A stretch of DNA of 62,942 nucleotides, the filler included, from Reticulomyxa filosa (lineage: Eukaryota; Protista; Foraminifera): NCBI GenBank assembly GCA_000512085.1. It is 18 parts of 18 records of this genome, joined end to end, with 100 filler letters (N's around TTAATTAATTAA, not from the genome) between each part and the next. Parts side by side here need not be neighbours in the genome. Positions count along the whole stretch, not along the records: positions 53,994 to 61,410 come from ASPP01050566.1; 17 more parts are not named here. One strand, written 5' to 3'. The first letter of the stretch is position 1. The number at the start of each line of letters is the position of its first letter. The position numbers and the translations under genes are program-made. The notes below the pieces were generated by a model, which was not told the origin of the DNA, did no database searches, and was given only the letters and a program-made list of their open reading frames with translations. Below are positions 1 to 62,942 of this stretch, in pieces.

Positions 1-12222: not shown

Positions 12223-12322
12223 NNNNNNNNNNNNNNNNNNNNNNNNNNNNNNNNNNNNNNNNNNNNTTAATTAATTAANNNNNNNNNNNNNNNNNNNNNN
12301 NNNNNNNNNNNNNNNNNNNNNN

Positions 12323-12354
<32 letters not shown>

Positions 12355-13938
12355 AAATAATGGAATGGGCGAGAAAAAAAGCCATTCTCATAACAGTGGC
12401 ATGTTTGACTTTGCCGCAGCGGAAAGTGGCGGTGTGGTGCTGTCCAGTGCTCCTGGTATGAACCAGGCCAGTGCGATGCTGCACAAGCACAAGGATAAGT
12501 ATATGCTGATGCCGTGCCATTTGAAAGAGAAGTGGGTGATAATCCAGCTGTCAGAAGACATTGTGATCGAGCAGGTGGTGTTGATGCACTTGGAGCATTA
12601 CTCGTCGCACTTCAAAGACGTGGCAATATACGGGAGTCAGCACTATTGCGGAAATGGAGCCAATGACGAGTGGACGGTTTTAGGCAACTTTACGGCGCCG
12701 GCGACCAGGAGTCTCAATAGCTATTCCATCAATGTCACCCACGTGTGGGTGCGCTATATTAAGATTGTGTTTCTGTCCCACTACGGACATGAGTACTATT
12801 GCACCGTCACGAGCGTCAAAGTGTATGGCCGCACCATGTTGACCCATTTCAAAGAGGACTTGCAAGAGACTATGCAAGAAGTCGAGCAGTTTGCAACCAA
12901 TCTGTTTGGCAATGGAAGTCGCAACACTTTCAATTATACCACCAATACCAATACCAATACCAATACCAATGCCAATGCCAATCATGGTGAACATGCAGAT
13001 GTGAACACCCAACCTCATCACTTGGGGAAAAAAAAAACAATGGAGTCGATAGCATCTTTTCCACTTTGACCAGGAAGATCAAATCTTTGGATATGAATTT
13101 GTCCATTATGACACAATACGTTGAACAAGTTGTCAATGCCAAACTCTCCGACATTGAAGAACGCTTGCTGGTCCACGAGTTGGATATTCACAAGCAATTA
13201 AATAGCCACACCACATTGCTCCATGCCATTTGGAGTGTCACTTTGTCCGTCCTGAATCATAGCAGTAATTCTTTTTTACCCAAAGCCCCCGCTTCTCCTT
13301 CCTATCAATCGTTCAATGATTATAACAGCTATAACACCTATTCCGCCCAAGATGGGGATGTCCATGTGCAACGACAGCACGGCGAAATTGCGCGGCGACG
13401 GAGACCCTCCGAAGATACCTGGTCACAATGCAGTCTAAAGTCCTCTGCAAACACTGGCATCTCTCCTTCCGAATATAACTTGTTACTTGCAAAATTAGAA
13501 ACACTTCAACGAATTTTGAATCAATTAATTGCATTTGTCGTTCTACTTTTAGTTGTGGTCATGCCCTTTTTCTTTAGATATGTCTGGCTATTTTGCTGCA
13601 GAAATTATTGCATGTCGATAAAACAAAATGATAATATTCAAAGTACTGATATCAAACTACAACTACAACAACAACAACAGCAACAGCAACAACAACAACA
13701 ATCGCCACAACAGTCTGCAGAAGCGAGAAAGTCGTTCTCCTCCTTGCAGGATCGTCAACAGATCATCACATCACCTCACTCCAGACATAGGAGCAGCAGT
13801 ATAAGTGTCTCATATAATAAGCATGTACAAACACATGCCGCACATCTACAACTTGACTTTCCTCAAGCAGATATGCTCCCAAAGCATAAGAAAAATAGAC
13901 ATGCACGAATGAGGAAGCAGATGCAATCCACCATTTGA
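12323..13938 (+). CDS. Mid-SUN domain protein (SUCO/Slp1 type) with coiled coil, TM helix and poly-Q tail; 5'-partial
   Basis: FDFAAAESG, KDKYMLMPC, WVIIQLSEDI, EHYSS, VRYIKIVFLSHYGHEYYCTVTSVKVYG. After a frameshift in the A-run at 13028-13037 it reads SIFSTLTRKIKSLDMNLSIMTQYVE, then a TM helix. Confidence 0.9.
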
Positions 13939-14476
13939 ATTTGTTTGTTTTTGTCTCTCATCGACTGCAACACATGTTCCTTTCGTTTGTATGAGCTTGG
14001 GTTCAGTTTCATACCCGCACTCCATTTCATTGTTATTCTAGTTTAACATAAACTTTTTTCTTTTTGTTGACCCGCTTATCATCTTTTCCGCGTAAAAAAA
14101 GATTTTTTTGGACTTGTTGTATGAAAGTAGCAGTAAAATGTTAATAGTTTTAGCAAAACATATATGAGAATTATGTTTAAGATAAAAACATTTTTGAGTG
14201 TGATAAACCAAAAAGTCATTGAAATTGAGAAAGCAATAATCTTCCACCAACACTTGAAATTCTTGCTTATTTAAACTATCCACACTGACCGTCATGTCAA
14301 AACTGCAGTGGCAGTTTTGGTTTAGTTTTTTTTTCCCTACGGAATTGTTAAAATCAATAGCAGAGCTCACAGGGAAATGATGTTTCAAAAGCAGATAAAG
14401 AGCTCCGTAATTGATCACAAACAATCAACATCAAAGATGTCAAAAAAAAAAAAAAAAAGAAGATTATGTGTTGTCT

Positions 14477-15948
14477 TCATTTGTTCAAATTCAAGTTATT
14501 TTCGATGAGAGAATGAAGAGTATTGTATTCCATGTAGACTTCGTATACATCATTATCAATTTCGTAGGCTTTATTCAAATGAACGTTAGCATTGTGAAAG
14601 TCTTTAAGCTCAATGTTACATTTGCTCAAGTAAAAATGAGTGTGGACACTGAATTCTCGATAGCGTAAAGCTTCAAGATATTGGAGTACCGCTTTTTGGA
14701 GTTCTTTTTTTTGATAGTGCAAATGAAATGCATAGAAATAATGGAAGTACCATTTGTTTCTTGGATCGGTTGGAAACTTTTTGTTCTGTTCCATGTACTC
14801 TTTCCATCGCAAGAAATAAAATTCGGCTTTCTCAATTTTTCCATCGTGGGACAATAAATTGGCAAAGCTCATGTCAATAAGGAATTGATCATCCAATTCC
14901 CAAGGCATAATATCAGAAATGGGTTTGACTTTGCTATCGACCTCATCAGGCGTCATTCCTACACTGGTGTAATAAAACTCATAGGCTTTGGTATAGTTCT
15001 GGCAAGTATTCACCAAAAATAGCAAATAACTGGTTTGAAACACTTTGAGCAATTCCAAATCAGGCGATTCCAAATATTTCAAATAACAACTGTGAATTTC
15101 CTCTTCCAATTTGTATCGATGTTGATAATTGCGTAATATCTTCCCTTTCAACCAGTAAGGGCTCTTCTCTTTTGTCGTGATCGATAGTATTCGATTCACC
15201 ACTTGCAAGGCCTCTTTGTGCCGATTCAACCAATACAAATAGTTACCGTAGCGATAATAATTGAAGATATTTTCCAAATTCTTGTTTTTTTCGAGTGCAA
15301 TTTGCCAATATTTATCCGAGTCACTGTAGCGATGTGACAGCAAGTGGAGATATGCAATGTCACTATAAAACGAGCATTCATCCGGTTGCAACGACTGCGC
15401 TTTCTCATAGCATTTGAATGCCTTATGATACTGGTATATGTCACTTTAATCAATGCAAAACGATTGTCATTTATATATGTATGTGTAAACACTTTTTTAA
15501 AAATGACAATGAAAAGAAGAGGAAGAGAACTTTGAATTGTACAAAAAATAAAAAATAAAAAAAATAAAAAATAATGACGTATACACAAAAATTTGGATTA
15601 GTGTGTTTAGTGTTTGCAACGATTTTGTTTTGTGTATACGTGTAAATATCCGCCAATAAGGCGTGATTGAACGAGTAGTTGGGATCAATAGATATGGCCC
15701 GTTTGGCAATCACTAAAGCGTTGTCCCAGTTATGTAGATTGCTGGCAATGACAGCACATCTTCGATAGTACACATCATGGTCAAAGTATGAATCCGAGGT
15801 CAGCGCTTCTATTTCACTTGCACTCATATTTGCATTTGCATTATCAGTTTCATTTACAATAGCATTTGTATTCAAATTTGTGTTTGCAATTACAACATTA
15901 GCATTGGCATTAGTATTGGCATTGGCATTGGCATTGGCATTGGCATTG
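14477..15948 (-). CDS. TPR-repeat protein; 5'-partial
   Basis: TPR-like units: ALVIAKRAISIDPNYSFNHALLA, CYEKAQSLQPD, YGNYLYWLNRHKEALQVVNRIL, ANVHLNKAYEID. One intron ~15470-15640. Confidence 0.8.
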
Positions 15949-16104
15949 NNNNNNNNNNNNNNNNNNNNNNNNNNNNNNNNNNNNNNNNNNNNTTAATTAA
16001 TTAANNNNNNNNNNNNNNNNNNNNNNNNNNNNNNNNNNNNNNNNNNNNAAAAAAAAGGAGTCTTTTCTCCTTTCTTTTAATAAAAAAAAGAAGATTAATT
16101 TTTC

Positions 16105-16717
16105 TCAAAGAGTGCAAAAACATATGAGAAGGACAACATTTTTCGAAACAAAAAAAATATATATACAAAATTGGTAAAAATTAGACCAATGGAATACAAT
16201 AAATGTAACTGGTATGCCAACAGAAGGCAATGGAGAAGTGGCACCATTAGCAAAATGTTGCTGTTGTTGCTGCTGTTGCTGTTGTTGCACTTTTTGAAGA
16301 GCTTGCAAACGTATCAATTGTGCCAATATTTGCTGAGCTCGCTCATTTAATTGTGGTTTTGACGGAGGTGTGCTCGTGTTGGAGACATTCGATACATTTA
16401 CATTCTCCTTGTTATTGTAGACAGAGGGCGTATCAAATGTTGATGTGGTTTGTGTGTCGTAGCCGTTGACCCTCCCGCGGCTCCCGTTCTTCTCGTTGTC
16501 GCTTTTATTGTTCAATCCTGTAAACGTGGTTTTTAGCGGAGAGTGCATTGCCGTCGTCACTTGCGATGACGTCCCATTCGACGATGCGTCCATCAATTGT
16601 ACCTTGTTCGAATGAATCTTGGTTGCTTGCTTCTAAAGAAACAAGAGTTCCCTTGGAACTTTGATACTGAGCAGTGGAGCCTTGTTCTACAAACGTAGGA
16701 GTTAACTTGCAATACAC
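16105..16717 (-). CDS. Hypothetical low-complexity (S/T/N, poly-Q) protein fragment
   Basis: Coding-like composition and a poly-Q run. No domain recognised and exon structure unclear. Confidence 0.4.
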
Positions 16718-17235
16718 ATATAATTATTGAAGATATTCTAAGTACAAATTTGCAAACATTTGCAATTCTTTCTTCATCAAAGTAGTATCTTCTTAAATGG
16801 ATTTATATAATCTTTAATTTTATTTTTTTCAAAAAAATCAATTTGTAACTTTTGAATAACCAAACGAATTTAATTTTGACAAAATTAAAAAACATTGCTT
16901 CTCGTATTTTTCTAAACTTTTGAAAAAACGTAATCATCAAAGAAATTTCAAAAAATGTCTATTTTTTTAATAAGGAGGGTAAGACTATTTAGAAACTTTT
17001 TGTAGGATTGAATACTATTTTCTTTATAAAAAAAGTCGTATAAAGGGGAGAAGTCCAGCTAATAAAATCCTTTTATCACATGATTTTAATATCAAATGAT
17101 AAAAAATTTAATTGATGGCTTAATTGTTTGGTGTTGCAAGTTCTGATGCAAGAAAACAGAAATGGAACGAAAGACAAAAGAGAAAGGAAGAGATTAGTGT
17201 AAAAGCAAGAGTGACGAAGTATAATTAATAAAAAG

Positions 17236-17850
17236 TCATTTTTGTGTGTACACATTGGCAACGAAAACATTGTCTCTCTTATCAATTTTCCAATACAAGA
17301 TTTGTTCAATTCGTTGGGCATCGAACAACAACACACTGCCAGCATCCATTGGAATGTTAGGGATGTGAAAAGCATGATCTTGATTGTGTTGATTATGTCT
17401 AATATCGCTTTCTTTTCTCACGTCCATCTCTTTGTAAGTCACCACTGCGCCTTTAAGTGCAACAAGCGCCCCAAGTTTCAACGTATCACGTATTGAAGGA
17501 TCTGAGCATATTTCAAAACAAAACAATTAACATATATGCATATATGTACATATATATATGTATATATATATGTATATGTATATAGCATGTACAAAAACGA
17601 AAGGCTAACCAGGACATTGCAAAGTCGGCGAGAACAACGGGATTAGCAAAGGTGTTTTGTAGGTGTTGTTGTGTTCAGAGTCGAGTGTGGCATCGACCTT
17701 TGATTTTTCCAAAAACAAGGTATCGCACTGGGCCAAGTTGAAATCAAAGGCTCCGGCGTTGGGATTTCTTAAATCAGCGAGAAAGAGCTGTCGACAAATG
17801 GAGAGAAGACGTGGTTCAAGATAGTTGTGATTCCATTGTGATGACAATGA
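17236..17850 (-). CDS. Hypothetical protein, 3' exons
   Basis: Two coding-like ORFs separated by a (TA)-rich intron ~17512-17608. Stop at 17236. Confidence 0.5.
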
Positions 17851-18064
17851 TGATAGAGAGGATGGAGATGATGATGATGATGATGATGATGATATGATAT
17901 GATTTAAAAAGGAGATGTGGATTATGCACAATGTGCATATNNNNNNNNNNNNNNNNNNNNNNNNNNNNNNNNNNNNNNNNNNNNTTAATTAATTAANNNN
18001 NNNNNNNNNNNNNNNNNNNNNNNNNNNNNNNNNNNNNNNNAAGAGCTGACGAAGAAGACGGCCG

Positions 18065-18439
18065 ATGAATCGTGGCTGCAAGCTAATCAGCAAACAACAG
18101 CTGGAACAACCGCAAGCCTTCAATGGAATTGTCGGCTCGTTCATTCACGACTTGAACCAATGCGAGCTATTCTATCGGAAGCAAAGAGAACAGGCCCACT
18201 TGACAGAGAGCGATAATGTCGCGTGGGGAGATGACATCACTGGCTTTGAGTGTGGTGGGCAGCAACTTATTTACAAAATAGGCTTCACTCACAATCAAAA
18301 TAACGCCCTTACCGTTCTCGATTGTTGCATCACATTCAAGAGTTGCAAATTCCTGCACCCGCACACCGATCCAGCAGCGATGGGCAGTACGCAGTGCATC
18401 AAGCCTTTTTTTAAAATATGTATAACATATAATATATAG
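18065..18439 (+). CDS. Hypothetical protein fragment
   Basis: Coding-like GC content next to the linker. No convincing domain. Confidence 0.3.
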   Translation: MNRGCKLISKQQLEQPQAFNGIVGSFIHDLNQCELFYRKQREQAHLTESDNVAWGDDITGFECGGQQLIYKIGFTHNQNNALTVLDCCITFKSCKFLHPHTDPAAMGSTQCIKPFFKICITYNI

Positions 18440-18624
18440 AAGGTATACGTTGTTTTTTAAAAAAATTTGAATATTAATGAGTCCGGCCTATCCCTCTAAT
18501 GAAAAAGACAAATTCATGTGGCTTGGGATTGTGTTTTATTTGTTAACACAAAACCAAAACTCGAAGTGATATTATCAAAAACTTTGCCTTGTATGAACGT
18601 GTACTCGATCAAGTGTGATCACCT

Positions 18625-19270
18625 TTGGGTAGAGAAAAGCTTGCGCACATGGATTTCCTCGGAAAACCTGACAGCCAAAATCAATTTGTCTACAAGTCCG
18701 AAGCATGTGGTTATCACTTCACAAAATTATGTAACACCGACCCAGATCGTCTATTAATTCAAAGTTTTTTGCACTATTTCTTTTTTTTATATTACAATTA
18801 TTTTTTAATAAAATTTATACGTATGTACATATACCAAGAATAAATTTAAACTTTTTTTTATTGCTCTCTTTAACACACTGCACAATCTAATATTGTTGAT
18901 GAGCGTTTGTGCGTGTATATTTAAAAAAAAAAAGTATGTGACTGGGACAGTAACGACAAGCAAGAGTTGACCGGCGAAATGAAAACGAACTTGGGGAATC
19001 AGCAAAAAAAAGCAAGAAAATTGTCGTTTTGAAAGTCACTGAGTTCAAGTCGACAGTGGCTAACTCGTTTTTGGACTTTTTGGCAGGTGGGGTGGACACG
19101 TCGTTGATTATCACCATTGACTTCACGGGATCCAATGGCCACCCTTTGCGACCTCAAAGTTTGCACTATTTGTCTCCTCAGGGCTCGCAATATCACAAGC
19201 CATTCGCACCATTGGCAATATTGTGTCTTACTATGATTCCGATCAAAACTTTACTTTGTGTGATTTGTTA
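18625..19270 (+). pseudogene. Copine relic (collapsed C2B domain plus start of vWA domain)
   Basis: KLAHMDFLGKPD...VYKSE...KLCNTDPDRLLIQ (C2B with segments missing). SFLDFLAGGVDTSLIITIDFTGSNGHPLRPQSLHY, then a frameshift to AIRTIGNIVSYYDSDQNF and an early stop. Confidence 0.75.
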
Positions 19271-19416
19271 ATTGGAAGAAAAAAAAAGATCATGTTTGGC
19301 ATCTCCTTGATATCAANNNNNNNNNNNNNNNNNNNNNNNNNNNNNNNNNNNNNNNNNNNNTTAATTAATTAANNNNNNNNNNNNNNNNNNNNNNNNNNNN
19401 NNNNNNNNNNNNNNNN

Positions 19417-19560
19417 AAAGTGCTTGATCTTCTATTTTTCCAAAAAATGTGTTTTACGATTTTGTTAAAATCATCAACCCATCCCAATTGGATGTCAAAC
19501 AGGCACAACTGGTTGTCAGTATATTTTTTCATTGTTTTCTGCAAATACTCAATTTTTTAA
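19417..19560 (-). pseudogene. Fragment with IQLGWVDDFNKIVKH motif, resembling the N-terminal motif of expanded WD40/Kelch families
   Basis: Hand translation LCLFDIQLGWVDDFNKIVKHIF. The family link is from recall only. Confidence 0.35.
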
Positions 19561-20647
19561 AAAATTTCGACACATGTCTTGTTAATTGGTTTAATTCTTT
19601 TTTTTTCGAGCCAAATCTATTTCAAATCTCTGTTGACTCCCATAAAGGACATTGAAAAATTTGTTACGCCTCAAATCTGACGGACTTTGATTATTTTTGA
19701 AAACCATGGGCAGAAATTATTTCAATATGTACGTCTTTTGTTCAAAAGAAGACAAAAGTATGCACTCTTTCCTATGTTCTTCAGTTTTACCTATTGCTAT
19801 CACAATTTCCAAACACTCCTTGCTGGTATTTATTAGACTTATATTATTAATGATGTTTTGTTTATCAAGCATGTGAATTTTTTATGGGATTGTACAATTG
19901 CCTGGAAAAGTTTTGCTGTTCTAGAGCAAAACCGAAAGAACAGATTATTTTTTGAAAAGAAACAGAAAGGGTACTTTTCATTGTTCAAAAATAAACAGAA
20001 TTATGACAACAGAAAACGATAGAAGAATTGAACTGCCTTTTTCAAATGGAATTTGAAAGACTTTAGCTGTCGAATTCAATAGCCAAAAAAAACTTAGAGA
20101 AAAAGTGATATTTTGTAAAGATGAAAATAACACAAAACAAACCAAAACAATTTTTAAGAAATCTGAGAAAAATCATACGTCAACATAAAAAAACGCATAC
20201 ACATACACAAACCAAAATCACGTCAGCGAAACAAATATTGTTTTCAAATTGTTCCAAGCAATTTTTTTATCTCATTTAAACAAAAATTAAAAACAAAATA
20301 AAAAAGCAAAAACACAAGAGATAACGTTTGTACACCACACAAAAATGTCAAAGCAAAAAAAAAAAAAAAAAAAATACAAAGAAAACCCGACACTTTTCCA
20401 AAACAAAAGCAAACAAACAAATAAAAAGAAAAAAGTTTGAATGTCTTTTGTTAAGAGTTTGTTAATTGGGCCGTTACATATTCCTTGCCAAAGGGGGAAG
20501 AGTTTCTCTTTTTTTTTTTTTTTGTTTCTTTGTGTGCCTATTGTGGAAAAAAGTGGAAGAGACAAACAAACAAAAAAAAAGGGTAGTTGAATGTTATTAC
20601 GATATCAGTTTTAAAAAAACAAACTTGGCAGTGTAAAAAGAAAAGTA

Positions 20648-22371
20648 TCATTCATCATCGTCATCGTCATCGTCATCGTCATCGCCATCGTCGAAAAGTA
20701 CTTCTTCCAAAATTTGTTGCAAAAGGGTTTCATTTGGTTCGTTTTCGGCACTGCTATTTTTGGGCTGCTTTTTTGAGCCAGATTTTTTCAGTGTTGATGG
20801 AGCATTTTCTTGCTTTGGTGTTGATGTTGATGTTGTCGCGTTTGTTGTTGTTGTTGTTGTTGAAGCTGTGACTGCATTTGGAATATTCTGTAAATTGTGA
20901 AACAAACAAAAAACTTTATCTTTTTTTTTTTTTTTAAAAAAAAAAAGAATGAACTTGATTGGACAATAACAATTCCCAATTTTTGCGATTGTCTCTGAGA
21001 TTGGTAAGACAGACGCGAGTTTGTGGGAACAGAACGCCCCAGCACTCGAATAGAGGGGCGACGATGTAATCGATGAAGCCGATTTGCCCTCGCGGGACAT
21101 TGGGATGGAGACGATCCATCATAGGGGAGACGGGTAGTCCGAGTTCCTTCTCGCGGTCTCCCTGTTTGTACCACTCTTGCATGAGCAGATACGTCCAGCG
21201 TTGGCAATCTCGCCACAGATACGTGGGGTTGGCCAAATCGCACAGATGCAAGCCGATCGTCAGACAGTTTTTTCTTTCAGCTTCACGACTCGTCGTCATC
21301 GTCGTCGCAGCAGAAGCAGAGGCAGAAGCAGAAGTAGAAGTAGAAGCAGAGGTAGAGGTCGAAGTAGAAGACGAAGTTGTTGTACTTGTAGAGGTCATTG
21401 CCATGGAATGGCCTGTTGTACTCGTCGCGGCCTCGTCTTGGCGACGCTTGATCATTTCGCGAGCCGTCTTCATCAGGTCACTATGGTAGGTCATGTCGGT
21501 GGCTAAAATCATGTCCGCCAGACATTCGCGGATGTAGCGCCACTCTGACTTTGGAATGCCACTGAAGATGTTGAAGCTGTAGCCACTTTGTTGTGACGAA
21601 GAAGAAGAAGAAGAAGAAGAAGAAGAAGAAAGAAGAAGAAGATGGAGATTTGAATAGTAAACGTACAATTTCACTGCAATGCATGTTTTCCAAAACTGAT
21701 TTGCCATTGTACAATAATGCCAGATCACTATTGGTTTTGATGTGGAAGTCTTGATTGGTTCCGGGATGCTTGTAGTCGTGAACGCACGCGGCCACCAGAG
21801 CGATGAACACGTCGATATCGCGCAGATAAAAGGCGTACTCGTTGGACTGCGTCCAAAAGTACATGCTCTTCATCACGTCGGCGCCATGCAAGGCGTTGTG
21901 ATATGGGTTATTGCCGTAGTGGATTTGGATCCACGAAAAAAAGTGGATGAACGAATGCACGTCCACCTGGAACTTGGAAAACAGATCCAACTTCTTGAAA
22001 ATGTGATGGGCACAAAGAATGATCGATCGTCCAGGACACGCGTCTTCCAGTCCGAAGATGCTCCAGTTCCAATCGCCAAAGTTTTCAAACGACTTCTTCA
22101 TGCGATTACTCAACACGTATCGCTCAAGCGACTCCCATTGGCCCCCTTTCCCTACTGTCGGTGTCCTCGTCATCTTTGGTGTTGGCGTCGTCGCCCTGTC
22201 TTTGCTCTCATCTTCACTGTCTCTTCGTTTCACTAGATTGCGAGCAGATCCAATCGGATGATCCGATCGCAGTGGGTCGTCATATCGTCGATATTGCGAA
22301 AAGTTGTTGCACAGCCAACGCGCTACCTCTATTCCTCCTTTGTCCAACTTTTGTTTGGACAAAGGACACAT
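20648..22371 (-). CDS. Class I 3',5'-cyclic nucleotide phosphodiesterase; 5'-partial
   Basis: NPYHNALHGADV, HDYKHPG, SVLENMH, ILATDM, DLANP, EWYKQGDRE, GQIGFIDYIVAPLF. Frameshift inside a (TCT)n run at ~21630. Acidic C-terminal exon. Confidence 0.95.
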
Positions 22372-22749
22372 TTATCAACTATAAGTTTTATAACATATAT
22401 ATATATACATATATGTATATATATGTATATATGCTTGGAATGGCAATAAAAAACAAACGTCTTGNNNNNNNNNNNNNNNNNNNNNNNNNNNNNNNNNNNN
22501 NNNNNNNNTTAATTAATTAANNNNNNNNNNNNNNNNNNNNNNNNNNNNNNNNNNNNNNNNNNNNATTTTGTTTATTTTCTTTTTACAATCTACAAAAAGT
22601 CCGACCAATTTTTATTTTTTTTTTTTTGATTGGGAGAGAGAGAGAAAAACAAAATGATTCGAATGTGGAAGGAAGATGTGGAAGAAAAAGAGGACTTGCT
22701 TTTTTTAAAAAAAAAAAGATATTTTCCAAAAGAAGAAGAAAAAAAAAAC

Positions 22750-23733
22750 ATGAATTAATGAAATAAATATCAAAACTTCAGTTTTGCAATTTTCATCAAC
22801 AGATGGGACGACACCACTAGGTTTCGACTCTTCCATGTCGACCGCTTCATCATTTTCATCCGAAATAAAAAGTTCTTGGTACGCCTATGTGCCCCCCCCC
22901 CCCTCCCTTCATGCTATTATCATTCTCTTTTTTTTTAATGAAAAATTGAAGTCACTTTATGTTTCACCCAATCAAAAAAAAAAAAAAAGAGAAGAAGAAA
23001 AACTAACTGCAGATTGGAAGCTGGGAAGTAAATTCCGTGAATTGTCGGTAGTTGACAAACGCATCTGAGGGAAAAAAAAAAGAAATACAACTAAAAGTCA
23101 TACAAATATATTGAATCAGGAGGGGGAAAAAAAAAGACAAAGTTAAGAGAAACTCGTTTGGAGGGGTTTGAGTCGATTTCTTCGTTGTCATTGCCCTCAT
23201 TTTTGTTTTGTTTATCTTTATTGAGATTATGTCGGCTGAAAAAACTAGGATCCAACGTTTGGCGACGACCGTTAGAAGATGTGGACAGCTCATTCAAAGG
23301 TCGCTTTTTTCCACTTATTCTTGGATTAGGAGAGTTTTGAGGTAGTGTCATTGTTTGGAACAATGCCGAGTTATCCAATTTTTTGCTCTATTATTTTTTT
23401 TTTTAAGTACTGCTTTTAGTACCTTTTTGGTTCACAAAGATGGTCTGCACGTTTGACCAAACTTTTAAAAGCCAAATTATACGAGCACATAAAAATTCGT
23501 TCGGTCTGCTTCGGCTATTTATGTTCTCAAGAAAGTCGTTGTCTCCTAAATCTTTCAACTTTTGCATAAGTTGTGATTGATTCCATGTTTTTAAGGTATC
23601 TTCTGCTTTTTGGGTATTCAAAGTTCCTTTCATTTATATATAACTCACAAATTACAGTACAACTCCCCGAATTTAATTCACCTTCGTTCAGGTTTGACAA
23701 AGGCGGGAACCCGTCTACGCTTGGTACTCTCAA
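22750..23733 (-). CDS. Hypothetical multi-exon protein
   Basis: Four or five coding-like blocks separated by short T/A-run introns. No domain recognised and boundaries are approximate. Confidence 0.4.
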
Positions 23734-24523
23734 ATAAGAGTTTTGATCTTTTTAGTGGAGGTCCAAGTTTGTCGCTTACACTGTTAACAAGCAACCTTTA
23801 GTATCGATGCAATCAAAAAAATTTTAAAGTCGTCCAAAGTTAATTTTTTAAAAGAAAATGAAAAATAAACGAAGACACAATAGCTGTTTTACTTTTACTT
23901 TTTAATCCAACCTTTGGACGAAAGATTTGTTCAATTTCAAGAAAGTGATGTATGTTTAATAAGTTAAGGTAAAGATTATCGCAAAAAAGCAAGATGACTA
24001 AAGAAATTTCATGACCAACAAAAAAAAAGAATTACAAGTATCGCATTAGTTTTGTCATACAAATGTAATGGATCAAAATGGAAAAAAAAATACTGAGTTT
24101 GAGATGCTCTTTTTTATTGGTTGAATTATCAACAACAGCCTTTTGAGAAAAAAAAGTGTACAACGACGTGCTGTGAATGAAAAGAAACAAACAACGAACG
24201 AAGAAACAAATGGACAGACAAATGAAAACAAACAAGTCACACAAACAAAACAAACAAAAAAAAAGACATAAAAAAAAAAAAAAGAATAGAAAATCAACAA
24301 CAAAAAAAAAGTTGTTGTAATGATAGCGTACACCCAGGATATTGTTTTATTTTTATTGCCTTTAAGCAAGACGCGTCATGTGTAAATGCGAAATGGAAAA
24401 AAAAGGTGTTAGTGTTACAACAATACGACACGATAAGAAGAAACGAAGAGCAAAGGTGGAAAGAAAAAAAAAAGGAAGAAAAAAAAAAAAAAGAAAGAAA
24501 AGAAGAATATAAAAGAGGTTGAT

Positions 24524-24713
24524 TTAGGTCATTTGGTTTGACTCTTTATGATTTCTGTGACAATGATATTTCAATGACTGTTTCGTACGATAAGCAGAGT
24601 TACAGTATTCGCATTTGTATGCTCTATCTTCCTTGTGAATCTGTTTGCATTCAAACAAACAAAGATTATTGAAACAAACTTTTTTTTTTTTACATTTATT
24701 TACTTATATATAA

Positions 24714-24744
<31 letters not shown>

Positions 24745-25094
24745 GTATATTAAGACGCGCGCTCAAACCCGAGAATGTTGGTTCAAATTCCTCTTGCATG
24801 CAAAATGTTTTTTGCAAATGCAGCACGCAAACGGTTTTTCGCGCGTGTGGGTTCGAATGTGGTCTTGCAAATACGACCTCCGACTAAATTTTTTTCCGCA
24901 GTAGGGACAGCCTTCCGTATTGGGATCATGAATTTTCATATGACGACGTAGATCTTTTTCGCGATGATAGCTTTTTTCACAAGCGCCAAAATTGCAACGA
25001 TGCACTCGCGCTTCCTCATTTACTAGGACATGACCACCATAGCCGCTACTGTTGCCATTGCTGTTGCTACCACTACTGCTGCTATTACTATTAC
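24524..25094 (-). CDS. C2H2 zinc-finger protein (4 fingers); 5'-partial
   Basis: CNFGAC...H...H, CPYC...HIRTHTREKPF linker, CCIC...H, intron, IHKEDRAYKCEYC...HCHRNH...MT*. Confidence 0.92.
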
Positions 25095-25194
25095 NNNNNN
25101 NNNNNNNNNNNNNNNNNNNNNNNNNNNNNNNNNNNNNNTTAATTAATTAANNNNNNNNNNNNNNNNNNNNNNNNNNNNNNNNNNNNNNNNNNNN

Positions 25195-25416
25195 AATGTG
25201 ATATGTTCTGGATCAGAAGATAATACAATCCGTTTTTGGGATATTCGATCAAATAAGAATGAATTGTATATGATTAAAGGAGATAATGAAGAAGATAGTG
25301 GGATAATTTGTCTTAAATTTATTGAATTGAAAAATAAAGAGAAGACTAAGAATGTTACATATGATTTGAATTTGTGTTATGGTTCAAATGGAGGTTACAT
25401 TCGTATTTGGGGATAG
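25195..25416 (+). CDS. WD40-repeat protein, 3' end
   Basis: ICSGSEDNTIRFWD...LCYGSNGGYIRIWG*. Confidence 0.88.
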   Translation, partial: NVICSGSEDNTIRFWDIRSNKNELYMIKGDNEEDSGIICLKFIELKNKEKTKNVTYDLNLCYGSNGGYIRIWG

Positions 25417-25938
25417 TTTACTTTTTTATCGAATAAGAAATAAACGTATTTTTGTTTGAAAAGTTTGATTAAAAGAAAAGTAATGTGACATTAAACTTAT
25501 TTGATTTGATTGAATGCAAATGACATAAATTTTCTCTATTTCGAAAAACACAGCATAGAATTAAAAAACTTGAAATATTGAATCTTTTTAAATAATACAA
25601 TGATTGATTTAAGAAAAGTTTGTTAAAATCGGATAAATTTGAAATGTACAAAAAGTAAGAAGATTGTAATTTTTATCAATCAAAACATAATAAAAGAAAA
25701 GCATTGCTTTTTCAATTCATTTGAGACGTCAAATGACTTATTCATAAAGTTATAAATGAATTGTTTTCTTTTTCATTAGGAAAAAAAATAAATCAAACAG
25801 CTCCAAATTTTAAAATAAATAATTTTAAATTGATATTAAAATAAACTTTGATAATGTCTTTTCAATTCAAAAAAATTTGAAATTTAGACAAAAAATTTAT
25901 CCCCAAACACAATTTCGACCAACTCTTGAGCCATAATA

Positions 25939-27310
25939 CAGTTGCGACAAAAAAATTAGCCAACCCTAAAATATGAACTTTTTGTGTTTCTAACAAAAAT
26001 TTGAATAGCAAATTGTGATTATTTTTTCTGGTTTACTGGATATACGTTTACACTTTTATAAGTAGTTTGTAAAAACAATAAACAAAAATTTAGAAAATTT
26101 GTTGGAAGAAAAAAATTTTCAAAAATGATTGTAATTGAGGCACCATCTCCACATCACGTTGAGGTAGGTAGCAGAATGTATTTGCTTTTTACAAAATTAT
26201 TTACAAGAAGATGCTTCCACAGTAGATATATAATAACTAACGTTACAAACAAATAAAAATAAACAAAAAACACCAACAAAAATTCTTAATATTTCGTATG
26301 CCCACCCTTGCTTTGATCAAAGCTTTTATCCTATTGGTACTAACGTTCTACAAATATCTTTGTCAATATCTTCAAATTCTTTCTCAAACACCTCCCAAAG
26401 CTGCTTCAAAGATGTAGCATCATGGTTTTGGTGGATCTTTATCTTTATAATTCGCCACATATTCTCGATTGGATTGAGGTCTGGGCTTTGCGGAGGATGT
26501 TTTAAGAGAGCTATTCGATTATTCTCCAAAAATTCCATAGTTGAATTTGACTTGTGACAAGATGCATTGTCTTGCTGAAAGATAAAGTCCTCATGACACT
26601 TTTCTTCGAGACAATATTGACGATAGTTCCACATTTCGTCAGCGAGAATCTTTTTATATAACTCAGAGTTAACAGTTCCTGTAATTTTAGCAGCATCACT
26701 GGCTCCTTTGCACCATGCATCCACAAATCATCATGCTTCTACCACCACCTTTCACAGTAAGCTTAGTAGTACGATCGGAAATCATTTCATTAGGTCTTCG
26801 CCAAGTGTATTCTTTTCATTCACTTACGAAACTATTTATTTTCGTTTCATCGGAAAAAATCACTTTTCTCCAAACACTTTCGGTCAATGATTTGTGTTTT
26901 TTGTCGAATTCTAAACGTAACTTTTTATGGCGCTTAGTTAATCGATGCTTTTTGATACGTATGCAACTATTTAAACCCTGAGATTTTAAAAAGTTCTTCA
27001 AAGTACTCACAGAGAACGCTAGCATCTCTATCAGTCCACGTTTTAGGACATCCAGAGCATCTTTTGCGTGTAATCGTTCCACTATTGAGGATGCTGAGGT
27101 AAACTTTTTTTGCTGTGTCATGACGTATCCCAAATTGCTGGCCAGCCTCACGATACTACATTCAAATAAGTATTCTTTCAAATAAAATTCCTTGTTGTAT
27201 TCCAGACAGCTTGTGAGTCATGACTAGAAACTAAAGAATAACAATAAAACAAAAAACTTGTTGGAATGTTGAAAAAGAAAAGTTTATATGGAAAATTGTG
27301 ACCGCAACTA
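25939..27310 (-). mobile_element. Tc1-like DNA transposon relic
   Basis: Terminus TA|CAGTTGCGACAAAAAAATTAGCCAACC at 25937-25965 downstream of the transposase. Only a weak possible partner (ttgtgaccgcaacta) near 27296-27310. Confidence 0.7.
26286..27221 (-). pseudogene. DD34E Tc1 transposase pseudogene
   Basis: WRKVIFSDETK, TVKGGG, FQQDNASCH-x-PPQSPDLNPIENMW (34 residues between D and E), terminal GGHTKY*. In-frame stop at 26816 and frameshifts. Confidence 0.92.
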
Positions 27311-27847
27311 AAGCAAGTCCAACAGGAAAACTGCTTTACAATCAGTAAAACATTTTTATCACAAAAAGAAAGATATAATTTATTATTATCATTGCAATCA
27401 TTGTATCTAATTTGGTTACATTTTTAACATATCTTTTAATCGTTCTTTATTTTGAATAATATTCAAACCATTCTATTAAAAATATGCAACTAAATATGAT
27501 TGCATCAAATTACTTTCATTTATTGAATGAGACACATTTAATAAAATTATTATCATCAATCGATTATTCAATCTCGCCAAAATAGATTCTGATGTATAAC
27601 ATAAACTTAAATAAATAAAATAAGCTTTATGATCAAACACTAAATTTAAAATCCAAAAATAACGAAAAAATAAAAAAAAAAAAAGGAAAACTATGAGCCA
27701 TGCGGCACGAAGTGTCGCATGGCCCACAGTTTAACTTTTCTTTTTTTNNNNNNNNNNNNNNNNNNNNNNNNNNNNNNNNNNNNNNNNNNNNTTAATTAAT
27801 TAANNNNNNNNNNNNNNNNNNNNNNNNNNNNNNNNNNNNNNNNNNNN

Positions 27848-29506
27848 CAATGCAAATATCAATGCAAATATCAATGCAAATATCAATGCAAGTGATAATA
27901 AAAAAGATAAACGCGCAGGATCGACGAAAAAGCTATGGGAAATATTTGGCATGTCGACAGGCAAGGAACACGCGGCACACAAAACGGAGAAATTGGAAAC
28001 AACGTGTCCGCCACAATCGCAAGTGCCACTCGTGGACGCCACAATGGACGAAAAGGACAAACACAGAGACAAAGGAGGAATAGTAGATAGCAACAGTCCT
28101 TTGGTGGATCAGACGGAGTTGATGGAATATGTCGACTTGACTTTTTCCAATGTCACGCCAAACATACCCGAATTGGATGACTTGTCATTTGCAGAGATTC
28201 GTCGGGACATTATCTACACCAATGTGTTGCGATATTTTGAAAGAATGTACTTTTTAAAGGATGTAACGTATATTATCCACAATGCACGAAGATCCAAAGA
28301 TGTCCAAATTTCGCCTTGGTCGCTCGTTTCATCTTCGTCTGCTTCTCTTCCAAAAACGTTTGTTCGACATCTCACTTATATTACCCCCGTCAAAGGTTTT
28401 TTTTTCTCTTTTATGTTGTGTTTGATATTTGTATACTTCTTGCATCAGGATTGATAAATGTTCTAATTTTCAAATGAGTTTGTCACTTTTTTTTTTTTTC
28501 CCTCCCCCCCTTTGCACATAACACATGCATAAAAGACCCTCCGCCTTTTATGCCCGCGGAAACAAATGTCGAAGAGAGACAGCGATTTCGTTTTTATGGA
28601 ATTGATTTATTAATTATCGACGTCCAATTGCAAACGCCGTCGATTAAATTTGGTGATTGTTTTTTCATTCACCAAAAATACACCGTTTAGTGCTTTTCTC
28701 ATAACTTGTGTGCTCATAATTTTTTTTTTTTGGGAACAACAATGGGACATATATAGGTGCGCACACATGGGAACAACGGCGCCAATGAGTGCGAGTTGAT
28801 ATCGTATTTGGCATTGAACTGGGTAAAGTCCACATGGTTCAAAACTGTGATCACAAGCAAAGCCACGCAAGAGTCTGTGGAAGGCGTAGATCAATGGATA
28901 GGTGAAGTGAAGAAAATATTCCCTGATAAAGAGCCTTTGCTCTCTGAAGGTTACATTTCCAGTATCAATGCCAATGCTAATGCCATGATTGCGCAACGGA
29001 CTGTCAGCAACTCCACACTCGAGTTTATGCACAAATCTCCAACCAAATGCGAACAATTGTGGGAATATGTGTGCAAACCCAAAGTGCAATATTGTATTGC
29101 ACATTACAGACATGCAGTCTTATTCTCTTATCTTCTTGTACACTTTTCTTCTGTACGCTGTTGGTGCGACAAACTCATGTTGGATTATAATGAGACCAAA
29201 CGAAATCAAACTAAACTCAATCCCAATGAAACCCCTGTCACTTTGTGTAGCATTCTCTTGGGTGATGCTTGCGCTCTTACTGTCACTCGGACTTGGAATA
29301 ATTGCACTGCTCATTTTGATGCTTGGTGTCTGCTTTTTGTCTTTGCTCTTTTCTTTATTGTCCTTGCTTCCTTGTCTTTCTCTTTGTTTCAACGACAAGT
29401 ACATAATGCCATTCTTCAACAAAATTTCTTATTGAAACAACAGAACCAAGAGTTACTTCAAATTACTTCACATTTAAAAGAAATTGTTCAAATGTTGCAA
29501 CCTTAA
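27848..29506 (+). CDS. VASt (StARkin, GRAMD1/Lam-like) lipid-transfer protein with C-terminal TM helix and coiled coil; 5'-partial
   Basis: DVQISPW...RHLTYITPVK | PPFMPAETNVEERQRF...QTPSIKFGDCFFIHQKY | LNWVKSTWFKTVITSKA...W, then a TM helix and a Q/L coiled coil. Confidence 0.8.
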
Positions 29507-30037
29507 AAACATTGTTTCGTCTTTTTGTTTGGTTGATTTCTTTTGTTCTTTTTTATTATTTAGACTTTTCTTGCTGTTTTTTCCCATTCTTTGGCACCTC
29601 TTTTTTTTTGCTTTTCTCCTTCCTTCTCTCTCTCTCTACCTTACTAAAAACTGCAAAGAATACTTCTTGTGTAGGTTTGCATCTCCCTTTTTTTTTTCCT
29701 TTTCTGCCCCTCCAATACGCTCACTGCAAAATATTCAAGTCCACTGAACATTGGAAATTTTGCAATGTTTTTTTCTTTGGAGAGTATGTTTTTTTAAAAA
29801 AAGAAGCAAATCAGTTTTCTTTTAATTGGTTTCCTCCTCAACTAATTTGCTTTTGGAGTAAAAAAAAAGAGAGCAAGCTTGCAATTGTTAAGGATCTGAA
29901 CTGGAACTTTAAACCCGACAAATTTTTCTTGCAATTTTTGTCCACCACAAAAATTTTTTTTCCACAGGGACTCAAAAAAAAAAACATTTTCCCTTTCACA
30001 GAAATTTGCATAGTCAGCAAAGAAAAAGAAAAAACTG

Positions 30038-31346
30038 ATGGATTTAAATCTTGCAGATCCAACTCTTCAATCCTACATAGAGAGTTGTCGTAGTCGGGGT
30101 ATGAACGAAGCACAAATTCAAGAGCAATTGATGCCGTACACCCAGCAACTACAACAGGAAAAGATGCGATTATCGCAGGAGTTGGTACGGGCATATCACG
30201 GACGTTACAATTTGCATGACTTTATGGTATTGCCAATGGCACAGCTGAAAACGATACATAAGGAACTGTTGCGTGTTATTGAGTACAACAGAAATCGGTC
30301 TCGGCTGAGCATGTCATCACCGACCAATCTGTCTGGTAATGAAGAAGGCTAATTTATTGATTTAATTTATTTTTTATTTACAAAAAAAAAAAAAAAAAAA
30401 GTCCGTGCTGTTTTTTGTCCACCAAATGAACAGAAGAGGCAATGAAAAGTGCAAACAGTGCATCGAAATCCGGTATGATGAGTCCAACAATGGGCAATGC
30501 ACATGAGAATAGCAATGTCCGAGGCAATGTAATGAATAACTCAGAGATACAAAACTATGAAAAGATGGTAGCTCCGTCATTGACGACGGGGACAGGAACA
30601 GGAGGTATGACCGCAACAGGAACGGCAACGACAGCGACAATGACAACCCCGGTCACTACCACTACGACAACTCCAACATCAATATCCACGCCAGTATCAA
30701 TATCGACATTGTCCTCCCCAACGACCACAACGGCGACAGTGTCGACCTCGACCTCATCGTTGATGTCGACGACAACAGGAACGGACAATGGCAATACCGT
30801 CAACTCCGTAGCGCGCAATCCAATAATCGTGTTGCAGCAGCTGTTGCAACAATATCCGCAGATCAACCAATGGCTACAGTCGGTGAATCATTTGGAAGCA
30901 GTGCTCTCGTCGAGTACGTACGCGGCACAATTTTTGAATTCACTGATGACTTCGCAGCCAGTATTCCAAGGTGTCGTTGCCAACATTCAGACAAAGCTGA
31001 GCGCCAACTCCACTCCTTTGTCGGGTTTCCACTCTGTCCATATGAATTCCACTGTTAATCATAATGCGAATGTCAATTCTAATTCTAATTCTAATTCCAA
31101 TTCCAATTCCAATTCTTCCGGTAGCACGATCCATGCTAATGTCCACATCAATACCAATGCAATTGCAAATGCAAATGCAATAGGCAACAATCGTGTATCT
31201 ATAAACACCGCGTCCAACACAGGAAAAAGGGACATTGTTGACAAGGATAGAGTCGAAGAAGAGGAGGACGGCAATGACAACAACGACGATGACAACGATG
31301 ACGATGATGATGATGATGATGATGATGACAATGATGAAAAAGAAGG
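30038..31346 (+). CDS. Hypothetical protein with T/N/D low-complexity tracts (3' end lost at linker)
   Basis: ATG at 30038, intron to ~30433, frame stays open to the linker. Confidence 0.6.
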
Positions 31347-31446
31347 NNNNNNNNNNNNNNNNNNNNNNNNNNNNNNNNNNNNNNNNNNNNTTAATTAATT
31401 AANNNNNNNNNNNNNNNNNNNNNNNNNNNNNNNNNNNNNNNNNNNN

Positions 31447-32719
31447 AAACTTGAATGACAGCACTGGCAACAGGGGTACAGTAACCAACCCGCCCCCTCC
31501 AAAAAAGCCCTTTTTGAGCCAAGTGCAATGTAAGTTGGATGAATTTGAAAACATTGGTATCTTGGGCGTCGGCAGTTTTGGACGGGTGAGCTTGGTGCGA
31601 GACCCACACACGAAGAAAACGTATTCGCTAAAGAAAGTTCGAAAGAACAAAGTGATTGAGACTGGACAAGAAGATCATGTTCGAAATGAACGTGATGTGT
31701 TGGCCGAATTGGACAACGATTTTTGCTGTAAAATGTACGCCACGTATCAAGACAAACTCAACATTTACTTTCTCATGGAAGCCGTGTTGGGAGGTGAGTT
31801 GTTCACCGTGCTGCGCTGGAACAAACGATTCAGTGAAAAGACCGCACGCTTCTATGCTGCATGCGTTATTCTGGCATTTGAATATTTGCACTCTAAAAAC
31901 ATTATCTATCGTGATTTGAAACCGGAAAATGTATGTCGCAGGACAAATGCTACCCTTTTTTTTTATTATTATTTATTTTTTTTTTATGTTTTGTTTGTCT
32001 ATGTTTTCTACATAGCTGTTAATTGCCGAAAATGGTTATTGTAAATTGGTCGACTTTGGATTTGCAAAGACACGAAACAAGTTGAGTTAACTTTTTTTTT
32101 TTTTTTTAAAAATCAAATTTGGTTATAACAAATATATAATACTTACAAACATGAAGCTCTTGCACGTTGTGCGGCACTCCAGAGTACCTGGCCCCGGAGG
32201 TCATCCAATCGTATGGGCAAGGCTTTGGTGTAGACTGGTGGGAGTTGGGCATATTCATTTACGAAATGTTGGTTGGACATGCACCATTTCAAGATGATCC
32301 CCACAAAAAAATGTATGAGAAAATATTGACTGACGATCCTCAATTCCCAGAAGATCTTTCATTCACTGATCGTGTTACTGATTTAATAGCCAGGCTCTTA
32401 CAAAGGGATGTGTTTAAGAGGTTGGGGGCTGGCATCAATGGAGCGGTTCAAGTCAAAAATCATCCTTGGTTTTTAGTTTAGCTTTTTTTTTTCAAGGAAT
32501 AAAGGTAAGTCAATATCAAGAAAATATTTGACAAAAAAAAATGCTCAGGATTTGGACTGGAAGGCCATGAGTGAACAAAGTATTAAGCCTCCATACATAC
32601 CAAAAATCACCACAAATACGGATTTATCCAATTTTGGTACTTATCCGGAAGAAGTCATTGAAGAAAGCTTGCTTCCAGATCCACAAGGCATTAGGTACAA
32701 GTGGTGTGAAGAGTTTTAA
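31447..32719 (+). CDS. cGMP-dependent (PKG-like) AGC kinase catalytic domain; 5'-partial
   Basis: LGVGSFGRV, FLMEAVLGGELF, YRDLKPEN, KLVDFGFAK, CGTPEYLAPE, PPYIPKI...DLSNF, terminal WCEEF*. Three introns. Confidence 0.9.
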
Positions 32720-33476
32720 ATATTGCACGAATGGTACAATAGGAATTGAAAGATATATATTAAAATTGGAAAAAATAAAGTAGAAAACAAAAGATAATAA
32801 TAAAAAAATAAAAAAACAACTGACAAAGCCTTTTGTTGTTGTTTTTTCTCCATGTTTGAAACTTGTAAATCTTGTGTTTTATTGTGAGTGAGGTTTTTCT
32901 TAGTCGTTTCTTCTTGTATGACCTTGGGCTTTGTTGTTCTTATTTTGGATTTTTGTTTTTGGCTGCAGTTTTTTTATTCACGTCTTTCTTTTACAAAAAA
33001 AATCAAAAACACAATCGCCCTTGAGATTGATTTGCGAAGATTGAATTGATATTGAAACACTTGTAATATTTCATTGTCTATTGCAAAGATCCGCTTTCTG
33101 TTTCCTCAAATGCTCTTACTTCATCCGTGTTTGAGGGGCGGATTCTCAATAGATTTACACATTTTTTAAATATGCATAGCTTAATAAAAAATAAATACTC
33201 TTTTGGTGTCAGAGTATATACACACTGCATTAACACATAGGATCACGAGGAGTCTAATCTTATAAGTTAATTTAATCTCTTTGTCAAATGTATACATTTT
33301 TGTAACAAGCGCATCTATCCCAAAATATCAATTTTTTTCAATCCCATTTGTCTAACTAAAAGATATGAATTACATGCTTTCTACATTTTCTGCCCTTTTC
33401 CAAGTGGCAGCGTCAAGGAGGAAAACCCCCAAAAAAGATCAAAAACCTTACGCACTATAAAAGATAAAAAGATAAG

Positions 33477-34735
33477 ATGATTTCACATGCTTCTTTTTTT
33501 GATATTTGTAAAGTACTGGAGAAATGTAATAAAGAACTGAATACCTGTCATAATGAAAAGCTTGAAAACGCTCCGTTGCGCATGTTCTACCACAAATATT
33601 TGGAGAAAGAGCTGGTCGACGATCTTCGTCAAACAATAACACAAAACGTGGATGACATTTTCCAAGACACACACTATTCTGTGCGCAAAATGGATATGAT
33701 ATACAACGATTTTTTCACTTCTATTAAATCTATCTGTGGCATTATCGACAGCATGGATAAAATTGTTTCGAACAAAAGAGAGAACGGATATGATTTAATT
33801 TTATCATCAGTTTTGTGTATGTATATGTATACGCTTGTTTCAAGTTGAATCAAGATAAAAAAAAAAAAAAAAATGAGCAAAAAACATTCAATAATTTTAT
33901 TGTTCCCTTTTGCTGTTGCAGATATTTCGCGGATTATTTCACTTGTTGGGACTCACAAAAGCCTCCAACTCACAATCGAAGCATCGGAATAGTGTATGGT
34001 TGTTTCACAAACAATACGAAAAAGAGCTGCCACCCCAATTTTTGGAATCGTTACGTCGTTCATCAGGAACGCGAAGGTCACGTGCCACCGCCGATGGTCT
34101 TGGAGCCACCATCGAAACATCAAGACATATCTCTCTTTTCCAAAAGCATTGTATCGACTACTTTATTCAAACAGGCCTTCAGCCAACTATTCACCTGTTT
34201 TCTGCAGTTATGTTTCCCCTTCCTCTTCCTCCTCCTCTTTTTTTCATCTCCACACGTCGAATACTTTACGGACATGTGAGTTTGTTCATTTCAAACTTGA
34301 CACACTAAACAAATAAAAATAAAAAAAAAAAGAGTGGATACGTATACTACACAATAAAAAGAGGGAAGGGAGAGGTAATAACGTGATGATAAAAAAATCA
34401 ATAATAACAACAATAAAATATAAAATTAGAAACCAGCATTGACTTTGACCACATGCAATGATATCCTCCAATTGTTGGTCTGTTTGAACGATCACATGAG
34501 TGATTCACTCCTGGAAAATACGTCCTTCCGCACAAAGCTAGGGCAATGGAGTAAGGAGACTGACGAAAAAGTCTTTGATCGACGCACAAATCGCAAGAAT
34601 TGGCAGGACTTTGTAACTCATCTGGACCATCTCTGCCAACGTTCGAGATCGATTCAGTCCAGACACGTTTGCAAGATCGAGTTACGTACATTGTTGTCCA
34701 TTACAAAAATAAGAAAACAGCAGAAGAAAGTTTGA
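33477..34735 (+). CDS. Hypothetical helical protein, multi-exon, with an apparent frameshift
   Basis: Three coding-like blocks with introns at ~33817-33920 and ~34276-34429. Confidence 0.45.
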
Positions 34736-35493
34736 AGAAGAAGAAGANNNNNNNNNNNNNNNNNNNNNNNNNNNNNNNNNNNNNNNNNNNNTTAATTAAT
34801 TAANNNNNNNNNNNNNNNNNNNNNNNNNNNNNNNNNNNNNNNNNNNNCGAAGACAAAGGGGGGGACGACGCGGATGCCGCTGAAGCTCCTGGCGAACTGC
34901 TAAAACCACGTCTCCACACACCAAGTCTGCTAACTCGTCCAAGTAAACTCTTCATTTTTTTTTAGTTTTTTTTAGCGCGCAAAATCACGAATTCTTGAAA
35001 CAAAAAAAAAAGTCTAAAAACACTAGAAAATTCCTTTCTTTAATTTTAGACCCCTTTTTCTGTCGTAAATTTGCTCGAACAAACACTACACCAGGTCATT
35101 GGTTATGTATATGCTAATCCAACTGGTGAGATTGGAAAAATAGTCTCACAGAGAGGAAACGATTTCAACTGATAAGGAAATTGCAGTTCTCAACTCAAAA
35201 AGTATTGGTGAAACGGAAAATCACTTGGTGTTATTGCAACTTTTTTTTTTACTATTGTACTACCCATGTTTATTTTTCAAAAAAAAAAATCTTATCGTAG
35301 TGGCACTTTACCACTAATATGTAAGTGATGACCGTGACATCGCGTATCTTCAATAATCTAATGTTCTAAATTTCACAATTGGTAAAAGTTAATTCTTATC
35401 ACAATAAAGCTCGATATTTTTGTTAATTACAAAAATATTGTTCAGCAACATTCACACTGATCAACTGAATTTTCACATTTTATTTTGTTTGTC

Positions 35494-36230
35494 CTAAAAA
35501 ACATCAAACCATGCACGTCTTCTTCCTTGACAACACTTCCAAGCCTTATCAATGTTCTTGTTGATTTCCTCGCAGGATTTGACAAACTCCTTTGTGTTGG
35601 AAGTGAATTTTTTCAAAATGTTTTTCTTTTGATAAATTTGCAAGTATTCGGCAAGTTCCTCTTGTCTTGCAGCGAGTGCAGCTTCAGAGTCACCATTTCT
35701 CTCATCGTTACTTGCACGATTTTCTATCCTTTGAATCTCTCTTTTTGCTTCTTGTATCTTTTGCTCCAATGCTTGGATACAGTAAATGGCTCTAATTTTT
35801 CCTTCTTCAGCGACGTTTCCTCCGTTTTCCCCCTCGCGTCTGTGAAACTCTTGCCCCTGGGCAAATTTCTTTGCTTCTTCAAAAACTTCACTTTCATGTT
35901 TCAGTCTCTCTTCTGTCATTTTTTTTTTTTATAGAGAGAAAGAGTATATACATATACTCTTTCTCTCTATAAAAAAAAAAACAAAACCAAACCAAACCTG
36001 CGACACTCGAAGATGGAAATAAAAAATAGCTTGCTAATCCTCCGAGAGCGCATCCTACAACTACGCATATACCGGTTGCAGCAGATAGAAGACATGCAGC
36101 CACGAACGCAGCAGCCCCTAAAATTATTGGAAGTGCTTTAATTATCAAGGTAATAAGCCACGTCATCCAGTCGACCGTATTTCGATGTTGATTTTCCAAA
36201 TTCTGAGCCATTTCTCTTGCTCGTGTGCTT
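35494..36230 (-). CDS. Hypothetical membrane protein with C-terminal coiled coil; 5'-partial
   Basis: Gly/Ala-rich hydrophobic hairpin exon, intron ~35933-35996, charged coiled-coil exon ending at the stop at 35494. Confidence 0.6.
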
Positions 36231-37609
36231 NNNNNNNNNNNNNNNNNNNNNNNNNNNNNNNNNNNNNNNNNNNNTTAATTAATTAANNNNNNNNNNNNNN
36301 NNNNNNNNNNNNNNNNNNNNNNNNNNNNNNACACATTAAAAATGATGATAACTTTCATCATTCTCAATGAAAGAGCCTCTTTAAAAGTTCTTACATTTTA
36401 GAATGATGACAATTAAAAATTTAGTTTTTGAAATATAAATTTTAAAATATTTTTTATTAATTTTATAACTGATTTCATTATTTGTCTTTTGAACTAAACC
36501 AAATTGAAATCATTATATTGTTTTCAAAAAGTATTAATCTTAATATTATTTAATTCATAGATTCGATGGTAAATATGAAGTGAAATTGATTGAAAAACAA
36601 TTTGATAATGCGTTTGATTCTTTTTCTTGAAATATGAAGATTACTATATTTACAACAAAATTGAATGTGTGCTTTCATTTGAAAAATATATTTAATACTT
36701 TGATGAAAATGAAAATCACTTCAAATAATTTCAACGGTAATAATAATAATAATGATTATCATATTTTATATTTCTGTTTGAATAACGAAAATGAAGGAGA
36801 CTTGTTACAATTCATAAATTATATTCAAATAATGAACATCGACAAAACTCCATTGCATTTGGCAAATTATAAATTATTTCAAATTAATTGCAAAATATAA
36901 CATGACTTAACTTTGTTCAAAGAGTATAAATCAAAAATTTTTATCATTCAAGTATCTTTTTTAATTCTATATATTTGAAATACGAACAATAATACAATCG
37001 ATTTTATAATTTGTTAAAAATCTATTGTGTCCACTTTTAATTTCTTTAAAGAATTTCATTCCGAGGTAATGAAATGATATATCGTAGAAAGGATTTTGAC
37101 TGCTTTTTAAAAAGCATTTTCATCTATATCAATTAAAAGGGAAGAACAAAGTTCAGATGGGATCAAAAAATGATTTATTATGAATATATCAATTCGTTCA
37201 CTTTGTCGATCCAAACCAAAGATAAAGAAAAAACTATAACAGTAATGTCGGTAGAACAAAGCATGTTCAGCCTTTTGTTTAAAGTACGAACTGAAGGCTT
37301 TATAATTCTTCTGGTCAGTCTAAACCTTAATTTTGCCTTGTGAATGCTCACAATAGAATATCTTAACAAACAATCATATTTACGGGAAAGTATGGCTATT
37401 GCATTTCAATCAATTATTGAAAGAGGTAATATTCACAAAAAAATGTTTTTATTATATTTACGAAGGTGGAGGATGGTTCTTTTTTTTCTCTTTCAAACAA
37501 GAGACTACTTTTTAATTGTCCCCTTTTTTTTTTTTTTTGCTATGTTTTCTTTATTAGGATCAGTTGATTATTCGGATATGAGTCTAAATCAACATTTTGA
37601 ATATAAATA

Positions 37610-37955
37610 ATGACAGGTTTTGTGAAGGATGCTGCTGCAATCCAAACCCAAGTATTTTGTTTATTTCTCAAATTGCAAACTGGATGATTAATATTTTGTT
37701 TCGTCACATTAATTTGTAGACGATAATGAGCAAAGATAGTCGCTATAGTGTGACCATGAACATAACAAAAGAAAATGGTATACGTGATGCAGATGTGAGA
37801 GATTGGAGTAGTGTGGGTGGAGCTATTTATTATACGTTGCCAGTATTCTTCGAAGGCAATGTCAATGCAATGGCATTATTGACAAACAATTGGAAGAATG
37901 AGAGACTGCACGATGATGTCAATGTCGTGTGGACAAAAAAAAGGACAAATGGATT
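37610..37955 (+). CDS. Hypothetical protein fragment
   Basis: MTGFVKDAAAIQTQ, GT..AG intron, then TIMSKDSRY... open to the linker. Confidence 0.35.
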
Positions 37956-39230
37956 NNNNNNNNNNNNNNNNNNNNNNNNNNNNNNNNNNNNNNNNNNNNT
38001 TAATTAATTAANNNNNNNNNNNNNNNNNNNNNNNNNNNNNNNNNNNNNNNNNNNNTTTTAAAAAAAGAAAAAAGACACACTAGTGCTGTTAGAGAGAGGG
38101 AAGATCACCCTAATTAAGGACTGTTACGAAGAGACAACCAAAGAAAAAAAAAGACCTTTTTCTTAAGTGACACATAAATGCACAACTCATAAATGTTTAT
38201 TAAAAAATATGAAAATTTACAATTTTTTTCAATATTTTGACAAAATAAATTGAAAAAAAGAATTGTTCAAATTTTTGTTTATTATTTCATTTGTGGTTCT
38301 ACATTTGATCCCAAAAAAGATAATTGAACATTAAAAATTTTTTTTTTTTTTTGGAATAGATCATTACTTTTTTTGCGTAATGATTTTTCTCTTTCAGAGA
38401 AAAAGTTTTCCCTTTTTAGAAAAAGTTCTCCTGAACATTATAAATGTGGTTGTCTCTTCTCTCTTCAAACAGCATAACAAGCCAAAAATATATATTGGAA
38501 CAAACATCATAATTTCTTGAACATTGCATGAGTAGGGGAATATGATTAGCAAAAATGATTTATTTATTTACTAAAAGCTCTGACCTCTTATTAAAAAAAA
38601 TAAAAAAGGATTCCTCATAGAATCCCAATAGTGAAGAGAAGTCAACTTAATGAATTCGGATAAAATTTGCAGTTGTTTTGAAATCGCTTTGAACTCAATT
38701 ATCCACATCGTCGAAAATGGACGATGTGTTCAGACGCGCGAGTCGGTTTGCATTTTTAAATTGTATTGTACAAACTTTTAATTCACAAAAAAATGCATCG
38801 ACAAGTACTTTCGATAACGTCATGACGTGTTTGTTGACAGTGGACAATCTCAAAGGGCACTTGTCCATTTTTTTTTTGCTATCATATGGCATTTGAAATC
38901 TGAACCACCACTGCTCCTGTTGTCACATACTTGCCTTCATGAATCACTCCAAAACTTCCACTTTACCACCCAATATATATATTGTACGTGGGCGACAGTG
39001 AAATTAGAAAAGGCGAACACAATTTCCCCAACTGCAATACGAGTACAAGATTTACAAAATGTTGAAAGGAAGTCAAGGAGTGCCAGGCAGTGAAATGGTT
39101 TGGACAAGAAGGAGAATTCAACGTGTTAGTNNNNNNNNNNNNNNNNNNNNNNNNNNNNNNNNNNNNNNNNNNNNTTAATTAATTAANNNNNNNNNNNNNN
39201 NNNNNNNNNNNNNNNNNNNNNNNNNNNNNN

Positions 39231-40829
39231 AAAAAAAAAAAAATAGCAAACCTTTGGTAATTCAGATTTGATCCAATCGAATTCGATCCAACAAACACCT
39301 TTCATGAATGGTCGACTGGTATACATAATATCAGTATAAACAACCCATTGTACTTTGTCAACTTGTGATAAAGCACTGGATGGGTGAATAAACACAAATT
39401 CGTTTTGCATCTGGTTGGTTTAAATGGAATATGCTGTTTTGTTGTTGTGCCTTCTCGGTCGTGTCGTTCATCAATTTTCAGTGCAGATTGCATAAACAGA
39501 GCTTTGCTGAGACATTTTCGAACGTGTTTGATTTGTTTGATTGTTGTCTTTTCCAAGTCTTTTTCGTTAAACATTTTTATCATGATTTCTTTTAATTGAT
39601 GTTTGATATCTCTGGCACGCTCTAATATGCGATACTTGACAAATTTATTTTGACACCATTCATGAAGAACTGCTTTCAGTTCTTTGGAGGGGTTTTTTTC
39701 TTCCTTCCATTTCTGCTCTTCGCTCATGTAGTCGCTGAATGTCAGCAGCCACGTGATAGGATCTCCGTATCGCGATTCAAACTTGACTCGAGCTTTGTAT
39801 GCTCGATCCTATTTGTGTGAAAGGGGATGTCTTGGAATGAAAGAGCGCAAATGACAAACAGCAAAAAGAACAAACCATGACTTCGGCAGGAGCATTTCTG
39901 CCCGGATTGACAAAGACCTCTTCTCCACCTGCGGACGCCATAGAGACCACCACTAAAGCGGCCTCGACACAATGGTGAGCAACACTTTCAATTAAGATTT
40001 TTCCAAAAATGGGATGTAAAGGGAATTCGGAGATTTGTTTTCCGACGTCGGTTATTTTGCCTGTGCTGTCAATGCAATTGAGTAAGTACAATTCGACCAA
40101 CGCCTCTATGATTGCCTCTTCCGATGGACGATCTAAATACTGAAATTTTACAGGGTCGTCAATACCTTTGATTGTGTGATGTGATGTGATGTGTTTCGAT
40201 TAATACGTTTGTAGTATACATGTTAAAACATAAGAGAACACCAACCAATAGATTTCAACGTTAACACGGTGCTGCAAAGATTGGTCCGTTGGATTTCAGG
40301 CTCGGTTTCCAAAGGAAACTCTTTTTCAAACTCCTGGGTGGTGTATAAACGATAGCATTCGCCTTCTTTGGTACGACCGGCTCTTCCCAATCTTTGAAGG
40401 GCCGCCACTCGACTGATGTTGACAATGACCAAAGCATCCATGCCGGTGAGAGGGTTAAATCGCTTTTGCTTAACCAGTCCTGGATCGATGACATAGGCCA
40501 CTCCATCGACCGTCAACGACGTCTCTGCGATGTTCGTCGCGAATATTATCTTTCGACAGTTATTCGGCACTTTGGCGAATATCATCTGTTGCTTTTCGGG
40601 GGACAGCGCCGCATAGGCCGGGAGGATTACCACGTCCGGCATGTTCACTCCATTCAGCTCCAATTCGTCCAAGCGCTTTCCAAGCAGACTGCATGCACGG
40701 TCGATTTCGTCTTGTCCCGTCAAAAACACTAAGATATGTCCGTCTGGTGGCTTGGATTGATGGATCTTCAATGCTGCCTCTACCGACGCTTCGACATACT
40801 GTCTTTAGTCCCCATTTATTTCATATACA

Positions 40830-40865
<36 letters not shown>

Positions 40866-41904
40866 CATATGTATACGATTTTGTCAATGCCAATCTTTGG
40901 AATTTGTAAATCATAAATATATATATATGTTACCTTTGAGGCGACGTTGCATGAAATGTCTTCACAGGGAAACAACGTCCCGTAACATGAAACACCGGAC
41001 AGTCAAAAAAGTATCTGTGTTTGTGTTTTGTTTGCTCCGTTTACGGTGATAATTTCAAGCAATACAAACACAGAAAACTTGGAGAATTTGTTGACATCCA
41101 ACGTGGCTGACGTAACCAACAGCTTAAATGGTTTGGCGTGTTCACTGGCCGTCTGCTTACGTTGTAGCACAATGTCTCTTAAAATTGCAAAGAGAATATC
41201 CGTTTGCAACGACCTCTCATGTGCTTCATCCAAAATCACACAGTCATATCTTCGCAATAATTTATCATGCAATACCTCTCTCAATAATATGCCGTCTGTC
41301 ATATAACAGATTTGTGTGTGTTCATTCGTACAATCGCTAAAGCGAATTCGATATCCGACCAAATTGCCAAGCTTGCATCCCATTTCTTGTGACACACGTA
41401 ATGACAGTGACGTCGCCTATGTATTTGTGTCGGCCTTATTTTCTTCCCTTTTCTTTCTCTCTGTCTCTCTCTTTGTTCCCCATCGTCGCACGAAAATGTA
41501 AGCTACTCAACTCCAACTCGACGTGGCTGAGTCACACATATGTTTCGAAATCCCGCGGCGTACAGAAATTGGGATAATTGCGTCGACTTCCCACTGCCCG
41601 TCTCTCCTGTCACGACTACACAGTCATTCTTCAATATCAAATTCATTATCTCTTCTTTATAGTCCTCAATTGGCAAATGCTTCTTTTCAATTGCATTTTC
41701 TTGGATTAAACGTTCATTCATTCTCCGTTTCTTTGTCTTTTCGGCGTGGTTATTGGATTTATCATTATAGTTACTTTTGTGCCGTTTTCTCGGACGTTCT
41801 TCGGACGGAGATTTTGAGCGACCAGATCCACGACTAGAACCAAGCAACGCAGAACGAGAGCGCTTGCGTTTTCTATTGTGCTCCGAAGTGGAAATAGTCG
41901 TCAT
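39231..41904 (-). CDS. DEAH-box RNA helicase (DHX40/DHX8-like); 3' end lost at linker
   Basis: GETGSGKSTQ, TQPRRV, MTDGILLRE, DEAHERS, SAT, LVFLTGQDEI, ATNIAETSLT, QRLGRAGR, HA2 domain and OB-fold VFIHPSSAL. Confidence 0.95.
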
Positions 41905-42237
41905 GATGTTTAGGATTATTTATTTGAACCTTTTCAATTTTTTTTAGGTATCACCCACTTTGTTTTGATGGCAGATGCCCTAACAAATTATCAAACATTA
42001 ACATGTATATTGGAATTACCAAAAGCAACAAATTGCTTACTAATTAATGATCCATGCATCTACAAATTTGAACAACTGAAGCCGTTACGTTTGAAAACAC
42101 TGGTACTGCTTTAAGAGAAAAGTTTTTCGGCAACGTTTTCACAAGTGTGCCAGGGTATAATTTTTTTTTGAAAAACTTTTGACTCGATCATAATAGTTTT
42201 TGTAACCTTTTCAGAAAATCGATAAAGAAAAGAAGCA

Positions 42238-43458
42238 ATGAATGTGATTGCAAATGATAAACCACGCCATTACGAACGAACGCAAGCAGTGTATCCAACA
42301 AGTGACTTGTACCCGGAACCGCTAACGCCCGAATTTGTGAATAGCGGTCCGCCGAATCGAGTAGGAAAAAATGGACAAACTCCTGCTCCATTTAACAAAT
42401 GGACACCATTTGATGCGCTCTACTATACCAACAACTGGTCTCATAAGATCAATGATGAAGAGCCTTTAAGGTTGTTCTATCACAACGTGACCAGAGGTGG
42501 ATTATCCATGCAGCCCGTGCAAAATTCGTTATGGTACAGCAGTTGGGTTTAGCAAAACAATTTTCCTTGTCTTCTTCAAAGTACGATAAGTTGTATCACA
42601 AAAATAATTAGCGAACGCAAATAATTTCAAATCCAAAAAAAACATGTAAATTTTGTGAATGTGAATATGAACAGCCCGATCCTATGACGATAACATCCCT
42701 GCACAAGTGGTTGGTGCATTGTTGGGACCAGGCTTACAATTGGGAGCAGTATTTGGTGTTTTTCATACTTACAATACAGCAAAAGAAGCAAACATTTTTC
42801 AATCGATAAGTATGCCACCAAACAGATGGCTACCACTGTCAAAAGCAACTCCTCTAGTTTGTTTTTGTATTTGCTTTGTTTGTTTGACCTTTTTTTCTCC
42901 ACAAATAAATATGTCACATGATCATAGTTCCGAGCGAGAATATTTTCGACGTGTGTTCTTCAATCGATGACGTTCTTTGGGGCCTATGCTTTGGCTGTTA
43001 TGTTCACGTTTATTCTTATTTTCTGCAACTTAGTTGTTGAAACAACCCTTGTCATGAACAATAGGATGGTGTTTTGTCAAAAACAAGACAAAGAGATGAT
43101 TTATTCAACTGTTTAGGTGGTGGTCTTGCTTCTGGGGTCGTTTTGGCCTCTTGGTGTTAAGTTGTCTTTTTCTTTTTTTTATACGTTGTGTCAAACAATC
43201 AACACAAAGCAAGTCTTGATAATAACAGTCAAGACACCTCTCAACACAATTCCACTCGGGTTTTGCTTTGGGCTATTTATGGCGTGGGCGCGCTTCTGTG
43301 CGTTGGATGATGGTACACCAAAGCTTGCATTCTCTTTTGACCGCCCATTGTATGGCGTATTAGGTGGCTTTCAAACGTGGTTGGCACAAACAGAACCTAA
43401 TGATGGTAGATTTTTGGCTCAGTTGTGGAACAAAAAATATCGGGATTGGGTCTTGTGA
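42238..43458 (+). CDS. Tim17/Tim22/Tim23-family (or NDUFA11-like) membrane protein with N-terminal extension
   Basis: GLQLGAVFGVF, FFGAYAL, and hand-translated exon DGVLSKTRQRDDLFNCLGGGLASGVVLAS (R..DD..N...GG..SG signature), then LGFCFGLF. Confidence 0.7.
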
Positions 43459-43869
43459 ATTTGTTTGCACTTTTGATTGCAATGTGATTTTCACTCTTGA
43501 GTGAACGATATTCAAAAAACTTTTTGAACAATACCTTTTGAAAAACTTTTTTCCAATTCAAGTCAAAAAATTTACAACTTCGCATATATATTATTCAAAT
43601 GTATTACATTTTCGATAATTTTTATGTTTTTTACCTTTGAGCTTATCAACATTATTCCAGTGATTGTTGTAATTTTTTTCAATAAACGAAGTCGAACTTA
43701 AGGGGATAGGAAAAAATATTCACAAGCACCGCCTTTTTTCTTTCCAGTTCCCCTTACCAAAAAAAAAACTTTGTCACAAAAACAGTTTACTATTTTGTAA
43801 TGGACTAAGCCTCGCTACAAATGAATCCATTTGCACAATAAATGTGAAAACAAAAGAGACGTACGATGA

Positions 43870-44379
43870 TCAATTTTTGTGCAATAGTTTATTTTGATTT
43901 TCTTTAATCCAGTCTCCAAACGACTCAAACTCTGCTCGATTAATCAGGCCATCGTTGTTGATATCACAGTAAGGAAGCAATACATCAACAATATGTTTCA
44001 CTGCCAATTTTGTTGTTGATGCATCCTGTTCCAATCCAAGAAAAAAAAAAGGCATGTTGGAGCGGGAAACAGTCTTTGTTCATTGTAAGTACATCACCTC
44101 TTTTGGGTCCTCGGTATCAGGAAATTTTTGCCTGTGTGATATGCATACAAGTCTGTACACTAATGAGTTCAGCTCGTTCTTGTCAATATATCCATTTCCG
44201 TCTCGATCGAATGATCTCCACAGACCTTCTAATTTTGTTTTATCCGGAGCTCCCATGTACTCCACAAGATCTATGACAAAAACACGGTAGCGTAAAGCAA
44301 AAAAAAAAAAGCTTGAAAACGAACATTGTATTTCCAATTCTACCAACGTATTCACATCATTGGATCCACAGCAACCCAT
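43870..44379 (-). CDS. Small two-EF-hand Ca2+-binding protein with MGCCGS N-terminus
   Basis: EF loops DRDGNGYIDKNE and DINNDGLINRAE. Myristoylation/palmitoylation-type N-terminus. Confidence 0.85.
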
Positions 44380-45673
44380 ATTTCACTGCTTTTCGGTGCC
44401 TAAAAAATATAATGAAAGGAGCTGTAGTTTACAAAAACTCTATTATTGGTGTCTAATGTAAGTTCAAACTTGTTCTAGAAGTTTAAAATTTGACGAAGTC
44501 CTGGTGGTACAAATCTTTGAGTCTTTCAGTCGCAAGAGAGGATCGCATTTGTAGTTTTAACAGAAAACGAAGTTCTTTTAAAATTTAAATACTGATAGAG
44601 ATTGTCAACAGAAATGCAAGCACGACAATTGAAAGTCCACAAAAGCAATTAAAAGTCTGCTGTTGTTGTTTTTGTGTTGTCTGCACACGCGTTTGATGCA
44701 GTTGATGGAACTGGGATAAGCCAAATAAATGGAGAATACAAACGTATAATATGAATATATGCGTTTATTTTCAATTCACTGCTATCTACGATTAGTTTTT
44801 GACTTTGTGTATATGTGTTGATATCATATTTGTACAATATGATTAAAAAATATTTTTGTATGTTCAAAAAGTAACAAATGACAATATTGTAATCCGTATT
44901 TAGTTGTATTTTAATTTTCACTAAAAAAGGAATTTTTACTTTGCTAAAATATGATAGTTAGAAGTTCAGAAATGAAATAGGAAAAAAATACTTAAAATGG
45001 ACTTACTTCAAAAAGTAATTCAAATACAGATTAATATAATTGCCACTACATCTTTTCTGTTTTGATTATAGGAATTTAATAATTATCATACGACGATTAG
45101 CAAATGACAATAAGAAAATGATGTGTTGAAAGTTTCGCACAACACAAAGCTTTTAAATTTCTATCGAATAGCTGAATTTGATTTTTGGCTGTTGAATCAC
45201 ATACACGAACTGTAGTATAATAGGATCTTCAAAACGACTAACGTGGCACAATTTGTTAATTGTTGGTCTTTCTGATTTCTGAAGTGAAGCGCTCCGAATT
45301 TTAAGGTTTTATTGATTGAGTACATTAGCAAACTTACTCAAATAAGCCATGCAATGATTTTTCTTTTTCTCAAATCCAGGTGGTTGCTGTGGCTTTTTGG
45401 TTCTATTCAGTGACAGATAAATCTAGAAGCCAGCTATCTGTTCCGAGTTTATAATTGAAAAAGATATATTGAGCAATTATCAAAAAATTGAAACAGTCAC
45501 AAGAGAGGCAAACATCTCAAAACATTTACACTACAAAATGACAAAAGATGAAAATAGGAAAAGTTTCCACGATCTCGCCCGCTATTTTTTTTATTTTATT
45601 ATTTTTTAAACAGGTGTGCCTTTTCAATTGTCTGAAATTACCTTTTTTCCGCCCGATAATTTTAATACTTGTT

Positions 45674-48575
45674 TCACATAATAGAACAGTCTGAGCCGCA
45701 GTCACAATTATGGCAGCCACCACCCCCTCCGCCCCCACCACATTCATGATGATGTCCACAGCAGTCTTTGCAACCGTCACAATTTCCACAGCAGTCGTCG
45801 TGGCTAATATCGTTACATTCATAAAAAAAAGGGTCATTGACTTAGAGCAAAAAAAAAAGGAGAACATTGAAAACAAGGAAAAAATGAAAATACGTAACAA
45901 GTCAACACCAAGTCCAGAGTCAAGTACAGGAATGTTTTCGACAGTAGACTGAATATCACCAAATGTTGCGGCCGAAGCTGCAAGAACAATTGCCGAGCCT
46001 CCAATCGCCAGGGCAGCCACAGTTCCTTTATTATTTCTCACCTAGTAAAGAGTAAAAAACGCACACACAAAAAAAGAAAAATTGTGAACAGAACAAATAA
46101 AAAGTAGAGTGAGGAGAGGGGGAAAAAAAAAAATTGAACATGCTGTACATAAAGTTTGTAAGAATTTTTTTGGTTATTTTTTTCCCATAATAAACTGCTG
46201 CCCATGCTTTGGATCTGACTTTGGAGTCTTTTTCATCTCCAGGATCGCCCAACAACCCTCTTCTTTGTAAATCTTCTTGACGTGTTTCGAAAGCGATTAA
46301 GGAAGTATACGGACTGGGAATTGAATGTTCGATCGACGTTTGAATCACCCTTTGTTGCACTTTTTCATCGTCAGAAAGCCATCCTTGCGCCGTGAGCAGG
46401 TCAAGTTTTTGTTTGATAAGAATTTTTTCCACCGGCAATTGAGTGGAGATCACTTTTGTGATAATTTCCTCTTTTTCCCCGTGTGGGTTAAAGCCTTGAA
46501 TAACTGCTTGTGTTGGTGCCTCGTTGTCTTCGGTTACATAGTGTGCCGCCACTATGACGGGAGAATATTCAAACAAATCGGGAATTGGATTCGGACACAT
46601 GTCAATCTCTTTGCCTTTGAAGTTGATTTCGATATCTGTCAGCACTGGCGTATTGGCCATCTTTAGCAAGTGATCAATTTTGTGATAGATTTTTTCGCGG
46701 TATACCACAACATCACTGAACCCTCGGCCAAGTCTCGACAACATTCTTTTTTTTTTTAAAAAAAGATTTAATATTTTTAATAATTAATTAATTAAAAAGT
46801 TTACAAAAAAAAAATGTATTTTATTTTTTGGTTATAAAAATAACTTTTAAAAAAAACCAATTGCAATAACTCCCAATTCCCAAAGTCAAAATTCGGGTTC
46901 GAAGATGCTGTTTTTCTAAAATGTCGTTGCAAATCTCCTTTTCATTTTGAACAGCACCGTCAGTGACCAAAACAATAAACGGCAAAAGCTCACTGGCTTC
47001 CAGCACTTCCAAAGCCTTTTCGATTGGGACGTCAATCACTGTGCCTCCATTTTCGGGGCCATACTGTTGAATCCATGACTTTGCTGCATTGACATTCTCT
47101 TTCGTCCCGCTCACTAACGTTGGGCGAAAGTAGCATTGGCGATGGTCAAACGAACAAATTGCAAATTGGTCCGAATCACGCAAGCGATCTAAGCCCCGGT
47201 ACAATGCTCTGGTAGCCTCCTGAAAAGGCTCTCCTTCCATCGATCCCGAACGATCCAGCAAGAAAAAGATCGCGCGTCCGAAGGTCGTGGTCAACGCCAT
47301 TGGAGGGGTTACGAATACACATAGCGAGTTGCTGTCTGGCTTGTCCGTGTTGTCATCGTTCCTCGTTATTGCGTGCGCTATTATTTTGTCTGCCTTCACA
47401 TTGTAGCTCATTTCGAAATCACGTCCGGTGCGGCTTAATGGTTCCTATTTCCATTTTTTAATTGTTTATTGGAGTTTTTTTTTCATTCGATCTTTTTTTT
47501 TTAATGCAGTTAAGAATTTTACATTGCCAGAAAACATAGGATGATCATCTTGTGCACCTTCTGCTATTGGATTGCAACCGAGTGTTTGCACAATAATGCT
47601 TCCGTCTTCCAATGTTTTTATATCAACCTCATGCGAGTAAACATGAACCTTTCATGTATGTGTGCGTGTACAAAAGGGTGCGTATTTTTTTTTTGTTTAT
47701 ATACGTAAAAAAAAAAAGAATAATCGGTTATTTGAACATGATATTTATTAAAAAAAAAGGGGGAGGAAGAATTAAAAAAAAAGGAAAACAGTAAAAAAAA
47801 CTTTGGTATTCGACGATAGCGCATTAATTTTGCAGCGAACTGTAACAACTTCTTCCCATTTTCCATCTTCTGCAATTGTTCCTTTTGGAAAGTACAATGG
47901 AATTAAAAGGCCATATCCTTTTTTGTAATACTCTAATGTTTGTAAATATTGACATTCCAAGTAAATTGATTCGCCTGCGCTGACCCCAGTAAACGGCAGG
48001 CGAAATAAGTCCGGAATGTATTGCTCATATGGATTTGCTCCTGATGGAGTTATATTTTCTCCATTTTTTCCTTTTGTTTGGTTTTCCTTTTTTTTTTGTA
48101 TTTGTTATTTACCATTTGTTGTATTTTTAATTTCTTTGATTTTTTTTTCCGATTTGTATCAAAACTTCAATTAGCTCATCTTTATCTTTATTCGAGATGA
48201 CAGCTGTTTGTAGTATGCGATTCTCACCAATACGCAATGATACATTCATTATCGTTCCCGATGTCGGTAACGCAAATACACAATCCAACTATATCGTTTG
48301 TCAATTTTCAAATATTTTTTCTTTTTACTGGCTTTTTTAACTGTGTTGTTCAGAACACATCAAGGAATATAAAACACTCATGTTCTCAGAACTGTCTTTT
48401 CTGTTTGGTTTTTCCAGTGTCCTTTCATCGAAATAATAGCAGTGGATACGTAGCATTCTACGTCCACCTTCAAGTTTTGACAATGGATTGTATACATCTG
48501 ATGTTCTTCATTTTCATCTAGAGCATCAAACACAATCACTGGACAGAGCGGCCGAAACCCATCAAAAACTGCCAT
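45674..48575 (-). CDS. VIT/vWA (inter-alpha-trypsin-inhibitor heavy chain-related) protein with Cys/His-rich tail ending in CaaX (CSIM)
   Basis: VIT-like N-terminal exons, MIDAS FLLDRSGSM, GGT, LVTDGAV, LGIG, PIPDLF, SPYTSLIA. Last exon HDDCCGNCDGCKDCCGHHHECGGGGGGGGCHNCDCGSDCSIM*. Confidence 0.88.
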
Positions 48576-48859
48576 TCTTTACTTAGTAGTGTGTGAAAAT
48601 AAACAAAAGCTCAAAGGGCCCTCACCAACTTTTTTTTTTGAAAAGACTACGTTTTTTTTGGGGTGGCTACGTGCCAGTTGTTTTGGAATATCCTTTTTAA
48701 GTTAGAAACATCTTGTGCTTTCCCTTCTTTCACAATTGTTCTTTATGTTAAAAGAAAAGTTTAAATTCAGAAAAGTATTTTATTTGTTTTATGTATTTTT
48801 CATCACCCACCAAATTCGAATTTTACAATCGATGTCATTATAATTTCATATGGAGAAAC

Positions 48860-49060
48860 GTCCACACATTTTACAGAATGATATTCTTTCAATATTTGTA
48901 TTTTCTTTTCGGATCTACATTCCATTAAACATTATACAATTATTTGACCATCTGGAAAATATTTTATATCATTCACATAATCTGAATGTTCTTTAAATTT
49001 TTTAAATATTTTACCAGATTCTACATTCCATAAATTAATTGTTTTATCGCTTGATGATGA
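48860..49060 (-). pseudogene. WD40-repeat relic
   Basis: SSSDKTINLWNVESGKIFKKFKEHSDYVN followed by frameshifts and stops. Confidence 0.65.
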
Positions 49061-50710
49061 TTATTCAGTAATGCCGCTGTGCCTACAGTTGAACCAGATT
49101 CACATACAATACCAAATATTCCATCAATGCAAATTACAATGATGTCACAATCAAATAAATCACCATTTGCGATCTCCAATGAACTAACATCAGATGAAAT
49201 TTTGTCGTCGTTGGATTTTGATTGTATTGTGATATTTTGTGATTGAAGGAAATTCCCGAATCATTCTAAAATGCCAATGCATACTTGAGACTCGGACGAA
49301 TAATGGTCTGTATAATAGATTATACGTAGATAGACTTGGCCTGACACCTTTGTATGTCGAATATCCAAGTGATTTGCCATAGATTTAATTATGCTTTGAA
49401 TAAGTCATGTGAAAATCAAGAAACAATCCAAGATAATTCACATTATCGCATTCTTTCAGGTTTGATTGCTGCAATTGCATCTTTGGGAATTTCCTCTTGT
49501 TTTGATGTCTAAATGTGATGCAATGAGTCTTATCAGCTGCAAGTAACATCTTCCATTTATTCGACCAAATGGATACTTCATCCAGACTTTTCTGCAATAA
49601 TTGTAATTGATCACCCATTTCATCGATATCACTTGTAAATATCGATGTCCAAAGTGCAACATTATCAAGCATTCCACACTGAATATGTTGATGGACGACT
49701 GTCGGTAAATTATTAATATACAATAAGTACAATATTGGGGATAAATCATATCGAATTCCATCAATCTGAATTGTTCAATTCAATACAACTCTTCCAAGTC
49801 GATCTAATAAAAAACTGTCAACCCATCAATATAATCTTACATCTAATTTAAATTCATTTATCATTTTATATCTCAATCAATTTCTCCAAACACTATCATA
49901 CGCTGCAAAAATGTCTAATAACACTGCATATGTCACTGAATTGTAATTAAATGCTTGTGAATCGTCTCAGCCAATCTAAATAACAATTCGTCTGTGTTAT
50001 GCTACGATTGTAATCATGCTTGTGTTTAATGTAATAACTGTTTCTCATTCAACCACCACATTAATCCTTGTGATGATCATTTAAATCAATTTAACAACAC
50101 TAAATTCCTTCGTATTTTTGCTTACGAAACTTGTTCTTTGATTTTTGAACTCTTTCGTAATCGACATAGACTATCACTCCGCCATGGCTTGTTGACTTTC
50201 CAAATCATTCTGATACCAATTGTCGCTTCTCCAGCTTCAACAACACATTTGATCCAATATTCGACTGCTTTGTCCAAGTCTCAATCTTTTGTCTTCAATT
50301 CGTGGTGATGACCGCGTGGTTTTGATATTGAACGTGATTTGGATATGATCTTAGTGCACGTCCAATTCGACATCATTCTCCAATTACTAATTAATTGAAG
50401 AATAGACGATGAACATAATATGATATCAATGCTTGATCAAATGGCAATGTATTGATAATGTCCAATCTATTGGATACAATGAAATCAAGAATACATTCAC
50501 CCACATCATCGATATTATGATCCAACCATGCAGGATGATGTGCATTCCAATCTCCTTCAATGACAATATATTCAGTCATTTTCATACCAGGTTGTAATTC
50601 TTGCTCGAACGCTTGAATATTGAAATGATTACACTGCAAATTTCGATAGAGCTTGGAAAAGATGAAAATATTTTCTTCATAACGATAATAGTACATCTGT
50701 TTCTGCATTT
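49061..50710 (-). mobile_element. Decayed non-LTR retrotransposon (APE endonuclease + RT, possible RNase H remnant)
   Basis: GDWNAHHPAW...G..ILDF...LDIIN (APE), KPW linker, AVLLDIFAAYDSVW, LYLLYINNLP, degenerate YADD region (MLDNVALW), W..KWKMLLAADKT, YLGLFLD, IVRPSL. Many stops and deletions. Confidence 0.88.
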
Positions 50711-50903
50711 GATTGAAAAGTATTCTGATTTAAAGGCGTGATAAAAACAACAATAATGAGTTGGTTTGTTGTGTTCTAAAATTATGTCATAAGCACAAAA
50801 ATAATTTGTATTAAATATTGATTTTTCTAATCACCCTTTTTTGCTCATGCATAAAAAAAGGTAATTTTACCTTGGATGGATGTTGTCAAAGATGAACTGA
50901 AAG

Positions 50904-52277
50904 ATCACACAAAATTGAAATAAAATGCATAAGTATCGACATTGGACCGTCGCTAAAATAAACAAACAAAGAAGTAAAAAAAAAACAAAAAAGTTCAACG
51001 AGTGAATACTTTCTGACTCGCCTTAGGGTGCAACATGTATCCAACGGAGTCAGTACAAGGAACAAGGTTGATAGTAACCAAGTCTTCAAACAAATGTTGC
51101 ACTCCGTCACCAATCTCAGGATCGACATTTCCATAGATGTAACATGCAACACTTTTGAAAGTATTGTCAGTGGCGAGCAATTGCTTAAGTTTTTCAATTA
51201 ACACAAACCACGATCTTCTTCTAAAAAAGTCCTCGATACGTACTGCGTGAGGAGAGGAGGCTGGCTTCATCGTCGAAGACGAACACTTATACGTATCGAC
51301 GACGTTTCCCTTTGTCGTTTTGTTCATTGCAATCTTGTCTTGATCACACTTCGGTGATGATGAACTATCACTTGTCCTTGTTTGGACTGACTCTTTTTTG
51401 TCTGTGCCACTCCATATTGTAGTGCCCTTGGCACTTGGCAAAGTGCAAGCATCTACACTTTGACTATTGTATCGAGGATTGACACCGATTGCACACTCGG
51501 AAGTTGAAATTAATGGAGTTGTGTTGTTGTCTTCTTTTTTTTTCATTGTTTTTGCATTGTCAATATTTCCATTAACATTGATATTAACATTGATATTAAC
51601 ATTGTTATTGCTATTATCAGTGTCATTTTATCATTGTCATTTTTAATATCATTCTCATTGTCATCATTATTATCATTATCATCATTGTCATCACTTTGAG
51701 ATAAAGAAAAGCAGATTTTGAAAATAAAAGCTTTTTTCTTGCATGGATTTGCATGTTTGTTGTTTCGGTGATTTCATATTGTTTTGAAAGGTTGTAATGA
51801 CCCAATGAGACAGGATCCGCTACTCCCTCCACTTTTTTTTGTTGGGACTCCACCAATCCTTCACTCTTTTGTCTTCTTGGAGGCAGTGCCGGCAATGGTC
51901 GATTCGGTGCTTGGTCGATATATCTCAGCGATCGCTGTCGTTCGTACACTTGACTACGCACAGACCTTGAATCAGTGGTCTTTTTTTGATACGTCATTGC
52001 CATCTACCGCACAAATCAGATTTAATGCACTCTGACTAGTCCAGTTTACTTTATTCAGTTTTTTTTCTTTCACATTCCCGATGTTTGATACGCTACCGTG
52101 CTTTTTCAGATTTGAGTGATTACTTTCAGTCTGAGTTCGTGTCAGCCAATCTCTTGCTTCAACAAACGCTAATTTCAACCCAATTGTCTGCGAAAATGCT
52201 ACCAAATGGTTAGCATTTTTTGGAGAAAAGCCAAAAGTTTCCACATACTTGGCATAGACCTTTTCTGCTTGTGACAT
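50904..52277 (-). CDS. Hypothetical protein with low-complexity centre; homopolymer frameshifts
   Basis: Consecutive coding-like ORFs from MSQAEKVYAKYVETFG to a globular-looking C-terminal block (RIEDFFRRRSW...GYMLHP). Confidence 0.55.
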
Positions 52278-52790
52278 TTTCCTCTGTTTTCCCGTTCTTA
52301 TCAAACTGAACGTTAGTACTGCAGCTGTATTTTTTTGTCGATCCGAAAGATCACAATGAAGGTCAGGTTTATGCGATCTTTCTAATATTTCGGAACTTTA
52401 AATGAACTGAACAATACTCAATCAAATTGATTTTCAACATATATTAATAATGAAGAAATTTTTTTGTTGATTTGTTTTGCAATTTTATTTTAATCGGTCA
52501 AACAAATGTTTGTAATACTATCAAATTGAAATAATTTTTTTATGCGAATAAAAATTGTTGATATTGTGATAAGTTAGAAAAATCTGAAATAATTTTTAAA
52601 AATATCATCATGTGAATATAATGCCACCAAGACGAGTTCAAAAAGCATTTACAGTATGTTGCAAAGAAAACTGAACGCATAAAACGATATNNNNNNNNNN
52701 NNNNNNNNNNNNNNNNNNNNNNNNNNNNNNNNNNTTAATTAATTAANNNNNNNNNNNNNNNNNNNNNNNNNNNNNNNNNNNNNNNNNNNN

Positions 52791-53760
52791 ATTGCTGAAT
52801 CCATGTTTCATCATAATGTTCAGTAGTAGTATAAATATTAGCAAACCAAACAAATATTTTAAGATATCTTTCAATATCTCGTAAAGATACCAAAGCTCTA
52901 TCTTGTAATTTTCTACGAACAAAATCTTGAGATTTACAAATTTGCTCAGTAATACCATTTACTTCTTTGTCAAATATTTCATAAATATTTTGATGTAAAG
53001 GTTGTTTTTCCAATTTTTTATCATTTCCAAAATATATTGTTGTTCATCCAAATTGGATAAGGATCCAAACTGCCAAATATGAAATTTCACTGTTTCACTC
53101 AATGGAAAAACACAATATACAAATATACTCAATTTATCATCTCGGAACCATCCAATATCTGGTGATGTATAAATTCATCTAAAAATAGCCATACGTCTTT
53201 GGATTTAGTTTTTTATCCATATTTTCTTCTTTTAAATCTGTAATATCAAAACCATCATTACCATTAATTTCTATCAATTTTTCTTCGCATTCCTCAATTG
53301 CTTGACGAATATGAATTCTTTCAAATCCTTCATGAATTTCCACTGCTATTAATTCAACATCCATTGCATAAGAAAGAAATTTTGTTAAAGCTGTTTTACT
53401 ACATCCTCTGTTTATTTGTTTGTAATAAGAAATTATTTATAAAAATAAAATAAATAGCTAATGCATACGTTTCTCCCATCAAAACAGCCTATAAAAAACA
53501 AACAAATCAATTAGTATCTATAAATTCAATACAATGGTACATACTGGCAGATTGGATCTGATTTTGCTAAGGATAGCCAACATCTTCAATACATGATCAT
53601 AAGTCAATACATAAATTTATTTAAAATTCTTTCTTGTTCCTGTTTTGTGACTCCGATCGTTTCTCTTGTCCATTTTCATATATCACAGTTCGTAAATCCT
53701 CTTTTTGTTTTTCCTATATTTAACATAGAATTGAAACAATTTAAAATCATTAAGCAATAT
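52791..53760 (-). pseudogene. RNF213/mysterin-like AAA+ ATPase relic
   Basis: YVLTYDHVLKMLAI...NLP | VLMGET | GCSKT (Walker A, two introns), VWLFLDE (Walker B), VYCVFPL...WQFGSL...EQQYI, SQDFVR...VSLRDIER. Two frameshifts and the sensor-1 segment is missing. Confidence 0.8.
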
Positions 53761-53993
53761 GATATTATTTTTTTTTTGTTTAATCTGATCTTTCCAAATA
53801 ATAACGAAGCACAATAAATACAAAATAATTTTTAGTGTATATATCAAATATATATGTATATGTTTTTGAATTGGAATTTACATACCATCTTGANNNNNNN
53901 NNNNNNNNNNNNNNNNNNNNNNNNNNNNNNNNNNNNNTTAATTAATTAANNNNNNNNNNNNNNNNNNNNNNNNNNNNNNNNNNNNNNNNNNNN

Positions 53994-54765
53994 AAAAAAA
54001 ATTAATGAAATACAATTATCTAAAAAATTTATTTATGAAATATTACAATATTCACCTATTGTTTTTCATAAATGGTTTGAAAGAAATTGGATTACATCAT
54101 CACAATGGATTGAATCAAGATCTTTATATACTAGAAGTTATGCTGCATGGTCTATGGTTGGATTTATGTTAGCATTAGGTGATAGACATTTAGAAAATAT
54201 TATGATTCATACTAATACTGGTGAATGTGTTAATATTGATTTTGATTGTCTTTTTGATAAAGCTAAATCATTTAAAGTTCCAGAACAAGTACCATTTAGA
54301 TTAACACGTAATATAATTGATGGTTTTGGTATATGTGGTATTGAAGGTGTATTTAGACGATCTTGTGAAATTGTATTACATATTTTACGAGAAAATAAAG
54401 ATGTTATTTTAAATACATTACATTCCTTTGTTTATGATCCACTTATTGATCATAATATGATGCAATCTTTTATTATTCAACAAAGTTCTTATAATTGTTA
54501 TGCTAATGAAGATATACATGTTACTAGAGCACCTTCTGATCAACAATTAAATAAAGAAGCAGAAGCAGCAAAAACATGTTTATATAATGTTAAATTAAGA
54601 TTAAATGGTCATGTTGCAGTACGAAAACCAAATTATCCATGTCCTGTTTATGATAGTACCAGTATTGCTTTAAGTGTTCAAGGACAAGTTCAACAATTAA
54701 TTGATCAAGCTACAGAAATAAATGCATTATCCAAAATGTTTCCTGGATGGATGCCATTTTTATAA
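53994..54765 (+). CDS. ATR: ATR/Mec1 PIKK kinase, C-terminal kinase lobe and FATC; 5'-partial
   Basis: YTRSYAAWSMVG, LGDRHLENI, IDFDCLFDKA, VPEQVPFRLTRN, EGVFRRSCE, FVYDPL, LSVQGQVQQLI...MFPGWMPFL*. Confidence 0.92.
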
Positions 54766-55361
54766 TCTTTTTTTCAAAATAAAAAAAAATTATAATTATT
54801 TAAGTTGGTTTAAAAAAAATGTTTGAGAGAATTTGGGACTAATACTCACTTTTTTTAATCTAAAGAGAAGGAGACTTGGAGTTCATTGTGACTTACCTTA
54901 TCTACTCTTGCATAAATCAATATTCATATTGCCAGATGTCAACAAAAACTCATTTGCACTTTCAATCAGCGACGTCTTAGTTAGATCGAATTGCTTTTTC
55001 AAGAGAAGCTTAATTAAATATACTCGTGCAGAAAAAAAAAATTGTTCAATTTGTTAACACAGAACGAAAAAAATTACAGATGAACACTTCTATCAAAAGA
55101 TGCACAAAGTATATTTCTGATTGGACGAAAAATTCTCGGAAATGTGTAAATTCTTCTAAAAGCAAAAAATTCTGAAAGCAAAGAAAATGTTCTTGTTGTC
55201 ACATACACATGGAAAATAAGTGGAGGGGAACGAACAACATACATACTTGACTCTGTCCACTCAATTTTTCAACAAAGTTTATACAAAAAATCCACATTCT
55301 TGAATCCCTCAAAACTTGTAAGTTGTATTGTATTTTATGTATTATTTATTTTTTTCAAAAA

Positions 55362-57022
55362 TTAAGTATGAGATAGATCAGCTTTATCGATATCATCATG
55401 CTCACTCCACAAATCTTTGACAGCTTCAATTTGTCCCATTAAAGCTGGTAACTGGCTTAGAGCAGTTGTATACCAATTTCGATCTCCAATATCCTCAATG
55501 CATCCTTTGTAAGGTTCTAATATCGACACCCATTTGTCCGAAGTATTTTGAACACAGTAGATGACCACACACAAGGGGACACCCAAATCAATTAATTTGG
55601 CGCACATAGCGATTAATTTGGGTGCTTTGGCGAGCCATTCAAATAATGAATACTTTGCTAAATCTTCAGTCGATTGTGGAGGCTCCAATCCTTGGAAATC
55701 ATAATCAAGCATTAACTGTCTTGTTCTAAAACAAGAACAAACAAAATAATTGCATGTGTACAGAAAGAGAGATGCTTTAATGTTTTTTTTTTGGTATAAT
55801 CTAAGCAAACCTGATTCTAAGCAATTGACAGGCATTTGTTTTGGAAATAGATTTTAGACGATAGGCACGACAATCAATTTGCCATTGATTCTTCAACCGA
55901 TCAAATTCTTCAATTTCTTTATGAACAGTGCTATGACAAATGAGCAAAATTCGAACTCTGGCAATTTCATTGGATAAAACATTCAACGTGGTTAAAAATC
56001 TTCGCAATTGATCTTCCTTATATTCCAAATGATCGAGAATGAACATGGTCGGTCCATGACATTTTTTTTTTATTTGTGCTAACACAGTTTGCTCGTCCAA
56101 AGGTTTAAAAATGATTCGTCGTGTTTGCACACTTCCGTCTTTTCTATCTTTCCAAACTTCTTTTGGAAATTCATTTAACGACGATTTGAACAGACTTCGA
56201 ACTTTTTCGTATATGTCTTTATCCAATGTGGTCATCAAGCGTTTTTCTTGGTTTTTATGAGCGCGGAACAAAATGTATCTATCTTGGTCTTGGTCATCGA
56301 CATATTGAATAACGGAAGGTGTTTCTTCGTATTGTTCGGTGCAAATACGGTCATGAATTTCTTTGGGATAGTCGACCATTCGATTAGTATGATCATCGCG
56401 CTTTTGGAATCTGCCGCGGTCAATGTCCACGTTCATGCGATCGGCTATGAATCCAAACAATCGATCGGAGTCGATCAACGGAGTCAAATCAACCCACCAG
56501 ACGCCCCCAGGGAAAAGTGGAGTGTACCATGGACGAGTGAAGAACTGAGCAACGCATTGTCCAACAGTCGTGCAGCCAACATATTTGGGCCCACACAATA
56601 CTACAATGTCTTGAGGCTTAAATCCATCGGGGTGTAACAAGTGTACTAAGTTGCGCACATCTTCTTGTCTTCCCAACACCTTCATCATACTGTCATAAGC
56701 GCCATGGCCAAAGTTGGTTGGAATTTTATGCAATATGGGTGGGATTGGCTCGTCTTCTTCCACAAACGGTAAGTCATGAAGCACTTTTTCCTTGTGATCA
56801 TCGTTGCCGAGCAACAAAAACTTTTTGCTGTGTTCGTGGGGGGCCTTTGGTTGGCAGCAAGTCATTTGCTGATAGCCAGGACACCCTTTGTGATGATGAG
56901 TACTGCAACAGCGGACTTTTTGACAGTAAGGGCACAAGCACTCTGCTTTGTGTCCTTCATGTCGGCAACAGCAGTCTTCGTGCTCTTGTAACTTTAGTTC
57001 TTTTTTTTTTTTTTTTTCTCAA

Positions 57023-57065
<43 letters not shown>

Positions 57066-60049
57066 CTTATGTATTTATTTTACAAAAAAAACAACACAAA
57101 TATACCGGCTTGAGCGTTTTTGAATGCTTCCAAAACCATTTTTTCTGACCGAGCAGATTTTCATAAAAGCTTTGGGCGAATGAAATCGCCATTTTGTCAT
57201 GGATTTGCACTAAAGAGTGAACAGCGACGACGTGGGGCACGCCCGCGTCGACAAAGGCAGAGGCCACTTGTTCGCTGAAACAAGTGGAGACAAAAACGAG
57301 TTTCAGCTTCCAGGAGCTGTCTTCCAAGGCCGACTTAATCATGACGCTGCTGACGTCTTCCATTCCTCCTTTTCCGTTTTCCACTTGAAGCATTTGAGCA
57401 TTGGGACCGTGGCCGCTGATGTGTAAAATTTGGGTCCCTCGTTGGATGCACATCATCAAAGATTGTTTGGTGAGAACACCAAAAAACACGCCGATTTGGC
57501 GTTGGGTTCGACGGAACACCAGTTCTAGTTTGTCGCGTTCCAGCCCTAAGTCGAGTGAACTTTCGCCTTCCAATGGACTGGAATGCAACACTGCGACGTT
57601 CAATGTTCGTTCTGAAAATGGGATTCTCCCCCGTAGACTGTGTTCACTGGGGATTTTTTCCTCTTCAACCAAGGTTTTTTTAGAAGAAGGCGATTGTATT
57701 TGTGGCTGTGATTGTGGCTGTGTTTGTATATGTGACTCTGAGCTTGATTTGTTTGTTGATTCTGAGCTTGATTTATTAGTAGGTTCAGAGCTTGATTTAT
57801 TAGTGGGCTCAGAGCTTGATTTGTTAGTGGGCTCAGAGCTTGATTTGTTAGTAGACTCTGAGCTCGATTTATTAGTTGACTCTGAGCTTGATTTGTTAGT
57901 GATGTCAGTCGTCTTCTTTGGAGAAATGCTTTCCACATCGCTTATTTTTTCCTCTTCTTCTGGTTTGGGGTCTTCCGATGATAAGGGGGCTTCGTCCGGC
58001 AGAATTGGATCATACGGTGGCAGGCCAGCGCTACTTTGGTGTAGCAATGCAATGGTCGGATTTCTGGGCAAAAAGTGGTTCATTGAGTCGAATCCCTCTG
58101 GCGGTAAACTTGGAATTCTGGGGATGGTAGGCTCTTCAAGTTCCATTTGCCCTTTGTTATCTGACAGATCTAAGTCCGGCGCGAGTTCGTCGTCGCTGTC
58201 TTGTGACGGCTCACGGTCTTTGCCTTTGTCGTTGGCACCTTCGCGGTTGTTATAGTCATCCACTTGAAGCATTGAGGCGACCATCGATCGTCCTTTCAGT
58301 AGCTTCGGATACACTTTGTTGTTAATGTATGAGGGCTCGCGTTCTAATGATGGATCTTCATCCAACAGCCGCAATACCACATTCAACAACTTTGTTTTTT
58401 CACGCGCGTCCTGAAATCTCCCCGTCCGACACAATCTCCACAGCGCTAGTGACAGCGCTTGAGAGGGCAGCGCCATGTCTGTGCATACACTCGCGTACAT
58501 TTCACTACAGTTTCATTATTTAGCACAATCAATTATTATTATTATTATTATTTTTTTTTTTTTAAAAAAAAAAAAGAAGTTTAAAAAATAGTCAATTTAT
58601 ATATTGAATTGTCCATATATCTATATAACACGTATCTACATATATATATATATATATTACACATTATATATACATATATGTACTACATATGCTCTCTTCT
58701 TAACTTGAATCTTTCCGATGAGTAATTTCCCATGCCCATCGCTTCTAAGAATAAAGAACAATTACTGCGGACAGCATCATCACGATCTGTTTTGTTTTGT
58801 TTTGTTATATAATGTTTATGTAAATAAAGATGAAAAAGAAGAAAAAAAAATGTAAATGATCCATACGTGTGAGTTTAAGATTATAAGCTCTTTCTATTAA
58901 CCCCGCTCGCGCGCAACTCTCTTGTATGACGTCTGATTAGGCCGTGATCAGCACATTTTGTATGAGTGTGTGTGTGTGTGTGTGTGTGTTTTGTGTATCA
59001 GCAGAACAACACCTAAAGTAAGCCAACATTGAACTTAGAGGAGAGATAAGAGAGATAAAAAGAAAGTGTAACATCTATCTGGTGAAACTATTTTGGCCAA
59101 TAGCGAAAATGTGTTCCCAATGATACTAACAGCGCCGTCGTCAATATTTCCACATTTAAATAAACATTCCATATGATCTTTTTTTTCCCAAAACTTCCTG
59201 AGCAATTCTATTGTGTCCACGTCCGTCCCCCCCCCCCCCCGAAACAAGATTTTTTATTATTATTTCTTCACACGTCACACTACAAGTACAATCCCAAGAC
59301 ACAATGCAAACCTTTTTTGTCTCTAAAGTCATCTTTGGTCTGGAAGCACACTTGATTGAGGACTACTAACCCTGCTTCCCATATTTGTGCGTCCTTTGCA
59401 TAACAACAACGACAGCGACAATAACAATCAAAAAAAAAAAAAGAAAGAAACATAAACACATCTTATCAAATGATAGTTTGTTATCTGTCATACCAAAAAA
59501 TTTGATAGTTTACAAAGTTTCAAAAATTGCTTTTCTCATTTAAAAAAAAAAAAAATCGTACACAAAAAAATGGATAACTTGCGATTTTTGTAAGAATTCA
59601 ACACTTAAATCTAAAATATTATATTGAAACAATACTTTATGCAATTTCTGTTGGGACGATACAAACGCCAGTGTTCGCAATGAATTTAGCTGAAGCATTT
59701 CATCTTTATCTTGTGTGAATTTCACAATGCGAGGAATATGTTTATTAAATGCCGACATTTCTAAATTTCGTCATCACCCATCCACATTGTATCAAAAAAA
59801 AAAAAAAAAACGCGTCAAATCAAAAAGTTGAGAGGCAAAAAAAAAAAAAAACAACTCGTTGAGATATGTCGTGCTTCCAATCTTAGCAAAGGCAAAACAA
59901 AAACATAAATGAGGAAATCAATAATAACTGTGAGTAAGTTGGGAATTGTACCACATTTGAGCTATGTTTAAATAGTGGTCAGCCGCTTCTTGATCTGCCA
60001 TGCCGTTGGCAGCAATCAGGACTTGTAATTCATCGCCGTCGGTTGTCAT
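55362..60049 (-). CDS. Multi-exon ARM/HEAT-like + CHAT (caspase-like) protease + Cys/His cluster + STAND-type NTPase protein
   Basis: ATG at 60049 and helical-repeat exons. CHAT: VLHSSPL...LDLGLE, ILHISGHG, LQVE, LVFVSTCFS, AGVPHVVAV, AISFAQSFYENL. Cys/His cluster. NTPase: VLGRQED, VVLCGPKYVGCTT, FPGGVWWVDL, MFILDHLE, RILLIC. Confidence 0.8.
57733..57900 (-). repeat. Coding minisatellite, 7 x 24 bp encoding TNKSSSE(S/P)
   Basis: 168 bp, seven units visible in both DNA and translation. Confidence 0.95.
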
Positions 60050-60523
60050 GGCGTTTTTTTATTATTGATCTTACTTTTTCTTTTTTTTTTTTAAAAAGAG
60101 TTCATATTATGATTTTTTTTTTTGTCGTTTGTTTTTTCCTGCTCCCCACACATCACCCTTTCTTTTAAACTAGTTGTCAATGTGAATCGCAACGTATGGT
60201 ATCAAATTCATGCAACAAAACGGATAAAAAAACAAATACTGCCAAAAATATTTGTTTTTGCTTTCGTGGATATCAATGGAGATGTTGAATCTGCTTTCAA
60301 AGTTCTGTTCAAATTTTAATTTTCGAAAGGGGTAGAAAAACACCTTTTGTAAAGCCCTTGAAAGCTAACTTGCTCCTAGACCTGCAAAAAAAAAAAAGGT
60401 ATTTCTCGAGGAATTAAGAATCCAAGATAAATTGTTAATCCTGTATTTTGTCAAAAAGCGAACTGTTTCAACAAAGTGAGTTTTTCACTTGGAAATATCA
60501 ATAATAATAAAAAAAAAAAAAAA

Positions 60524-61303
60524 ATGCTACAAAAAAATTGGCTTCTGTTCTATTCTTGCTGTCTAATATTGCAAACTCATAGTCTGTCTGAAAGGCGTTA
60601 TTTCATCGACTTGCCGCAAGTGGAAGTACCGTTTAGTGCAGCGGTGGACGACGTATTGAGACAAGACTTTATTCGAGAGATAATTGGGTTGCGTGATGAC
60701 GAAATAGCATCTTACGACCCATCATTTGGGAAACTAGGGATAGGGATGAGTGCAATATACGGAGTACGAAACGCACGTTTGAGTCTGCGACAAATGAAAA
60801 AGGAGTTGAAAGAGGAGGTAAATAGCTATCTGGCATCACGAAACGAGGGAAGCCTGAAAGAGATGGAAGGGCAGATAATGGAATTGGAAAACGAGCTTTT
60901 TGAAAGAATAGACGAATGGAATCAAAACGGAGAAGGAGTAGCAATGAGAAGAGAAGAAGAAGGATTGATATTGGATAATTGGGGTCGGTTAGTCCGATCG
61001 ATCCAACGAGCGTACAAATGGATCGAATCGGATCGTCATTACAATGGAATAAAACGTCATTTGAGTCGACGGCCAGGTTCGAATGCAAACATAGCTTCTG
61101 TGGTACCTATGGCAAAGTCTAATGACTATGGGCCAATGTTCCCCATTTCCAAATGGTCTTGGACACACCAAAGCAGACACCCTTTGGACACACTTCAAAC
61201 GGTCCCTTCGTCCAACATACCCTATGTGCGTTTGAACAATGGATTGTTAATGCCTGTCATCGGTTTTGGTTCGTGGCCTTTGATTGGTGAGGATTGCTAT
61301 CAA
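60524..61303 (+). CDS. Aldo-keto reductase with signal-peptide-like start and long N-terminal extension; 3' end lost at linker
   Basis: MLQKNWLLFYSCCLILQTHS start, coiled-coil segment, then IPYVRLNNGLLMPVIGFGSW (AKR first strands) and a GT donor at 61304. Confidence 0.75.
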
Positions 61304-61325
61304 GTTTGATTACAAAAACTATATT

Positions 61326-61329
<4 letters not shown>

Positions 61330-61397
<68 letters not shown>
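61330..61397. repeat. (TA)n microsatellite
   Basis: Long perfect TA run in the intron at the contig end. Confidence 0.95.
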
Positions 61398-61405
<8 letters not shown>

Positions 61406-61510
61406 ATATANNNNNNNNNNNNNNNNNNNNNNNNNNNNNNNNNNNNNNNNNNNNTTAATTAATTAANNNNNNNNNNNNNNNNNNNNNNNNNNNNNNNNNN
61501 NNNNNNNNNN

Positions 61511-62920
61511 CAGTCTGCCAACTTTACTTTTGTTATGAAATGCCTTTTCACACCCGCGAGTGGCAGCTTTGCGCATTCTTATGTATGGACTAATTTCACA
61601 TAACGCGCCTCCAATGGAAACTTCTTGCTGGATATGACAATGTCAAGCACAGTGCCAGTGATGCTTATGATTGCAACGACGAAACGCAGTTCATGCTCTC
61701 TTTTTACTCATTTGTCAATTGTTTTAACACGTTGGACTGGTGTTATGCGCGCTAATACTTGGGTGCCGCTGCTGTATTCAACGATTTGATTTGGTGCGCA
61801 AGGAAAAGCTAATGTTGTTGCGCATTTGTTACAAAAAGCAACAACGTTGTGCCAGTCGATAATTGCATCGACGATTCGAAAGCCGCTCATTATTTATCAA
61901 GAAAAAAAGTTTGTATATTGTTAATGTGTTGGTGGCGCTGGGCCCTGCTGGGTGGATACGTGGACATATTTAATGTCAGCAGCCGAGCCCTCCCCCACAT
62001 GGTCTTGGTTGGTCACTTATGTGCACATATTTCAAGTTCATGTTACCTGTTTGGGTCCATTGCTTGAAAAATTTTATTTTATATACTTTTTTTTTATATG
62101 TACGTATTCGATAACTAATAGCAACACGACATCTTTATACGTATATTGATTATTTATTTCTATTTATGTGATATGTGTTGCTTTAAATATTTCAATAGAT
62201 ATTCCAAGGTATATCAACGAAGTTTTGGAATGCAGACAGACATGTCTTCGCTGTATACATTGGTCATTGGTGCTGCAGCGAGTTCCCAGCGATAATGATA
62301 ACTGTGACAGCAACGACAGTAACAGTAATATCGATGGTTGCAGTAAATGAAAGTATAAACTGGAAACCTTATGGTCGAATTGTTGCTGATGGAAACCCAA
62401 TTTGTCGTCGAATCATGAAATCCGCACTACAACGCACGCGCCCGTCTTTCTCCAATAAATTCGCTGCATCAATCCCATCACTTGGAGAAAAATGGCTTGC
62501 AAGTCGCCAATTTGTACTTTTTTGCGTTGGATTAGTGTCGAACGTGAGTTTTGAATTGTAAATCGTGTAGAATCTTGGGCGCACTCAAAAATCAAGCTGA
62601 ACCATGTCACGTGAGAAAACAAGAATGAAAAACAACAACCGATACGTCCAATAACGAAGAAGAAAATAAAAGTAGTACAATCACTCATCGGATAGCCAAT
62701 CCAAGCATTTTCGAATGGAAGCATGGTTATGAGTGCATAATTTTCCAATAACGACCATTATTCAAGGCCAAAAGTGTGTCCCTCATCACAAGGGCGGCGA
62801 TAGAGGATGAAATTCGTATTTAGAAAACATCCACTATATGATCCCACTGGAACAGTTGTACAAAATTCTCCCAGGAGGAGGAGGATGATGACGAAAGAAA
62901 GGTAGTTCCGCGTTGGATTT
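61511..62920. pseudogene. Coding-like sequence with no intact reading frame (unassigned relic)
   Basis: Exon-like GC content and a trinucleotide-type low-complexity tract, but all frames are repeatedly interrupted. Confidence 0.3.
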
Positions 62921-62942
62921 GTTTTTTTTAAAAAAAAAAAAA

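What the first reader, a model, noticed from the sequence alone, without database searches (positions are those of the whole stretch)
55362..60049. NLR-like CHAT protease/STAND NTPase protein with N-terminal helical repeats: candidate protist immune or cell-death switch
Seen: one apparently complete gene (ATG 60049, stop 55362) encoding helical-repeat exons, a disordered linker, a CHAT domain with both catalytic residues (HISGHG His at 57409-57411; VFVSTC Cys at 57280-57282), a Cys/His cluster and a P-loop domain with STAND/NB-ARC-like motifs (GR pre-motif, Walker A, FPGGVWWVDL, hhhhD Walker B). Known: CHAT domains are caspase/separase-clan proteases, and in bacteria CHAT-STAND-TPR fusions occur in defence and gasdermin-linked systems with the sensor repeats C-terminal. 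Inference: here the repeats are N-terminal and nothing repeat-like follows the NTPase, an inverted layout that could be an autoinhibited, separase-like or NLR-like signalling protease.
Basis: partly seen in the sequence, partly recalled or inferred. Interest (0 to 1): 0.85.

Follow-up and report, generated by a model that had tools for sequence, protein, structure and literature searches.

The report
Foram protease with hidden ADP-ribose-type sensor
Foraminifera share a gene for a caspase-like protease fused to an immune-type switch domain that has lost its ATP-handling lysine and instead carries an inserted WWE-fold module of the kind that reads ADP-ribose, so it may be a protease switched on by a nucleotide signal.

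Summary
The gene is real: nine exons (minus strand, 60049-55362), each mapping in order onto full-length foraminiferan transcripts (Nonionella, Ammonia). The order is armadillo repeats, a disordered linker, a CHAT protease with its His/Cys dyad, a Cys/His cluster, a STAND-derived P-loop domain and a short helical end, with no C-terminal sensor repeats. (1) The Walker A lysine is absent in all 12 foraminiferan sequences covering it, but present in non-foram relatives, so this is probably a pseudo-NTPase. (2) A ~110-aa insert in that domain (56430-56095) has a WWE fold: the top 11 structural hits are all WWE. The phosphate-binding Arg position is kept, the adenine Gln position appears to be Glu, and the stacking Tyr is Lys in this copy only. 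(3) An A6 run (57144-57139) is one base short of the conserved frame, probably an assembly error. The CHAT-STAND core is shared with ciliate-like, oomycete-like and prokaryotic proteins; the armadillo/WWE/dead-ATPase version was found only in foraminifera and in no paper I could search. Best guess: a ligand-gated signalling protease. An immune or cell-death role is not shown.

The parts
59929..60049 (-). exon 1 (start; N-terminal capping helices of the armadillo solenoid)
   Evidence: 40-46% identity to N-termini of P0029/P0031/P0033; the same exon end is seen in paralogues L006 and L008
59579..59760 (-). exon 2, armadillo-like repeat
   Evidence: fold of orthologue 1-262 is armadillo, Z about 17-18
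59312..59393 (-). exon 3, armadillo-like repeat
59073..59207 (-). exon 4, armadillo-like repeat
58867..58932 (-). exon 5, armadillo-like repeat
   Evidence: 72% identity over 18 aa to orthologues
58687..58786 (-). exon 6, last armadillo-like repeat
57106..58504 (-). exon 7: small helical subdomain (about 58500-58340), disordered linker, CHAT domain
   Evidence: linker pLDDT below 50 in the orthologue model
57733..57900 (-). 24-nt tandem repeat, 7 copies, encoding an 8-aa Ser/Thr-rich unit in the linker; specific to this copy
   Evidence: not in the orthologue alignment
57106..57603 (-). CHAT (caspase/HetF-clan) protease domain; its last strand (KFLLL) lies in exon 8 at 56823-56809
   Evidence: Pfam PF12770 32.8 bits; orthologue model vs SAVED-CHAT 8tl0 Z 20.3, rmsd 3.1, 198 aligned
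57409..57411 (-). catalytic His (HISGHG)
   Evidence: invariant in foram and non-foram relatives aligned
57280..57282 (-). catalytic Cys (FVSTC)
   Evidence: invariant
57139..57144 (-). A6 run one base short of the conserved frame; probable homopolymer assembly error
   Evidence: paralogues L006 and L007 read through in the other frame; L006 has its own shift in a C-run
55811..56999 (-). exon 8: Cys/His cluster, STAND-derived P-loop domain with WWE insert
56809..56976 (-). Cys/His-rich cluster (CCC-x-H ... CC-x-P-xx-PH-x-HS-x-KFL) inserted before the last CHAT strand; probable multi-zinc site
   Evidence: about 15 invariant Cys/His in forams; same motif in ciliate-like relatives; zinc binding is inference
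56566..56592 (-). degenerate Walker A (GPKYVGCTT); Cys at the Lys position 56574-56572
   Evidence: Lys absent in all foram members, present in non-foram relatives
56095..56430 (-). WWE-fold domain with a two-helix insertion, nested between strand 2 and Walker B of the P-loop domain
   Evidence: orthologue model pLDDT 89; VIA top 11 hits all WWE, Z 8.2-5.2, next 3.5; Foldseek prob 0.97-0.99 but E 0.06-0.1; Atlas 9 of 10 rows list WWE, the other a PARP2 cluster; window copy aligns over the whole insert
56026..56040 (-). Walker B hhhhD-H (Asp 56034-56032); the following acidic residue is missing
55362..55725 (-). exon 9: STAND helical domain 1 (PK in place of GxP) and a short helical end; no winged-helix or repeats
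   Evidence: 31-33% identity to orthologue C-termini; aligned to the GHP motif of relatives

Best explanation
A foraminiferan signalling protease derived from an older CHAT-STAND fusion. The CHAT domain is an intact Cys/His protease (dyad shown; activity inferred). The STAND domain no longer works as an ATPase switch (residue loss shown; inactivity inferred) and serves as a scaffold. Its inserted WWE domain binds an ADP-ribose-like or other nucleotide-containing ligand, most simply poly/mono-ADP-ribose on proteins (fold shown; ligand inferred). Binding clusters or rearranges the protein and aligns the CHAT active site, as cyclic-oligoadenylate binding does for SAVED-CHAT. The N-terminal armadillo solenoid, tethered by a variable disordered linker, selects substrates or partners and may restrain the protease (inferred). 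The output is cleavage of specific proteins in a stress or signalling pathway; whether it kills the cell is unknown.
For: One gene, constant architecture in full-length foram sequences. Dyad kept in all forams but one paralogue, and CHAT is the best-conserved part, 67% mean identity. Walker A Lys missing in every foram member, present in 18 non-foram relatives. Insert is WWE by three structure searches on one model. By end-register of the structural ranges, model Tyr9 falls on RNF146 Tyr107/HUWE1 Trp1619 and invariant Arg100 on Arg163/Arg1676, the adenine-stacking and phosphate-binding residues (PMC11269756, PMC10877565). Closest solved CHAT fold is the nucleotide-activated SAVED-CHAT (10.1101/2023.06.23.546230). 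One oomycete-like relative continues into an SH2 region, another modification reader.
Against: No biochemical data. No Pfam or sequence-level WWE hit. The adenine-binding Gln position appears to be an invariant Glu (placement inferred from secondary structure), so the ligand may differ. WWE is the least conserved part, 37%. In this copy the stacking Tyr is Lys (56403-56401). Residue mapping assumes ungapped ends; no coordinates were available to inspect the pocket or domain contacts (pTM 0.63). All folds were predicted on the Nonionella orthologue, not the window protein.
Confidence: 0.45

Rival explanations
1. The armadillo solenoid is the regulator. It autoinhibits the CHAT protease (separase- or SARM1-like) and is released by a peptide or metabolite; the dead STAND and the WWE insert are structural or protein-binding passengers.
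For: The armadillo region is conserved at 55%, above WWE at 37%, and keeps Asn residues on successive repeats, typical of peptide-binding grooves (own knowledge). N-terminal repeats regulate TPR-CHAT and separase (own knowledge; papers listed).
Against: The linker is disordered and varies from about 50 to over 300 aa, which fits a tethered recruiter better than a fixed clamp. The WWE pocket positions are invariant or nearly so.
Confidence: 0.22
2. WWE and armadillo are targeting modules only. The protease is constitutively competent and is recruited to ADP-ribosylated or partner-bound substrates in housekeeping work such as the cell cycle or DNA-damage response.
For: Low copy number and constant architecture across distant forams look like a core signalling gene. 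In E3 ligases WWE domains recognise PARylated substrates (PMC11269756).
Against: Characterised CHAT proteases are allosterically gated (10.1101/2023.06.23.546230). Nesting inside the STAND core suggests coupling (inference).
Confidence: 0.2
3. A conventional NLR/apoptosome-like immune switch: ATP exchange in the STAND domain drives oligomerisation and activates the caspase-like domain to kill the cell.
For: The domain descends from NB-ARC/NACHT-type NTPases. Fungal NLRs can carry CHAT proteases, and a TPR-CHAT activates a gasdermin (PMC12881547).
Against: Walker A Lys and the second Walker B acid are lost in all forams, there is no winged-helix or sensor repeat, and no expansion or defence neighbourhood was seen. 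No convincing PADLOC match.
Confidence: 0.07
4. Independent of the family's function, this particular copy is a recent pseudogene, broken by the frameshift at 57144-57139.
For: The frame is broken as assembled and the WWE stacking Tyr is replaced. No RNA run was listed.
Against: The break is a one-base length change in a homopolymer, and paralogue L006 has a similar shift in a C-run. Exon 8 shows purifying selection: pS 0.85 vs pN 0.10 against L001, and 57 synonymous vs 18 non-synonymous changes unique to this copy. All splice sites and both catalytic residues are intact.
Confidence: 0.12

Closest known systems
Prokaryotic and fungal CHAT-STAND(NB-ARC/NACHT)-repeat proteins
   Same: CHAT directly followed by a STAND-derived domain; profile match 91.9%, E 7e-7 to the P-loop domain of such relatives, which hit NB-ARC/NACHT and plant NLR structures.
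   Different: Walker A Lys lost, WWE inserted, no winged-helix or C-terminal repeats, armadillo repeats at the N-terminus.
Ciliate-like CHAT-Cys/His-STAND proteins (L013-L022) and oomycete-like CHAT-STAND(-SH2) proteins (P0006-P0015, L023); taxa inferred, not labelled
   Same: Same CHAT-STAND core; the ciliate-like set also shares the Cys/His cluster.
   Different: They keep the Walker A Lys and have no WWE-sized insert; in the regions read they show no armadillo N-terminus, and those read far enough continue past helical domain 1.
SAVED-CHAT (type III-B CRISPR/CBASS, PDB 8tl0)
   Same: Best structural match of the protease (Z 20.3); a CHAT protease paired with a nucleotide-type sensor.
   Different: Sensor is SAVED binding cA3, prokaryotic operon with PCaspase; no STAND, WWE or armadillo.
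WWE domains of RNF146, HUWE1, TRIP12, Deltex, PARP11/12/14
   Same: Six-strand half barrel plus helix; stacking aromatic and phosphate Arg positions kept in most members.
   Different: Two extra helices, probable Gln-to-Glu change, no Pfam hit, and nested in a STAND domain of a protease instead of an E3 ligase or PARP.
Bacterial iSTAND proteins (PMC7159879) and P-loop-independent plant sensor NLRs with integrated domains (PMC9528088)
   Same: Inactive or dispensable STAND core; caspase-like peptidases occur N-terminal to iSTAND; integrated domains act as sensors.
   Different: No MoxR-vWA context, no iSTAND Pfam hit, no LRR and no known helper partner; an independent eukaryotic inactivation.
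Separase; SARM1
   Same: N-terminal helical solenoid ahead of an enzyme domain.
   Different: No Peptidase_C50 hit, the protease is internal and followed by STAND; SARM1 has SAM-TIR. Armadillo similarity is generic.

Membership tests
CHAT (PF12770) protease | Profile match above the curated cut-off | tested here: met
   32.8 bits vs 24
CHAT (PF12770) protease | His-Cys dyad and caspase-hemoglobinase fold | tested here: met
   orthologue model Z 20.3 to 8tl0
CHAT (PF12770) protease | Proteolytic activity | not testable with these tools
   needs an assay
STAND NTPase (NB-ARC/NACHT-like) | Homologous P-loop core plus helical domain 1 | tested here: met
   Atlas NB-ARC 0.95, 180 shared features; hhalign 91.9% to relatives that hit NB-ARC/NACHT. 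Indirect: no direct Pfam STAND hit, and the best solved-structure match in the full model was Cdc6/Orc1, Z 15.3
STAND NTPase (NB-ARC/NACHT-like) | Walker A GxxxxGK[ST] | tested here: not met
   Lys replaced by C/L/I/A in all foram members
STAND NTPase (NB-ARC/NACHT-like) | Walker B with a second acidic residue | tested here: not met
   hhhhDH invariant
NLR (tripartite receptor) | Winged-helix and C-terminal sensor repeats after the NTPase | tested here: not met
   protein ends in a few helices in all full-length orthologues
WWE domain | Fold | tested here: met
   (orthologue model)
WWE domain | Pfam PF02825 sequence match | tested here: not met
WWE domain | Ligand residues (stacking aromatic, adenine Gln, phosphate Tyr and Arg) | tested here: inconclusive
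   Arg invariant, aromatic kept in 12 of 13 (Lys in the window copy), Tyr position aromatic, Gln position probably Glu
WWE domain | ADP-ribose/PAR binding | not testable with these tools
   needs a binding assay
Armadillo repeat | ARM solenoid fold | tested here: met
   Z 17-18 to catenins and designed armadillos; Pfam ARM hits below cut-off
Separase | Peptidase_C50 domain at the C-terminus | tested here: not met
   no C50 hit; protease is internal
iSTAND ternary system | iSTAND profile match and MoxR-vWA neighbours | tested here: not met

The most novel reading that the evidence does not exclude
A single-chain eukaryotic caspase-like protease activated directly by ADP-ribose-type signals: a WWE reader nested in a dead STAND domain replaces ATP-driven switching, giving foraminifera a PARP-to-protease (possibly cell-death or antiviral) pathway that parallels cA3-activated SAVED-CHAT in bacteria.
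Probability: 0.3. Interest if true: 0.88.

Novelty: new variant of a known kind. Interest (0 to 1): 0.68.

Why it matters
Caspase-like CHAT proteases are known mainly from bacterial defence and fungal gasdermin pathways; protist versions appear unstudied. This family shows a STAND switch converted into a pseudo-enzyme that carries a reader domain inside its core. If the insert binds ADP-ribose, it links ADP-ribosylation directly to proteolysis in one chain and gives a first testable handle on regulated proteolysis or cell death in Rhizaria. It also suggests that the wider protist CHAT-STAND family swaps modification readers (WWE here, SH2 in an oomycete-like relative).

Tried and rejected
RNA support for this copy: no run was listed, so no reads could be laid. 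A 26-nt mini-exon at 59881-59856 was dropped, because orthologues and paralogues show exon 1 running to 59929. Two as-is splice routes avoid the frameshift: an acceptor 8 nt further in keeps the frame but gives non-homologous residues, and a donor just before the A-run removes a conserved CHAT helix; both judged unlikely. A UBA-like identity for the helical subdomain after the repeats found no support. Sequence searches for WWE were blank. Direct PDB profile search with the foram P-loop domain gave noise. PADLOC gave nothing convincing. No relatives in viral contigs (one pattern) or prokaryotic genomes with P0004 as query (close relatives only); the first metagenome scan was blank. The CHAT-only tree recovers foram, ciliate-like and oomycete-like groups but cannot order them, as long branches meet. 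Paper searches found no description of this architecture; the library is incomplete.
Full report
Source and gene. The piece has AT-rich introns with TA and poly-A runs, and its closest relatives are Reticulomyxa filosa hypothetical proteins (RFI_11353, 78% over exon 8; RFI_13748, 13101, 09158 for the N-terminal exons). It is therefore taken as a Reticulomyxa-type foraminiferan gene; I did not establish that it is the same assembly (blank). The model has nine exons on the minus strand: 60049-59929, 59760-59579, 59393-59312, 59207-59073, 58932-58867, 58786-58687, 58504-57106, 56999-55811, 55725-55362, all GT-AG. Each exon, compared separately, matches the full-length orthologues from Nonionella stella (P0031, 1031 aa), Ammonia sp. 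(P0033, 1137 aa) and environmental sequences (P0029, P0043) in order. A marine contig holds one uninterrupted frame from the last repeats to the stop (L002). The joined protein was not searched; orthologues served as proxies for structure.

The break. As assembled, the frame shifts at the A6 run 57144-57139. Paralogues L006 and L007 and all orthologues continue in the frame that reads MVLEAFKNAQA here. L006 has its own one-base shift in a C-run, and exon 8 is under purifying selection, including on this copy's branch. An assembly homopolymer error is the likeliest cause; no reads were available.

Protease. CHAT passes the Pfam cut-off. The orthologue model (pLDDT 83) matches SAVED-CHAT best (Z 20.3). 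A Cys/His cluster with about 15 invariant Cys/His lies before the last strand. A DNA pattern for its end gave 10 of 10 true relatives in metagenomes, at least one needing the ciliate code, so this cluster is older than foraminifera.

P-loop domain. It derives from a STAND NTPase: Atlas features give NB-ARC at 0.95, and its profile aligns through Walker A, Walker B and the GxP helix region with non-foram CHAT-STAND relatives (91.9%), which hit NACHT/NB-ARC and plant NLR structures. The evidence is indirect, since the full model's best P-loop match among solved chains was Cdc6/Orc1. Every foram member lacks the Walker A Lys (L, C, I or A instead), while all 18 non-foram relatives tabulated keep it. 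Walker B is hhhhDH. I infer a pseudo-NTPase. The protein ends after helical domain 1 and a few helices, with no sensor repeats.

The insert. About 110 residues between strand 2 and Walker B have no counterpart in the relatives. Folded alone (pLDDT 89), the insert matches WWE domains: the top 11 of 48,161 chains are all WWE (TRIP12 Z 8.2, rmsd 2.4, 70 aligned; HUWE1 7.6; RNF146 7.3), and the next unrelated chain scores 3.5. Foldseek agrees at probability 0.97-0.99 with weak E-values, and 9 of 10 Atlas rows list WWE. These three searches use one model. From the ends of the aligned ranges, model Tyr9 and Arg100 fall on RNF146 Tyr107/Arg163 and HUWE1 Trp1619/Arg1676, which stack adenine and bind phosphate (PMC11269756, PMC10877565). 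Arg is invariant and the Tyr is kept in 12 of 13 sequences, but this copy has Lys. An invariant Glu probably takes the place of the adenine-binding Gln, so the ligand may not be canonical iso-ADP-ribose. Pfam does not detect the domain.

N-terminus. Residues 1-262 of the orthologue form an armadillo solenoid (Z 17-18). A search of 1.84 billion representatives with this region returned 29 proteins: apart from one generic helical-repeat hit, they are family members, and those I could name are foraminiferan. The linker is disordered and variable; here it includes a 24-nt tandem repeat.

Distribution. The CHAT-STAND core occurs in a probable prokaryote (P0004), in oomycete-like proteins (one followed by an SH2 region) and in ciliate-like proteins; these taxa are my inference from sequence, not tool labels. 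The armadillo + dead STAND + WWE version was found only in foraminifera, which form one well-supported group on a CHAT tree. Reticulomyxa has at least three other copies. Other Rhizaria were not surveyed specifically.

Mechanism. Shown: architecture, intact dyad, loss of ATPase residues, WWE fold. Inferred: a ligand-gated protease in which an ADP-ribose-like signal read by WWE replaces ATP-driven switching, by analogy with cA3-activated SAVED-CHAT (10.1101/2023.06.23.546230), inactive iSTAND scaffolds (PMC7159879) and P-loop-independent sensor NLRs with integrated domains (PMC9528088). I put this at 0.45. Armadillo-based autoinhibition (0.22) and pure targeting (0.2) are the main rivals; a classical NLR is unlikely (0.07). 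An immune or death role has precedent in fungi (PMC12881547) but no support here.

Verdict. A real, conserved and apparently undescribed variant of the CHAT-STAND class. It descends from STAND proteins but fails the NLR membership tests. The nested WWE domain and the family-wide loss of the catalytic lysine are the notable features. Interest 0.68.

Noticed in passing
window 54154-54765 (+): C-terminal part of a PIKK-type kinase (PI3_PI4_kinase + FATC), convergent with the gene and cut by the piece's edge; no match in paralogue loci.
   Followed up: partly
window 60476-61309 (+): 277-aa ORF with a coiled-coil-like middle; its last 40 residues resemble the start of an aldo/keto reductase (from memory, untested). 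No Pfam hit.
   Followed up: partly
L023:6577-7815 (+): An oomycete-like CHAT-STAND gene continues into an ORF with an SH2 domain, suggesting different reader modules in different lineages.
   Followed up: partly
L013-L022: A multi-copy ciliate-like CHAT-Cys/His-STAND family with intact Walker A; no description found in the searched papers.
   Followed up: partly
L006:2369-6517, L007:8001-11944: The public Reticulomyxa annotation splits these paralogues into two genes each; L006 has a one-base shift in a C-run within CHAT.
   Followed up: yes
L006:82-1632 and L008:398-1810: Two paralogue loci share a homologous upstream gene of unknown kind, pointing to a segmental duplication.
   Followed up: no
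P0003 (Bolivina argentea): Paralogue with the catalytic His replaced by Gln: a possible inactive regulator copy.
   Followed up: no
P0001 / P0017: Near-identical proteins labelled Nonionella stella and Bolivina argentea, possibly cross-contamination between transcriptomes.
   Followed up: no
P0059, P0062, P0066: A divergent subgroup with an insertion at the end of the armadillo region; downstream domains unknown.
   Followed up: no
window 58339-58500 (-): Conserved small helical subdomain (M-G-Y-type motif in orthologues) after the repeats; no Pfam or PDB match.
   Followed up: partly
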